A program made the translations under genes and the position numbers. From NCBI GenBank assembly GCA_016210205.1, contig JACQUO010000023.1, positions 153,711 to 217,710 on the forward strand: a stretch of DNA of 64,000 bases, read 5' to 3'. Numbering within the stretch: position 1 is the stretch's first letter; each line of letters begins with the position of its first letter. Shown in pieces: positions 1 to 64,000 of the stretch. Under the pieces are notes generated by a model. It was given only the letters and a program-made list of their open reading frames with translations. It had not been told where the DNA came from and did not search any database. Source of the DNA: Chloroflexota bacterium. Its GTDB lineage: Bacteria > Chloroflexota > Dehalococcoidia > JACQUO01.

Positions 1-1
1 C

Positions 2-610
2 ATCGCCGACCACCAGGTCCCCGACCACGCCAACCCCACTCGCGACATGCGAGCCTTCGTCTACTGTCTGGGGGGCATCTCCTTCATGGTCGCCATCCTG
101 CTGTTCACCACCGGGGTCTTACTGGCGGTCTACTATGTCCCGGCCCCGGAGCGTGCCTACGACAGCATCCAATACATTATGAACGGGGTAGCCTTCGGCC
201 CCCTGATTAGGGGCATCCACCACTGGGGGGCCAGCCTCCTCATCATCACCATGGTCCTCCACATGCTGCGGGTTTTCTTCCACGGCGCTTACAAAGATCC
301 CCGGCAACTCAACTGGGTGGCGGGGCTGCTCCTCCTGATGGCAGTGATGGGAATGGGCTTCACGGGCTATCTCCTGCCCTGGGATCAGAAAGCCTACTGG
401 GCCACCAATGTAGGTACCTTCATGGCAGCCACGGTCCCCTTCATTGGGGATTTCATAATGCGGGTCCTGCGGGGTGGCCCGGAGCTGGGGGCCATTACCC
501 TAATCCGCTTCTATGCCCTCCACGTGTTGGTGCTACCAGCCATCATAGGCCTTTTGCTGGCTTTCCATTTCCTGATGATACGCCGCCAGGGCATCTCCGG
601 CCCACTATGA
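2..610 (+). CDS. petB: Cytochrome b6 / cytochrome b N-terminal subunit of a Rieske-cytochrome b complex (5'-truncated by window edge)
   Basis: Frame is open from position 2 (IADHQVPDHANP...). Motifs YCLGG (heme ci Cys), RGIHHW, LHMLRVF, TGYLLPWDQ, RFYALH and C-terminal GISGPL are typical of split cytochrome b6. Confidence 0.93.
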   Translation: MADHQVPDHANPTRDMRAFVYCLGGISFMVAILLFTTGVLLAVYYVPAPERAYDSIQYIMNGVAFGPLIRGIHHWGASLLIITMVLHMLRVFFHGAYKDPRQLNWVAGLLLLMAVMGMGFTGYLLPWDQKAYWATNVGTFMAATVPFIGDFIMRVLRGGPELGAITLIRFYALHVLVLPAIIGLLLAFHFLMIRRQGISGPL

Positions 611-637
611 CTCGGGGCAATCCCCTTAAGATTAGGA

Positions 638-1666
638 GTGACAGGCATGATTGAGCCAGGCTCATTGGGGGCCAAAGAGACTAAGGCAACCCGCCAGCCA
701 GCAACCTTCTGGCCGGAGTTCATCTTCATCGAGGCGGTGGTGGCTCTGGCGGTAACCTTGGGGTTGCTAATAGGCGCCTCCTTGCTCTCTATACCGCACG
801 AGAGAATAGCCGACCCCATCGACTCTTCCTACATACCCAGGCCTGAATGGTATTTCTTGTTTCTCTTCGAGCTGCTTAAGTATTTCCCCGGCGAGTTGGA
901 GTGGGTCGGGGTGGCGGTCATCCCCACCATCGTGGTGCTCATCCTCCTGCTCCTGCCCTTTATCGACCGCAGCCCAGCGCGGAGGCCCACGGCCCGCCCT
1001 ATAGCTTCCAGCCTGGCTATCATCGGCCTGCTGGGCATCGTTTTCCTCACTTACCGGGCCCTAGCGGCCACGCCCCCCACGGTCACTTCTCACACGCTGC
1101 TGGTGGCCCAGGGCGAGAAGCTCTTCCAGGAGGCAGGCTGTCTCGGTTGCCACAGTCGGGGACCCATTATCGGGGGCAACTTCGGGGGAGACCTCGCCAA
1201 TGTGGGCAATCGCCGCACCCTGAGCTGGGTGCACCGCTTCATCGAGAACCCCGGCCGCATCGACCCCGACTCCAAGATGCCGGCGTTTCTGGGCCAGCTA
1301 AGCCATGAGCAGGTGGAGGCCATCTCCCTCTACCTGATGGAGCAACGCATCGGCCCCGCTACCGCCTCCGCCCCCGTCCCCGTAGCAACAGCACCAGCCA
1401 AGCCCGAGACCAGCGCAGGCGTGAAATCCCCCGCCGCAGAGCTGAGCATCGGGGAGACCTCCTTCAAGCAGAACTGCAACATGTGTCATCCCGGCGGCGG
1501 TGTGGGTGTCGGCCCCCCACTGAAGCAAGGGGCCTACAAGGGCACCCAGGCTGAATTCACCAAAATCATCCGCCAGGGCAAGGGGGCCATGCCACTCTTC
1601 CCCCCAACGCGCATCGACGATGGTGAGCTCCAGACCCTGTACCAATACATAAGCGCACTGCAATAG
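638..1666 (+). CDS. Cytochrome b6 subunit IV fused to two c-type cytochrome domains (QcrC-like)
   Basis: PEWY motif (PRPEWYFLF), 3 TM helices, CLGCH and CNMCH heme motifs each followed by a distal MP (KMPAF, AMPLF); directly after petB. Confidence 0.88.
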   Translation: MTGMIEPGSLGAKETKATRQPATFWPEFIFIEAVVALAVTLGLLIGASLLSIPHERIADPIDSSYIPRPEWYFLFLFELLKYFPGELEWVGVAVIPTIVVLILLLLPFIDRSPARRPTARPIASSLAIIGLLGIVFLTYRALAATPPTVTSHTLLVAQGEKLFQEAGCLGCHSRGPIIGGNFGGDLANVGNRRTLSWVHRFIENPGRIDPDSKMPAFLGQLSHEQVEAISLYLMEQRIGPATASAPVPVATAPAKPETSAGVKSPAAELSIGETSFKQNCNMCHPGGGVGVGPPLKQGAYKGTQAEFTKIIRQGKGAMPLFPPTRIDDGELQTLYQYISALQ

Positions 1667-1667
1667 G

Positions 1668-1722
1668 GAAAAAGAGATAGGGGGACCGCCCATAGCGGGT
1701 TGGCTCCTCCTATCTTTTCTTT
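1668..1722. terminator. Probable intrinsic terminator hairpin
   Basis: AAAAGAGATAGGGGGA ... TCCTCCTATCTTTT imperfect inverted repeat right after the stop codon. Confidence 0.55.
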
Positions 1723-1825
1723 ACCTGCCATCAGACCGGCTGCCTTCCCGGAGGAGCCAACCCTACATTCGGCCCTACGACAGGCGCTGCCGGCACGAGG
1801 TGGCGCTCGCCGCCTCTCACCAGGG

Positions 1826-1854
1826 TTGACAGGGCCGTCCCCGCCCTGTATTGT
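1826..1854 (+). promoter_or_regulatory. Sigma70-type promoter of the CoA-transferase operon with an inverted repeat in the spacer
   Basis: TTGACA-17 nt-TATTGT; ACAGGGC-N7-GCCCTGT palindrome at 1829-1849. Confidence 0.55.
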
Positions 1855-1943
1855 CAGAAAACCCTGTGCCCCATACCAGCGACTAACCTCACGGCGCAGA
1901 GCGTACCGGCATCTCTAAGGATAGTGGCGGAAGGAGGAGAGCG

Positions 1944-3170
1944 ATGGCGGAGACGAGAGACCACCCACAGGCCCTGGAGGACATCCGCGTCCTGGAGCTG
2001 GCCGATGAGAAGGGCCTATATTGCGGGAAGCTCCTAGCGGACATGGGCGCCCAAGTCATCAAGGTGGAGCGGCCCGGCGGTGACCCCACCCGTGACATCG
2101 GGCCATTCTACCAGGACCGACCTCACCGGGAGCGGAGCCTCTTCTTCTGGCACTACAACACCAGCAAGCAGGACGTCACCCTGAGCCTGGAGACCCCTGA
2201 GGGGCGCGGCCTCTTTCGCCGCCTGGCGGCGAAGACCGACATCATCATCGAGACTACGCTGCCGGGCAGCCTGGAGGCCCTGGGCCTGGGGTATGATTCC
2301 CTGGCAGCAGATAACCCGGGCCTCATCATGACCTCCATCACCAGCTTCGGCCCTCAGGGGCCTTACTCCCAGTATAAGGCCCCGGACATCGTGGGGGTGG
2401 CCATGGGGGGAATGATGACGGTCTGCGGGGAGCCGGAGACGCCACCCGTCCAGCCCTACGGGGGCCAAGCATATCACGCTGTGTCCTGCCAGGCGGCCAT
2501 CGGCGCTCTCATCGCCCTCTACGCCCGTGGGCTCACCGGGCGGGGGCAGCATGTCCAGGCCTCCATGCAGGCGGCGGTGGCCTTCTCCACGGAGTTCACC
2601 AACCTCTGGTGGATATACCAGAAGCTCAACCTCAAGCGCCACGGCAGCCGCCACGGGGCTTCTGGGCCCGGCCCCGTGGGCAACATCTGCCATACTAAGG
2701 ACGGCTATATTTGCATCATGGGGGGCAACCCACCCCTGGATTGGATGGAGCGGGAGGGCCTGGCAGGAGACCTCAAGGGCCACCCCTACTGGTCCAACCC
2801 GGCCCTACGGCGGGACCCCCAGGTCTCCCTGCATGTCTTTGGTCTCACCGACGCCTGGACGCGCACCCACTCCAAGATGAAACTTTTCCACGCCTGCCAG
2901 GCCCAGCAGATAAACTGGGCCCCGGTCTATTCCCTGGAGGAAGTCCACGCCGACCCCCATATCCAGGCCCGGGATTTCTTCGTGGAGATAGAGCACCCGG
3001 AGCTGGGCGCCCGCTTCGAGTACCCCGGCGCCCCCTACAAGTTCGGTGAGACCCCCTGGAGCATCCGCCGGCGTGCCCCCCTGGTGGGGGAGGACAACTC
3101 AGAGGTCTATGGGGCCTTGGGCCTCTCTAAAGAGGAGCTGGCCCTGCTGGCCCAGGCCGGGGTCATATAG
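1944..3170 (+). CDS. Class III (CaiB/BaiF) CoA-transferase, BbsE-like non-catalytic subunit
   Basis: LEDIRVLEL, DMGAQVIKVERPGGD, RAPLVGEDN; catalytic Asp position reads QAY; RBS GGAGGAG. Confidence 0.9.
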   Translation: MAETRDHPQALEDIRVLELADEKGLYCGKLLADMGAQVIKVERPGGDPTRDIGPFYQDRPHRERSLFFWHYNTSKQDVTLSLETPEGRGLFRRLAAKTDIIIETTLPGSLEALGLGYDSLAADNPGLIMTSITSFGPQGPYSQYKAPDIVGVAMGGMMTVCGEPETPPVQPYGGQAYHAVSCQAAIGALIALYARGLTGRGQHVQASMQAAVAFSTEFTNLWWIYQKLNLKRHGSRHGASGPGPVGNICHTKDGYICIMGGNPPLDWMEREGLAGDLKGHPYWSNPALRRDPQVSLHVFGLTDAWTRTHSKMKLFHACQAQQINWAPVYSLEEVHADPHIQARDFFVEIEHPELGARFEYPGAPYKFGETPWSIRRRAPLVGEDNSEVYGALGLSKEELALLAQAGVI

Positions 3171-3182
3171 AGGGAGGGGGAG

Positions 3183-4397
3183 ATGGAAGGAGCACTGGCG
3201 GGGCTACGGGTGCTGGACTTCACCTGGGTGCTGGCCGGGCCATCGTCCACCAGGTTCCTGGCTGACCACGGGGCGCAAATCATCAAGGTGGAGCAGCGGG
3301 GCACGGGTGACCGTGTGCGCCAAGCCGTCCTGGCCGACGCCAAGCCGGGGGTTAACCGGGGCGGCTATTTCAACTGCATCAACCGGGGCAAGCTCAGCAT
3401 CACTTTGAACATGGGAGACCCCCGTGCCCAGGGGCTGGTGCGGCGGCTGGTGCCCCTGTGCGACATCGTGGTGGACAACTTCCGCCCCGGCATCATGGAG
3501 CGCTGGGGGCTGGACTACGAGAACCTGAGGAGGCTGAGGCCCGACATCATCGCCTTGAGCCTCTCGGGCATGGGGCGCACGGGGCCTTACGCCGGCTACG
3601 GCAGCTTTGGGCCCAACCTCCAGGCCCTCTCCGGCATCACCTACCTCACCGGCTTCCCTTGGCGCGACCCCGTGGGCTTCGGCTACTCCTACTCCGACTA
3701 CACCGGAGGCTGGGCCGGGGCATTGGCCATGCTCCAGGCCCTCCACTACCGCCGGCGGACGGGCCAGGGGCAGTTCGTGGACTTGTCGCAACTGGAGGCG
3801 CTGCTCCCCATGCTGGGGGTGGGCCTGATGGACCTCACCGTCAACGGCCGCCAGGCCACCCGCGCGGGCAACCGCTTGCCGGGCCAGCCCGCCGCCCCCC
3901 ACGGGGCCTATCGCTGCCGGGGGGATGACCAGTGGTGCGTCATCGCCGTCTTCACTCCCGCCGAGTGGGAGGCCTTCTGCCGCGCCCTGGGCAATCCCCC
4001 CTGGGCCGTCGACCCCAAGTTTGCCAGTGTCACCGCGCGAGTCCAGCATCAGGACGAGCTGGACAGGCTGGTGGAGGAGTGGACAGGCCAGCGGACGCCC
4101 GACCAGGTCATGGAGCATCTCCAGTCCCACGGCGTGGCGGCGGCGGCGGTGCGCGAGGCCCCCGACCTCATCGACCGCGACCCGCAACTGCGGGAGTTCG
4201 GCTTCTGGGTGGAAGCTGACCATCCGGAGCTGGGCCGCCGCCTCTACGAGGGGATGCCCTTCAAGCTGTCGGAGACGCCGGGGGCGGTGCGCCGCGGCTC
4301 GCCCCTCTTAGGGGAGCACAACGACCTGGTCTTCGGCGAGCTCCTGGGATTGAGCCCGGAGGAGATAGCGGGTCTGAAGAAGGCCGAAGTCATCTGA
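3183..4397 (+). CDS. Class III CoA-transferase, BbsF-like catalytic subunit
   Basis: RVLDFTWVLAGP, NRGKLSITLN, DNFRPG, catalytic Asp in YSYSDYTGG, PLLGEHN. Confidence 0.92.
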   Translation: MEGALAGLRVLDFTWVLAGPSSTRFLADHGAQIIKVEQRGTGDRVRQAVLADAKPGVNRGGYFNCINRGKLSITLNMGDPRAQGLVRRLVPLCDIVVDNFRPGIMERWGLDYENLRRLRPDIIALSLSGMGRTGPYAGYGSFGPNLQALSGITYLTGFPWRDPVGFGYSYSDYTGGWAGALAMLQALHYRRRTGQGQFVDLSQLEALLPMLGVGLMDLTVNGRQATRAGNRLPGQPAAPHGAYRCRGDDQWCVIAVFTPAEWEAFCRALGNPPWAVDPKFASVTARVQHQDELDRLVEEWTGQRTPDQVMEHLQSHGVAAAAVREAPDLIDRDPQLREFGFWVEADHPELGRRLYEGMPFKLSETPGAVRRGSPLLGEHNDLVFGELLGLSPEEIAGLKKAEVI

Positions 4398-4419
4398 TTA
4401 TTTCCTGAGGAGGCAGCGC

Positions 4420-5691
4420 ATGCCAGACTATTCCCGCACCGATACCCTGCTGGGCCCCTACCGCGTCCTGGACCTCACCAGCGAGCTGGGCCTCATGTGC
4501 GGCAAGATGCTGGGGGACCTGGGGGCCGATGTCATCAAGCTCGAGCGCCCCGGAGGCGACCCGGCCCGCAATCGCGGCCCCTTCTATAAAGACCAGGTGC
4601 ACCCTGAAAAGAGCCTCTTCTGGTTCGCCCACAATGTGAACAAGCGGGGTCTCACCCTGAACATTCGCTGCGCCGACGGCCAGGAGCTATTAAAGCGGCT
4701 GGTGACCACCGCGGACTTCCTCATCGAAAGCTACGCGCCGGGCTTTCTGGAATCCCTGGGCCTGGACTACGAGGACCTGAGCCAGATTAACCCCCGTCTG
4801 GTGATGGTCTCCATCACCCCCTTCGGCCGCACGGGGCCCAAGGCCCGCCACAAGATGAGCGAGCTCACCATGTGGGCCAGCGGCGGGGAGATGTATCTCA
4901 CCGGCGACCCCGACCGAGCGCCCCTGTGGATAAGCCTGCCCCAAGCCGGACTGCAAGGCTCCCTGGAGGCCCTGGCCGGGGCCATGGTGGCCCACTGGCA
5001 TCGGGAGAACACCGGCGAGGGCCAGCATGTGGATGTCTCCATCCAGGAGGCTGTCATCTGGCAGCTCATGGGCACCCCCATCGGCCTCTGGGCCTGCCAC
5101 GGGGAGAACCAACAGCGCCGCGGCACCATGCAGGTGCAACCCAAAGCCACCTACCCCGGGGCCGGCCAGTGCAAAGACGGCTTCTTCACCGGCGGCATCC
5201 TCGGCGGCGGCGCTTCCCTCCACACCGTGAGGACGCAGCAGGGTCTGGTGTCCTGGATGGACGCGGAGGGCAGGGCCACCCCGGAGCTCAAGGGCTACGA
5301 CTGGCGCCGCTTCGACGGCCGCTCCGTCACCCAGGAGGAGGCGGACCGGCTGGCCAAACCCATCCTGGACTTCTACAAGACCAAGACCGTACGCCAAATC
5401 CACGAGGAGGGCGTGGTGCAGCGCCGCATGACCACGGCGGCCTTCTACACCGCCAAGGATGTCTTGGCGGACCCCCAGCTCCAGGCCCGAGACTACTGGG
5501 TCAAGCTGGAGCACCCCGAGCTGGGGGAGTCCCTCACCTACCCGGGTGCCTACGCCAAGATGAGTGAGACGCCCCTCAAGTTCCGGCGCCGCGCCCCCCT
5601 CATCGGCGAGCACAACGACGAGCTCTACCGGGGGGAGCTGGGACTGAGCGCCTCGGAGCTGGCCCTGCTCAAGGGGCGGCGGGTCATCTAA
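4420..5691 (+). CDS. Class III CoA-transferase, BbsE-like non-catalytic subunit
   Basis: YRVLDLT, DLGADVIKLERPGGD, RAPLIGEHN; catalytic Asp position reads QAG. Confidence 0.9.
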   Translation: MPDYSRTDTLLGPYRVLDLTSELGLMCGKMLGDLGADVIKLERPGGDPARNRGPFYKDQVHPEKSLFWFAHNVNKRGLTLNIRCADGQELLKRLVTTADFLIESYAPGFLESLGLDYEDLSQINPRLVMVSITPFGRTGPKARHKMSELTMWASGGEMYLTGDPDRAPLWISLPQAGLQGSLEALAGAMVAHWHRENTGEGQHVDVSIQEAVIWQLMGTPIGLWACHGENQQRRGTMQVQPKATYPGAGQCKDGFFTGGILGGGASLHTVRTQQGLVSWMDAEGRATPELKGYDWRRFDGRSVTQEEADRLAKPILDFYKTKTVRQIHEEGVVQRRMTTAAFYTAKDVLADPQLQARDYWVKLEHPELGESLTYPGAYAKMSETPLKFRRRAPLIGEHNDELYRGELGLSASELALLKGRRVI

Positions 5692-5730
5692 ACCAAGACT
5701 TCCCACACATATCGGGAGAGGGAGAGGACT

Positions 5731-6966
5731 GTGGCGAAAAAAGCCTTTGAAGGGATAAAGTGCCTGGACTTCGGCTGGATAGGGGTGGGGCCGGTGCCCC
5801 TGCGGCTCATGGGGGACCACGGAGCTACGGTGGTGCGCCTGGAGTCCCATACCGCCCCGGAGACCGCCCGCAACTCGCGCCCCTACATCGGGAACACAGC
5901 CCATGTGGACCGGGCCTACTGGTTCGCCGACTGGAATAGCAGTAAGCTCGGCCTCAGCATCGACCTGAGTAAGCCCCGAGGCAAGGAGATTGCCTGGAAG
6001 CTCATCCGCTGGGCCGACATCATCACCGAGGGCATGACCACCAAGACCATGCGCAACTGGGGCATGGACTACGAGAGCGTGCGGAAGGTGCGCCCGGACA
6101 TCATCTATCTGAGCACCACGGTAAAGGGGCAGACGGGTCCCCACCACTCCGCCGCAGGCCATGGGACGCTCATTGCCGCCCTGGCAGGCATCTCATCTCT
6201 GGTGGGCTGGCCGGACCGCTACCCCTTAAGCCAGTGGGGCGCCTATACCGATATGCCCAACTGGCGCCTGGCCTCGGCGGCCATCCTGGCGGCCCTGGAC
6301 TACCGTCGCCGTACCGGTAAGGGGCAGTTCATCGACTACTCCCAGTTCGAGGGCGCCCTCCACCTGGTGGCGCCCACCTTCCTGGAATACGCTGTCAATG
6401 GCAGGCTCATGGAGCGCAACGGCAACCGCTGGGCCTACGCCGTCCCCCACGGCGCCTTCCCCTGCCAAGGGGACAACCGCTGGGTGGCCCTATCCGTCGG
6501 CACCGACAAAGAATGGCATTCCTTATGTCAAGCCATGGGCGACCCGGCTTTGGCCCAGGACTCCCGTTTTGCCACCTTCATGGCCCGCAAGCGCCACGAG
6601 GATGAACTGGAGCGCATAGTCGCGGGGTGGACTAAGCAACATACTACCGACGAGGTGGTGGCCAGTCTCCAGACAGCAGGGGTAGCCTCCAGCGTGGTGG
6701 AGAGCGTAAAAGACCTCTTTGAAGACGACCAACTCCAGCACCGGCGGCATTTCCGCTGGCTCCTGCATGCCACCGGGGAGAAGGTACCCCACGAGGCCTG
6801 GGGCTTCCAACTCTCCAAGACGCCAGACACCATGTTCGCCGCCCCCGCCATGGGCCAGCACAACGAGTACGTGCTGAAGGAAATCCTGGGCTACGCCGAT
6901 GAGGACATCGCCCAACTTCTCATGGATAAAGTCGTCACCACCGAGGACGACCTGCCCAAGGCCTGA
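5731..6966 (+). CDS. Class III CoA-transferase, BbsF-like catalytic subunit
   Basis: LDFGWIGVGP, DHGATVVRLES, catalytic Asp in GAYTD, APAMGQHN; GTG start after GAGG. Confidence 0.9.
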   Translation: MAKKAFEGIKCLDFGWIGVGPVPLRLMGDHGATVVRLESHTAPETARNSRPYIGNTAHVDRAYWFADWNSSKLGLSIDLSKPRGKEIAWKLIRWADIITEGMTTKTMRNWGMDYESVRKVRPDIIYLSTTVKGQTGPHHSAAGHGTLIAALAGISSLVGWPDRYPLSQWGAYTDMPNWRLASAAILAALDYRRRTGKGQFIDYSQFEGALHLVAPTFLEYAVNGRLMERNGNRWAYAVPHGAFPCQGDNRWVALSVGTDKEWHSLCQAMGDPALAQDSRFATFMARKRHEDELERIVAGWTKQHTTDEVVASLQTAGVASSVVESVKDLFEDDQLQHRRHFRWLLHATGEKVPHEAWGFQLSKTPDTMFAAPAMGQHNEYVLKEILGYADEDIAQLLMDKVVTTEDDLPKA

Positions 6967-7011
6967 TGACACTCTCGGGCTAATGGCTACAGCCAAGCGA
7001 CCATTGCTCCG

Positions 7012-7821
7012 TTAGGGGGCTCGCGGCGGCTTGGTCTTTCCCGAAAGGATGGCCGCCACCTGGTCCCGATGGGCTATCTCCCAGACCGCGCCGTCCTTGA
7101 CCAGGTACTTCCAGGTCAGCCTGGGCGTCTGGGCCAAGTCGGCGGGGGTGGTGGAGAGCAGGGTCTCCTCGTCCGCCTCTGCCTCCACTTCGGGGTTGAA
7201 GATTACCTCCTCCAGGCTGGCCTCGGCTAACTTTCCCCCGTCCTTGAGATAACCCCTCACCCCTTCGTAATAGGCCCACTGGACGAAGCCGCTGCAGATA
7301 TAGGAGTCCACCCGCAGGGCCCGGGCCAGTCGGGGTCGCCGCACCCGGCGCAGCCCCTCGGGCTTGAAGCGCAGGAAGCCATAGACAAACCCCAGGACGA
7401 ACTGCCGCATAAGCCAGCGGCCGAGGGTGAGTATCATCCCGTAGTCGTATTTGGCATCAATCTCCTGGAGAGCCAGGCCACGAATATAGCGCTGCAGGTC
7501 TTCCTGAAACCAGGGGGCCTCCAGGCTGAGCACCGCCACATCGGTCCTCCGGCCCGAGCCCAGGAAACGGGAGATGTTGTGGATGTCGATACCCTCGCCG
7601 CCCGACTCAATGATGAAGGTTTGCTGATAGCCTTTGTCCGTGTCCCGCAGCACATAGACCAGCGCGGCGTGGTTCCAGTATGACTTGGTTCCGAAGCGGA
7701 TAAGCCGCCCGATAAGGCTGCCCTTGGAGTGGGTCAGGAGGATATCCACCCTTTTCAAGCGCCCCTCTTCCACCAGAGCCCTCATAGCATCGCGGGACAG
7801 AAAAGCCGCCTCCCTGGCCAT
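7012..7821 (-). CDS. Permuted papain-like NlpC/P60 enzyme (YiiX/YebB/DUF830-like)
   Basis: DILLT...IRFGTKSYWNHAAL (His) precedes YICSGFV..AY (Cys); YDY and TPADL motifs; start set at ATG 7821 with GGAGGT RBS. Confidence 0.75.
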   Translation of the reverse strand: MAREAAFLSRDAMRALVEEGRLKRVDILLTHSKGSLIGRLIRFGTKSYWNHAALVYVLRDTDKGYQQTFIIESGGEGIDIHNISRFLGSGRRTDVAVLSLEAPWFQEDLQRYIRGLALQEIDAKYDYGMILTLGRWLMRQFVLGFVYGFLRFKPEGLRRVRRPRLARALRVDSYICSGFVQWAYYEGVRGYLKDGGKLAEASLEEVIFNPEVEAEADEETLLSTTPADLAQTPRLTWKYLVKDGAVWEIAHRDQVAAILSGKTKPPRAP

Positions 7822-8044
7822 GGAAACACCTCCCGACGGAAGTCCCCCCAGTCTAGCAGGCCAGCTTGAAGGGGACAACCTCCGCTGTCCTGCTAGCCGC
7901 CCGCACTTGGGCGGCCCCTGATGACCAAGGTGTGCTGGCCTAACTGCCCCGCATTCTAGCCCCCCGGCCGTTGACAAAGCTGACCGCCGAGCCATAAACT
8001 AGGTTTGGCCCCACAGGTTAGTTCACTCCCTCAGGAGGCAACCC

Positions 8045-8830
8045 TTGGAAATCATCGCCACCAACCTCAACTTCCGCAGCCGCAAGCTGGCCACCGCCGC
8101 CAAAGAGGGCCACGTCGAGGCGCTCCAGCAGCTGGCGCGGGACTGCGCCGCCGCCGGCGCCCACCGCCTGGCCATCATCCCCCAGCCCGGCCAGCACAAC
8201 GTGGTTGACCTCATGAGGTTTGCCATCGACGCTGTCCAGAAAGCCGTCGACCTGCCCCTAGCCCTTTGCTGTGACGACCCCAAGGCTCTTCAGGCCGCAC
8301 TCAAGGCCTGCAAGCGCCCACCTCTCATCAACTATATCTCCTTCGAGCAGGAGAGGCTGGACATCCTGCCCATGGCCGCGGCCGCCCGCGCCGAGGTGAC
8401 CCTGCTGGCGGTGCAAAAGGGCATCCCCGACGATGTGGACGAATCCTTACACCTGGCCTCGGTCCTGGTGGGGGCGGCGGCGGAGGCCGGCATACCGCAC
8501 GAGCGCATGTATTTGGACCCCATGGCGGTGCATGTCACCGCTGATGTAGGGCAGCACCATGCTCAGACTGTGCTCGAGTTCTTCCGCGCTCTGCCCGACG
8601 CCTTCGACCCGCCCGTGAAAGGCGTTTGCTGGCTCTCCAACATCTCCGCGGGCGCCCCGCGTCAGGTGCGCCCCGCCATCAACAGCGTGTTTCTGGCCAT
8701 GCTGGCAGGGTTGGGAGTTTCCACCGTCTACATGGATGTCCTGGACCGGGAGACCATGCGCTCCCTCCGGGTTATCCGCGTCCTCCAGAACGACCTGCTG
8801 TACTCCGACGCCGAGGCGCATATACGGTGA
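8045..8830 (+). CDS. Pterin-binding TIM-barrel protein, AcsE (methyltetrahydrofolate:corrinoid methyltransferase)-like, divergent
   Basis: Colinear with the AcsE fold: PLIN, GIP, YLDP, LSNIS, IN..FLAM; TTG start after AGGAGG. Confidence 0.75.
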   Translation: MEIIATNLNFRSRKLATAAKEGHVEALQQLARDCAAAGAHRLAIIPQPGQHNVVDLMRFAIDAVQKAVDLPLALCCDDPKALQAALKACKRPPLINYISFEQERLDILPMAAAARAEVTLLAVQKGIPDDVDESLHLASVLVGAAAEAGIPHERMYLDPMAVHVTADVGQHHAQTVLEFFRALPDAFDPPVKGVCWLSNISAGAPRQVRPAINSVFLAMLAGLGVSTVYMDVLDRETMRSLRVIRVLQNDLLYSDAEAHIR

Positions 8831-8871
8831 TTACCCCGCCATAGCGTTTCCGCCTTTTCTCGCGGGGTAAT
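8830..8871. terminator. Hairpin after acsE-like gene
   Basis: ATTACCCCGC ... GCGGGGTAAT 10-bp perfect stem; weak U-tract. Confidence 0.45.
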
Positions 8872-9063
8872 TGCAGACCCTGGTTTCGCCGCCGCCAGCC
8901 GCCCGGGACACTGAACCCTGTGGGCCTTCTCCCACTCCCTTTACTTGAGAGGAAACCGCAGGTGCCACGTCCTCGCTCTTCGCGAGCAAGAGCTTTTATT
9001 TCCACCAGAATGTCATCGATAATCACACTTTGAAAGAACTAAAAAAATTCCTTCAAAATTATC

Positions 9064-9092
9064 TTGCCAAAAGTCTTTTCATGTGTTATTAT
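9064..9092 (+). promoter_or_regulatory. Sigma70-type promoter
   Basis: TTGCCA-17 nt-TATTAT with TG extension and an AT-rich upstream element. Confidence 0.6.
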
Positions 9093-9130
9093 GCTGACTC
9101 GTGACGGAATAGAACTCTCGGAGGGGCCCT

Positions 9131-10021
9131 ATGAGCAGCTCTACCCCTCTCATCGATGGGCTGGCGATGTACACCGCGGGCCGTGGGCCACTAAGGCAGG
9201 CCAACTATGAGTCCGGGCGCACCCGTCCACCCGAGCTACCGAATCCCTACCCCTGGCGTCCTCCCCAGAGTTGGCAAGGGCTACCCTCGAGCCAAGTAAC
9301 GCGACGGAGGCGATTCTCCGCCCCGCCGGTGGAAGATGAAAGCCCCAATGCCGCCTGGCAGGCCCCAGCCACAACCTACCGCAGCCGCTGGAACGGCTTC
9401 ATCGAAGAGGACCGAACGGCCCACCCCGCCAAGACCGCCTCAAGGGCCTGGGGCAGCCTGGACCAGGCCCCCGCCCTGTGGAGCGATTCCCCTCCCACCC
9501 CATCGCCTCGGCCCGTTGCCCTGGCGGCCACGGCGGTTCTGGAGCAGCCGCTAATCCCGGCAGCCCTCCTGGGCCGACCTCGCCTCATCCCCACTGTTTA
9601 TCCTCCTTCCCTCACCCGAGAGTGGGAACCGGAGGAGAAAGCGGAATCGCCCACGCCACCAGAGGTGAGTTTGCCCGTTGCCAAGGCAGCTGGAAAGCCT
9701 GCCTCTGCTTTCAGGCTCTTCCAGCTTGATGAAAGCCTCCTCAATATTCTGGTCTTCGCTTCCGTGGTGGTGGTGGTCTTCGGCTTCCTGTACATGTTCT
9801 CTGAAAGCGTGGGCAGCTACACCAATAGCCCCTTCGGCGTCCAAGACTACTTCCTCTTCAGCATACGCACCTTACTGACCATGTCCATGCCCGACATGGG
9901 CCCCCTCAATTCCTTCGGGAGGCTGTTGAACTCTCTGGAGGGCACCTTCGGCATGTTTTCCCTGGCGCTGGTTAGCTTCATCCTGGGCCGCAACCTGAGC
10001 TCCAGCCAAGAGGCCAGCTAA
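9131..10021 (+). CDS. Hypothetical protein: Pro-rich disordered N-terminus plus C-terminal 2TM/pore-helix (Ion_trans_2-like) domain
   Basis: RBS GGAGG; TM1, then DYFLFSIRTLLTMSMPDMGP..GRLL..LE..FG, resembling a K+-channel pore segment. Confidence 0.6.
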   Translation: MSSSTPLIDGLAMYTAGRGPLRQANYESGRTRPPELPNPYPWRPPQSWQGLPSSQVTRRRRFSAPPVEDESPNAAWQAPATTYRSRWNGFIEEDRTAHPAKTASRAWGSLDQAPALWSDSPPTPSPRPVALAATAVLEQPLIPAALLGRPRLIPTVYPPSLTREWEPEEKAESPTPPEVSLPVAKAAGKPASAFRLFQLDESLLNILVFASVVVVVFGFLYMFSESVGSYTNSPFGVQDYFLFSIRTLLTMSMPDMGPLNSFGRLLNSLEGTFGMFSLALVSFILGRNLSSSQEAS

Positions 10022-10050
10022 GGAGATAGACCAACCCGGCCCGCTCACAC

Positions 10051-10088
10051 CAAGCAAAGGCTCGCCTCCTGGGGTGAGCCTTTGCTTG
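10051..10088. terminator. Bidirectional terminator between convergent genes
   Basis: CAAGCAAAGGCTC ... GAGCCTTTGCTTG perfect 13-bp stem. Confidence 0.7.
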
Positions 10089-10109
10089 TTCCTCCGCCTC
10101 AAGGCCGGC

Positions 10110-11963
10110 CTAGGGGGCATATCCGGCGGTGGCAGTGTGGGCTGATGACATGGCGACCGATATGGGGTTGCCGGCGACCGCAGCGCCATCCACAGACCAT
10201 CCCTGGAAGTTATACACCACCCCCGACTTGGTGATGGAAGCAGGGGCCGTAAGGGTGACGGCGCTGCCGCTGTCATACCAGCTTTCCCCGGCTATGACGC
10301 CCAGGCCAGGGGGATTGGTAACCACTTTAAGGTAAAACTGCGTTTTCCAACTGGCCGTGGCGGTCTTGGCGCTATTCATCTTGATGGCATTGGAATAGTG
10401 GTAATAGGTCCCGCTGGCAGCACCGCTCCAGGCAACGAAGACATAACGAGTTCCTGGGTCGCCGCTGACAGGGTCGCTGCTGACAGTATCGGTATTGAGC
10501 GTAGCCCGGGCCTCTTCTTCCCCCTCAACGAACCAACCCTCATCAGTGGCATGACCGGTAGCGGGGTCAAACGAGCGCTTTTCTCGGCCCGGCGTACCGT
10601 AGGGCGAGACCACGGTCAGGTAATACTGGCGCTCTAAAGTGGCAGTGTACTGGACGAAGTAGTCAGGGGTGGTTACGGTATGGCGCTGGGCCCCGCCGTC
10701 GCTCCAACCGGCGAAGACATAGCGTACGCCCGCCGCAGGGCTCTGGAGAGACTCCACATAGAGGGTATGGGTGGTGTTCTGCTCCCACACCAGGTTTACG
10801 GGGGCGCTAAGAATTTCGCCATCCACAATGACTTTGGTGCCGCTGCCGATGTTGGTGGCCACCCGCACGGCTACGGCAGGGGGAGCTTTGTACTGGGCAG
10901 AGATGGTATGGGGGCCATCTATCTTAACGCTGATGGCGCCGCTCACCGAAGGAGGAGCGCCATCCAACGACCATCCCTTAAATGTATAGCTGATGTTGTT
11001 GAGGGAATAGGTAGTCGGCGCCGTGACGCGAACGGAGGCATTCTCATCTTGCCAGCCCTGCCCAGTAAGGCCGGCGATGCCGGGGGGGGCCGAGAGCACA
11101 TTGAGGTAATACTGCTGCTTCCATAAGGCCATCACGGCGCGCGGCCCGGCCATGACGATGGGGGTTGACTTCTTGTAATCGGTCCCCGTGGCCCACCCGT
11201 CCCACTTCACGAAGGCTTTTTGGGCCTTGTCCCCAGTAATGACAGCCCCTTCCTTAAGGCCCGCGTAGGCAGTGCTACCTTGGTCATACCAGCCCTGGCC
11301 CAGGGCCTCCCCCACCTCCGTGGTGACGGTGAGCTCATATTGCTTCGTAAACTTTGCCTCATAGGTTGCAGGCTCTGCGGGGCGAGCCTCACGACTCTTC
11401 TCCACCACCCCATCACTCCAGCCGCTAAAAACATACCGCGCCCCCGGCTCTCGGGAGACAGGCACCGCGACTTCAAGGGTGTGTCGGGAGCCCGGGGACC
11501 AAAATCCCTGGAACGGGGTGGTGATGGCTTGGCCGTCAACAATGACCGGGCTCCCCGGCCCCAGGTTGGAGGTGACGAAGACCAGCACTTGCTTCGCCGA
11601 TGGGGGTTGAGCTTCCAGACCAGGGGTAGATGGCGCGGCGGAAGATGCCGCCCCGGGGGTAGTTGCCCCAGGGGGAGTCGCTGCCACCGACGTGGGAGTG
11701 GGGGGCGGGGTGGTCCGGGAGCGCAAGGGGAACGGGAAAGCCCCAGCTGGTGTCGGCGTGGGCGTCGGGACGAGTGTAGGTATAGGAGTGAGCGGCAGGC
11801 GTGTCGCTGCTGGCGGGGCAAAGGTGGCAGTGGGCGGGGCGCCACTGCAGACGCTGCCAGCCAGGGCCAAGAGGGCAACCAGGAACGAAAGCCCTTTTAT
11901 GGCCGATGGTATTCCAAGCATGACAGCTACAAGATACCATTTTATCCCTGCCTGGTAAAGCAC
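10110..11963 (-). CDS. Secreted/surface protein with Pro/Thr linker and six divergent InlB-B/Flg_new-like beta repeats
   Basis: Hydrophobic signal ending LAGSVC, PTPTPTP linker, recurring QYYLTV / GxGWY / RYVFxGWSDG motifs; true start may be a downstream Met. Confidence 0.7.
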   Translation of the reverse strand: MLYQAGIKWYLVAVMLGIPSAIKGLSFLVALLALAGSVCSGAPPTATFAPPAATRLPLTPIPTLVPTPTPTPAGAFPFPLRSRTTPPPTPTSVAATPPGATTPGAASSAAPSTPGLEAQPPSAKQVLVFVTSNLGPGSPVIVDGQAITTPFQGFWSPGSRHTLEVAVPVSREPGARYVFSGWSDGVVEKSREARPAEPATYEAKFTKQYELTVTTEVGEALGQGWYDQGSTAYAGLKEGAVITGDKAQKAFVKWDGWATGTDYKKSTPIVMAGPRAVMALWKQQYYLNVLSAPPGIAGLTGQGWQDENASVRVTAPTTYSLNNISYTFKGWSLDGAPPSVSGAISVKIDGPHTISAQYKAPPAVAVRVATNIGSGTKVIVDGEILSAPVNLVWEQNTTHTLYVESLQSPAAGVRYVFAGWSDGGAQRHTVTTPDYFVQYTATLERQYYLTVVSPYGTPGREKRSFDPATGHATDEGWFVEGEEEARATLNTDTVSSDPVSGDPGTRYVFVAWSGAASGTYYHYSNAIKMNSAKTATASWKTQFYLKVVTNPPGLGVIAGESWYDSGSAVTLTAPASITKSGVVYNFQGWSVDGAAVAGNPISVAMSSAHTATAGYAP

Positions 11964-12062
11964 AAAATCTCCCTTCCATGCTTGTCCTGCTTGCCCACAT
12001 GGATTTGAATGTCAAAGAATCTGATGGTAGAATGTCCGCATCAGCTCAGGAGGAAGACCCTA

Positions 12063-13928
12063 ATGGCGGGCTACGGCGGGAAGCTGCTGCGGGTGGACCT
12101 ATCCCAGGGCCAAATCAGCCAGGAGCCTATTCCGGAGGAGGTCAAATTGGCCTTCGTGGGCGGGCGAGGCATCGGCATCAAATACCTCTACGACGAGCTG
12201 GCCCCGGGGACAGACCCCCTGGGCCCTGGGAACAAACTCATCCTGCTCAACGGCCCACTGGCCGGGACCAACGCCCAGTCCGTCTCCCGCTGGATGGTCA
12301 TCACCAAGAGTCCCCTCACCGGGGCCTATGCCCGGTCTGTGGCGGGAGCCGATTTCGGGGCCTGGCTCAAGTTCGCCGGCTATGACCTCATCATCCTCGA
12401 GGGGCAGGCCGCGCGGCCTATCTACCTTCATATCGGCCGGGAGGGGGCAGAGCTTAGGGACGCCGGAGAGCTCTGGGGGAAGAATACCCAAGAGACCCAA
12501 GAGTGGCTATCGCGACGGCATGGCCCTCTCACCCGGAGCGCCTGCATCGGCCCGGCCGGGGAGCGCCTGGTGCGCTTCGCCGCCATCGTCAGCGCTCGGC
12601 GCACCGCCAGCCGCTGCGGGGTAGGCGCCGTCATGGGCGCCAAGAGGCTCAAAGCCGTGGCCATCACCACCCAGCGGCATCTTGAGCTGGCTGTCCCCGA
12701 GGCCTTCCAGGCCCTGGTGCGGGAACAAATCGGCTATAACAAAGCGGATCTGGGCTATCAGAACAGCCACGAGATGGGCACCACCGGGGCCTCCGCCCAC
12801 TTCAACCGCTTGGGCATCTTCCCCGTGCGCAACTTCCGGGCCGGCCAGATGAAGGGCGCCGAGGAATTCTCCGGCGAAGAATACCGCAAGCTTAGAGTGG
12901 GCGAGTTCGGCTGCTACTCCTGCTCCGCCCGCTGCGGCAAGCACCACCGGGTGCTTGCCGGCCCTTATGCCGGAGCCGAGAGCGAAGGGCCGGAGTATGA
13001 GAGCATCTGGGCCTTCACCGGCCCCATTGACAGCGCCAACCTGGGGGCCACCGTGGCCGCGGACCAGCTCTGCGATGATTTGGGCATGGACACCATCTCC
13101 ACGGGCAACGCCATCGGCTTTGCCTTCGAGCTCTTCGAGAAGGGCATCATCACGGAAAAAGATACCGACGGCCTTAAGCTCCGCTACGGCAACCATGCCG
13201 CCATGGTGGCGTTGGCCCACAAGATAGGCCGACGCGAGGGCTTGGGGGATGTCCTGGCCGAAGGCGTGGCGCGGGCCGCCGAGCACATCGGCCACGGCGC
13301 CTCGGCCTACGCGATGCACGCCAAGGGCCTAGAGCTCCCCGCCTACGAGCCCCGGGCCGCCAAGGCCCATGGCCTCAACTACGCCACCAGTAACATCGGC
13401 GGCAGCCACTGCTTCGGATATGCCACCCAGGAGATTTTCGGCGTCCCCGTGCCCCGACCCGTGGATCGCTTTGCCGACACGGGAAAAGGGGACATCGCCG
13501 CTTTCAACCAGAACCGCACCGCCCTGACAGAAATGGGCATCGTGTGCACCTTCGCCGCGGGCTGGCGCTGGTTCGGCCAACTCTACCACCGCATGCTGAC
13601 TGCTGCCACCGGCATCCCAGAGTTCGGCGACCGCGCCTACTTGGCGGCGGCGGCGGAACGCCTCTACAACCTGGAGCGATGCTTCAATGTCCGGGAGGGC
13701 TTCTCCCGCGCCCAGGATACCCTGCCCCAGCGCATGCTCACGGAGCCTCTGGAGCAGCCCGGCGGCCCCGCTCACGGCCAGGTGGTGCGGGCCCAGGATG
13801 CCCTTCTGGATGAGTACTACGCGGCGCGGGGCTGGACCACCGCCGGCATCCCCAAGGCAGAGAAGCTGCGCGAGCTGGGACTGGAGGGCATCCTGGGCAA
13901 CCTAAAACAAGCGCCCAGGGCAAGGTGA
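12063..13928 (+). CDS. Aldehyde:ferredoxin oxidoreductase family (W/Mo-bis-pterin)
   Basis: GYGGKLLRVDLS, KSPLTG, CIGPAGE, GAVMGAKRLKA, CxxCxxxC, GPEYE, CDDLGMDTIS; ATG 12063 after AGGAGG. Confidence 0.95.
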   Translation: MAGYGGKLLRVDLSQGQISQEPIPEEVKLAFVGGRGIGIKYLYDELAPGTDPLGPGNKLILLNGPLAGTNAQSVSRWMVITKSPLTGAYARSVAGADFGAWLKFAGYDLIILEGQAARPIYLHIGREGAELRDAGELWGKNTQETQEWLSRRHGPLTRSACIGPAGERLVRFAAIVSARRTASRCGVGAVMGAKRLKAVAITTQRHLELAVPEAFQALVREQIGYNKADLGYQNSHEMGTTGASAHFNRLGIFPVRNFRAGQMKGAEEFSGEEYRKLRVGEFGCYSCSARCGKHHRVLAGPYAGAESEGPEYESIWAFTGPIDSANLGATVAADQLCDDLGMDTISTGNAIGFAFELFEKGIITEKDTDGLKLRYGNHAAMVALAHKIGRREGLGDVLAEGVARAAEHIGHGASAYAMHAKGLELPAYEPRAAKAHGLNYATSNIGGSHCFGYATQEIFGVPVPRPVDRFADTGKGDIAAFNQNRTALTEMGIVCTFAAGWRWFGQLYHRMLTAATGIPEFGDRAYLAAAAERLYNLERCFNVREGFSRAQDTLPQRMLTEPLEQPGGPAHGQVVRAQDALLDEYYAARGWTTAGIPKAEKLRELGLEGILGNLKQAPRAR

Positions 13929-14100
13929 AAGCTTGCTTTCGAGAATACCCCACAGCCAGACAGCCAGGACGAATGTTATGCTTTTGCGTGTTAGTCTGCT
14001 ATAATGTGGAGGAAATTGTCCACTAACCCAGTCGTTTGTCGGCGCGCAATAACAACGATGAGATTAATGCTCCCAAAGAAATCCTCAAACAAGAGTTGAT

Positions 14101-14628
14101 ATGGGCCGCATTACCATAATTGCTACCTTCGTAGTATTCTTCGGCCTGATTGGCCTGGTTGGCTTCGGGTTGGGGGCCCGTGAGCCCCTCACCGGGGCCA
14201 GCGGCGTGGCCCGGGTGGGCCGTCCCTCCATCGACTTCACCCTGAACCTCTTCGACGGGAACAAGCTATCCCTCAGCAGCCTCAAAGGCAAGCCCGTGGT
14301 GGTGAACTTCTGGGCCTCCTGGTGTCCCCCTTGCCGCGAGGAGGCCGCCACCCTGGAGAAAACCTGGCGGGTCTATAAAGACAAGGGTGTGGTCTTCATT
14401 GGAGTGGACATCCAGGACACGGAAGCCGCCGCTCGGGCCTACATCGAGGAATTCCGTGTCACCTACCCCAACGGCCCCGACCGGGACGGGAAAATCACCA
14501 TCGACTACGGGGTCAGCGGCATTCCCATCACCTTCTTCATCAACCGGGAGGGCATGATAGTCGACCGCTGGGTGGGAGCCATCACCGAGCCGATGCTGGT
14601 GGCCCAAGTGGAGGCGCTGCTGAAGTGA
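14101..14628 (+). CDS. TlpA/CcmG/ResA-family thiol:disulfide oxidoreductase
   Basis: N-terminal TM, VNFWASWCPPC, GIP.TFFI. Confidence 0.92.
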   Translation: MGRITIIATFVVFFGLIGLVGFGLGAREPLTGASGVARVGRPSIDFTLNLFDGNKLSLSSLKGKPVVVNFWASWCPPCREEAATLEKTWRVYKDKGVVFIGVDIQDTEAAARAYIEEFRVTYPNGPDRDGKITIDYGVSGIPITFFINREGMIVDRWVGAITEPMLVAQVEALLK

Positions 14629-15362
14629 CGGAACTAGCGCCGCCGGTGAACCTGACCCTAGCCTTCACCGCTGGGGTGGTATCCTTCCTCTCTCCCTGTG
14701 TGGCCCCCCTGGTCCCCGGCTACCTGGCCTACCTCTTCGGCACCTCCGTTGATAAGCTGGAATCCCCCGGATGGGGGCAGATGCTCTACGGGCTGGCGGC
14801 CACCTCCCTCTTCGTCCTGGGATTCACGGCGGTCTTCGTCAGCCTGGGCACCTCAGCCTCACTCCTGGGCTCACTATTTGAAAGCTACCAGCGGGAGATG
14901 ATACAGGTATCCGGCGGGGTGATGGTCTTCATGGGCATCCTGCTCACCGGCCTAATCCCCATCCCCTTCTTCAACCAGGAGCTCAGGTTCCACGGCGAGA
15001 TGAAAGGCATGGGCCTGCTCAAAGGCGTGCCCCTAGGGATGGCCTTTGGCCTGGGCTGGACCCCGTGCATCGGGCCCATCCTGGCCTCCATCCTCTTCTA
15101 TGCCAGCGCTGCCACGACGGTGGCCCAGGGCTCGGTGCTGCTGCTGGTCTATTCCCTGGGCCTGGGCCTATCTTTCATCATCACTGGTCTCTTCTTCAGC
15201 CGCGTCCTGAAGGCGCTCCGCTGGCTTATCCGCTACCGGAGGCACTTGAACATCGCCAGCGGCGCCATCCTCATCGGCATCGGGCTGCTATTCCTGACCA
15301 ACAACTTCTTCTACATTAGCCTGGCCACCCAGAGGTTTTTCTACCAAATCTTCGCCAGATGA
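14625..15362 (+). CDS. ccdA: Cytochrome c biogenesis protein CcdA
   Basis: SFLSPCV.PL.P and WTPCIGPIL motifs, 6 TM; GTGA overlap with upstream gene. Confidence 0.93.
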   Translation: MTELAPPVNLTLAFTAGVVSFLSPCVAPLVPGYLAYLFGTSVDKLESPGWGQMLYGLAATSLFVLGFTAVFVSLGTSASLLGSLFESYQREMIQVSGGVMVFMGILLTGLIPIPFFNQELRFHGEMKGMGLLKGVPLGMAFGLGWTPCIGPILASILFYASAATTVAQGSVLLLVYSLGLGLSFIITGLFFSRVLKALRWLIRYRRHLNIASGAILIGIGLLFLTNNFFYISLATQRFFYQIFAR

Positions 15363-15372
15363 TTACGAGGCC

Positions 15373-15897
15373 ATGAAGAGCTATAAATTTCTCACTGCCC
15401 CTCTCATATTTGTCCTTCTAGCCACAGCCTTGCTTCCGGGATGTCTTAGCACCTCCACCCCCTCCTTAGAAGAGCGGGCCCAGGACCTGGAACGCAGCCT
15501 CATGTGCCCCATCTGCGAGGGCCAGACCATCTACGAGTCTCAAAGCGCCCTTGCCGTGCAAATCAAGTCCAACATCCGAGAGCAGTTGGCCCAGGGCAAG
15601 ACCAGGGAGCAAATCATCCAGTTTTATGTCGAGCGCTACGGAGAGCGCATCTTGGCAGCGCCGCCGCCCGCGGGGATAAACTGGGCCCTCTGGCTGGGGC
15701 CTCTCGCCGTGCTCGGCATCGGCGGTTTCATCCTCTACCGCCTTATCCTCTCCTTCCGCCGCCAGGGAGCGGCCGTGCCCGCAGAGATGCCAGTCACCTC
15801 TCCAGAGGAGCGCCGCTACTGGGAGGAGCGCATCCAGGCGGAGCTGGAGGGCCGGAGTCCCCCCGTCCCAGATAGGAAACAAGCGCGCGGGCCATGA
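15373..15897 (+). CDS. ccmH: Cytochrome c biogenesis protein CcmH/CycL
   Basis: LMCPICEGQTI.ES, RYGERIL..PP, C-terminal TM. Confidence 0.9.
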   Translation: MKSYKFLTAPLIFVLLATALLPGCLSTSTPSLEERAQDLERSLMCPICEGQTIYESQSALAVQIKSNIREQLAQGKTREQIIQFYVERYGERILAAPPPAGINWALWLGPLAVLGIGGFILYRLILSFRRQGAAVPAEMPVTSPEERRYWEERIQAELEGRSPPVPDRKQARGP

Positions 15898-15955
15898 ATC
15901 AATACTCTGACGTCAAACTATGCCGCTATCTTGCTTTTAAAAGGAGGATTTGCCT

Positions 15956-17035
15956 GTGATAAAAGGGATGGTCTTCATCGATGGCAGCTGGCTTTACTAT
16001 AACCGGCGCAACCTGGGGCGAGACCATGGGAACCCCAACTTCCAGGTAGACTATGGCCTGCTCCCCAAGGTCCTGGCGGAAGTGGTCTCCGAGCGGCTCT
16101 ACCGCACGGAGGTGGACCTGGTGCGCACCTTCCTCTTCGGAAGCTACGCCGAAAACTATGATTTGCGGGACGATGCGGCGGTCCAGGACCGCCTGGACTT
16201 CTTCGCCATGCTGAAAGAGGAGTACCAGTACGAGGTGGAGGCCTTCCACATCGACTTCCGAGGCAAGCGGCTGCGGCGACAGGACCGGGAGCCCGAGGAC
16301 GAGTTCGAGCCCCATGAGAAGTGCGTGGATATCGCCCTGGCCACCGCCATGCTCTACTATGCGGCCATCCCCAACGCCTACGACATCGCCATCGCCATCC
16401 TGGGGGACCGGGACTTCACCCCCCTGCTCAAGGCGGTTCGGCGGCTGGGAAAACGCACCGTCATCGCCAGTATCAAGGGCAGCTGCGCCCCCGACTACGC
16501 CGACCCCCAGGACGCTGCGGGGGTCAAGGACATGGGCATCATCTGGCTCAACGACCTGGTGGACCGAATTGAGCTTAAGTACGAACGTCAACAGCTGGAT
16601 TGCCAGTCCCCCCTCCATCGCGGCCCCAAGAAGGTCTGGACCACCTACCGACCGCGGACGGGGAGGCCCTTCTACTGCGATGTCTGCCGGGAGAGGTTCA
16701 CCGCGGAGAAGGCGGCGGTGCAGGCAGAGTTCCTGGCCCCCGAGAACAACCGCGCCGACAGCGAAGAGAAAGCCCCGCCTGTCCTGGGCCGAATCCTTGC
16801 GGGGCTCATCCTGAAGCGCATCGAGGACAAGGGCTACGGCTTCATCCGGGGCGCCGACGGCAAGGACTACTTCTTCCACCTTACCGACCTGGAGCCCAAC
16901 CTGCCCTGGCTGGAGGCCCAACTGGGACAGCGGGTCGTCTTCGAGGTGAAGAAGGAGGCCCAACTGGATAAGGCCGGGGCCGCCTTACGCGTGCAGAAGG
17001 CCTCTGCCCCCAACGGCTCCCAGGGCCAACCCTAA
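15956..17035 (+). CDS. NYN (LabA/DUF88 PIN-like) domain protein with Zn-ribbon-like segment and C-terminal cold-shock domain
   Basis: VFIDGSWL, EKCVDIALA, GDRDFTPL; C..PLH...RPFYCDVC; KGYGFI/DYFFH RNP motifs; GTG after AAGGAGG. Confidence 0.85.
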   Translation: MIKGMVFIDGSWLYYNRRNLGRDHGNPNFQVDYGLLPKVLAEVVSERLYRTEVDLVRTFLFGSYAENYDLRDDAAVQDRLDFFAMLKEEYQYEVEAFHIDFRGKRLRRQDREPEDEFEPHEKCVDIALATAMLYYAAIPNAYDIAIAILGDRDFTPLLKAVRRLGKRTVIASIKGSCAPDYADPQDAAGVKDMGIIWLNDLVDRIELKYERQQLDCQSPLHRGPKKVWTTYRPRTGRPFYCDVCRERFTAEKAAVQAEFLAPENNRADSEEKAPPVLGRILAGLILKRIEDKGYGFIRGADGKDYFFHLTDLEPNLPWLEAQLGQRVVFEVKKEAQLDKAGAALRVQKASAPNGSQGQP

Positions 17036-17174
17036 GGCCGCTGAAGAACACCCCCAAACCCCCTCAAGGGGGTTCAAGGTATCCCCTTCGGGGAGGATTT
17101 ATATCTGGGGGACACCCCCAGACCCCCGCCAATTGTTCGCCCCTCTGGACTCCCCTTTTTCCGCAGCCTGCTAG
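17035..17174. repeat. MITE-like element carrying the GGGGGACACCCCCAGACCCC core (copy 1)
   Basis: Core at 17105-17155; imperfect terminal IRs AGGCCGCTGAAGAA / TTTTTCCGCAGCCT; between convergent stop codons. Confidence 0.65.
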
Positions 17175-18904
17175 GGCCGCCGCAGCCTCACATCCAGGAC
17201 GGCAGCCTGCCCCGCCCGCACCCGCTCCAGGCCCCGCTGGAGGGCCTCCGGCAGCTGGGCCGGGTCCTCCACCGTCTCCCCATAGGCACGGCAGGCCTGG
17301 GCTACCAGGGCATACTCCGGGCTGGGGGCGATGTCCATCCCCACCCAAGCCCCCGTCCGCTCGGAATAGGACGAAGGACCGTAGTCCGTCCGCAGGGAGG
17401 CCTTGGGGGCGTTGTAGGCCTGGTTGTTGAAGATGACCGTCAGGAAGGGAACATGGTAGGCATCCGCCGCCCAGAGGGCCGCAGTGGGGCAGCCGAAGAC
17501 GAAGCTGCCATCCCCCATCAGGGACACCACGGTGCGATCCGGGGCAGCGAGCTTGGCCCCCAGGGCCGCCCCCAAGCCCCACCCCAGGGAGGAGCCGCCG
17601 CTGCCGAAGATGGTGCCGGGGCGGGTGCGCGCCAGATGGCGGCTCACGAACCCGGAGCTGGTGACAGCCTCGTTGAGGACAATGTCTTCCTCCCCCACCG
17701 CCTGGGCGATGCAGTAGCCCAGCCAGTCGGGCGAGATGGGGCGCTGGGCGGCCAGCCCCAAGGCCCCTTGGCGCCAACCCTCACGCCGGGCCTGCATCTG
17801 CTGGCCGTGGCGCTCCAGCCGCTCCCGGGCCGCAGCGCGGGCCGACGCGGTGAGATGGACCTTCAGGGCTACCGTGAGGGCGAGGATGGCCTTGGCGGAG
17901 TCGGCATGGAGGGAGATGTCCACGGGGAAAAACCACATGGGGATGGTGGGCTTGACGGGGTCGAGGTCTATCTGGATGATTTTGGCCCCCGGCCGGGGAC
18001 GGACGACGCCGGGGATGTAGGGGACGTCGTGGTCGATGACCAGGATGGCATCGGCCTCTCTAAGATAGGGGTTGGCCAAAACGCCCGCCCAGAGCGGGTG
18101 AGCGGTGGGGAAGTTCATCCGCAGGTCGGCGGATACCACCGGGGCGCCCAGGGCCTCCGCCAGGGCGACTAGAGCCCCGACGGCGGAGGGGCTGCGCCCG
18201 GAGCTCCCCGTGATGATGAGGGGGCTCTGGGCCCGGGCCAGAATCCGGGCCGCCTCCTCAAGCAGGTCGGGGTCCGCCTGGGGCGCGGCGGGGGCGCCGT
18301 GGCGGGCCACCTCCGGCACCTCCAGGTGCTCCAGCTTCTCCATGAGGACTTCCCGAGGGAGGGATAGATAGACGGGGCCAGGCGGGGAGGCCGAGGCCAC
18401 CTGGAAGGCCCGCTGCACCACCTGGTGCAGGTTGTCCGCCAGGCGCACCTCGTAGTCCCACTTCACATAGCCCCGGACGATGGCGGCCTGATCGAACTGC
18501 TCCTGAATCCAATGAATCATGCCGCTGCGCTGGCCTCGCCGAGAGCCCTCCTGGGTCCAGGGGGCGCGGCCCGCGCAGAGGACCACCCCGATGCGCCCGC
18601 GCTGGGCGTTGTGGAGGGCGCCTCCCACCTGCTGGGTGCCCAAATCCACATGGACGAAGACCACCTGGGGCCGGCCCGAGAGCATGAAATGGCCGTGGGC
18701 GGCGGACATGGCCACGGACTCGTGGAGACTCAAGATGACCTTGGGGACCCGTTTCTCCTGGGCCTGGAACTTGGCCAGGGCCTCCTGGACGGGGAAAGTG
18801 TCGGTGCCGGGGTTGAGAAAGATGTAGTCCACCCCGTTGGCGTCCAGCATCTCCACAAAGGCCTCCGCCCCCTCCTCCACCACTACCCTTTTTCCTGGGG
18901 TCAT
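17171..18904 (-). CDS. Thiamine pyrophosphate-dependent enzyme (ALS/benzoylformate decarboxylase-like)
   Basis: F.NPGTD, LHE..A..AAHG, GPVYLSLPRE, GDGSF...NN TPP motif; ATG 18904 after GAGGAGG. Confidence 0.92.
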   Translation of the reverse strand: MTPGKRVVVEEGAEAFVEMLDANGVDYIFLNPGTDTFPVQEALAKFQAQEKRVPKVILSLHESVAMSAAHGHFMLSGRPQVVFVHVDLGTQQVGGALHNAQRGRIGVVLCAGRAPWTQEGSRRGQRSGMIHWIQEQFDQAAIVRGYVKWDYEVRLADNLHQVVQRAFQVASASPPGPVYLSLPREVLMEKLEHLEVPEVARHGAPAAPQADPDLLEEAARILARAQSPLIITGSSGRSPSAVGALVALAEALGAPVVSADLRMNFPTAHPLWAGVLANPYLREADAILVIDHDVPYIPGVVRPRPGAKIIQIDLDPVKPTIPMWFFPVDISLHADSAKAILALTVALKVHLTASARAAARERLERHGQQMQARREGWRQGALGLAAQRPISPDWLGYCIAQAVGEEDIVLNEAVTSSGFVSRHLARTRPGTIFGSGGSSLGWGLGAALGAKLAAPDRTVVSLMGDGSFVFGCPTAALWAADAYHVPFLTVIFNNQAYNAPKASLRTDYGPSSYSERTGAWVGMDIAPSPEYALVAQACRAYGETVEDPAQLPEALQRGLERVRAGQAAVLDVRLRRP

Positions 18905-18968
18905 GGCATCCTCCTCTGCTGGGCTAACGCGTGCCGCCCACGATGCTCGCGCCTGAGGTGGCGCGCCC

Positions 18969-21434
18969 TTAGGGGTCGGGCTGGTCCTCGGGCTGGCCCT
19001 CGGGCTGGCCCCAAGCCGTGGCCTCCGGGCCAAACCTGGTGAGGCTGCGAGCCAGCTCCCGGAGGCGCCGGTCCACCCGGCCATTGATGCTGCTGGCGGG
19101 AAACTCCCCCTTGCGCCCGCGCTGGCCGGCCCTCCCCCCCGTGAGCACCTCCATGCCGTCGTCCACGGTCTTGATGGCGTAGATGTGGAACTTGCCAGCG
19201 GCCACCGCCTCCACTACCTCCTCCTTAAGCATCAGGTGGCGGACATTCTGATGGGGTATCATCACGCCCTGACGTCCCGTGAGGCCCTTCACCTTGCAGA
19301 CGGCGTAGAACCCCTCGATTTTCTCATTCACCCCGCCGATGGCCTGGATTTCCCCCTTCTGGTTCACGGAGCCGGTGACGGCGAGGTCCTGCCGCAGGGG
19401 CAACTCCGCCAGGCTGGACAGGATGGCGTAGAGCTCCGTGGAGGAGGCGCTGTCCCCTTCGATGCCCTCATAGGACTGTTCGAAGCAGACGCTGGCAGAG
19501 AGGGACAGGGGCTTGTCCTGGGCGTACTTCCATCCCAGGTAGCCGCTCAATATCATGACGCCCTTGTCATGGATTCGACCAGAGAGATGGGATTCCCGCT
19601 CGATGTTGATGACGCCCCGGCGCCCCATGAAGGTCTGGGCGGTGACCCGGGAGGGCCGCCCGAAGGTGGTATCGCCCAAGGTGTAAACGCTCAGGCCATT
19701 GACCTGGCCCGCCTGCTCGCCATCCACCTCAATCATGATAGTGCCCTGTCTAATCATCTCCCGGATGCGGTGCTCCAGCAGATTGTGGCGGTAGAGCTTC
19801 TCGTCGATGGCCCGCCGCACATGGCGGGCCTCCACCCGCTCGGCCCCGTCCCGGGCGGCCCAGTAGTCCCCCTCCGTCACCAGCTCCTGGATTTGGGCGA
19901 AGCGGGAGGACAGCTTATCCTGGTCGGCCACCAAGCGGGCGCCGTACTCCGCCACCTTGGCCACCCCCGAGGGGGTATAGTGGCGCAGGCCCTCCTTCTC
20001 GCAGGTGCCGCAGATGAAAGCGGCGTAGGCATGCAGGTTTTGGGGCGTGCGCTCGATGACGAAATCGAAGTCGGCCTTGACCCGGAAGAGCTCCCAGAAG
20101 TCCTCATCATACGTAGAGAGCGTCTGATAGAGATTGCCATCCCCCACCAGCACCACCTTCACCTCCAGGGGAGTGGGCTGGGGCCGCATCCCCTGGGGAG
20201 CGATGAAGCCCATGAGCTCCAGGGGGTCCTCCAGGCGCACCTCTTTTTTGCGCAGGGCCCGCTTGAGGGCTTCCCAGACCCCGGGGCTGGTCAGGACATC
20301 GCGGGCCGCCAGGAGCAGGTAGCCGCCGTTGGCTATGTGGAGGGCGCCGGGCTTGAGCATGGTGTGATCGCTCAAGTACCCCCCCATAAAGAAACGCCGC
20401 TCTATTTTCCCGAAGAGGTTGCTGTAGATGGGGTTGGACTCCTCCACCACCGGTGGGCCTTTGGTGTCGCCGTTGTCCACAAAGACATTGACATGGAAGG
20501 GGATGTAGGGGTCCCGGGGGCCGGCGGAGGTGGTGATGTACTGAGGGGATTGGGCCTGGCCCTCCGTCTGCTTGAAGATATCCAGGTGGTCCCGGGTGTA
20601 GGTCTTGAGCTGCTCCAGGAAGCCCCAGAGGGGCTCGTCCTTATACTCCTCGGCCACCTCGCCAAGGAGGCGGGAGATGGTGAACTCGCCCAGCTGGCGG
20701 TCCTGCTCCGACACCCGCTCCATGGTGCGCCGCTCCGTGTCCCGGGCCTTCTCGAAAGTCTCGTCCACCCGCTTGGACAGCGCGCTGCGGCGCTCCTCTA
20801 TCTGGTTGCGCTCCTCCTCGCTCAGGGAGGCGTAATCGGCGGTGGGGATGGGCTTGCCCTCGTGGAGGGGCACCAGGTGGGCGCCCGTGGAGGTCATCTG
20901 CATGACGAAGCCCTGCTGGCGAGCCTCCTGGTCCAGCCCCTCAAAGAGCTGTTTTTGCTCCGCCTGCGCCTCCTCGACGATTTGCTTCTTCTGGAGCTCG
21001 TACTGCTCGCTGGAGAAGGCCTGGCTCAGCCCATCCTTGAGGTCGTCCTTGAGCTGGAGCACCCGGTCGCGAAAGATCTTTCCCCGGCCGGCGGGCAAGG
21101 GCACGATTTGAGGGCGGTCAGGGTCGGCGAAGTTGTGGAAATAGCACCAATCCTGGAGGCGGAAGTGGTCGCGGAGGTTTTCCTTCTCCCGGCTCACCTT
21201 CTCGATGTAGGTCTTGACCATGGAGGTCTTGCCAGTGCCCGCCAGCCCCGCCACATAGATGTTATAGCCGGCCCGCTCCATGGCCAGCCCGAACTCGATG
21301 GCCCGGGTGGCCCGGTCCTGGCCGATGAACTCCCCCAGGGGCGTCAGGTCCTTAGTGCACTCGAAGGTGAAAATCTTCTCGTCGCAGGTCCAGCGGAGCT
21401 TGTCTGCCGGGACCAAATAGCGGTTAATAGCCAT
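18969..21434 (-). CDS. Lon-like ATP-dependent protease (LonC/LonB, AAA_32 + Lon_C)
   Basis: IGQDRA, GLAGTGKT, PGALH.ANGGYL, catalytic GDSAS and IGGVNEKIEGF. Confidence 0.93.
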   Translation of the reverse strand: MAINRYLVPADKLRWTCDEKIFTFECTKDLTPLGEFIGQDRATRAIEFGLAMERAGYNIYVAGLAGTGKTSMVKTYIEKVSREKENLRDHFRLQDWCYFHNFADPDRPQIVPLPAGRGKIFRDRVLQLKDDLKDGLSQAFSSEQYELQKKQIVEEAQAEQKQLFEGLDQEARQQGFVMQMTSTGAHLVPLHEGKPIPTADYASLSEEERNQIEERRSALSKRVDETFEKARDTERRTMERVSEQDRQLGEFTISRLLGEVAEEYKDEPLWGFLEQLKTYTRDHLDIFKQTEGQAQSPQYITTSAGPRDPYIPFHVNVFVDNGDTKGPPVVEESNPIYSNLFGKIERRFFMGGYLSDHTMLKPGALHIANGGYLLLAARDVLTSPGVWEALKRALRKKEVRLEDPLELMGFIAPQGMRPQPTPLEVKVVLVGDGNLYQTLSTYDEDFWELFRVKADFDFVIERTPQNLHAYAAFICGTCEKEGLRHYTPSGVAKVAEYGARLVADQDKLSSRFAQIQELVTEGDYWAARDGAERVEARHVRRAIDEKLYRHNLLEHRIREMIRQGTIMIEVDGEQAGQVNGLSVYTLGDTTFGRPSRVTAQTFMGRRGVINIERESHLSGRIHDKGVMILSGYLGWKYAQDKPLSLSASVCFEQSYEGIEGDSASSTELYAILSSLAELPLRQDLAVTGSVNQKGEIQAIGGVNEKIEGFYAVCKVKGLTGRQGVMIPHQNVRHLMLKEEVVEAVAAGKFHIYAIKTVDDGMEVLTGGRAGQRGRKGEFPASSINGRVDRRLRELARSLTRFGPEATAWGQPEGQPEDQPDP

Positions 21435-21544
21435 GAATATCCTCCTGGATGGGATGCTCTCTTTGTCCTTGTCCCAGGCATTCTAAGGAAGTGCGCCAAG
21501 ATTGGCAATAGCCCAGGGACGCACGGGTTAAGGCCAGGGATTAT

Positions 21545-23353
21545 TCATGCCCCCAGCTTGAGTACTGCCATGAAGGCCTCCTGGGGGATTTCCACATTGC
21601 CCACCCGCTTCATGCGCTTCTTGCCCTCAGCCTGCTTCTCCAGAAGCTTGCGTTTGCGGGTGACATCGCCGCCGTAGCACTTGGCAAGGACATCCTTGCG
21701 CATGGCCTTGACATTCTCCCGAGCCACCACCTTCCCCCCGATGGCCGCCTGCACCGCCACCTCGAAGAGCTGGCGTGGGATGAGTCCCCGGAGCTTCTCC
21801 ACCAGCTCCCGTCCCCGGCGATGGGCGTCGTCCCTGCGCACGATGGTGGAGAGGGCATCCACGGGCTGCCCGTTGACCAGGATATCCAGCTTCACCAGGG
21901 GCGCGGGACGATAGTCAGCGAAGGCGTAATCCAGACTGGCGTAGCCCTGGGTGAGAGACTTCAGGGGGTCGTAGAAATCCACCAGCATGTGGGCCAGGGG
22001 CATGGCGTACTCCAGATGCACCCGGGCCCCCACCTCCTTCTCCCCGCCGATGTAGCTCATATGCTTATACTCGCCACGGCGGGCGGTGACCAGCTCCATG
22101 ATGGGGCCGATGTAGCGCGAAGGGGCGATGATGGTGATAGCCATCCAGGGCTCGCGAATCTCCGCCGTCTCCTGAGGCGGCGGCAGGCGGGCGGGGCTGT
22201 CCACCGTCATCAGAGAGCCATCGGTCTTGAGGGCCTGATAGGCCACGCTGGGAGCGGTGATGACCAGGCTCAGGCCATACTCCCGCTCCAGCCGTTCCCG
22301 GACAATTTCCATGTGAAGGAGGCCCAAAAAGCCGCAGCGAAAACCGAAGCCTAGGGCGGCGCTGGACTCGGGCTCGTAGGAGAGGGAAGCGTCGTTGAGC
22401 TTGAGCTTGTCCAGAGCGTCCCGGAGCAGGGGGTAATCGCCCCCCTCCACGGGATAGAGGCCGGCGAAGACCATGGGTTTGGCGGGGCGATAGCCCGAGA
22501 GGGCCGTCGCCGCAGGGCGCTCGGCCCCGGTGATGGTGTCCCCCACCTGGCAGTCCTTGACATTCTTGAGGCCGGTGGCAATATAACCCACCTCGCCAGC
22601 GGCCAGACCCTCCCCTGGGGTGAGAACGGGGCGGAAGGTCCCCACCTCCAGCGCTTCCATCTCTTTGCCCGTGGCCATGGCGCGCAGGCGCTGGCCCGAG
22701 GCCATCCGGCCGTCCACCAGGCGCACATAGGCGATGACCCCCTTATAGGGGTCGAACATGGAATCGAAGATGAGGGCGCGGGCCTCCGCCTCGGGCCGGC
22801 CCCGCGGCGGGGGCACCCGGCGCACCACCGCCTCCAGCACCTCCCGGACTCCCGTCCCCTCCTTGGCGGAGACCAGGAGGGCCTCCCCCAGGCCCAGGGT
22901 CTCTTTTATCTCCTGAACCACCCGTTGGGGGGCGGCGGAAGGCAGGTCTATCTTGTTGACCACGGGGATGAGCGTCAGGTTCTGCTCCAGGGCAAAATAG
23001 ACATTGGCCAGGGTCTGGGCCTGGATGCCCTGGGTGGCGTCCACCACCAGCACGGCGCCCTCGCAGGCGGCCAGGGCCCGAGACACCTCGTAGGAGAAGT
23101 CCACATGGCCAGGGGTGTCGATGAGGTTGAGCTGATAGGCCTGGCCATCGGCAGCTTTGTACTCCATGCGCACCGGGTGGGCCTTGATGGTGATGCCCTT
23201 TTCCCGCTCCAAGTCCATGGCATCCAGCACCTGTTCCGCCATCTGGCGGGGGGCCAGGGTGCCCGTGAGCTCCAGGAAGCGGTCCGCCAGGGTGGACTTG
23301 CCGTGGTCGATGTGGGCGATGATGCAGAAGTTGCGGATGCGAGATGGCTCCAT
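21545..23353 (-). CDS. lepA: Elongation factor 4 (LepA)
   Basis: [52 protein letters not shown]. Confidence 0.98.
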
Positions 23354-23404
23354 GGGGCTCATAGTAGCACGGGGAAGGGGTGGATACAAGGAGCGGGAAG
23401 GGGA

Positions 23405-24328
23405 CTACCTCAGCTCCCAGCGGAAGGAACGTTCGGGCACACCGTAGAGACCGAGAACAATGAGCCGCATCCAGCGGGCTCCCGGAGCCACGGCGGGGAA
23501 GGCCAGGGAGACTTCACGATGATGCCCTCCGGCGGGCGCGCCGTCCCAGGACAGGGGCCGGTAGCGGTTCCCTTGGCTGTCCTCCAGCACCGCCACCGCC
23601 GCGGGGTCGAAGGACAGGGAGCCCTGGTGCGTATCGAAAGCAACCTTGAGGTTGACCGGGAAGCCGGGGGCCCAGGAACGCGGCGAGACCTCCACCCCCA
23701 GGCCGCCGGCCTCAGCGCTCTGGGGCACCAAGCTCATGGGAGCGAGAATGGCGCTGACGTTGGCAGCCTGGCTCCCCGAGTTCAGGTTGAGCCAGAAGAC
23801 CATAGGAAGAGCCACCAGGGCCAAGGCGATGACGCCTCCCCTGACCTTGGGTAAGTTCAGGACCGCCAAGGGGCCCAAGATGCCTTTCCCCGGCTGATAA
23901 AGCCCCCGGGCCCGAATATGCTGGAGCATCTGGAGTATGCCCCAGAGGTTGGCCACCAGGCCCACCGCCAGGAAGAAGGGCTGGTACTGCGAAAGGAACG
24001 GGGCCAGGGCAGAGAGGCCGAGGAGGGGCAGGACATCGGCGCCGTGATGCAAGCAGCACGCCACCATGGCCCCGCCGGATACCCCGCCGCTGGCGGCCAC
24101 GGAGGCCAAGCCCTGGGCCTGGCGCAGGTGCGCCTGCTGTCGGATGTGCCAGAAGAGGCCGGCCTGTAAGCCGAAGCCCGCCGCCAGCAGCCCCAGCCAC
24201 GGCTCCAGGGCCAAGAACTGCTGCCAGGCATGGGGCCAGGACTCGGCCACGCCCAGGACCACCAAGAATAGACTGATGAGCAGAGCGCCTGCGGCAACTC
24301 CCACCGCAAGGGGTCGAGGCGAGGACAT
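23405..24328 (-). CDS. Hypothetical membrane protein with CCLHH motif and His-motif extracytoplasmic domain (putative metal binding)
   Basis: About 5 TM segments, MVACCLHH; C-terminal FDTH..L.FD and WDG...GGHHRE. Confidence 0.65.
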   Translation of the reverse strand: MSSPRPLAVGVAAGALLISLFLVVLGVAESWPHAWQQFLALEPWLGLLAAGFGLQAGLFWHIRQQAHLRQAQGLASVAASGGVSGGAMVACCLHHGADVLPLLGLSALAPFLSQYQPFFLAVGLVANLWGILQMLQHIRARGLYQPGKGILGPLAVLNLPKVRGGVIALALVALPMVFWLNLNSGSQAANVSAILAPMSLVPQSAEAGGLGVEVSPRSWAPGFPVNLKVAFDTHQGSLSFDPAAVAVLEDSQGNRYRPLSWDGAPAGGHHREVSLAFPAVAPGARWMRLIVLGLYGVPERSFRWELR

Positions 24329-24461
24329 AACTAATCTCCGGGCATTTCGTGGGCCTGTCCGACCAGTCACAACCTAACGGCCCCATGTGAAGAAGGGATG
24401 GAGAAGCCGGGGAGAATTGATGGAAGTGGGCCGGGGGCTCAGCCTCGCTTAAGGCTGGTGG

Positions 24462-25310
24462 CTACCGCGGCAGGGGGTAGTTGGCGAAGAGCCACTCCTG
24501 GGCCTCGAGGCATTGGGGGCGGCCCTCCACCATCACATTGTTGTGGATGCGGATGAGGCGACGCTCCCAGGCGGCGGGCAGGGCGGGGATGTCGGCGGCG
24601 GCGGAGAGGAGCACCCGGGCCTGGAGCCGCTGGAGGTGCCCCAGGAGCGCCTCCCAGTCCTCCTCGCAGAAGGCGCAGGGCGTCTTCCAGTCGGACTGCC
24701 AGTAGGGGGGGTCAACGTAGAAGCAGGTGTCCGGAGCATCGTAGCGTTCCAGCACCGCCGCGTAGTCCCCGTGGGTTATCTCCACGCTCTTCAGGCGGCG
24801 CTGCCAGTGGAGCAGGCCCTCCACCACCTCCATCCGCTCCCCCACGCAGTCACCGCTCACCTCCAGGCACTCGTAGTTGCAGCTTCCCAAAATCAGGTAC
24901 ATGAAGCGGTAGAAACGCTCCACCGGGTCCTCGCCCTCACGGGGGCAGGCAGCCTCCTGGGCCAGGGCCTGGAAGCGGTGCTGGCTCAGCGCCCATTCCT
25001 TCGCTCGCAGGACACGGCGCTGGGCGGCGGTGTGGTCGCGGATGAACTGGTAGGCGAAGGCGATGTCAGGGTTGAGGTCGTTGATGACCTCTTGAGGCGA
25101 GGGGCTCTTGCGGAAGAGGACGGCGGCGCCGCCGGCGAAGGGTTCGGCGTAGAGGTGATGGGCCGGTAAGAGGCTGAGGATGATGCTGCTGATGCCAGTG
25201 TTGCCGCCGGGGCTGCCGAAGGGCTTGCGCCGGGCCCAGGGCCGCTGGCCGCGACGCTCCACCTCCACCTGGTACTCCCAAAGCTCACGCTTGTCTTTGG
25301 CCCTGGTCAT
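24462..25310 (-). CDS. DNA adenine methyltransferase, D12/Dam-like (alpha class), orphan
   Basis: EPFAGGAAV (motif I), INDLN, YVDPPY (motif IV), EWLFANY; ATGA overlap with MFS stop. Confidence 0.85.
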   Translation of the reverse strand: MTRAKDKRELWEYQVEVERRGQRPWARRKPFGSPGGNTGISSIILSLLPAHHLYAEPFAGGAAVLFRKSPSPQEVINDLNPDIAFAYQFIRDHTAAQRRVLRAKEWALSQHRFQALAQEAACPREGEDPVERFYRFMYLILGSCNYECLEVSGDCVGERMEVVEGLLHWQRRLKSVEITHGDYAAVLERYDAPDTCFYVDPPYWQSDWKTPCAFCEEDWEALLGHLQRLQARVLLSAAADIPALPAAWERRLIRIHNNVMVEGRPQCLEAQEWLFANYPLPR

Positions 25311-26632
25311 GTCTTCGCTCCGGGACTCGGGCTGGCGGCGACGGTGCTGGCCGTCCGCGGCTCCAGGCTCCTCTTGGGCAGGGGCAGGAAGTAGAGGAAG
25401 ACCATACCGATAAGGCCCAGGAGGCCCGAGACCAGGAAGGCGAGGGTGTAGGTCCCGGTGGCATCCCAGAGCAAGGCGTAGAGGAAGGTGGCGCTGGCCG
25501 AGGCCGCGGTGGTGATGGGCGCCATCACCCCCATGATGATGGGCAGGTTAACTACCCCAAAGAGGTCCCCCACATAGACATTCCACAGGGCCAGACCGCA
25601 GCCGTAGCCGATGCCGAAGATAACGCTAAAAATGAAATAGGTGGTAGCATCCCTCACCGCGAAAGCGGCGAAGAGCATACTGAAGGCGGTGGCCCCCAGG
25701 GTTATCCACAGGATGGGCTTGCGCCCCCAGCGGTCCATAAGGCGGTCCGAGGTCCAGCCCCCCACAATCCGCCCCGCGATGGCGGCGAGGACGATGGCGG
25801 AGTAGGCGGCGGTGACGAAGCCCCCGTCCAGCTTGAGGTCGATACGGCCCCAGGCCTGGACCTGGCCCAGGGTGGGCACCACGGAGGTCATGTAGCCCAG
25901 CTCGGTGAGGACGAGGAGCCAGAAGGTGGGGGTGCGCAGCACCTCTTTCATAGACCAGCGCGTCGAGCGCACGGCGAAGTCCCGGCGGCGCTTCAGCTCC
26001 TCCTCAGTGGGCTTGATGCCGTCGGGATAGGTGCCCGCCTTCTCGGGGCTGTCCACGATGAAAGCACCCCCGATGAGGGCCAGGACCGCGAAGAAGATGG
26101 CGAAGCCCAGATAGCCGTTCCGCCAACCCCAGTTGCTGTTGAGCCATTCCGCCATGGGAGCCCCTATAAAAAGGCCCCCGCTGAGGCCGATGCCCGCCAG
26201 GCTCTGGGCCAGCCCCGCCCGGCGCATGAACCAGCGCCGTACCGGGACATTGGTGGGGATGCCACTGGCAATCTGCACCCCGATGCGAGTGAGGACGCCA
26301 TAGGTGAGATAGAAGTGCCAGGGCTCCCGGGTGAGGCTGATGGACCAGGTGGCCAGGGCCCCGATGATAGCTCCAACGAAAATCATGCGCCGGGCCCCCA
26401 CCCGGTCCAGGAGGGTTCCAATGAAGGGGGAGGAGAGGGCCCCGGTGACGAAGGCGATGGTGAAGCCCAGGGAGAGGGTGGAACGGCTCCAGCCAAATTC
26501 TTGAAGCAGATAGGGGAAGAAATAGCCGAAGGAGAACTGGACAGCGTTGCCCCCCAGCATCACCACCGAGGCGCCTACCAGCACAATCCAGCCGTAGAAG
26601 ATGCCCTTCTTGTGCTCCGTCAGGGTCGCCAT
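25307..26632 (-). CDS. MFS transporter (OFA/monocarboxylate-like)
   Basis: FYGWIV, GTLLDRVGARR motif A, WF.RRAGLA, 12 TM. Confidence 0.9.
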   Translation of the reverse strand: MATLTEHKKGIFYGWIVLVGASVVMLGGNAVQFSFGYFFPYLLQEFGWSRSTLSLGFTIAFVTGALSSPFIGTLLDRVGARRMIFVGAIIGALATWSISLTREPWHFYLTYGVLTRIGVQIASGIPTNVPVRRWFMRRAGLAQSLAGIGLSGGLFIGAPMAEWLNSNWGWRNGYLGFAIFFAVLALIGGAFIVDSPEKAGTYPDGIKPTEEELKRRRDFAVRSTRWSMKEVLRTPTFWLLVLTELGYMTSVVPTLGQVQAWGRIDLKLDGGFVTAAYSAIVLAAIAGRIVGGWTSDRLMDRWGRKPILWITLGATAFSMLFAAFAVRDATTYFIFSVIFGIGYGCGLALWNVYVGDLFGVVNLPIIMGVMAPITTAASASATFLYALLWDATGTYTLAFLVSGLLGLIGMVFLYFLPLPKRSLEPRTASTVAASPSPGAKT

Positions 26633-26899
26633 CGTCTCGTCTTTCTTTCTAGCGGCCTGCAGGGCCGATGAGAGAGCCGAGAAATCCCCGGCCGGCGGTG
26701 AGGGCACGAGATGCTATCGCTGCGGGGCAAGCCAGGTATGGCCTTAGCTTATGCGGAATTTATCCAGCATCCTTTCCAGAGGAAGGATAGCCAAACCCCG
26801 CCCTTAAGTCAAGCCAAGCTAGGAAACCAAGTGCCGCAGGATGATCGCCAGACCCGCAGCGAAGCTTTTCGAGCCGGGCCCTGGGGCTAGGCCACCACC

Positions 26900-27982
26900 C
26901 TAAGGGCCCGCCGCTGACACCAGCCTCGGCAGGCGCTCCTCTCTGGCCTCTAGGGCCAGGAAGGCGTCTATCCTGGAGTCCGCCCAGGCACGCTGGTGCT
27001 GGTGGGTGGGGTGGGGTCGGAAAAGATGGCGACAAGCCTCCGGATCAGCCCCTCGTATCTCCATATCCTCCAGCCGGCCCGCCCCCAGGCCGCCTCGCAC
27101 GCAGTAAGACAGATACCCCACCTGGGCCACAGGGAAACCCATAAGCTCGGAGGCCAAGCAGTCAGCAGCCACGGGGTCGACGCTGGCTATGGCCACATCC
27201 CAGGACACGGCATGGCCAGCTCCCGGGCCATCTCCCTCCATGCCCCAGTAGCCGTCGATGACACTGAGATGGGGGCGGAAGCGCCGCGCCACCAAATACA
27301 AGTTCAAATTTTGGGTAGGAAAGCCCTGGTGCATCCGCTGGCGGTCGTTGTCGCTGACGCCTTGCACCACACCGCCCTTGACCCGCTCCATGATGGGCGT
27401 GTACTTCACAAAGGCGGGGATATAGTAATAGGCCTGGCGCATGAGGTCCCGAAACGCCCCCTGGGGACCCGAGGGCACCTGATAGTAAAGGCTGCCCATA
27501 ATCAGGTTCTTGAGGGAGAGGGTGACCAGGACGCAGTCATGGGTCTTGGGAGGGCAAAGGGAGACCACAAAATCCGCCTCGGCCACGGGGCGGGAGAAGC
27601 GCAGGGTCATGGGGTTCAGGTCTCGGTCCCGAACCTCCACCTTGCCCCAGGGGCCATCGTTCAGGTCCAAAAGTTTCAGGCCGTATTGCTTAGCCATCTC
27701 CCGGTAGCCGAAGCTGCGATAGGCGATATGGGCCGGGAACCCCGTCCCCTCGGCGATGGCGATGGGGCCGGCAAACCGAGGCCGCAGGAAGTCTAGCAGC
27801 GCCCGCACGGCCTCGGCCTGGGTGGAGGCCAGGGGCACGGTAACAGAGGCCAGGTTGACCTTGATGAGGATGCGCCGGACGCCCTCCAGGTGAATCTCGG
27901 GGGCGATGAGGTCTAAGGCACGCCGGATATTGTCGTAGCGGCCGCCGCCCCGGGCCAGACCCACCTTAGGCTTTGGGGGCAC
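26900..27982 (-). CDS. DUF362 domain protein (putative Fe-S)
   Basis: ILIKVNL, PKTHD..VTLSLKN, DG..GMEGDGP..G, DPVAAD. Confidence 0.85.
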   Translation of the reverse strand: MPPKPKVGLARGGGRYDNIRRALDLIAPEIHLEGVRRILIKVNLASVTVPLASTQAEAVRALLDFLRPRFAGPIAIAEGTGFPAHIAYRSFGYREMAKQYGLKLLDLNDGPWGKVEVRDRDLNPMTLRFSRPVAEADFVVSLCPPKTHDCVLVTLSLKNLIMGSLYYQVPSGPQGAFRDLMRQAYYYIPAFVKYTPIMERVKGGVVQGVSDNDRQRMHQGFPTQNLNLYLVARRFRPHLSVIDGYWGMEGDGPGAGHAVSWDVAIASVDPVAADCLASELMGFPVAQVGYLSYCVRGGLGAGRLEDMEIRGADPEACRHLFRPHPTHQHQRAWADSRIDAFLALEAREERLPRLVSAAGP

Positions 27983-27983
27983 C

Positions 27984-29441
27984 CTAAGCGCCTTTGGTGA
28001 CCGAGAAGTTCTTGATGTGACCTGCCGCCTTCTTGCCCGAGCGCCAGAGGAAGGCTAAATCGCGAGGGCGGCGAATCCCAGCTACCTTCCTGAGGACAAA
28101 CTCCGGCTCTAAAATCACCTTGTATACCCCCGCGACCAGGGCCCGCACCGCCTCATCCTCCATGGGGGTGACCATGACCGGCTCGCCCATGTCATAGCGC
28201 TCCCAGTCCAAAGTCTTGAGCAGGCCCTGCTCCTGGCACTCCCGGAAGAGGGGCGTCCCGGGATAGGGGATGACCACCGTAGCCTGGGCTGTCTGGGCAT
28301 AGCCTTTCTTAAGGAGGTATTTCCCCAGCTCCAGGGTCTTCTGGGCCTCCTCCCGGGTCTCCCAGGGATAGCCAAACATAATGGTGATGTGGGGCTCCAG
28401 CCCCGCCCGGCGCGCCGCTTTGCAGGACTCTTCGATTTGGCTCACTGCCAGACCCTTGTCCAGCCGGTCCAGGGTCTTCTGGTTGGCGGACTCCAGGCCG
28501 AAGAGGAGGAGGCGGAAGCCCGCTTTCTTCATGAGACGGTATTCCTCGGCGTCCAAGGCCCCGAAGCGCATGTTGCAATCCAGGATGACCTCTTTGTGGT
28601 AGCCCCGCTCCATCATCCCCTGGCAGAAGCGTCGCAGCCACTGCCCCGTGGGAAAGCTGCCCGTATCGTCCATGATTTCTTTGACTTTATAGCGCTCGAT
28701 GAGTTGGCCGACCTCATCCAGGAGCGACTCCGGCCGCCGCACCCGGTACTTGGGATAAAGGGTGGTCCAGGAGCAGAAGGAGCAGCGGTGATACCAGCAG
28801 TCCCTGCCCGCCATGGTGTAGGTGCCAGGGAGCACACAGTAGTTGCCGTTGCGCTCGCTGTAAAGCTGCCATTGGGTCAGGTCACGGTCGATGAGGGGGA
28901 GAGAACTGAGGTCATGATGCAGCTGGAAGGGGCCGGTGTTGGCCACCTTTCCCTCCCCGTCCCGATGCCAGATGCCCGGCTCCAAAGGGTCTTCCCCCTC
29001 AAGGTGGCGGGCCAGGTTGGCCAGGAGGAAATCATAGTCTCCCCCCGTTAGCACATAGTCCACGAGGCTGTTCTCAAAGGATTCCTCTGGAAGAGCGGTG
29101 ACATGGTCGCCCATGAGGGCCACTTTGACGCCCGGCAAGGCCTCCTTAAGCTGGCCCAAGATGCCCCAGTGGGACTTGACCACCGGGGTCTTGGTCTCCA
29201 TGGCGATGAGATCCGGGGGGGCCTGGCGCAGCGCCTCCAGCCACTGGGGAAAGGTCTGCTCGCCAGCGATGCCGTCAGCCCAGATGACATGGTGTCCGTC
29301 CCGGGCCAGGAGGGTGGCCGCAGCGGCGGGCACCACTGGGTAGATATAGGTAGACTCCTTGAACCACTGGAACTGGCGGTTCTGGGCCAGGAGGGGGGTG
29401 CCCTTGCCCGCCAAGGGAGGGAAGCCGATGGCAATCTTCAA
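27984..29441 (-). CDS. B12-binding-domain radical SAM protein
   Basis: N-terminal cobalamin-binding-like domain (GDHVTALPEE), CWYHRCSFC cluster motif, FGLESA, PYPGTPL. Confidence 0.9.
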   Translation of the reverse strand: MKIAIGFPPLAGKGTPLLAQNRQFQWFKESTYIYPVVPAAAATLLARDGHHVIWADGIAGEQTFPQWLEALRQAPPDLIAMETKTPVVKSHWGILGQLKEALPGVKVALMGDHVTALPEESFENSLVDYVLTGGDYDFLLANLARHLEGEDPLEPGIWHRDGEGKVANTGPFQLHHDLSSLPLIDRDLTQWQLYSERNGNYCVLPGTYTMAGRDCWYHRCSFCSWTTLYPKYRVRRPESLLDEVGQLIERYKVKEIMDDTGSFPTGQWLRRFCQGMMERGYHKEVILDCNMRFGALDAEEYRLMKKAGFRLLLFGLESANQKTLDRLDKGLAVSQIEESCKAARRAGLEPHITIMFGYPWETREEAQKTLELGKYLLKKGYAQTAQATVVIPYPGTPLFRECQEQGLLKTLDWERYDMGEPVMVTPMEDEAVRALVAGVYKVILEPEFVLRKVAGIRRPRDLAFLWRSGKKAAGHIKNFSVTKGA

Positions 29442-30169
29442 GGCTGGCTCCGTCGATAGTGGCGCCGGAAGAAGATTCCCAGGGTGTCCAGGATGATGTT
29501 GCGGATGTCCCGCGGCCTGATGCGCCCCATCTGGCGCTGATAGTCCAGCTCTATGGGGGCTTCAGCGAAGCGGTATCCCAGCATATGGGCCACCACCAGC
29601 AGCTCCAAATCGAAGGCGAACCGCTTCACCACCAGGCGGGGCAGCACCCGGCGCAGCACCTCCGCCTTGAAGAGCTTGAGCCCCGTCTGGGTGTCCCGCA
29701 CCGGCAGCCCGAAGAGCAGGCGCACCATCCCGTAATACACAATGCTCATGAGGCGACGCTTCCAGGGGTAGCGGAGGTTGGACTGGGGGTGCCGCTTGGA
29801 GCCGATGACCAGGTCCGCCCCTGTCTCTTGCATCACCCGCCACAGGTTAGCCAGCTGCCTGGGGTTGAGGTCCAGGTCGGCATCCACGAAGGCCACATAG
29901 TCCCCCGTCGCCTGGCCCGCCCCGTACTTCAGGGCGTAACCTTTGCCAGCGTTGTTGGGGTAGCGCACCACCTTCACCTGGGGGAGCTCCTGGGCCACCC
30001 CTCGGGCCACCTTCGCGGTGTTGTCCCGACTGCCATCATCCACCACCACCAGCTCGAAAGGGACACCGTTCAAGCAGCGCACCGTCTCCCGCAGGGTGTG
30101 GGCGATGTTCTCCTCCTCGTTATAGGCGGGCATGATGACAGAGAGTTTGCTGGCCCTCAAGCCTTCCAT
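29438..30169 (-). CDS. Glycosyltransferase family 2 (polyprenol-phosphate glycosyltransferase-like)
   Basis: SVIMPAYNEE, VDDGSRD, NAGKGYA, DAD, DTQTGLK, FAFDLELL. Confidence 0.92.
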   Translation of the reverse strand: MEGLRASKLSVIMPAYNEEENIAHTLRETVRCLNGVPFELVVVDDGSRDNTAKVARGVAQELPQVKVVRYPNNAGKGYALKYGAGQATGDYVAFVDADLDLNPRQLANLWRVMQETGADLVIGSKRHPQSNLRYPWKRRLMSIVYYGMVRLLFGLPVRDTQTGLKLFKAEVLRRVLPRLVVKRFAFDLELLVVAHMLGYRFAEAPIELDYQRQMGRIRPRDIRNIILDTLGIFFRRHYRRSQP

Positions 30170-30420
30170 AGCATAGCATCCTATCTTAGCTACCCATGAC
30201 AGCCTGCGCCGGCCCTAGCCGCGGCCCCGGGGCTTTGCGGCAGCCAACGAATCTTATCGGATGAAATCCCCCTAGTGTATCCTGATAAAAGTCTAAGCTT
30301 GGCTTAATACCCTTGTCAAGGCTTCCTTCTCAGGCAAGCAGAATTACAAAGACAAGCTGTTCCCCGCAAGCCCAGGAAGACTCTATCCAAGGGGCCGGTC
30401 TGACCTGAAGGCGTGGCGTA

Positions 30421-30449
30421 TTGACAAGCTGTATGGCTATTGGTATCAT
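30421..30449 (+). promoter_or_regulatory. Sigma70-type promoter of glmS
   Basis: TTGACA-17 nt-TATCAT with TG extension. Confidence 0.65.
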
Positions 30450-30481
30450 CTGCAATTAATTACCTCAGGCAGGCGCATACT

Positions 30482-32266
30482 GTGTGTGGCATAGCTGGCT
30501 TCGTCGGGTCGGAACCCGCCGCCCCCATGGTCTTCAAGGCCCTGACTCGCCTGGAGTACCGGGGGTATGATTCGGCGGGCCTGGCCACCATATCGCGCGG
30601 CCACCTCTGGCACAAAAAGGGCGTGGGCAAGCTGCCGGAGGTCCAGGCCCAGCTGAACCTGGATAAAATGCCCGGGACAGTGGGCATCGGCCATGTGCGC
30701 TGGGCCACCCACGGCGCGGTAACCGATGCCAATGCCCACCCCCACCTGGACTGCCGCGGGCGCATCGCCGTGGTCCATAACGGCATCATCGAGAACTACC
30801 AGGAGCTTCGGGCCAGCCTGTCCCCCACCCACCGCTTCCTCTCCGAGACCGACAGCGAAGTCATACCCCACCTTATCGAGGCCCACATGGCCCAGGGGAT
30901 GTCCCTGGAGGACGCCTGCTATCATACCTCCCGGCAACTCAAAGGCTCCTATGCCTTTCTGGCCATCGCCGCTTCCGAGCCGGACAAAATCGTGGCCTGC
31001 CGCCAAGACAGCCCCCTGGTGGTGGGCCACAGCCAGGGACGATGCTTCATCGCCAGCGATGTCCCCTCTTTCCTGGAGCACACCAACCAGGTGACCTATA
31101 TGGAAGACGGCGAGATGGTGGTGCTGGTTCCCGGCCAGGCCACCTTCTACAACGGGCTGAAGGGAGACCTCCGGGAGCCCTTGGCTAAAGAGGTCAGCCA
31201 GATAGATTGGACGCTGGAGGACATCTCCAAGCAGGGCTACGACTACTTTATGCTCAAGGAGATAATGGAGGAGCCCACCACCATCAGGCGCGCCCTGGAG
31301 CAGGACCGCCAGCTTGTCATGGATGCCGCCATGGATATCTTGCGGGCGCGGCAGGTGGTGATAACGGCCTGCGGCACCTCCCGCTATGCCGCCCTCATCG
31401 GGCGCTATCTCTTCTCCAAGCTGGCAGGCAAGTTCTGCGATGTGGTCATGGCCTCGGAGTTCCAGTATTTCTCCGACTCGGTGGACAAGAACACCCTGGT
31501 CATCGCCGTGTCCCAGAGCGGGGAGACCGCCGATGTCATGGAAGGGGTGCGCCGGGCCAAGGCCAACGAGGCCCAGGTCTTGTCCATCGTCAACACGCAG
31601 GGCTCCTCGGTAGCCCGGGCCAGCGACCGGGTGATTTATCTCGACTGCGGCCCAGAAATGGCCGTGGCGGCCACCAAGTCCTTCGTCTCCCAACTGGCGG
31701 TCTTCTATCTCCTGGCCTATGCCATGCGCTCCAGGCTGGATGAAGGGATTGCCAAGCTCAAGGCCGCGGCTGGGGCAATCGAGCGGGAGCTGAAGGATAA
31801 CTTCAAGAAGGTGGAGCGGCTGGCAGAGGTCACCAAAGACAGGGCCGACTACTATTTCATCGCCCGGGGGGCTAACTTCGCCATCGCCACCGAGGGGGCT
31901 CTCAAGCTCAAGGAGATTTCCTATATCCACGCCGAGGGCATGCCCGCGGGGGAGCTCAAGCATGGCACCCTCTCCCTCATCGAAGACGGCACCCCGGTGG
32001 TGGTCATCTGCCCCCAGGACTACACCCATGCCGAGACCCTGAGCAACGCCATGGAGGCGCGCGCCCGGGGGGCCTACATCATCGGCGTCTCCGATGCTGA
32101 CCACGAGGCCTTTCACGAGTGGATAAGAATCCCCCAGACGGAAGAGGTTTTCTACCCCCTGGTCACCGTCATCCCCCTCCAGCTCCTGGCCTACTACCTG
32201 GCCCTGGCCCGAGGCCTCGACCCCGACCACCCCCGCCACCTGGCCAAGTCCGTTACCGTGAAGTAG
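30482..32266 (+). CDS. glmS: Glutamine--fructose-6-phosphate transaminase
   Basis: GTG start then CGI (Ntn Cys), LEYRGYDSAG, H.RWATHG, SQSGETAD, GELKHG, LAKSVTV. Confidence 0.97.
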   Translation: MCGIAGFVGSEPAAPMVFKALTRLEYRGYDSAGLATISRGHLWHKKGVGKLPEVQAQLNLDKMPGTVGIGHVRWATHGAVTDANAHPHLDCRGRIAVVHNGIIENYQELRASLSPTHRFLSETDSEVIPHLIEAHMAQGMSLEDACYHTSRQLKGSYAFLAIAASEPDKIVACRQDSPLVVGHSQGRCFIASDVPSFLEHTNQVTYMEDGEMVVLVPGQATFYNGLKGDLREPLAKEVSQIDWTLEDISKQGYDYFMLKEIMEEPTTIRRALEQDRQLVMDAAMDILRARQVVITACGTSRYAALIGRYLFSKLAGKFCDVVMASEFQYFSDSVDKNTLVIAVSQSGETADVMEGVRRAKANEAQVLSIVNTQGSSVARASDRVIYLDCGPEMAVAATKSFVSQLAVFYLLAYAMRSRLDEGIAKLKAAAGAIERELKDNFKKVERLAEVTKDRADYYFIARGANFAIATEGALKLKEISYIHAEGMPAGELKHGTLSLIEDGTPVVVICPQDYTHAETLSNAMEARARGAYIIGVSDADHEAFHEWIRIPQTEEVFYPLVTVIPLQLLAYYLALARGLDPDHPRHLAKSVTVK

Positions 32267-32490
32267 CTCCGCCCGCTGCCGTCCAGCCGCTGGCCGGTGA
32301 ACTTCCTGTACGTGGGGACGGAGCCGGAGCGGGCCGAGCCGAAGGGGTAGAATCGCATCTCACCCACCTTATCTCCAGAGCTATCGGTGGTCAGCGCCGT
32401 CCCAGTCAGGTGGTCTTGGTGGAGCCAAGGGAGGTTCGCGCCCTTCTTCGTCGTCACCAGTCTCCCCCCCAGATAGTAGCTCAGCGTCGC
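32263..32490 (-). pseudogene. RHS repeat-associated core fragment
   Basis: YYLGGRLV...LHQDHLTGTALTTD.SG....RFYPFG.......KFTGQRLD; breaks off at the glmS stop before the expected YYxARYYDP; no start and no toxin domain. Confidence 0.75.
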
Positions 32491-32505
32491 CCGGCTGCCG
32501 CCTAG

Positions 32506-32843
32506 AGAGACGTTGCCCTCTATCCACCCCTGGCCCGGCGCCTGGCGGAAGACTATCGGCAGAGAGTGAGCACCAGCGCGGGGCGTGAGGGCCACGAAAG
32601 GCTGTCAGAGCGCGAGCGGCAGGTCCTGGCTTTAATCGCCCAGGGCTGCACCAACCAGGAAATCGCGACCGCCTGGTCCTCAACGTGTACACTATTCAGA
32701 CTCACCGGGCCTGCATCATGGAAAAGCTGAACCTCTGCAGCAAAGCCCAACTCATTAAGGCCGCCATCCGTATGGGCTTTCTCAAACCACTTGGGGGCGC
32801 CGTCATACCAGTCAATAGAGATGCCCCTAACCAGCGTAAGTAA
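32506..32843 (+). pseudogene. Frameshifted C-terminal remnant of a NarL/LuxR-family response regulator
   Basis: LYPPLARRLAEDY...LSERERQVLALIAQGCTNQEIA, then a 1-nt frameshift near 32666, then DRLVLNVYTIQTHRACIMEKLNL.SKAQLIKAAIRMG; receiver domain absent. Confidence 0.85.
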
Positions 32844-33084
32844 GGTAAAGCCGCCGACGTCCGGTTCTTCTCTCCGCCTCCTCCTGTGGCCCCCGCGGGC
32901 CGCTCAGCGCACAAGGCGACTTGACAACCCCAGGCCGTTTCTGGTATACATCACGCAGCGAAGACACTTATCGTGCCCCTATCTGAGCCAAACCTAATAA
33001 TGAAATGATTGGGAAAAAGATATATCCCGCAGGCCTTTTTGAAGATTGTAAGGTAAAGGTGATAAGGTAAGCGGGCCCAAGAAT

Positions 33085-35337
33085 GTGAACTTAGGGAGGC
33101 ATCTCGTGAGGGGCGCTAAGTCTTTATCCCTAGTAGCCGGCATTTTAGCCGCTGGGCTGGCCCTGACTCTAGCTGCCTGCGCCGGCCCGGTGGGCCCAGC
33201 GGGGCCTACGGGCCCGGCCGGACCGGCGGGGCCTGAAGCGGTCGTCCCCGCCGATGGGGTGGTTTCCACCATCACCGACGTCACCATCGGCGCCGACCGC
33301 AAGCCGGTGGTGAGCTTCACCGTCGCGGACGGGAAGGGACAGCCCCTCAAAATCTCCGACCTGGGCGGCTACCCCCGCTTCACCATCGCCTATGTCAAGG
33401 AAGACGCTGCCACCAAGCTCACCGAGTATGTCAACTACGTGCTGGCCGATGTCACGGGCGCGCCTTTCACCTACAAAGGAGAGACCAAGCAGCCCGTCCT
33501 GGCCTCGGTGAAGGCCCGCCCCGGCTACGACCCCCTGCCCACCCCCGCCCCCGTCTTCCCCGCGCCTCTCCCAGGGCTTAAGGAGGTCGCAAGAGGCAGC
33601 TACACCTACACCTTCGTCACCGCCCTTCCGGAAGGGTTTGACCGCAACGCCACCCATGTGGTGGGAGGCGCCATCACCCGGCTCGATCCCATCACCAAGG
33701 CCACCAGCACCTTCGCCGCCAACCCCATCTTTGAGTTTGTCCCCGCCGGCGGCGAGGTGAAGGCGACGCGCAAGGTGGTGGCCACCGCTTCCTGCAACCA
33801 GTGCCACGACCCGCTGGCCCTCCACGGCGGCAGCCGGCGCGAGACCCGCCTCTGCGTCCTGTGCCACACCCCCCAGAACATCGACCCCGAGAGCGGCAAC
33901 ACCCCCCTGTTCAAAGTGATGATTCACAAAATCCACCGGGGAGCAAACCTGCCCAGCGTGAAGGCCGGCACCCCTTACTTCATCGTGGGAAATGCGCAGA
34001 ATGTAGCTGACTTCAGCGAAATCGGCTGGCCCCAGGACATCCGCAACTGCACCACCTGCCACGGCCGGCCGCCCGCGGGGGTGAAGGCCGAGGACTACGC
34101 CAAGCTGGCTCCCCAGGCTGATAACTACAAGACCGCCCCCAGCCGGGCCGCCTGCGGCGCTTGCCACGATAACATCGACTTCGCCACAGGCAAGGCCATC
34201 AACAAGGGCACCAGGGACCACCCCGGCGGGGCGCAGGCCAACGACCAGCTCTGCGCCACCTGCCATGTGGCCGACAGCGGGGCGGAGTTCGACGCCTCCG
34301 TCGTGGGCGCCCATGTCATCCCGGAGCGCTCCAAGCAGCTCCAGGGCGTGGTCCTCGCCCTGGACGGGGCCACCGTCAAGCCCGGCGAGAAGCCTCAGGT
34401 GGACTTCTCCCTCAAGGATGGCGCGGGCGTGGCCCTGGACCCCAACAAGTTCGACTTCCTGGAGCTAACCTACGCCTACCCCACCACCGACTACGCCAAC
34501 CGGGTCACGGAGAATGTAAACCAGATAGTGGCACCTCCCGCCGCTCCCTTCGTGCGCGCGGGAACCCTGGCCGACCTGGGTGGCGGCAAGTACCGCTATA
34601 CCTTCTCCGCCCCCATTGACGCCAGCGCCAAGGGCTCCGTGGGCATCGGCATGGGCGGCTACAGGAATGTCACTATCAAGGGAAACGAGGGCAAGGATGT
34701 CCTGGTCCGGGAGGCGAACATCAACCCGGTCATCTATGCCTCCCTGGATGCCACCAAGGCGGTGGCCCGCCGCTCCGTGGTGGACCGCAACAACTGCAAC
34801 CAGTGCCACCTGGACCTGGGCAACCCGGCGGGTATGTCCCTCCACGGTGGCATCCGGCGCAACACCGAATACTGCATCCTCTGCCACAACCCCAACCAGA
34901 CCGATGAGGCCCGCCGGCCCAAGGAGAAGATGCCCCCGGAGAGCATCCAGTACAAGTACATGATTCACAGCCTCCATATAGGGGAGGAGCGGTCGGTGCC
35001 CACCGAGTTCATCGGGCGAGCCGTGGCCGCCACCGAGGAGGTCTTCTTCCCCACCCCGGGCGGGCAAGCCAACTGCACGAAGTGCCACAAGGCGGGCACC
35101 CAGACCATCCCGTTGCCCGCCGGCGTGCTGCCCATGACGGTGACCCAGGAGGGAAAGGTGGTCTCAGTGACCCAGCCCATCTCCGCCGCCTGCAAGGCCT
35201 GCCACATCGGGAAGCCCGGCTTCGATGCCCACGCGGATACCATGACCTCGGCCAAATTCGGCGAGGCCTGCGCCAACTGCCACGGCGAGGGCGCAGACTT
35301 CGCGGTGACCAAGGTGCACCAGCTGCTTCGACGCTAA
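33085..35337 (+). CDS. Decaheme c-type cytochrome lipoprotein, OmcA/MtrC family
   Basis: Lipobox LAAC, GPxGPxGP collagen-like run, 10 CxxCH in a 5+5 layout separated by beta-rich domains, LHGG.R and MIH.IH motifs. Confidence 0.9.
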   Translation: MNLGRHLVRGAKSLSLVAGILAAGLALTLAACAGPVGPAGPTGPAGPAGPEAVVPADGVVSTITDVTIGADRKPVVSFTVADGKGQPLKISDLGGYPRFTIAYVKEDAATKLTEYVNYVLADVTGAPFTYKGETKQPVLASVKARPGYDPLPTPAPVFPAPLPGLKEVARGSYTYTFVTALPEGFDRNATHVVGGAITRLDPITKATSTFAANPIFEFVPAGGEVKATRKVVATASCNQCHDPLALHGGSRRETRLCVLCHTPQNIDPESGNTPLFKVMIHKIHRGANLPSVKAGTPYFIVGNAQNVADFSEIGWPQDIRNCTTCHGRPPAGVKAEDYAKLAPQADNYKTAPSRAACGACHDNIDFATGKAINKGTRDHPGGAQANDQLCATCHVADSGAEFDASVVGAHVIPERSKQLQGVVLALDGATVKPGEKPQVDFSLKDGAGVALDPNKFDFLELTYAYPTTDYANRVTENVNQIVAPPAAPFVRAGTLADLGGGKYRYTFSAPIDASAKGSVGIGMGGYRNVTIKGNEGKDVLVREANINPVIYASLDATKAVARRSVVDRNNCNQCHLDLGNPAGMSLHGGIRRNTEYCILCHNPNQTDEARRPKEKMPPESIQYKYMIHSLHIGEERSVPTEFIGRAVAATEEVFFPTPGGQANCTKCHKAGTQTIPLPAGVLPMTVTQEGKVVSVTQPISAACKACHIGKPGFDAHADTMTSAKFGEACANCHGEGADFAVTKVHQLLRR

Positions 35338-35364
35338 ACGAGCGTGAGCGACAGTACGGAAGCA

Positions 35365-35395
35365 AAGGGGCCCCCTTTTAAGCAGGGGGCCCCTT
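35365..35395. terminator. Hairpin after decaheme cytochrome
   Basis: AAGGGGCCCCCT ... AGGGGGCCCCTT perfect 12-bp stem. Confidence 0.6.
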
Positions 35396-35522
35396 CCTTG
35401 CCCTGGAAATGGACTCCGCCGCCTCGTTCCATTATGATATGTGATAAGCGATACCAATGGGAGAGCGGGCAGGCCGAGGGCGACCGCGAGGATACACCCC
35501 TTGAAGGACGGAGGACCAGCCG

Positions 35523-36041
35523 ATGACCAAACGCAACAGGAAAGTCAGCCGGCCCAGCCAACCTCGGCCTAGAGGAAGGAGCCGGAAGAGGCTCTACTTC
35601 GGCATCGCCATCGCCGCCACCCTGGTGGTGGGACTGGGGGCCGTGCTGGCGACCAGAGGCGGCGGGCCTTCCCAGGGAGGTGCTCCCTCAGCGGGGGGCG
35701 CCCCCCTGCCCGAATGGCTCGCCCGGTCGCCCGCCCAGGTCAGAGAAGCCTACGCCTATGCTGCCGAGCACCCCGAGACCACGAGCTACGTCCCCTGCTA
35801 CTGCGGCTGCGGGATCCACGATGGCCATCGCAGCGCTAAGGAGTGTTTCGTCGCTGCTCGGCCATCCGGCTCTGCCCTGGTCTATGACCGGCATGGGGCG
35901 GGCTGTGACATGTGCGTGGACATCGCGCTGATGGTGAAACGGACGCTGGCCGGGGGCGGCTCCCTGCGGGAGGCGAGGCTGGCCGTGGAGAAGAAGTATA
36001 GCTGGGTGGGGCCCCCCACCGATACCCCGCCCCTTCCCTGA
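35523..36041 (+). CDS. PCYCGC-motif membrane-anchored protein
   Basis: Basic N-terminus + TM, VPCYCGC..DGH.S..ECF, DRHGAGCDMC. Confidence 0.88.
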   Translation: MTKRNRKVSRPSQPRPRGRSRKRLYFGIAIAATLVVGLGAVLATRGGGPSQGGAPSAGGAPLPEWLARSPAQVREAYAYAAEHPETTSYVPCYCGCGIHDGHRSAKECFVAARPSGSALVYDRHGAGCDMCVDIALMVKRTLAGGGSLREARLAVEKKYSWVGPPTDTPPLP

Positions 36042-36109
36042 AGGAAAGATACCACCCCGATAGCCCTTCGGGCTCAGCCGCAGGGCTCAGACTCCGAGCT
36101 AACCACATA

Positions 36110-36184
36110 TGGTGAGCCGGGTGGGATTCGAACCCACGACACCCGGATTAAAAGTCCGGTGCTCTTCCACTGAGCTACCGGCCC
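36110..36184 (-). tRNA. tRNA-Lys (UUU)
   Basis: GGGCCGGTAGCTCAG...CCGGA-CTTTTAA-TCCGG...GGTTCGAATCC...CGGCTCACCA; full cloverleaf with encoded CCA. Confidence 0.97.
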
Positions 36185-36264
36185 CCACTTACCACGCCGC
36201 GGGGCCTGCGGCTGCCTGGGTATTCTATCAAGGCCAAGCCCTGGGGGCAATGCGCTCGGGCCCT

Positions 36265-36825
36265 TTAGCCACCCGGCCTCACCAAGGGGAGACCTGCCTT
36301 GCACTGGGGACAGTCCGCGGGCTCATAGGTGTTGATGTCAATGTTGAAGCAACTGTAGAGGGGCACACCGAAGTCCGACTTCCCCTTGGCGCGGTCCGCC
36401 AGCACCCCTACCCCCATCACCTCGCCCCCCCAGCGCTTCACCTCCGCGATGACCTCGCGAATGGAGCCGCCGGTGGTCAGGATGTCGTCCACCACCAGGA
36501 CGCGCTCTTTGGGGAGGAGGGAGAAGCCCCGCCGGAAGGAACGGCCGTCGCCGTCTCGCTCGGCGAAGATGCCCCTCACCCCTAATGAACGGGCCACCTC
36601 AAAGGCGATGAGGATGCCGCCTACCGTCGGCCCCGCTACCACCTGTACGCCATCCTTCTGGAAATGGCGGGCAATCATCCGGCAAAGCTGGGCCGTGTAA
36701 TGGGGGTACTGGAGGACATGAAACTTCTCCAGGTAGATGGGGGAGTGCAACCCCGAAGTCAGAAGGAAATGGCCCTCCAGGAAGGCCCCGGCCTCCCGGA
36801 AGATGAGCTCCGCCGTTTTGGTCAC
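36265..36825 (-). CDS. pyrE: Orotate phosphoribosyltransferase
   Basis: GHFLLTSGLHS, VLVVDDILTTGGS PRPP motif, C-terminal CPQC. Confidence 0.95.
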   Translation of the reverse strand: MTKTAELIFREAGAFLEGHFLLTSGLHSPIYLEKFHVLQYPHYTAQLCRMIARHFQKDGVQVVAGPTVGGILIAFEVARSLGVRGIFAERDGDGRSFRRGFSLLPKERVLVVDDILTTGGSIREVIAEVKRWGGEVMGVGVLADRAKGKSDFGVPLYSCFNIDINTYEPADCPQCKAGLPLVRPGG

Positions 36826-36843
36826 GTTGGCCTCTTTGCTCTC

Positions 36844-37380
36844 TTATTTCTCTGAGGAAGCCACTGCCAAGGGAGGGGAGGACACCAGGCCAAGCCGGCT
36901 GGTGGGCCAGAGAATGAGCCAGACCCGCCCCACAATGTCCTGCTGGGACACCGTGCCCCAGTGCCGGGAATCGGTGCTGTTGTTGCGGTTGTCCCCCATG
37001 AGGAAGTAATGATAGGGCTCAACCGTCACTTTTTCCAGGGGTTTTACGATGGCCTCGGGGAGGTAAGGCTCTTCCAGAGGCCTCCCGTTCAAATAGACCT
37101 TGCCCACCTTTATCTCAATGGTATCCCCCGGGCCGGCGATGACGCGTTTGATATAGGTGGCGTCGGAGGCGTTGGACCACTTGGCGACGACCACCTCGCC
37201 CCGCTGGGGCAGCCCCAGCAGATAGGCTTGCTTGTTCACCAGGACCCAGCCGCCATTGGGGAAGTTGGGTTCAGAGCTGGCGCCCACCACTTCATAGACC
37301 TGTAGCACCGCCTGAAGGCTAATGTATATGACAACTGCGATGGCGATGATTTGCAGGACTTCTTTAACAGCACTCCGCAT
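36844..37380 (-). CDS. lepB: Signal peptidase I
   Basis: TM, GASSEPN (Ser), YIKRVI (Lys), MGDNRNNSTDSR. Confidence 0.93.
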   Translation of the reverse strand: MRSAVKEVLQIIAIAVVIYISLQAVLQVYEVVGASSEPNFPNGGWVLVNKQAYLLGLPQRGEVVVAKWSNASDATYIKRVIAGPGDTIEIKVGKVYLNGRPLEEPYLPEAIVKPLEKVTVEPYHYFLMGDNRNNSTDSRHWGTVSQQDIVGRVWLILWPTSRLGLVSSPPLAVASSEK

Positions 37381-37460
37381 GGTAAAACCATTATAGTGCA
37401 AATTCCAGGCTCCTTCCAGTATGGCCAGGCTGAAGCTTGAAACCAAACGAGCCCCCGATG

Positions 37461-37603
37461 AGAGATCGTTTAGCAAGCCTTACGACCATCCCCTTGACCC
37501 CCCTTCCCGGTCAGGAAGGGGGAATCGAATGAAGCTGGGGGACACCCCAGACCCCCGACAAGGGGAGCATTGCCCCCTTGTAACCCTCATTTCTAAACGC
37601 TCT
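37461..37603. repeat. MITE-like element with shared core (copy 2)
   Basis: CCCCCTTCC..GGAAGGGGG hairpin + CTGGGGGACACCCCCAGACCCCCG; imperfect terminal IRs AGAGATCGTTTAGCAA / TTTCTAAACGCTCT. Confidence 0.65.
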
Positions 37604-37686
37604 ACCCCCCGATGACCCCCAAAAGCCCTAACTTCATGACGGATTATTCGTTATACTAAGCGAAGACACCCGAGAGGAGGCACCCT

Positions 37687-38517
37687 ATGAATCCGAGACC
37701 CTGGCGTCTCTATCTGGGCCTGGCTTTGCTCTTGGCCCCCCTCCTAGCCGTCGCCTGCGCCCCTGCCACCACCCCCACGCCGTCAACAGCTGTCCTGCCG
37801 GCCCCTCCTGGCAGGGCAGCCTCCGGTGTCCCTGCGGCAGGCTCCCTGGCAGCCCCGTATGGCTCCCCAGTATCCAGCTCCCAGCAGACAGGCTTGTGGG
37901 TGAGCGGCACTGGCCGGGCCACCACCAAGCCGGACATCGCCCTCCTGCAGTTGGGGGTGGAGGCCCGGGATAAGACGGTGGCGGCCGCCCAGGCCAGCGC
38001 CACCGGGGCCATGGCCAAGGTCATGGGCGTGCTCAAAGACCAGGGCGTGGCGGAGAAGGATCTCCGCACCACCCAGTTCTCCATCGAGCCCATCACCCGC
38101 TGGAATAAAGATAAGGAGCAGGCGGAAATCACCGGCTACCGGGTAAGCAATATGGTGAACGCCCGACTCCGGGCCCTGGACAAGGTGGGAGCCATCATCG
38201 ACGCCGCCGCCGCCGCCGGGGGCGACCTCGTCCGCATCCAGGGCATCTCCTTCACCGTGGAGGACCCCACCCCCTACGCCCAGGAGGCACGGGGCAAAGC
38301 GGTGCTGGAGGCCAAAGCCAAGGCGCAGCAAATCGCCGCCGCCGCCGGCATCGCCCTGGGCAAGCCCATCTACATCTCGGAGGGCAGCGTGAGCCTCCCC
38401 GTCCCCGCGCCCGCCATGCGGGCCCTGACGGCAGAGGGCATGGCCGCGGCCGTCCCCATCAGCCCGGGGGAGCTGGAGGTCACCGCGAGCATCCAGATGG
38501 TCTATAGCCTGGAGTAG
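37687..38517 (+). CDS. SIMPL (DUF541) domain lipoprotein
   Basis: Lipobox AVAC, V.GTG...KPDIA...GVE, ITGYRVSN, PISPGE. Confidence 0.9.
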   Translation: MNPRPWRLYLGLALLLAPLLAVACAPATTPTPSTAVLPAPPGRAASGVPAAGSLAAPYGSPVSSSQQTGLWVSGTGRATTKPDIALLQLGVEARDKTVAAAQASATGAMAKVMGVLKDQGVAEKDLRTTQFSIEPITRWNKDKEQAEITGYRVSNMVNARLRALDKVGAIIDAAAAAGGDLVRIQGISFTVEDPTPYAQEARGKAVLEAKAKAQQIAAAAGIALGKPIYISEGSVSLPVPAPAMRALTAEGMAAAVPISPGELEVTASIQMVYSLE

Positions 38518-38534
38518 CCCCCAAAGGCTCACCG

Positions 38535-38569
38535 AAAGCCAGCGGCTGAGCCCAGCGCCGCTGGCTTTT
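38535..38569 (+). terminator. Intrinsic terminator
   Basis: AAAGCCAGCGG ... CCGCTGGCTTTT. Confidence 0.7.
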
Positions 38570-38575
38570 CTTACC

Positions 38576-38604
38576 TTGAATTGCCGCCTGCACCTTGATA
38601 CAAT
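38576..38604 (+). promoter_or_regulatory. Sigma70-type promoter of dcd-rib operon
   Basis: TTGAAT-17 nt-TACAAT with TG extension. Confidence 0.55.
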
Positions 38605-38625
38605 GGCCCAGGAAAGGGCGGGCAG

Positions 38626-39246
38626 ATGGTCTTAAGTGACCGCACCATCAAAGAGGAAATCGCCAAGAGCCGCATCGTCATTGAGCCTTATGACGAGAAG
38701 ATGGTGCAGCCTGCCAGCGTAGATGTGCGCCTGGACCGTAAAATCCTGGTCTTCCGCAACTCCCGTCGCCCCTATATCGATGTGCGCCAGGAGATGGACG
38801 ACCTCACGGAGATAGTGGAAATTCCGGGGGACAACCCCTTCATCCTCCACCCCGGGGAGTTCGTCCTGGGCAGCACCCTGGAGTGCTTGACCCTGCCCGA
38901 CGACCTGGTCTCCCGCCTGGAGGGCAAAAGCAGCCTGGGGCGGCTGGGGCTCCTGATTCACTCCACCGCCGGCTATGTGGACCCAGGCTGGAACGGCCAC
39001 CTCACCCTGGAGCTCTCCAATGTGGCCAATCTGCCCATCACCCTCTATTACAGCATGAAAATCGGCCAGCTTTCCTTCCACCGCCTGAGCGCCCCTGCCG
39101 AGAACCCCTACGGGTCGCCGGCCCTGGGGAGCAAGTATCAGGGCCAGCGGGAGCCCACCGCCAGCCGCTACTTCCGGGACTATTCCAAGCCAGCCCCGCC
39201 CCAGGCTGGCCGCGCCGACAAAGGCCAAGGCCCCCGGCGGAAGTAG
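38626..39246 (+). CDS. dcd: dCTP deaminase
   Basis: [41 protein letters not shown]. Confidence 0.96.
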
Positions 39247-39248
39247 CG

Positions 39249-40340
39249 ATGCCGATGGACTACATGGCCCGCGCCCTGGCCCTGGCTCGCCAGGCCCTGG
39301 GCAATGTCAGCCCCAATCCGGCGGTGGGGGCCGTCATGGTCAGAGACGGCCAGGTCATCGGGGAGGGCTGCACCCAGCCCCCCGGGGGCGCCCACGCCGA
39401 GGTCATGGCCCTCAAGGCCGCCGGGCCAGCCGCGCGGGGGGCGGCCCTCTATGTGACCCTGGAGCCCTGCTGCCACAAGGGGCGCACCCCACCCTGCACC
39501 GGGGCCATCATCGCTGCGGGCCTGGGGGAGGTGCACCTGGCCGCCCTCGACCCCAACCCCCTGGTGAACGGCCGGGGGAAGGCGGAGCTCGAGACCGCGG
39601 GTATCCGCGTCCGGGTGGGGGAGCGGGAGGAGGAGGCCCAGGAACTCAACGAGGCCTTTTTTAAATACATCACCACGGGCCTGCCCTTCGTTACCGCCAA
39701 GTTCGCCGCCAGCCTGGACGGGAAAATCGCAACCAGAAGCAGGCAGTCCCAATGGCTCAGCGGCGAGGAGGCGAGGCGCTTCGGCCACCGCCTGCGCCAG
39801 ATTTCCGACGCTGTCCTGGTGGGGGTGGAGACGGCGCTGGCCGATGACCCCCGCCTCACGGCGCGGCTGGGAGGCGAGGGACGGCAGCCCCTCCGAATCA
39901 TCCTGGACAGCCAGGGACGCACCATGCCCAAGGCGCGCCTCTTTCGGGAGCCGGGCCCAGTGCTCATCGCCACTGCGGGCCCCATCCCCCTGCCACGCCG
40001 CCGCGCCCTGGAGAGCGTGGGGGCGGAGGTCGTGGCGCTCCCAGCGGAGGCCGGGCACGTGGCCCTTGCGACCCTCCTGCGGGAGCTGGGACGGCGGCAA
40101 GTCACCTCCCTGCTGGTGGAAGGCGGGGGCACGGTGCTAGGCGCCTTCTTCGATGCGGGGCTGGTGGACCGGGCCACGGCGGTGCTCTCGCCCCTCATCA
40201 TCGGGGGGCGGGAGGCCGTCTCCGCGGTGGCCGGCCACGGCGCGGAGACCCTGGCCCAGGCCTGGCGCCTGGCCAAGGTGCGGACAGAGGTTTTGGGGCA
40301 GGATATTGCCATTTCAGGTAGAATAGTGGGCGAGGGCTAA
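39249..40340 (+). CDS. ribD: Bifunctional diaminohydroxyphosphoribosylaminopyrimidine deaminase/reductase
   Basis: PNPAVGA, HAE, TLEPCCH.GRTPPC, SLDGKIA, LLVEGG; start trimmed to ATG 39249. Confidence 0.96.
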   Translation: MPMDYMARALALARQALGNVSPNPAVGAVMVRDGQVIGEGCTQPPGGAHAEVMALKAAGPAARGAALYVTLEPCCHKGRTPPCTGAIIAAGLGEVHLAALDPNPLVNGRGKAELETAGIRVRVGEREEEAQELNEAFFKYITTGLPFVTAKFAASLDGKIATRSRQSQWLSGEEARRFGHRLRQISDAVLVGVETALADDPRLTARLGGEGRQPLRIILDSQGRTMPKARLFREPGPVLIATAGPIPLPRRRALESVGAEVVALPAEAGHVALATLLRELGRRQVTSLLVEGGGTVLGAFFDAGLVDRATAVLSPLIIGGREAVSAVAGHGAETLAQAWRLAKVRTEVLGQDIAISGRIVGEG

Positions 40341-40344
40341 GGGT

Positions 40345-40974
40345 TTGTTCAGCGGCATCGTGGAAGAGATAGGGACGGTGGCCAGGGCCAGACCTGGACA
40401 TCTCGCCGTCCAGGCCCGCCAGGTTCTAGAGGGCACCAGCCTGGGCGATAGCCTCAATGTGAACGGGGCCTGCCTCACGGTTTCGGCTCTGGCGCCGGGG
40501 GGCTTCTCCGTGGACATCATGGAGGAGACGGCCGGGCGCACCAGTTTGGGCGCGCTGCGGCCCGGCTCGAAGGTGAACCTGGAGCGGGCCGTGAAAGCGG
40601 AGGGCCGCCTGGGGGGGCACCTGGTGCAGGGCCATGTGGACGCTACGGGCAAGGTGGCCTCCGCCACGCCCCGGGCCCGCTCGCGGCTGCTGCGCATCGC
40701 CGGGCCGCCCGAGGTGATGCGCTATGTGGTAGAGAAGGGGTTCATCGCCGTGGACGGGGTGAGCCTCACCGTGGTGGGACGGGACGCCCGCTCCTTCACC
40801 GTCTCTTTAGTGGGCTTCACGCTGGAGCACACCACCCTGGGCCAGAGGCGGCCTGGGGACGGGGTGAACCTGGAGGCGGACATCATGGCCAAATATGTGG
40901 AGCAATACACGAACCCCCAAAAGGGGCTGACCTACGATTTCCTGGCGCAGCACGGATTCGCCGCCAGACGCTGA
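40345..40974 (+). CDS. ribE: Riboflavin synthase (alpha chain)
   Basis: MFSGIVEE, VNGACLTV, VNLERA, GGHLVQGHVD. Confidence 0.96.
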   Translation: MFSGIVEEIGTVARARPGHLAVQARQVLEGTSLGDSLNVNGACLTVSALAPGGFSVDIMEETAGRTSLGALRPGSKVNLERAVKAEGRLGGHLVQGHVDATGKVASATPRARSRLLRIAGPPEVMRYVVEKGFIAVDGVSLTVVGRDARSFTVSLVGFTLEHTTLGQRRPGDGVNLEADIMAKYVEQYTNPQKGLTYDFLAQHGFAARR

Positions 40975-41004
40975 GGGCCACGCCAGGTGGGGAGGACGAA
41001 GACC

Positions 41005-42198
41005 ATGGGACTAGCGACCATTGAAGAGGCCCTGGAGGACATCCGGGCCGGCAAGTTTGTCATCATCGTGGACGATGAGGATCGAGAGAACGAGGGCGAC
41101 CTGGTCATCGCCGCGGAGAAATGCTCGCCGGAGGCCATCAACTTCATGGCCAAGCACGGCCGGGGGCTCATCTGCGTGGCTCTGACCGGGGAGCGCTTGG
41201 ATAACTTGCGCCTCCCCCTCATGGTCCAGGATAACACCTCGCCCTTCGGGACAGCCTTCTGCGTGTCCGTGGAGGCCAAGCACAAGGTGACCACGGGCAT
41301 CTCCGCCCACGACCGGGCGGCCACCGTCCGGGCCCTGCTGGACCCCGCCACCCAGCCCGAGGACCTGACACGCCCCGGCCACATGTTCCCGCTGCGGGCC
41401 CGGGAGGGCGGGGTGCTGGTGCGGGCCGGCCAGACCGAGGCCAGCGTGGACATGGCGCGCCTGGCAGGGCTCCAACCAGCGGGGGTCATCTGCGAAATCA
41501 TGGACGAAGACGGCACCATGGCCCGGAGGCCGCGGCTGGAGGTCTTCTCAGCGCAGCATGGCATTAAAATCATTAGCGTGGCCCAGCTCATTGCCTACCG
41601 GCGGCGGCACGAGAGGCTCATCCAGCGGTTGGCCGAGGCCAAGCTGCCCACCCGTTATGGCGACTTCAAAATCGTGGCCTACAAGAGCACCATCGACCCC
41701 GAGGAGCATGTGGCCCTGGTCATGGGGGACATCACGGGACCTGACCCGGTGCTGGTGCGGGTGCACAGCGAGTGCCTCACGGGGGATGTCTTCGGCTCCC
41801 AACGCTGCGACTGCGGGAGCCAGATTGCCCTCGCCCTGCAGGCCATCGCTAAGGTGGGACGGGGCGTCTTCGTCTATATGCGTCAGGAGGGCCGGGGCAT
41901 TGGCCTGGTCAACAAGCTCAGGGCCTACGGCCTTCAGGATAACGGCATGGACACTGTGGAGGCCAACCAGCACCTGGGCTTCCCCGCCGACCTCCGGGAC
42001 TACGGCATCGGGGCCCAAATCCTGGTCGACCTGGGGCTTGCCAAAATACGCCTCCTCACCAACAACCCCCGCAAGGTCATCGGCCTGGAGGGCTATGGGC
42101 TTCAGGTGATGGACCGCGTGCCCATCGTGGCCCCTCCCCACGAGAACAATGTGGCCTATCTGGAGACCAAGCGCCGCAAGCTGGGCCATATTATGTAA
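41005..42198 (+). CDS. ribBA: DHBP synthase / GTP cyclohydrolase II
   Basis: [41 protein letters not shown]. Confidence 0.97.
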
Positions 42199-42240
42199 AC
42201 TGCGGGTCGCGGCCCGCTCATCAAGCTTAAGGAGAGAGAT

Positions 42241-42708
42241 ATGGCAGGAGAGTTCAAAGGCGCCTTCCACGGCCGCGGGCTGCGGGTGGCCATAGCCGTG
42301 TCCCGCTTCAACGAGTTCCTCTCGGGGAAGCTCCTGGAGGGCGCTCGGGATGCCCTGGTGCGCCACGGGGTGGAGGAGAAGGACATCGACATCGCCTGGA
42401 CGCCGGGCTCCTTCGAGCTGCCCCTGGTGGCCAAGAAGCTATGCCAGAAGGGGACTTACCACGCCGTCATCTGCCTGGGGGCCGTCATCCGGGGGGACAC
42501 CCCCCACTTCGACTACCTGTCCGCCGAGGTCACCAAGGGCATCGCCCAAGTGGGGCTGGACAGCGGCATCCCGGTGGTCTATGGGGTCATCACCGCCGAC
42601 ACCCTGGAGCAAGCCATCGAGCGCTCTGGCACCAAGCAGGGAAACAAGGGGTTCGACGCAGGCATGAGCGCCCTGGAGATGGCCAACCTGATGCGAGAGT
42701 TGGGCTGA
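42241..42708 (+). CDS. ribH: 6,7-dimethyl-8-ribityllumazine synthase
   Basis: [24 protein letters not shown]. Confidence 0.97.
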
Positions 42709-42736
42709 AACGGCCCGCCTTCGCCTCTGTGAAATC

Positions 42737-42763
42737 AAAAGCCGCCCCAGCCGGGCGGCTTTT
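42737..42763. terminator. Bidirectional intrinsic terminator
   Basis: AAAAGCCGCCC-CAGCC-GGGCGGCTTTT. Confidence 0.8.
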
Positions 42764-42791
42764 CGTTGGCGTCAGGCCCTTGCTTGGCAGT

Positions 42792-43046
42792 TCAGGCCGT
42801 CACTTTATAGACCTGGTCGCCGCGGCGAACCCGGTCCGGGACCTTAAGCCCCACACTATCCCCCGCCTTGGCTTCCTTCACGGGCACGTTGTTAATCTGC
42901 ATGGACTCCACGGTCATCTCCACATCCGTAGTGTGGCCGGTGATATGGATGCGGTCACCTACCTTGAGGGCGCCGGTGAGGGCGATGCCCGCCACCACGG
43001 GCCGGGCGAAAAAGTCGTTGACCTGGCCAATTTGCACCTCGGGCAT
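42792..43046 (-). CDS. Small EF-Tu domain II-like protein (translation elongation factor-like)
   Basis: IGQV..FF..P.VAGI, LKVGD.IHI.GHTT, V.SMQI, VGLKV..RVR.GD.VYK; ATG 43046 after GGAGG. Confidence 0.8.
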   Translation of the reverse strand: MPEVQIGQVNDFFARPVVAGIALTGALKVGDRIHITGHTTDVEMTVESMQINNVPVKEAKAGDSVGLKVPDRVRRGDQVYKVTA

Positions 43047-43141
43047 GGCTACACCTCCGGAGGCTTTTTCCCAGCTGCTCCCGCCCAGTATAATTCCCCT
43101 CCAAGCCCAAATCAATAGGTGGCGACCGCAATTTGCCACCG

Positions 43142-43307
43142 CCTCATCCCCCTTCCCCCTTCTCCAGATGGAGAAGGGGGAAGAGAAGGGAGCGGGGGAC
43201 ACCCCCGCACCCCTGGCAGGGGGCACGGCCCCCTGCACCCCCAGGGGCTAGAGACTGTGGGCAGGACACCCCCGACTCCCGCCAGGGGGCAAGCCCTCTG
43301 GACTACC
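43142..43307. repeat. Two tandem copies of the palindromic repeat core (copies 3-4)
   Basis: CCCCCTTCTCC..GGAGAAGGGGG hairpin, GGGGGACACCCCCGCACCCCTGG..CCCCCTGCACCCCC and GGACACCCCCGACTCCCG..CCCTCTGGACT. Confidence 0.65.
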
Positions 43308-43335
43308 TTACTTTTGGGGTGGGGACTGGACGCCC

Positions 43336-43384
43336 TTGACACTACCCCATACACCACCTTATAATGCCAGAGAACACCAGTTCT
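43336..43384 (+). promoter_or_regulatory. dinB promoter with LexA (SOS) box
   Basis: TTGACA-18 nt-TATAAT, followed by AGAAC-ACCA-GTTCT at 43371-43384 over the likely start site. Confidence 0.85.
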
Positions 43385-43397
43385 ATTATGTCTCTCT

Positions 43398-44618
43398 ATG
43401 CCACGCCAAATCTTTCACCTCGACCTGGACGCCTTCTTCGTCTCCGTGGAGCAGGCGCTGAACCCTTCCCTCAAGGGAAAGCCCGTGGTGGTGGGCGGCC
43501 AGCCCAGCAGCCGTGGGGTGGTGGCTTGCGCCTCCTATGAAGCCCGGGCCCTGGGGGTGCGCACCGCCATGCCCCTGGCCCAGGCCCAACGTCTCTGTCC
43601 CCAGGCCGTCTTCCTCCCCGGCCAATTCGCCCGTTACCAGGAGGCTACGGAGGGATTCATGGCCATCCTCCGGAACTACACCCCTCAGGTCCAGCCCGGG
43701 GGCAACGACGAGGCCTTCCTGGACTTGACGGGCTTCGAGCCCCTCTATGGCCCGGCGCGCCAGACGGCTCAGACCATCAAGGGACGCATCCAGAAAGAGC
43801 TGGGACTCACCGCCTCCGTGGGCATCGCCACCTCCAAGGTAGTGTCCAAGGTGGCTTCTGACCTGGAGAAGCCCGATGGCCTGGTGGAGGTGGCTCCGGG
43901 CCAAGAGGCATCCTTCCTGGCCCCGCTGGCGGTGGGCCGTCTCCCCATGGTGGGGCCCCGGACGGAGCAGGCCCTGGGGCGCTGGGGCATCGCCACCGTA
44001 GGCCAGCTTGCTTCCCTTCCTCTGTCTTCCCTCCAAAGCTATTTCGGGAAGGCCGGCTTCACCCTCTACCACTTCGCCCGGGGGATTGATGCCAGCCCGG
44101 TGATTTCGGAGACCGCTCCCGCCAAGTCCATCAGCCGCTCCACCACCTTCCCCCAGGACCTCTGGGACCGGCGACTCCTCAAGGCTGCCCTCTACTACCT
44201 GAGCGAGCGGGTGGGGGCCCAGCTCCGACGAGAGGGCCAAGCGGCCCGCTGCGTCACCCTCAAAGTCCGCTACGAGGACTTCCTGACCATCGGCCGCAGC
44301 CGCACCCTGAGGCAGCCCAGCGATGCCCATCAAGCCTTCTTCGCCGCCGCCTGGCCCCTCCTGGAGCAGGCGCTAGAACGCCGCCGCTCGGTGCGACTGG
44401 TGGGCATCGGCGTCTCCCGCCTCACCGAGGGGGAACACCAGGCCCTCCTATGGCCAGACCCTGGGGAGCGCGTGCGCCACCTCAACCAAGCGGTAGATTC
44501 AATGCGCCAGCGCTATGGCTTCACGGCCCTCCGAGCGGGGCTGACCCTGCCCCTGTCCCAACTTTACCCTGAAGACCAGGGCGGCCTGGTCCTCCAGACA
44601 CCCTGCCTCTCCCGCTAG
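43398..44618 (+). CDS. dinB: DNA polymerase IV (Y family)
   Basis: HLDLDAFF.SVE, SYEAR, DEAFLD, SDLEKPDG, little-finger domain. Confidence 0.95.
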   Translation: MPRQIFHLDLDAFFVSVEQALNPSLKGKPVVVGGQPSSRGVVACASYEARALGVRTAMPLAQAQRLCPQAVFLPGQFARYQEATEGFMAILRNYTPQVQPGGNDEAFLDLTGFEPLYGPARQTAQTIKGRIQKELGLTASVGIATSKVVSKVASDLEKPDGLVEVAPGQEASFLAPLAVGRLPMVGPRTEQALGRWGIATVGQLASLPLSSLQSYFGKAGFTLYHFARGIDASPVISETAPAKSISRSTTFPQDLWDRRLLKAALYYLSERVGAQLRREGQAARCVTLKVRYEDFLTIGRSRTLRQPSDAHQAFFAAAWPLLEQALERRRSVRLVGIGVSRLTEGEHQALLWPDPGERVRHLNQAVDSMRQRYGFTALRAGLTLPLSQLYPEDQGGLVLQTPCLSR

Positions 44619-44682
44619 TTGAAGAGCCTCCCCCCCGATGCTATACTGGCCCCCAGCCTGGAAAGAGCGCAGAGTGAAGCCA

Positions 44683-45606
44683 ATGTCTGCAACCGTAACG
44701 GTGCGAGTCCCCGCCACCGCGGCCAACCTGGGCCCCGGGTTCGACTGCCTGGGCCTGGCCCTGGAGCTGCATAATACTGTGTCTCTTGCCCCCGCCCGGA
44801 GGGCCACCATCTCCGTCGCGGGGGCCGGGGCGGAGAGCTTGCCCCGCAGCCAAGACAACCTGGTCTTCCGCGCGGTGGCCGCCGTCTATAACAGGGTGGG
44901 CCAGCCCGTGCCGCCGCTGCGGCTTCACTGCCAAAACAACATCCCCCTGGGACGAGGGCTGGGGAGCAGCGCCGCCGCCACCGTGGGGGGCCTGGCCGCC
45001 GCCAACCACCTGCTGGGCCAGCCCCTCTCCCAGGAGGTGCTCCTGGCCCTGGCCGCCCAGCTAGAAGGACACCCAGACAACGCCGCCCCGGCCCTGCTGG
45101 GAGGCTGCCAGGTGGTGGTCAAGGATGGCGAGGCCTTCCAGACTGTCTCCGTCCCCTTGCCCGCCAGGCTCAAAGCTATCCTTTTCATCCCCGACTTCGA
45201 GATGCCCACGGCCCAGGCCCGGGGCCTCCTGCCACCCCAGGTGAGCCGGGGGGACGCGGTGTATAATATCGGGCGGGCGGCCTTGCTGGCGACAGCCCTG
45301 GCCACGGGCAAGCTGGAGTTGCTTCGGACAGCCACCCAGGACCGGCTGCACCAGGAGGCCCGCCAGGCCCTCTTCCCCGCCATGCCTTTGCTCTTCCAGG
45401 CGGCGCTGGAGGCGGGGGCCCTGGGGGCCTGCCTCTCCGGGGCCGGGCCCACGGTGCTGGCCCTGGCCACCCAAAAGGGCCAGGCCATCGCTCGGGCCCT
45501 GGCGGGGGCGGCGCAGAGGGCGGGCCTCGCGGGGCGCACCCTTGAGGTAGCCCCCAGCTCCAGAGGAGTCCACCTTACCTCAGCAGAGGAGGACAAAGCC
45601 AGATAG
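44683..45606 (+). CDS. thrB: Homoserine kinase
   Basis: VPATAANLGPGFD, PLGRGLGSSAA, EGHPDN, DRLHQ, SGAGPT. Confidence 0.96.
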   Translation: MSATVTVRVPATAANLGPGFDCLGLALELHNTVSLAPARRATISVAGAGAESLPRSQDNLVFRAVAAVYNRVGQPVPPLRLHCQNNIPLGRGLGSSAAATVGGLAAANHLLGQPLSQEVLLALAAQLEGHPDNAAPALLGGCQVVVKDGEAFQTVSVPLPARLKAILFIPDFEMPTAQARGLLPPQVSRGDAVYNIGRAALLATALATGKLELLRTATQDRLHQEARQALFPAMPLLFQAALEAGALGACLSGAGPTVLALATQKGQAIARALAGAAQRAGLAGRTLEVAPSSRGVHLTSAEEDKAR

Positions 45607-45608
45607 CC

Positions 45609-46826
<1,218 letters not shown>

Positions 46827-46907
46827 CGCCCCGCCTGAATTCAGGCTAAAAAAGAACCAGGGAGACGGGAGACCGTCCCCCTGGGCTATTTCCCTGGCTT
46901 CGCCAGC

Positions 46908-47126
46908 TTATACCGCCAGAACCTCTTTGACCTCCGGCAGCTGCTCCTTGAGGAAGCGCTCGATGCCGTACTTGAGGGTCTGGGTGGACATGGGACAGCC
47001 GCCGCAGGCTCCTACGAGCCGCACGGACACTACCCCGTCGCTGACATCCACGAGCTCCACATCGCCGCCGTCGGCGATGAGGTAGGGGCGAATTTGTTCC
47101 AGAGTGGCTTCGACTTTCTCTTTCAC
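46908..47126 (-). CDS. NifU/Nfu-type Fe-S carrier (C-terminal domain only)
   Basis: IRPYL.ADGGDVEL, GACGGCPMS. Confidence 0.93.
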   Translation of the reverse strand: MKEKVEATLEQIRPYLIADGGDVELVDVSDGVVSVRLVGACGGCPMSTQTLKYGIERFLKEQLPEVKEVLAV

Positions 47127-47236
47127 TAGAGCCTCCTTGGGCCTAACTTGCTTTCTCTACTTGCCTAGTAGGAACTGCTTTTACCAGCTAACTTTACCAG
47201 AATAGCCCCCCCTTTGTCAAAGGTTTGCCACAGGCA

Positions 47237-47287
47237 GATACCCCCCCAGACCCCTGGCAGAGGGACTTCGCCCCTCTGCACTCCCCA
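47237..47287. repeat. Palindromic repeat core (copy 5)
   Basis: CCCCCCAGACCCCTGGCAGAGGGACTTCGCCCCTCTGCACTCCCC. Confidence 0.6.
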
Positions 47288-47307
47288 GCGCCAGGCAGGC
47301 GGGTATT

Positions 47308-47643
47308 CTAAAATCGCACAGACCGCACGGGGCGGATATCTCGGGGCACAATCCCGAAGTCGCCGGCGGCACCCAGGGGGCGGGAGACCTCCACCCGCTC
47401 CCCCGCCACCTCGCCCCAGCCGTGAATTACCGGCACCGTGAGCCAACACGGCCCCACCTTGGCCCGAACCAGCCCGAGGCAAACCACCATCCGCGTCGCT
47501 ATCCCCCGCCGTCGGCAGGCCCGCCGGAAGCGAACGGACTTGGTGAGGCAGTCGTTCCAGAGCAGATGATAAGGCTCCTGGCGCAGCCGTTCCGCAATCT
47601 GCTGGATTGCCTCCGGCAGTGAGGGCATGGCCGCTTCAGCCAT
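47308..47643 (-). CDS. Small transglutaminase-like protein resembling lasso-peptide B2 proteases
   Basis: NDCLTKS...GI..RMVV.LG...IHGW.EV.G (Cys-His-acidic pattern); start overlaps mutM stop. Confidence 0.6.
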   Translation of the reverse strand: MAEAAMPSLPEAIQQIAERLRQEPYHLLWNDCLTKSVRFRRACRRRGIATRMVVCLGLVRAKVGPCWLTVPVIHGWGEVAGERVEVSRPLGAAGDFGIVPRDIRPVRSVRF

Positions 47644-48475
47644 TACCATCACCCCCGGGCATCCCCTGGCAACGGGGACAGTAGTAGGCGCTGCGGCCCC
47701 GCAGCCCCAGGCGGGCGATGGCCGCGCCGCAGCGGTAGCAGGGCTGCCCCTCCCGCCGGTGCGCCTGGAGGCAGGAGGCAAACCCGCCGCGGGAGCCGTC
47801 GGGACGGAGGTAGTCCGAAAAGCTGGTGCCGCCGCCGGCCAGGGCCTCCGCCAGGGTGGCCCGGACGGCCCCGTGGAGGGCTGCCGTCTCCGGGGCCGTG
47901 AGGGAGCCCGCGGCGCGCCAGGGGGCCAGGCTGGCCCGGAAGAGGGCCTCGTCGGCGTAGATGTTGCCCAGCCCTGCGATGACGCCCTGGTTCAGGAGGA
48001 CGGCCTTGATGGGGGCCTTCCTGCCCCTCAGTCGTTCCCCCAAGACCCCAGGTGTGAAGCCAGGCTCCAGAGGCTCTGGCCCCAGGCCCCCCAGCACCTC
48101 GGCGGGGTCCAGCACCAGCCACACCGCCCCGAAGCGCCGCGGGTCGGAGAAGCGCAGCTCCAGGCCGCCGCCGAGGAAGAAGACGGCCCGGAGGTGCCGC
48201 AGGGAGGTGAAGGGCGCGGCGGAGAGGAGCAGGGCCCCGGTCATCTTGAGGTGGGCGATGAGAGTTAAGGAGCCAGACAGATGAAAGAGGAGGTACTTGC
48301 CCCGCCGGGAGATGCCGCTTATCTCCTGACCCAAGAGGGCCTGGCTGAACTCCTGGACGAAGAGGCGCTGCACCAAGCGGGGGTCTAGGACCAGGGGAGG
48401 GGCGACGAAGGCCCGCCCCACGATGCGGGCGGCCAGCTCCCCCCGGATGGTCTCCACCTCAGGCAGCTCGGGCAT
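47636..48475 (-). CDS. mutM: Formamidopyrimidine-DNA glycosylase
   Basis: MPELPEVET, RRGKYL, HLKMTG, GLGNIYADE, C-terminal zinc finger CYRC/CPRCQ. Confidence 0.97.
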   Translation of the reverse strand: MPELPEVETIRGELAARIVGRAFVAPPLVLDPRLVQRLFVQEFSQALLGQEISGISRRGKYLLFHLSGSLTLIAHLKMTGALLLSAAPFTSLRHLRAVFFLGGGLELRFSDPRRFGAVWLVLDPAEVLGGLGPEPLEPGFTPGVLGERLRGRKAPIKAVLLNQGVIAGLGNIYADEALFRASLAPWRAAGSLTAPETAALHGAVRATLAEALAGGGTSFSDYLRPDGSRGGFASCLQAHRREGQPCYRCGAAIARLGLRGRSAYYCPRCQGMPGGDGNG

Positions 48476-48477
48476 GC

Positions 48478-51246
48478 CTAAGACATCTCCTCCCAGTTGC
48501 GCCCCGCTTTAAGGTCCACCTTCAGGGGCACCGCCAAGGGCAGGGCCTGAGGCATGAGCCCCAGGCTCAGCACCTGGGGCATGAGCTCCTGGGCCAGGGC
48601 CCGCACCACCTCCACCTCGCCAGGGGGCACCTCGAAGAGGAGCTCATCGTGAATCTGAAGCAGCATACGGCTCTGCAAGGCCCGCTCCCGGAGGGCGCGG
48701 TGCATGGCGAGCATGGCCAGCTTGGCGATGTCCGCCGAGGTGCCCTGGATGGGCATGTTGATGGCCTGACGCTCGGCCTCCTGCCGGTCCAGAGGCCGCG
48801 CCGAGTTGACCTCGGGGATGTAGCGGCGCCGCCCCAGGAGGGTCTGGACATAGCCTCGCTCCCGCGCCTGGCGCTTGGTGTTTTCGAGATACTCCAGCAC
48901 CCCAGGGTAGCGCTGGAAATAAGAGGTGATGAACTGGCGTGCCTCCTCCCGGCTCAGCTCCGTGGCCTGGACCAGGCCATAGTCCGTCATGCCGTAAATC
49001 ACGCCGAAGTTCACCGTCTTGGCCACCCGGCGCATGTCTGGGGTCACCGCGCCCGCCTCCACGCCAAAGACCTGGGAGGCGGTGGCCCGGTGGATGTCCT
49101 GGTCGGCCCGGAAGGCGGCGAGGAGGTTGGGGTCCTGGGAGAAGTAGGCCAGCACCCGCAGGTCTATCTGGGAGTAGTCGGCGGAGAGGAGCAGCCAGCC
49201 CGGGCGGGGGATGAAGGCGCGGCGCACGGTGCGCCCCTCCTCAGTGCGGATGGGGATGTTCTGGAGGTTGGGCTCGCTGGAGGAGAGCCGTCCCGTGGCG
49301 GTAGCCGTCTGGTTGAAACTGGTATAGAGCCGCCCTGTCTTGACATCCACCTGTGCGATGAGGGCATCCACATAGGTGGACTTGAGCTTGGCCAGCTGTC
49401 GGTAGTCCAGGAGGGCCTTAAGCACCTGGCGGGCCTGGGGTGTGATGTCCTGCCCGATGAGGGACTCCAGGACCGCGGCGTCGGTGGAGTAGCCGGTCTT
49501 GGTGCGGCGGGCCCGAGGCAGCTGCAACTCCTCGAAGAGCACCCGCCCCAGGGCCTGGGGAGAGTTAATCTTGAAGATGTGGCCGACGGTGTTATAGGCC
49601 GCCAACTCCAGCTCCCCCATCCGCGCCCCCAACTCGTGGCCGTAGCGCTCCAGCAACGGCACATCCAAGGCGATGCCGTCTCGCTCCATCTGCACCAGCA
49701 CCGGCACCAGGGGCGTCTCCACATAGCTGAAGAGGTCCCAAAGGCCCTCCCGGCGCAGCTCCTCCTCGAAGATAAGCTTCAGTCGGAGGGTGAAATCGGC
49801 GTCGGCGCAGGCATAGGGAGCCGCGGCCGCAATGGACACCTCATCCATGCCCCGTTGCTTCTTCCCAACGCCGATGAGGTCGGTGATGGGGGTCATCTCC
49901 ATCCCCAGGCGGGTGAAGGCCAGGGACTTCAGGCCCACGGAGCGCTCCCCCAGGAGGTGGGCGGCAATCATGGTGTCGAAGGCCAGAGGCTCAAGCTCGA
50001 CCCCGTGCTCTGCCAGGGCCGTCATGTCGAACTTGGCGTGGTGGGCCACCTTGCCCTTCCTGGTGTCGCGGAAGTATGGCCGCAAGGCTGCCAGGGCTGT
50101 CTCCAGCGGCAGCTGCGCCCCCTCCCGGTGGCCCACGGGGACATAGAAGGCCTGGCCCGCCTTCACAGCCAGGGACAGCCCGACGATGGCGGCACGGCGG
50201 GGCTCCAGGCTGGTGGTCTCCAGGTCCACCGCGAACTGGGGGGCGCCCTCCAGCACGCGGCAGAGGACCCGCAGGGATGCGGCGTCGGCCACCACCCGGT
50301 AGTCACGCTCCGCGACGGCGAAGTCAAGCGGCAGGGTGGGAGCATGGGCCGCCTCTTGGCCCTTGGGCAAGCGGGGGAGGAGAGCCGAGAACTCCAACTC
50401 CTGGAAGAGCTGCCGCACCGCATCCCCTGGGGGATGGAGACGGCAGGCCTCCAGGTCCAAGGACACCGGGAGGTCCCGGACGATGGTGGCCAACTTCTGG
50501 CTGCGCTCCGCCTCCTCCCGATGGGCCAGGAGCAGGTCCCGAACCCGCGAGGGCGTCACCTCACCGATGCGCTGGTACAGGGCCTCCAGGCTGCCGAACC
50601 GCTGGAGGAGGGCGATGGCCGTCTTCTCCCCGATGCCTTTGACCCCCGGGATGTTGTCCGAGGCATCCCCCATGAGGGCCTTGAGGTCCACCATCTGCCC
50701 CGGGCCGAGGCCACCATAGCGCTGGCGCACCTGGGCCTCGTCGTAGAGAATGGTATCGCTGAAGGGTCGCATGGGCCTGGGGGTGAGGATACGCACCCGC
50801 GGGCCCACCAGCTGGACAGTGTCCAGGTCGCCGGTGACGATGATGGTGTCGATGCCCTTTTGGGCCGCCTGCTCCGCCAAAGCCCCCAGGAGGTCATCGG
50901 CCTCGTACCCCTCGCGTTCGAAGACAGGGATGCCCCAGGCCTCCACCATCTGATGCACCCGGGGGAACTGCACCCGGAGCTCATCGGGGGCCCTGGCGCG
51001 GTTGGCTTTGTAATAAGAAGCCAGCTGGTGGCGGAAGGTGGGCCCCGGGGCATCGAAGGCGGCAGCCGCATGGGTGGGAGCGTAGTCCGCCAGCACCTTG
51101 AGGAGCATCTGGGTAAAGCCAAAGACCGCAGCGGTGGGCTCCCCGCTCTTGGTGGCCAGGGACCGCTGGATGGCGTGAAAGGCCCGGTGCACCAGGGCAT
51201 GCGAGTCCAGGAGCACCAGCAGGGGCGTCTTGGCTACGGCTTCCAC
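48478..51246 (-). CDS. polA: DNA polymerase I
   Basis: 5'-3' exonuclease (EADD, GD.SDNIPGVKGIGEKTA), 3'-5' exonuclease DLET, ADYSQI, AKTVNFG, QIHDEL; GTG 51246 after GGAGGAG. Confidence 0.97.
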   Translation of the reverse strand: MEAVAKTPLLVLLDSHALVHRAFHAIQRSLATKSGEPTAAVFGFTQMLLKVLADYAPTHAAAAFDAPGPTFRHQLASYYKANRARAPDELRVQFPRVHQMVEAWGIPVFEREGYEADDLLGALAEQAAQKGIDTIIVTGDLDTVQLVGPRVRILTPRPMRPFSDTILYDEAQVRQRYGGLGPGQMVDLKALMGDASDNIPGVKGIGEKTAIALLQRFGSLEALYQRIGEVTPSRVRDLLLAHREEAERSQKLATIVRDLPVSLDLEACRLHPPGDAVRQLFQELEFSALLPRLPKGQEAAHAPTLPLDFAVAERDYRVVADAASLRVLCRVLEGAPQFAVDLETTSLEPRRAAIVGLSLAVKAGQAFYVPVGHREGAQLPLETALAALRPYFRDTRKGKVAHHAKFDMTALAEHGVELEPLAFDTMIAAHLLGERSVGLKSLAFTRLGMEMTPITDLIGVGKKQRGMDEVSIAAAAPYACADADFTLRLKLIFEEELRREGLWDLFSYVETPLVPVLVQMERDGIALDVPLLERYGHELGARMGELELAAYNTVGHIFKINSPQALGRVLFEELQLPRARRTKTGYSTDAAVLESLIGQDITPQARQVLKALLDYRQLAKLKSTYVDALIAQVDVKTGRLYTSFNQTATATGRLSSSEPNLQNIPIRTEEGRTVRRAFIPRPGWLLLSADYSQIDLRVLAYFSQDPNLLAAFRADQDIHRATASQVFGVEAGAVTPDMRRVAKTVNFGVIYGMTDYGLVQATELSREEARQFITSYFQRYPGVLEYLENTKRQARERGYVQTLLGRRRYIPEVNSARPLDRQEAERQAINMPIQGTSADIAKLAMLAMHRALRERALQSRMLLQIHDELLFEVPPGEVEVVRALAQELMPQVLSLGLMPQALPLAVPLKVDLKAGRNWEEMS

Positions 51247-51428
51247 ATCTTCTCCTCCCCCAAGTCCCGGGGGGTCTGAACCCCATTGTAGCAGATGGAG
51301 ACAGGGAGAAAAACTAACATTGCGTCGTCCTGGAGGTCTATCGCAATTTGAGGATGCTATGGGCGAAGCCCGCCGCAGACGGATTAGGAGTGTCCCCATC
51401 TCTCTACCTCCCCCTCACTGACAGACAT

Positions 51429-51550
51429 GGGGGACCCGAGGGTGCAGGGGGAACGCCCGCCGCAGGCGGGCCGGGGGCCTGGGGGTGTCCCCCAGTCTTC
51501 CTTACCTTCCCCCTCTCCTTCCAGGAGAGGGGGAGAAAGGGGGTGAGGTG
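51429..51550. repeat. Palindromic repeat element, inverted orientation (copy 6)
   Basis: GGGTGCAGGGGG...CTGGGGGTGTCCCCCAG...CCCCCTCTCC..GGAGAGGGGG..GGGGGTGAGG. Confidence 0.65.
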
Positions 51551-51598
51551 TCCAGAAGACTGGGAGATTTAGGGGGTGGAAAAGCGTCTCTAAAGGCC

Positions 51599-51651
51599 TT
51601 GACAACTGGGCTGAGATACACTATTCTGAATTATCAGCATATACTGATAAT
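51599..51651 (+). promoter_or_regulatory. Promoter and palindromic operator of hgcC-like/arsM unit
   Basis: TTGACA-17 nt-TATTCT, then ATTATCAG-N6-CTGATAAT perfect IR at 51630-51651. Confidence 0.7.
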
Positions 51652-51681
51652 GATGAAGACCGGCTCTAAAGGAGGCGAGAG

Positions 51682-51957
51682 ATGACAACCAAACTTGCTG
51701 CGGAAACCTGTTGCGAGGCCGCGGGGGTGGGCCTCACCTCCCTCAAAGTTGAGTGGGTGATAGGCGTGGACGAGCGGGGGCAGATGGTCCTGCCCAAGGA
51801 GCTCCGGGAGAAGGCCAAAATTAAGGCCGGGGACAAGCTGGCGGTGGTGAACTGGGAGAAGGACGGCCAGGTGTGCTGCATCACCCTGATTAAGACCGAT
51901 GAGCTGGCCCAGATGGTGCGGGGGCTTCTGGGCCCACTGGCTAAAGAGTTAATCTGA
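51682..51957 (+). CDS. hgcC: AbrB/MazE-fold protein with two CC pairs, resembling HgcAB-associated protein HgcC
   Basis: VDERGQMVLPKELREKA.I.AGDKL AbrB signature; ETCC and VCCITLIK; RBS AGGAGG; family match recalled, not searched. Confidence 0.75.
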   Translation: MTTKLAAETCCEAAGVGLTSLKVEWVIGVDERGQMVLPKELREKAKIKAGDKLAVVNWEKDGQVCCITLIKTDELAQMVRGLLGPLAKELI

Positions 51958-51974
51958 AAGGAAGGGCTCACCTC

Positions 51975-52727
51975 ATGAAGAAGCAGGACAAGTTAATCAA
52001 GACCTTTGTGAGGATACAATATGCGGCCCTGGCCCAGAGGGCGGGGAGTTGCTGCGCCCCCGAAGCAACCAGCGCCCGCCCGGAGGGGGCCGCCTCGGTA
52101 GAGCAGCTCTACGGCAAAGAGAAGCTGGCATCCCTCCCCGAGGGCGCCACTGCCATCGCCGCCGGCTGCGGCGACCCCACGGCCTTGGCGGAACTGAAGC
52201 CAGGGGAGGTGGTGCTGGACCTGGGCAGCGGCGGCGGCATCGACTGCCTTCTGGCGGCGGAGCGAGTCGGCCCCCGGGGCCGGGTCATCGGCATCGACCT
52301 CACCCCGGAGATGGTGGAGGTGGCCCGTCAGAATGCCGCCGCCGTGGAGGCCAAGAATGTGGAGTTCCATCTGGGGGAGATAGAGAGCCTGCCTTTAGAG
52401 GAAGCCTCCGTGGATGTAATCATCTCCAACTGCGTCATCAACCTTTCCCCCGACAAGGACGCTGTCTTCCAGGAGGCCTTTCGGGTGCTCCGGCCCGGGG
52501 GGCGGCTGGCGGTGGCCGACATCGTGGCGCTGGGCAAGCTGCCCACCACGGTGCGGGGCAGTATGGCCAGTTGGGCTGCCTGCGTGGCCGGGGCATTGGA
52601 GAAAGAGGAATACCTGGGCAAGATACAGGCAGCCGGCTTTGAGGTGACGGGCATCACCGAGACCCCCGTCAACCTCAAGGGGATAAGGGTGGCCAGCGCC
52701 AAGATTAAGGCCACCAAGCCGTTTTGA
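51975..52727 (+). CDS. arsM: Arsenite S-adenosylmethionine methyltransferase
   Basis: [39 protein letters not shown] conserved Cys set. Confidence 0.9.
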
Positions 52728-52851
52728 TTGAATGGGAAAAATAAAAAAAGGACATGGTCGGCCCCCATGAATCTAAAAGGGGCCACCCTGCCCTTTTTTG
52801 TATTAAGCCCTGCGCCCTGTGCCGAAGGAGGGCGCTCCGAGGAGATGAGCC

Positions 52852-53121
52852 CTAGGTCATCACCGGCTGCTGGCCGGGGTGCAAGCGCCGCCACTTGGCC
52901 AGGAGCTGCTCCTTGGTCTCCTTGCGGCCGGGGTCAGGGACGCAGGCATCCACGGGGCAGACCTCCACACAGCGGGGGGTAGCGTAGTTGCCCACGCACT
53001 CCGTGCACTTGGCATGGTCGATGACATAGACCGGATTGCCCTCGGCGATGGCGTGGTTGATGTTGCACTCCGGCTCGCAAGCGCCACAGTTGATGCACTC
53101 TTCTGTTATCTTATAGGCCAC
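52852..53121 (-). CDS. 2[4Fe-4S] ferredoxin, YfhL-like
   Basis: [11 protein letters not shown] and CTECVG....PRCVEVCP; GTG after GGAGG. Confidence 0.92.
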
Positions 53122-53271
53122 CTTGCACAAACCTCCAGTTTTTTTGATTTTGGGCCAGGCTCGGGTTAATTAAGCTCCACCTCCTCTCGCGCCCTTTGCG
53201 GAAAGGCTCTCGGGCCTCAAGCCCACATGTTAGATTATACCATCAGCGCCGTCAGGCGCAAAAGGCCCGGC

Positions 53272-53751
53272 CTAGAGCTTAAGCTTTTTCTTCAGGGCCG
53301 TCACCACATGGGGGGGCACCATATCATGGATGACGCCTCCCAGGGATGTCACCTCTTTGAGGAGGCTGGAAGACAGGAACTGGTAGTCCAGGCTGGACAT
53401 GAGGCAGACCAACTCCACATCTGGGGCCAGTTGCTTGTTCATGAGGGCCATCTCGAACTCCCGCTCGAAGTCCGAGGACATCCGCAGGCCTCTGACCAGA
53501 GCCTTGGCTCCAATCTTCTGGGCGAAGGTAACCGTGAGCCCAGAGTAGGGCTGGACGCTCACATTAAGAAGGTGAGCCACCGCCTTCTTCATCAGGTTGA
53601 CCCGCTCGGCGGTGGTGAACATGAGGTTCTTCTGGGGGATATCGTAGACCCCCACTACCAGCTGCTCGAAGAGCTGGGAGGCCCGGGTGGCGATGTCCAG
53701 ATGCCCGTTGGTGACAGGGTCAAAGCTCCCAGGGTAGAGGGCTTTAGTCAA
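53272..53751 (-). CDS. coaD: Phosphopantetheine adenylyltransferase
   Basis: YPGSFDPVTNGH, RGLR..SDFE.E, LSSS. Confidence 0.96.
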   Translation of the reverse strand: MTKALYPGSFDPVTNGHLDIATRASQLFEQLVVGVYDIPQKNLMFTTAERVNLMKKAVAHLLNVSVQPYSGLTVTFAQKIGAKALVRGLRMSSDFEREFEMALMNKQLAPDVELVCLMSSLDYQFLSSSLLKEVTSLGGVIHDMVPPHVVTALKKKLKL

Positions 53752-54316
53752 CAGCCACCTCCTTCCTTGCTGGTATCCGGTATACGGAGACCCGGGTATC
53801 CCCGTGCCGCAGCGCCTTCACCAGCTGATAGCTGCCGTAGCTCGGGGCGAGGCTCTGCCGGCGGGAATGCTCCACCACGATGGTGGTCTCCGCCTCCACC
53901 ACCGGGGAGGCCGCCAGCTGCTCCAGCATCTGGCCCAAAGACGGGGCCTCATAGGGCGGGTCCAGGAGCACCAGGCCGTAAGGGGCCTCACCCCCGCTGG
54001 CGATGGCCGCCTCCACTTTCTGGCAGCGCACCCTGGCCTGGGCCGCAAACCCGGTGCGCTCCAGGTTCTCGCCGATGATGGCGCAAGCGCGGTGGTCCTG
54101 CTCTATGAAGTCCACCCAGCCTGCTCCGCGGCTCAGGGCCTCGATGCCCAGAGCCCCGCTCCCCGCGTAGAGGTCCAGGACCCGCTCCCAGCGGATCCCC
54201 ATAGCCCCCAGGGCCGAGAAGATGGCTCCCCGAACCAGGTCTGAGGTGGGACGGATGGCCATGCCGCGCAGGGTCTTCAGAGGATGGCCCTTGGCCCGTC
54301 CCGAGATAATCCTCAT
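53744..54316 (-). CDS. rsmD: 16S rRNA m2G966 methyltransferase
   Basis: MRIISG, RPTSD.VR, LDLYAGSGALGIEALSRGA, DPPY. Confidence 0.95.
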   Translation of the reverse strand: MRIISGRAKGHPLKTLRGMAIRPTSDLVRGAIFSALGAMGIRWERVLDLYAGSGALGIEALSRGAGWVDFIEQDHRACAIIGENLERTGFAAQARVRCQKVEAAIASGGEAPYGLVLLDPPYEAPSLGQMLEQLAASPVVEAETTIVVEHSRRQSLAPSYGSYQLVKALRHGDTRVSVYRIPARKEVAVD

Positions 54317-54420
54317 CTTAACGGCGCCCCCGGATACTGGGCCAAAGCATTCCCATTATAGGCAGGAATTCAGCATAGTCAAGGGGCAGCACCGAAAGGG
54401 AGCCACCTTCAGCGAAGGGG

Positions 54421-56859
54421 TCAGGCGGCGACCGTGGCTTCCTCCCGGCGGAAGACGAGGCCCTGGGCGGAGACATCCACTATCACCTGGTCCCCATCCC
54501 TGAACTCGCCTGAGAGGATTTTCATGGCGAGGGGGTTCTCCACATGGCGCTGGAGGGCGCGACGCAGGGGCCGGGCGCCGAAGGCGGGCTCGAAGCCCTC
54601 CTGGGCCAGCCAGTCCCTGGCCGCCGGGGTGAGCCGCACCGTCACCCTGCGTTCCGTGAGGCGTTTCTGCACCTCCCGCATGAGGAGGTCCACAATCTGT
54701 TTCACCTGCTCCATGGTCAGGGGCTGGAAGATGATGACCTCGTCCAAGCGGTTCAGGAACTCGGGGCGGAAGGCACGCTTGAGGGCGTCTTCCACCGCCT
54801 TCTGGAGACGGGTCTCCTCGCTCTGGGTCTGGCCACCCTGGTGGAAGCCGATGGCCTGGCGCTGGAACTCCTCGGTTCCCAGGTTGCTGGTCATGATGAC
54901 CAGGGTGTTCTTGAAGTCCACGGTGCGGCCATGGCCGTCGGTGAGACGGCCATCCTCCATAATCTGGAGGAGGATGTTGAAGACATCGGGGTGGGCCTTC
55001 TCTATCTCGTCCAGGAGGATAACCTGGTAGGGGCGGCGGCGCACAATCTCCGTGAGCTGGCCCCCCTCCTCGTAGCCGATGTAGCCGGGGGGCGCGCCGA
55101 TGAGGCGGGAGACGGTGTGCTTCTCCATGTACTCCGACATGTCCAGGCGCAGCAGGAACTCCTCATCGTCGAAGAGGAACTGAGCCAGGGCCCGGGCCAG
55201 CTCCGTCTTGCCCACGCCGGTGGGGCCCAGGAAGATGAACGAGCCGATGGGCCGCTTGGGGTCCTTGAGGCCCGAGCGGGAGCGGCGGATGGCATCGGAG
55301 ACGGCGGTGATGGCCCGGTCCTGGCCGATGATGCGTTCGTGGAGCCGCTCCTCCATGTGGAGGAGCTTCTCCGACTCGCCCTCCATCATGCGGGCCACGG
55401 GGATGCCGGTCCACTTGGCGACCAGGGCGGCGATGTCCTCTTCCTCCACCTGGCCGTGGATTTTCTCTTGCTCCAGCCACTGGGAGCGGGCCGCGTTGAG
55501 CTGGGTCTCCAGGCCCAAGCGCTGGGTGCGGAGCTGGGCGGCCTGCTCGTATTCGCTCCGCTGGGAGTGGGCCTCCTCCTCGTCCTGGAGCTTCTTCACC
55601 CCCTGCTCCAGCTCCCGAACCTCGGTGGGGGCACTCTCGGCGTCGATGCGGAGCTTGGAGGCTGCCTCATCGATGAGGTCGATGGCCTTGTCGGGCAGGA
55701 AGCGCCCGGAGACATAGCGGTCACTGAGACGGGCCGCAGCCACGAGGGCGCCGTCGGTGATGGTGATTTTGTGGTGGGCCTCATAGCGGGGTCGGAGGCC
55801 CTTGAGGATTTCGATGGTGGCCTCCGCGCTGGGCTCGCCGACGAAGACGGACTGGAAGCGCCGCTCCAGGGCAGCGTCCTTCTCGATGTGCTCTCGGTAC
55901 TCGTCCAGGGTGGTGGCGCCCACGCACTGGAGCTCGCCCCGGGAGAGGGCGGGCTTGAGCATGTTGGAGGCATCGATGGCGCCCTCGGCGGCGCCCGCGC
56001 CCACCACGGTGTGGAGCTCGTCGATGAAGAGGACTATTTCCCCCTGGGCGCGGCGGATTTCGTCCATGACGGCCTTGAGGCGCTCCTCGAACTCGCCGCG
56101 GAACTTGGAGCCCGCCACCATGGCCGGCAGGTCCAGGGCCAGGACCCAGCGGCCCTTGAGGGAGTCGGGCACATCGCCGGCCACGATTTTCTGGGCCAGG
56201 CCTTCCACGATGGCGGTCTTGCCCACCCCTGTCTCGCCGATGACCACGGGGTTGTTCTTGGTGCGGCGGGTGAGGATTTGCATCACTCGCTTTATCTCTT
56301 CGTCCCGGCCGATGACGGGGTCCAGCTTGCCCTCCCGAGCCAGTTGGGTGAGGTCGCGGCTGTACTTCTCCAGGGCCCGGTACTTGCTCTCGGCGCGGGG
56401 GTCGGTGGCCCGCTGGCCGCCGCGTATCTCCTGAAGAGCCTGATAGACCCGCTCGGTGTCAATGTGGAAATCATGCAGGATGCGCGCGGACTCCCCCTCC
56501 CGCTCCATGGTGATGGCGACGAGGAGGTGCTCCACGCCAATGTATTCGTCCTTGAAGCGTTCGGCCTCGGCGAGGGCGTTCTGGAAGAGTCGTCCGACGC
56601 GGGGGGTGAGGTAGATTTGGGGGCTAGTGTAGCCCAGCCGGGGGGAACGGCCCAGGGCCTCCTCAGCCCGGCGGCGAATGGCGGAGATATCCACCTGCAG
56701 ACGCGTTAGGATGTCCTGGGCCAGGCCCGCCTCCTGCCGCAGGAGGGCCAGGAGGAGGTGCTCCACATCCCACTGGCTCTGCTGATAGAGTTGGACTAGC
56801 TGCTGGGAGGCCGCCAGGACTTCCTGGGCCTGCTCGGTGAACTTATCTTGACGCATCAT
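54421..56859 (-). CDS. Class I Clp ATPase (ClpC-like, ClpB/ClpC family)
   Basis: Clp N repeats, two NBDs ([16 protein letters not shown]), short middle domain, IGF loop. Confidence 0.93.
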
Positions 56860-56899
56860 GCAAAAAATCCCTCCTCTGGCGGTATTTCCGCTGGCCGGG

Positions 56900-57223
56900 C
56901 TAGTCTTCTTTAGGCTTGTCGCCCTGGGCCCGGACCTCCAGGTCCCGGAGGCGCTCTTCCAAGAGGGCCAGGCGCTCGGCCATGCGGAGGATAACCTCCA
57001 CTCCCGCCAGGTTCACCCCCAGATCATCCATCATGGACTTGACCTGACGCAGGCGATTGACGTCTTTGATGGAATAGAGGCGGATGTTGCCCCGGGAGCG
57101 GTGAGGCTCCACCAGGCCGGCTCGCTCGTAGTAGCGCAGCGTCTGGGCATGGACGCCCACCATCCGGGCCACCACGCTGATGACATAGAGGGGTTCCAAC
57201 TCCTCCATCTCGGGCCGTCTCAT
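56900..57223 (-). CDS. hspR: MerR-family heat-shock repressor HspR
   Basis: YVISVVA..VGVHAQTLR.YER.GL, R.RLYS, GVNLAGVE; between dnaJ and clp. Confidence 0.88.
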   Translation of the reverse strand: MRRPEMEELEPLYVISVVARMVGVHAQTLRYYERAGLVEPHRSRGNIRLYSIKDVNRLRQVKSMMDDLGVNLAGVEVILRMAERLALLEERLRDLEVRAQGDKPKED

Positions 57224-57270
57224 GATAGCATACCTTGCTTTCGCATTTCCGGCTTTCCTACCAATGTATC

Positions 57271-58218
57271 CTATACGGCGGTGGGGCTGCCCCGAGACCT
57301 GAGGGCCCTAAGCTCCTGGAAGAGGGCTTTTTCCCGTGGGCTCAGGCTCTCCGGCAGCACCACCTTGACCACTTCGTAGAGGTCACCCCGGCCCGGCCCT
57401 TGAAGCTGAGGCATGCCCTGTCCGGAGAGGCGAATGCGCTTCCCGTTCTGGGTCTCCGGCGGGATTTTCAGCTTCAGCTTCTTCCCCGCCAGGGTTACCA
57501 CCTCCGCCTCGCCGCCCAGGACGGCCATGTCCAGGGGGACCTTCACCTCCCCTTCCAGGTCAGGGCCCTGACGGGTGAAAAGGGGGTGAGGCTCCACCGA
57601 GACTACCAGGTTTATCTCCTGGCCCTGGGGGGAGAGATGCACGCGGGAGCCGGTGTCCACGCCCTGAGGTATCTTCACCTCCAGGACACGGGGCTGGGAG
57701 ACCGCACCCAGGCCGCCACACTGGGGGCAGGCCCGTCCCCCCCGGTGCCCCCGCCCCTGACAGATGGGGCAGGGCGACTGCGACGGGATTTGGAGGCGGC
57801 GGGTGGCGCCGCCATAGGCCTCCTCCAGGGTGACGGACACGGGGAACTCCACCGGGAAGGGGTGCAAGCCCGCGCCCCTCCCGCCCAGGCCACCCCGCAG
57901 GAGGCTCTCCAGGATCTCCTCCACGCCGTGGCCGGAGGGAGAGCCGCGAAACTCGAAGCCGCCGAAGGGCGCCTCCTGGGTGAAGGGCTGAGCCTGCTGC
58001 CAGTTGGGGCCAAGTTGGTCGTACTTGGCTCGCTTCTCGGGGTCTGAGAGCACCTCGTAGGCCAGGTTTATCTCCTTGAAGCGCTCCTCTCCCTCCTTAT
58101 TCCCGGGGTTGACATCGGGATGGTAGCGCCGAGCCAGGCGGCGGTAGGCCTGCTTAATCTCCCTATCGCTGGCGGTGGGGCTAACCCCCAATAGGTTATA
58201 GTAATCCTTCTGGGCCAT
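57271..58218 (-). CDS. DnaJ-class chaperone (CbpA-like, half zinc finger)
   Basis: J domain with HPD, two CxxCxGxG motifs, DnaJ_C domain. Confidence 0.92.
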
Positions 58219-58238
58219 AGCCTTAGCTCCTCATGAAC

Positions 58239-58267
58239 ATTATAGACATTAACAACATCCATGTCAA
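58239..58267 (-). promoter_or_regulatory. Consensus sigma70 promoter of dnaJ-hspR-clp
   Basis: Minus strand TTGACA-17 nt-TATAAT. Confidence 0.8.
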
Positions 58268-58319
58268 GAATAACTTATAAGCATATATGTAATACATGGT
58301 TATAAGCTAATTAGGAGTC

Positions 58320-58348
58320 TTGACATTATCATGTTAACATGATAAGCT
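58320..58348 (+). promoter_or_regulatory. hsp20 promoter with perfect 20-bp palindrome
   Basis: TTGACA-17 nt-TAAGCT; TTATCATGTTAACATGATAA at 58326-58345. Confidence 0.7.
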
Positions 58349-58411
58349 TAAAGAAATAAGCGGGGGCCCAGCCGTCATTGGGCCTTCTGCAGAGATAAGG
58401 AGGAACCAACT

Positions 58412-58888
58412 ATGACTATGGTGCGCTGGGACCCCTTCGGCGAGCTGCGCCGACATCAGGGCCTGGTGGAACGTCTCTTCGGCGAGCCCGGGCTGCGGCC
58501 TTTCCGGTTCGCTGACTTGGTAACAGCCCATGACATCCTCGTCGATATGTACCAGACGAAAGACGCCGTGGTGATCAAAGCTACCATCCCCGGCATCAAG
58601 CCCGAGGAGGTGGACATCTCCATCACCGGCGACCTCCTCACCATTAAGGGCGAGCTGCAGGAGGAGCGAGAACACAAAGGGGCCGACTACTTCGTGCAGG
58701 AGCGCCATACCGGCAGCTTCAGCCGCTCCTTGGCTCTGCCCGGAGCCCTCAAGACCGACAAGGCTGAGGCGGTCTTCGATAACGGGGTGCTCACCCTGAC
58801 TATCCCCAAGGCGGAGGAGTCCAAGCCCAAGCAGATTAGGGTTAAGGCTAAAGGCCTCCTGGAGGGGCAGAAGGGCAAACCGAAATAG
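58412..58888 (+). CDS. Small heat-shock protein Hsp20/alpha-crystallin
   Basis: RWDPF, D.Y.T.D, IPG...E, ER..G.FSRS..LP, A.FDNGVL.L.IPK. Confidence 0.95.
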   Translation: MTMVRWDPFGELRRHQGLVERLFGEPGLRPFRFADLVTAHDILVDMYQTKDAVVIKATIPGIKPEEVDISITGDLLTIKGELQEEREHKGADYFVQERHTGSFSRSLALPGALKTDKAEAVFDNGVLTLTIPKAEESKPKQIRVKAKGLLEGQKGKPK

Positions 58889-58911
58889 GGCCTCACCTGG
58901 CTAGCATTGCC

Positions 58912-58939
58912 CTCAGGCCAGCTACGAAGCTGGCCTGAG
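58912..58939. terminator. Hairpin after hsp20
   Basis: CTCAGGCCAGCT-ACGA-AGCTGGCCTGAG; no U-tract. Confidence 0.45.
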
Positions 58940-59041
58940 CCATATCCAGCGAGCCTTAGCTTGACGCCCCTCCCCCCGTCGTGTAAAATGTCCCCGTTTG
59001 GGGAGCACCCCACCGCACAGGACGCAGACAGGAGGAGCTGC

Positions 59042-60193
59042 TTGACAACATCCTCACCCGACGAGGCCGAGAGGCCCTCTCTCAGGGGTTATGCCCGCCG
59101 CCCGGGGCCAGGCCAGGGCCAGGGCGGCAGCTTTGAAGAATTTTGGCGGCGACTCACTGGCCGTGGGGTGGGCGCTCCCGGCGGCGGGGGCGGCGGGGGC
59201 GGCAGGCCCAGCGGGCCTAGCCCCCGGGCCAGCGCTAACATCATCATCGCCATCCTGGCGGTGGCTGTGGTCATCTGGTTGGCCACCGGGACCTACATCC
59301 TCCAGCCCGGCGAGCTGGGGGTGGTGCGCCGCTTCGGCAAGTACGTGGGCCAGCCCACCCTCCCCGGCATCAACTACCGCCTGCCCTTCCCCATCGACAC
59401 CCTCAACGTGGTGAATGTGGCCGAGGTCCGCCGCGTGGAAATCGGCTACCGCACCACCACCACGGCGGGCGGGGTCGTCAGCAAGCGCACCGTCCCCGCC
59501 GAGTCTTTGATGCTGACCCGGGACGAGAACATCGTGGATGTGGAAATCCTGGTGCAGTACCAGATTAAGAGCGCCCCCGACTTCGTCTTCAGGGTCGAGA
59601 ACCCAGAGCCCGTGCTGGGCACCGCCACCGAGGTGGCCCTGCGCAGCGTGGTGGGCAACACCAACATCGACGATGTGCTCACCACGGGCCGCGGCCAAGT
59701 GGAGAATGAGGTGCGGAGCTTTCTGCAGCGCCTCTTGGACGATTACCAGGCCGGCATTCAGGTGACGGCGGTGAAGCTCCAGGTGGCCGACCCGCCTCAG
59801 GAGGTCAAGGACGCCTTCAACGAGGTGGTGCGAGCCCTGGAGGACCGCCAACGCCTCCAGCGGGAGGCTGAAGGCTACGCCGCCGATGTGGTGCCTAAGG
59901 CTCGCGGCGAGGCCCAGCAGGCCATCCGGGGCGCCGAGGCCTACCGGGAGCAGCGCATCGCCCAGGCCAGGGGCGACGCGTCCAAGTTCACCTCGGTGCT
60001 GGCCGAGTACCTGAAGGCCAAGGATGTGACCCGCCAGCGGCTCTACCTGGAGACCATCGAGAAGGTGCTCCCCGGCATGGAGAAAATCGTCATTGACCCG
60101 CAAGCCTCCGGCGGGGGCTTACTCCAGTTCCTGCCCCTGAGGGATGGGGCATCCTTACCTGTGACCACACCGGGCGCTGCGGGGACAAAATGA
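59042..60193 (+). CDS. hflK: FtsH modulator HflK
   Basis: Gly-rich N-terminus, TM, SPFH domain (MLTRDENIV, V.DAFNEV, RLYLET); TTG after AGGAGG. Confidence 0.93.
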   Translation: MTTSSPDEAERPSLRGYARRPGPGQGQGGSFEEFWRRLTGRGVGAPGGGGGGGGRPSGPSPRASANIIIAILAVAVVIWLATGTYILQPGELGVVRRFGKYVGQPTLPGINYRLPFPIDTLNVVNVAEVRRVEIGYRTTTTAGGVVSKRTVPAESLMLTRDENIVDVEILVQYQIKSAPDFVFRVENPEPVLGTATEVALRSVVGNTNIDDVLTTGRGQVENEVRSFLQRLLDDYQAGIQVTAVKLQVADPPQEVKDAFNEVVRALEDRQRLQREAEGYAADVVPKARGEAQQAIRGAEAYREQRIAQARGDASKFTSVLAEYLKAKDVTRQRLYLETIEKVLPGMEKIVIDPQASGGGLLQFLPLRDGASLPVTTPGAAGTK

Positions 60194-60218
60194 GATTCGA
60201 GTTAAAGGAAACAGCAGC

Positions 60219-61100
60219 ATGCGGCTCTTAACGGCAATCGTCGTCCTAGCTATCATCGGCCTTATTATTGGCACCCAGGGCCTCTATACCGTCAGCGAGA
60301 CGGAGCAGGTCGTCATCACCCAGCTGGGCGAGTACAAAGAGACCGTCAAGAGCGCTGGCCTCTACTTCCGCATCCCCCTCTACCAGCAGGTGAACCGCTT
60401 CGAAAAGCGAGTGCTGAGCCTGGATGTCCCCCCTAGCGAATACCTCACCCAGGACAAGAAGCGACTAGTGGTGGACCAAATCACCCGCTGGAGCATCTCC
60501 GACCCCCTGGAGTTCTTCAAGACTGTGCGCGATGAGCCCGGGGCCCGGGCCCGCCTGGACGACATCATCTCCTCAGAGCTGCGGCGAGAGCTGGCCCAGG
60601 ACAACTACTCCGATATCTTCTCGGTGAAGCGCGAACCCATCATGGAACGGGTGGCAGCCGCGGCCCGGGAGCGGGCTGCCCAATACGGCATCAATGTGGT
60701 AGATTCCCGCATCAAGCGGGTTGACCTGCCCCAAGAGGTAGTGCAGAGCGTGTACCAGCGCATGCAGCAGGAACGCCAGCGCATCGCTAAAGGCTCCCGC
60801 GCCGAGGGAGAGGAAGCCGCCCTGCAAATCAGGGCCCAGGCGGACAAGGAGAAGACCATCATCCTGGCCCAGGCCTACGAGCAGAGCCAGAAGCTCCGCG
60901 GCGAGGGCGACGCTGAGGCTACCCGCCTCTACGCCGAGGCCTATAATAAGGATGCGGAGTTCTACGCCTTCGTGCGCAGCCTCCAGGCCTACGAGGCGAC
61001 GCTGGGCACCAAGAGCACCCTGGTGCTGGACGCCAACTCGCCCCTTCTGCGCTACCTGGCCAACCCTTCGGGCCTCTCCAGCCCATCCAGAAAGCCTTAG
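60219..61100 (+). CDS. hflC: FtsH modulator HflC
   Basis: T.DKKRLVVD, RIKRVDLP, RM..ER.RIA, FYAFVRSL.AY. Confidence 0.95.
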   Translation: MRLLTAIVVLAIIGLIIGTQGLYTVSETEQVVITQLGEYKETVKSAGLYFRIPLYQQVNRFEKRVLSLDVPPSEYLTQDKKRLVVDQITRWSISDPLEFFKTVRDEPGARARLDDIISSELRRELAQDNYSDIFSVKREPIMERVAAAARERAAQYGINVVDSRIKRVDLPQEVVQSVYQRMQQERQRIAKGSRAEGEEAALQIRAQADKEKTIILAQAYEQSQKLRGEGDAEATRLYAEAYNKDAEFYAFVRSLQAYEATLGTKSTLVLDANSPLLRYLANPSGLSSPSRKP

Positions 61101-61149
61101 GGTCTCTCCGTCCGCTTCATCGCAACGACAGCGTGCCCCAGCGCCTTCT

Positions 61150-61791
61150 TCAGGCTGAAGGCAGGCCCTCGATTAGGACAGCCCGCACCGGGGAGCCGTC
61201 CCCGTCCTTGATGCGCAGGGGCAGGCAGGCCAGGAAATAGGGGCCCGGCGGCACTGCCCTCAAGTCCACCCCCTCCACGATGAGCACCCCCGCCCCCAAA
61301 AGCTCCAGATGGGTCTGGGCAGGCCGCACCCCCCACTGCTCCACGGAGAGGTAGTCCATGGCCACCAACCTTATCCCCCGAGCCACCAGCCAGCGGGCGC
61401 CTTGGGGCGTGATGTAGGCGAAGTCCTTCTGGAAGCCCGGCCGCTCCAGGAGGGCTGCGTTCACGGTCTTGAAGAGCAGGCGCTGAGCTCCGGCGGGGAG
61501 GCCTGCGGCCTCCAGGGCCGCCACCCCGATGTCCCGCCCCTGGGGGAACTCCGCCACCCAGGCGGGGCCGATGAGGGCGTCCAGAGACACCTGGTCCACC
61601 GCAGCCCCCTGGTCGAAGAAGTGGCGGGGCGGGTCCAGGTGGGTGCCGGCATGGGAGCCCAGGATGAGGGTGGAGAGGTTATAGGCCTTGCCCTGGGCAA
61701 TCCTCGACCCCGGCTGGACGGCGAAGCCGGCATCCCCGGGATAGACGGGGGTCTCTGGGGAGAGGGTCAGGGTGATGTCGTATATCTTCAT
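61150..61791 (-). CDS. Cyclase-family metallohydrolase (KynB/kynurenine formamidase-like)
   Basis: YPGD, HAGTHLDPP.HF, DYLSVE, IVEG, DGSPVRA. Confidence 0.9.
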   Translation of the reverse strand: MKIYDITLTLSPETPVYPGDAGFAVQPGSRIAQGKAYNLSTLILGSHAGTHLDPPRHFFDQGAAVDQVSLDALIGPAWVAEFPQGRDIGVAALEAAGLPAGAQRLLFKTVNAALLERPGFQKDFAYITPQGARWLVARGIRLVAMDYLSVEQWGVRPAQTHLELLGAGVLIVEGVDLRAVPPGPYFLACLPLRIKDGDGSPVRAVLIEGLPSA

Positions 61792-61859
61792 GGGTTCCTC
61801 GCGCAATCCTCGCCCTTGCGGCGCCAGTTCGTCGTAAAATATAATAGGCCCCAAGGAAG

Positions 61860-63152
61860 GTGGCGTCAAAGGTGGATAGCGAACTGCCCCGCCCTCGGGT
61901 GGCCCTGGCCAGCCTGGGATGCAAACTCAACCAGGCCGAGGTCCAGGCCCTGGCCCGGCGCTTCACCCAGGCGGGCTACTCCCTAGCCCAAGAGGGCGAG
62001 CCATATGATATCTTCGTCCTCAACACCTGCGCCGTCACCCGCACCGCCGACCGCAAATCCCGCCATCTCCTGCGCCTAGCCCAGAGGCGCCAGCCCCAGG
62101 CCTTCGTGGTGGCCACAGGGTGCGGCGCCCAGCGCTCGTCCCAAAGCCTGGCGTCCCTCATCGGGCGCGGCCTGGTGGTGGGCAACGAGGAGAAGGAAGA
62201 CCTGGTATCTCTGGTGGCCGCCCGCCTGCCACCGGGGCCAGGACAGACGCCCCCTGCGCCCGTGGGCCGCACCAGGGCCCTGGTGAAAATCCAGAGCGGC
62301 TGCGCCCTTTCCTGCGCCTACTGCATCGTGCCCCGACTTCGGGGCCAGTCCCACAGCATCCCCCCCGATACGATAGTGGCCGAGGCGCAGGCCCGTCACG
62401 CCGAGGGTTGCCAGGAGGTGGCCCTCACCGGAACCTGGCCCAGCGGCTACGAGAGGGGCCGGGCCGAGCGCGGCCAGGGTCGGCCCCTGGAGGCCCTGCT
62501 CAAGCGGCTACTGGCGGAAACCGCCATCCCGCGCCTGCGGCTCCCCTCCCTCTTCCCCCAGGACCTGACGGAGGAGCTGATGGCGCTCTTCGCTACGGGG
62601 AGGCTGTGCCGACACCTGCACCTGCCGCTCCAGAGCGGCTCCGAGGCGGTCCTGCGCCGCATGGGCCGTCCCTACACCGCCGCTTCCTTCCGCGCCCAGG
62701 TGGAGCGGGCCCAGCAGTCCATCCCCGGCTTGGCCATCACCACCGATGTCATCGCCGCTTTCCCCGGAGAGAGCGAGGCCGAGTTCCAGGAGGGCCTGGG
62801 GCTGTGCCGCGCTCTGGGCCTGGCGGCCATCCATGTCTTCCCCTTCTCTCCCCGGCCCGGCACCAGGGCCGCCGCCCTGCCCGGCCAGGTGGCCGAACCC
62901 GTGAAGAAGGAGCGGGCCCGCCACCTACGGGAGCTCTCCCGCCAGGGCAGCCTGGCCTTCCGGAAAGGCCAACTGGGGCAACGCTTGCCGGCGCTGTGGG
63001 AGGGGGAGAAAAGCCCCAGCGTCTGGTCGGGGCTGACGGACAACTACCTCCGAGTCATGGCCCCCGGGAGGGGGAACCTCAGGGGCCGGGTGCTTCCCGT
63101 GCGACTGCTGTCCCTGCGCGATAAGGGGATTTGGGGCGAGCTGGAGCCTTAG
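61860..63152 (+). CDS. mtaB: Radical SAM methylthiotransferase, MtaB-like
   Basis: LGCKLN, NTCAVT, TGC; KIQSGC...CAYC; HLPLQSGS; HVFPFSPRPGT; G.TDNYL. Confidence 0.85.
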   Translation: MASKVDSELPRPRVALASLGCKLNQAEVQALARRFTQAGYSLAQEGEPYDIFVLNTCAVTRTADRKSRHLLRLAQRRQPQAFVVATGCGAQRSSQSLASLIGRGLVVGNEEKEDLVSLVAARLPPGPGQTPPAPVGRTRALVKIQSGCALSCAYCIVPRLRGQSHSIPPDTIVAEAQARHAEGCQEVALTGTWPSGYERGRAERGQGRPLEALLKRLLAETAIPRLRLPSLFPQDLTEELMALFATGRLCRHLHLPLQSGSEAVLRRMGRPYTAASFRAQVERAQQSIPGLAITTDVIAAFPGESEAEFQEGLGLCRALGLAAIHVFPFSPRPGTRAAALPGQVAEPVKKERARHLRELSRQGSLAFRKGQLGQRLPALWEGEKSPSVWSGLTDNYLRVMAPGRGNLRGRVLPVRLLSLRDKGIWGELEP

Positions 63153-63170
63153 GCTCGCCAGGAGGACTCT

Positions 63171-64000
63171 ATGCTGCCCGGTGAGATTATTGTCTATCTC
63201 CTTCTCATGCTGTTGTGCCTGGTGTTGTCCGCCTTCTTCAGCAGCTCCGAGACCGCCTTCACCTTCCTATCTAAACTTCGCCTGCGCCATCTGGCCGCCA
63301 CGGGCGTCCCGTGGGCGGGCCGGGCCGTCCGGATGATGGAGCACCCGGAGCGCTTCCTGGCTGCGGTGCTCCTGGGCAACAACATCGTTAACACCGCCCT
63401 GGCCGTCCTGGCCACGGTGGTGGCCACAGCCTACCTGGGGGAAAAGCAGGCAGTGGTGATTACTACCATTGCCGTCACCCTGACGCTCCTGCTCCTGGGG
63501 GATGTCATCCCCAAAGGGGTGGCAGCCCACCACGCCGAGAAGGTGGTGAGCCTCTTCGTGCGCCCCATGGGGCTAGTCACCCTCCTCCTCTCCCCCCTCA
63601 CTACCGTTCTTGCCTGGATAAGCCGCGCCGTGGGCAAGCTCATCGGCGTTTCCTATGTCCCCAAGTCCCTAGTCACCGAAGAAGAGGTCCACAATATCCT
63701 GGCCCTGGGGGTGGATGAGGGCACCATGGATGCCACCGAGGCAGAGCTGATTCGGGGGGTTTTCCGCTTCGGGGACCGTCGGGTGAAGGAGGTGATGTTC
63801 CCCCGCTCGGAGATAGCCTGGGTGGAGAAGGGCACGACGCTCACCGATTTCCAGGCCAACTTCCTCCAGACCCCCCACTACCGCTTCCCGGTGTACCAGG
63901 ATAGCATCGACAATGTGGCAGGCATCCTCACCCTCAAGGACATCACCACGGCCCAGGCCCGGGGCGAGCTGAAGGACACGGACGATGTCACCGCAATGGC
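63171..64000 (+). CDS. CNNM/DUF21 + CBS domain protein (TlyC/CorB hemolysin family), 3'-truncated
   Basis: ATG after AGGAGG; SAFFSSSETAF, LLGNNIVN, GDVIPK, VKEVM.PR, RFPVY..SIDN; no stop within the window. Confidence 0.9.
   Translation, partial: MLPGEIIVYLLLMLLCLVLSAFFSSSETAFTFLSKLRLRHLAATGVPWAGRAVRMMEHPERFLAAVLLGNNIVNTALAVLATVVATAYLGEKQAVVITTIAVTLTLLLLGDVIPKGVAAHHAEKVVSLFVRPMGLVTLLLSPLTTVLAWISRAVGKLIGVSYVPKSLVTEEEVHNILALGVDEGTMDATEAELIRGVFRFGDRRVKEVMFPRSEIAWVEKGTTLTDFQANFLQTPHYRFPVYQDSIDNVAGILTLKDITTAQARGELKDTDDVTAM

Follow-up and report, generated by a model that had tools for sequence, protein, structure and literature searches.

A candidate AbrB-fold regulator with vicinal cysteines, HgcC, encoded upstream of arsM behind a conserved array of TCWGA boxes

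Discussions of arsenic methylation in anaerobes usually turn on ArsR. The locus at 51599..52727 of the 64,000-nucleotide stretch of Chloroflexota DNA analysed here (the window) raises the question of what controls an arsM gene whose upstream neighbour encodes a small AbrB-like protein with two pairs of adjacent cysteines. The first-pass annotation of this DNA proposed that the small protein is a new repressor replacing ArsR, that a palindrome over the likely start site is its operator, and that some mercury-methylation loci may be regulated in the same way.

The hgcC-arsM locus and its products

A consensus scan of positions 51300-53200 yielded a sole promoter of the type TTGACA-17 nt-TATTCT (shuffle mean 0.4). 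Its -35 hexamer TTGACA occupies 51599..51604 and its -10 hexamer TATTCT, overlapped by the first of the operator boxes described below, 51622..51627 of the plus strand; the pair has 10 of 12 matches to the consensus and a 17-nt spacer. The promoter and operator stretch has 42-44% G+C, compared with 64.5% for the genome. A ribosome-binding site, AGGAGG (51670..51675, plus strand), was read directly from the sequence 6 nt 5′ of the ATG of hgcC (51682..51957, plus strand), and 17 nt separate the hgcC stop from the start of arsM (51975..52727, plus strand). The other window neighbour of hgcC is polA, on the opposite strand. Folding energy revealed a hairpin between an A-run and a U-run at about 52744..52800 (dG -25.8 kcal/mol, z -2.68; 1 of 200 shuffles equally good), and a promoter/terminator scan placed terminator-like sites on the minus strand there as well. 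This hairpin is likely a two-way terminator common to the arsM side and a convergent ferredoxin gene. The promoter, the 91-aa protein with its two vicinal cysteine pairs, the 17-nt distance to arsM and the terminator-like hairpin had all been described in the first-pass annotation, and all are found as described. Judging by comparison with related loci, on which the operon structure rests, hgcC-arsM is a self-contained two-gene operon.

The downstream gene encodes a 250-aa homologue of arsenite methyltransferases, with a score of 309.2 bits against NF008823 (arsenite methyltransferase, cut-off 263) and 135.5 bits against the SAM-binding Rossmann domain PF13847. Its nearest solved relatives are the arsenite methyltransferases 5evj (E 3.9e-31), 8xt7 and 4fr0. 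The segments GCGDP, SNCVIN and ACVAGA align to GCGNP, SNCVIN and ECLAGA of 5evj, and their cysteines C65, C153 and C203 are invariant in 33 homologues; we take them to be equivalent to C72, C174 and C224 of the algal enzyme. The protein has an N-terminal CC (C26, C27) and lacks a second consensus CC pair and about 28 residues near the C-terminus. By score, SAM domain and predicted As(III)-binding cysteines, it is a member of the ArsM family.

The upstream protein is a full-length match to the NCBIfam family NF040962 (HgcC): it scores 114.4 bits against a cut-off of 70, with residues 21-89 aligned to model positions 2-70 of 70. The match was confirmed on the genome, and the assembly has one hgcC. 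The protein also matches Pfam PF04014 (MazE/AbrB; 29.8 bits, cut-off 24.7), with no other Pfam match, and TIGR01439 (34.6 bits, cut-off 28.3). In an AlphaFold2 model based on 38 homologues (mean pLDDT 75), residues 21-90 are confident and residues 1-19 disordered. Foldseek returned SpoVT, AbrB, Sso7c4 and MazE as best matches (2w1t, 1yfb, 5itm, 2l66, 2mru) over about 50 columns; the figures are weak (best E 0.025, probability up to 1.00), and one fold is found in all top matches. By profile match and predicted structure, HgcC is a member of the AbrB/SpoVT/MazE swapped-hairpin superfamily with a beta-alpha-beta-beta core. Some members of the family carry the annotation ‘antitoxin PrlF’ from other annotators.

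In a 38-row alignment the segment that would read DNA is invariant (D30, R32-K39 and R42), and the window protein has every invariant column, including DERGQMVLPKE.R and VCC. One of its two cysteine pairs, C10/C11 (ETCCE), belongs to the disordered N-terminal tail; the other, C65/C66 (QVCCI), is on the final beta-strand of the DNA-binding domain. No variation at C65 or C66 was seen in 38 HgcC homologues, and of 78 HgcC proteins 74 carry the core CC, the remaining 4 retaining one cysteine. The tail holds one or two CC pairs, in arsM-partnered and hgcA-partnered proteins alike. The window protein lacks the second N-terminal pair, which the family consensus has just before KVE; thus, the tail cysteines may not be essential. 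Cysteine conservation of this kind fits metal(loid) binding; residues that act as a redox switch, hold Fe-S or Zn, or support the structure would be conserved just as well.

A 9-bp-phased box array upstream of hgcC

The palindrome over the likely start site was found by pattern search as a perfect ATTATCAG-N6-CTGATAAT at 51630..51651. It is the single match in the 64-kb window even when 2 mismatches are allowed, and none of 100 shuffles matched. The same stretch can be read as part of a series of three C-W-G cores with a spacing of exactly 9 bp: box 1 (TCTGA, core 51626, 51625..51629), box 2 (TCAGC, core 51635, 51634..51638) and box 3 (ACTGA, core 51644, 51643..51647). Boxes 2 and 3 are the left and right arms of the palindrome and, with their flanks, make up the whole of it, and the array spans the -10 hexamer through the likely transcription start. 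In the 1.42-Mb genome there are 5 chains of at least 3 boxes, of which the window array is the sole AT-rich consensus one. The other 4 were considered as further operators and set aside; they are GC-rich and look like chance.

We compared 80 related loci from species-representative genomes, chosen as the best-scoring relatives of the window HgcC, and located hgcC in 77 of them (L037, L071 and L083 were left out, where the motif search missed the gene). The density of TCAG/CTGA is 0.0346 per nt in the 100 nt upstream of hgcC and 0.0082 elsewhere in the loci, a difference of about fourfold. At least two such sites occur upstream of hgcC in all 76 regions with enough DNA; L043 and L063, with too little upstream DNA, were left out of this density count. 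Distances between sites peak at only 8-10, 17-19 and 26-28 nt. The C-W-G cores lie exactly 9 nt apart, and the repeat unit T-A-W-T-C-W-G-A-W is a palindromic TCWGA box in an AT-rich frame. The 9-bp period is shorter than a helical turn, which counts against the binding model proposed below.

Regions upstream of hgcC (77 loci and the window) contain at least 3 boxes in 51 of 78 cases and at least 2 in 70 of 78; among 3930 control windows of 120 nt from the same loci, 3 have at least 3 boxes. The 27 regions with fewer than 3 boxes are so counted by exact 9-nt spacing. Two of the three control-window matches resemble genuine extra arrays. A separate sample of metagenome loci gave at least 3 boxes in 21 of 29 with hgcC, but in only 1 of 29 with a close arsM and no hgcC, where 26 had one box or none. 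Thus, the array follows hgcC, not arsM.

The position of the boxes relative to promoter elements is also conserved. A recognisable -35/-10 pair with a TTGACA-type -35 was found in 49 of 61 bacterial hgcC loci, and in 43 of these 49 promoters the core of the first box is at most 5 nt to either side of the final T of the -10. The 15 loci assigned to archaea by record titles all have a TATA-like element; in 12 of them boxes stand on both sides, the element filling one 9-bp slot. Boxes so placed would suit a protein that shuts out RNA polymerase in bacteria, or TBP/TFB in archaea. The box is as invariant as the putative DNA-reading segment, and both the box and DERGQMVLPKE.R are nearly invariant across bacteria and archaea.

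The first-pass annotation suggested that the palindrome would be the operator, and that a site not conserved upstream of homologues would count against this. A conserved array accompanies hgcC in both domains, whether arsM or hgcA is the neighbour. The palindrome would indeed be part of an operator that travels with hgcC; that operator, however, appears to be the 9-bp-phased TCWGA array rather than the 8-6-8 palindrome.

Partner genes of hgcC and the host lineage

Directly after hgcC we found an ArsM-like gene in 50 of 77 loci and HgcA (NF040863, 367-467 bits) in 24, a ratio that the sampling of best relatives biases towards kin of the window protein. A nitroreductase-like gene and another methyltransferase gene each follow hgcC once, and in one locus the next gene is missing at the contig end. 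None of the 77 loci has a toxin gene directly after hgcC, as a type II antitoxin of the MazE/PrlF kind would be expected to have, or an ArsR gene adjoining it. Nor does any third gene recur after arsM: 23 candidates are heterogeneous, with two enoyl-CoA hydratases, one each of DUF2284, DUF1059, DUF1326, M48 peptidase and others, and 10 without a Pfam match. On a quick tree of 77 HgcC proteins the partner label changes 9 times, against about 20 with shuffled labels; the tree is poorly resolved (39 of 74 inner branches unresolved; L063 was left out as too short), and its supported branches force at least 2 changes. Near-identical sister proteins on this tree differ in partner (L020/L056 and L013/L055). 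To our knowledge, ArsM and HgcA are mechanistically unrelated enzymes that have only thiophilic substrates in common. Membership of the window protein in NF040962 is firm on profile evidence, and the family's name, ‘HgcAB-associated’, appears too narrow.

In the host assembly (1.42 Mb, 87.5% complete) one ArsM exceeds its cut-off, and neither an HgcA above threshold (best 67 bits against 275) nor an Acr3 was found. CdhD-type matches (C9, and window positions 8045-8830) were rejected as HgcA, lacking its size and score, and a match in C18 was rejected as ArsB, a CitMHS transporter fitting better (235.9 against 89.8 bits). The first-pass statement that arsR and hgcAB are lacking agrees with the absence of any HTH_5 match inside the 64-kb window and of HgcA over the cut-off in the genome, but it does not extend to ArsR-type genes in the genome at large, where four HTH_5 matches lie outside the window, none beside an ars gene. 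Two of them are ArsR/SmtB-type genes adjoining a disulfide oxidoreductase gene and DsrE/F genes; the other two encode a 224-aa protein with a cysteine-bearing C-terminal domain and a 162-aa protein. A search for sequencing runs gave 12 with DNA of this locus, all of them groundwater metagenomes, and no RNA run.

Across the phylum, HgcC over the cut-off was found in 13 of 401 sampled genomes, all 13 of the host's own class; this denominator takes in four genomes flagged unpublished (G145, G038, G227 and G173), none of them among the 13. In all 12 other HgcC-positive genomes of the class (96-100% complete), hgcC is followed immediately by an ArsM-like gene and preceded by at least 3 boxes; only the downstream ArsM matches and box counts of these relatives enter here. 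No HgcA over the cut-off was found in any of the 12; among 401 genomes drawn from the class, 4 have such an HgcA. Thus, with hgcC paired with arsM and HgcA missing in all 13, HgcC in this lineage goes with arsM and is unrelated to hgcAB.

A proposed regulatory switch, its alternatives and its meaning

Since the operator travels with hgcC, is missing from loci with arsM only, and has no toxin or ArsR gene beside it, HgcC very probably regulates its own operon by binding DNA at the boxes. We propose that HgcC would bind as a dimer of the AbrB/SpoVT swapped-hairpin type, presumably one dimer per palindromic TCWGA box, and that the three boxes, 9 bp apart from the -10 across the start, are probably bound cooperatively. 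Bound HgcC would block RNA polymerase and thereby repress its own gene and arsM; we infer repression rather than activation. A thiophilic metal(loid), namely As(III) or possibly methylarsenite or Hg(II), would bind the cysteine pairs of HgcC and release it from DNA, which would turn the methyltransferase on. A ligand of this kind is suggested by the thiophilic substrate, the sole nameable feature common to the two partner enzymes, and we give even odds that the cysteines receive the signal by binding a metal(loid). The same family and the same operator would control hgcAB in other organisms. For the overall explanation, HgcC as an autorepressor of hgcC-arsM that acts via the boxes and is relieved by a metal(loid), we estimate a probability of roughly 0.6. 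The earlier idea of a new repressor in place of ArsR gains from the operator following hgcC and from the lack of an adjacent ArsR gene, and loses its single palindrome as the operator; the suggestion about mercury methylation carries over, as the same regulator logic would apply to many hgcAB loci, the operator being found beside hgcA also.

HgcC could repress the operon and yet sense something else. Its cysteines may respond to redox state by thiol-disulfide exchange or hold an Fe-S cluster or Zn, so that two methylation systems, both sensitive to oxygen, would be active under reducing conditions only. The operator evidence supports this account no less; a dimer, with four to six cysteines from each chain, could bind a cluster; and the record titles of the 80 loci name methanogens, Syntrophales, Dehalococcoidia and Nitrospirota, all groups of anaerobes. 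However, pairing with arsM in 50 and with hgcA in 24 of 77 loci, and with nothing else recurrent, points to the substrates, and one consensus array in the genome argues against a wider redox regulon. We consider sensing of this sort unlikely. We consider it less likely again that HgcC combines regulation with an ArsD-like metallochaperone role, passing As(III) or Hg(II) to the N-terminal CC of ArsM or to HgcB/HgcA. The HgcC tail, SCC-x6-9-CC, does resemble the SCC-x-SCC at the N-terminus of adjacent ArsM proteins, and in three protein clusters (377-381 aa) a single chain combines an HgcC domain with a complete ArsM; for one such fusion (L100) the frame was confirmed to be open throughout, and 3 boxes precede it. 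Yet fusions are rare, with 3 clusters among 9 longer matches compared with 3692 near-length proteins in the homologue search, and the domains are fused in 1 of 33 metagenome loci that hold both. At the junction of P0128, the sequence looks like stop read-through into the intergenic region with the ArsM start Met retained. The fusions thus look like incidental stop-codon read-through, and we give them little weight. Moreover, the numbers of CC pairs in the HgcC and ArsM tails are not clearly linked: combinations (1,1), (1,2), (2,1) and (2,2) occur 11, 15, 6 and 16 times and others 3 times, some start codons being miscalled. Prediction of an ArsM-HgcC complex, run without controls, gave a score of 0.00 against a mark of 0.32 and has no bearing on binding either way.

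It is very improbable, in our estimate, that the boxes are bound by another factor, for example an ArsR/SmtB protein encoded elsewhere, with HgcC an orphan MazE/PrlF-type antitoxin or nucleoid-type protein that plays no part at the promoter. The genome does have two ArsR/SmtB-type genes, and other annotators' name ‘antitoxin PrlF’ for family members would suit such a role. But no toxin gene follows hgcC in the 77 loci, the boxes go with hgcC in many phyla of both domains, arsM loci that have no hgcC lack them, and the ArsR-type genes of the genome adjoin the disulfide oxidoreductase and DsrE/F genes, not ars genes.

The proposed logic of HgcC as a metal(loid)-relieved autorepressor resembles that of ArsR/SmtB proteins: a small autoregulated repressor, first in its operon, is released by a metal(loid) through cysteines and controls arsM or hgcAB. 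The fold is different, as HgcC matches PF04014 only and neither HTH_5 (PF01022) nor HTH_20 (PF12840), and so is the operator, an array of 5-bp palindromic boxes with 9-bp phasing, whereas that of ArsR is a single imperfect inverted repeat. HgcC may work like an ArsR, but it is not one. Another parallel is ArsD, an arsenic metallochaperone and weak ars repressor. ArsD is a small ars-operon protein with a regulatory role and has vicinal cysteine pairs as candidate As(III) ligands; HgcC is likewise small and putatively regulatory, with vicinal cysteine pairs as candidate As(III) ligands, although its fold (PF04014 being its only Pfam match) is unrelated and no ArsA partner is present here.

In fold, HgcC resembles AbrB, SpoVT, MraZ, MazE and Sso7c4, and arrays of short repeats are bound in that superfamily as well; MraZ, for one, binds direct repeats. 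We know of no metal(loid) or thiol sensing by AbrB, SpoVT, MraZ, MazE or Sso7c4, and only HgcC has the invariant VCC of the last strand and a tail with CC. The HgcC box is also very strict, whereas AbrB binds varying DNA sequences, as described in PMC4022651.

A regulatory role for this family has been suggested before. The relevant passages of PMC10349881 describe a prlF/mazE/abrB-like gene that immediately precedes hgcA in 14 contigs, and in 8 of the 31 confirmed methylators, and propose it as a putative regulator of hgcAB. The same text names the control of hgcAB expression and the purpose of hgcAB as knowledge gaps and cites an ArsR-like regulator of hgcAB in Pseudodesulfovibrio mercurii ND132. 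The first-pass remark that HgcC is annotated only as HgcAB-associated, with no function, is therefore right about the family name but overlooked this proposal. The window protein is a full-length member of that family (NF040962); its partner here and in 50 of 77 related loci, however, is arsM, not the hgcAB of PMC10349881. We found no link of the prlF/mazE/abrB gene to arsM, and no operator, in those passages, and full-text searches for an HgcC-arsM link or an HgcC operator found neither in print (for the name HgcC, among the best 20 of 242 matches, all unrelated).

The family is thus already catalogued in databases, and what would probably be new, as far as sequence comparison can suggest, is a repressor of the metal(loid) type with this fold. 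More tentatively, and with slightly less than even confidence, we suggest that HgcC founds a new class of metalloregulators: AbrB-fold sensors of thiophilic metal(loid)s with vicinal cysteines, found in bacteria and archaea, which use a TCWGA array placed over the -10 or bracketing the TATA element and provide a common switch for arsM and hgcAB. If so, a new fold would join the known metal-sensing repressors.

The database name ‘HgcAB-associated’ is misleading for most members in our sample. One small regulator with a clear and easily synthesised operator before arsM or hgcAB, in many phyla and both domains, offers an experimental handle, and the box array may serve as a genomic marker for regulated methylation genes or as the basis of a biosensor. 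If the proposal is correct, one signal would induce both arsenic methylation and, in many methylators, mercury methylation, which would bear on the native function of hgcAB, and a common switch would govern arsM and hgcAB, the two biological systems known to methylate toxic elements.

The intergenic region between polA and hgcC

The divergent polA gene is listed as an open reading frame on the minus strand (48478-51399), the first ~50 residues of which are unlike polymerase sequence. The true start of polA is probably located further in, which would leave an intergenic region of ~350 nt ahead of hgcC, the gene of the AbrB-fold putative regulator. The polA-hgcC intergenic region contains two copies of a 22-nt GGGCGAAGCCCGCCGCAGACGG-like direct repeat (51361-51382 and 51448-51469), which are 82% identical and lie 87 nt apart.

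A GC-rich element of ~90-105 nt (51470-51575) is located upstream of the hgcC -35 hexamer, from which it is separated by ~25 nt. It contains nested inverted repeats, with an outer pair at 51488-51500 and 51555-51567 and an inner pair at 51508-51519 and 51523-51534. Local blastn against the 1.42-Mb genome, with figures based on the best 40 matches, revealed at least about 40 matches, which are 84-100% identical to the element and distributed over 20 or more contigs; ~17 of the matches listed reach 60 nt or more. The element resembles intergenic repeats of the REP or MITE kind.

Genes around arsM and weak CdhD-family matches

Downstream, arsM is convergent with a gene of a YfhL-type 2x[4Fe-4S] ferredoxin (52852-53130, minus strand; NF033683, 101 bits), and the likely terminator region is common to both. 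At single related loci from other genomes, arsM is followed by a DUF2284 gene (L055:5125-5664) or a DUF1059 gene (L040:5159-5407). DUF2284 is predicted to be metal-binding, and weaker NCBIfam matches of the window ArsM include ArsM/DUF2284 fusion selenoproteins.

The search for HgcA, the partner of HgcC at other loci, gave weak CdhD-family matches for two proteins, one encoded in the window (8045-8830, 261 aa) and the other on contig C9 of the same genome (G000:C9:13321-14166, 281 aa). Both were rejected as HgcA, their size and score being far below those of HgcA.

HgcC-ArsM fusions and operator arrays away from hgcC

Three protein clusters (P0127, P0128 and P0129; 377-381 aa) are fusions in which one chain carries a complete ArsM along with an HgcC domain. 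One such fusion, from a metagenome locus (L100:1480-2634), was confirmed as a single open frame and has three operator boxes (TCWGA) upstream. In relatives at 53-67% identity, hgcC and arsM stay two separate genes.

Extra AT-rich arrays of 3-4 boxes each were found downstream of arsM at two related loci from other genomes (L057:5334-5352 and L069:5716-5743). The L057 array precedes a DUF1326 gene, suggesting that HgcC may control this further gene there. At the metagenome locus L140, a 3-box array lies directly upstream of arsM, ~70 nt before its start (position 538), and no hgcC motif was found in the DNA of this locus; HgcC may act in trans at this arsM.
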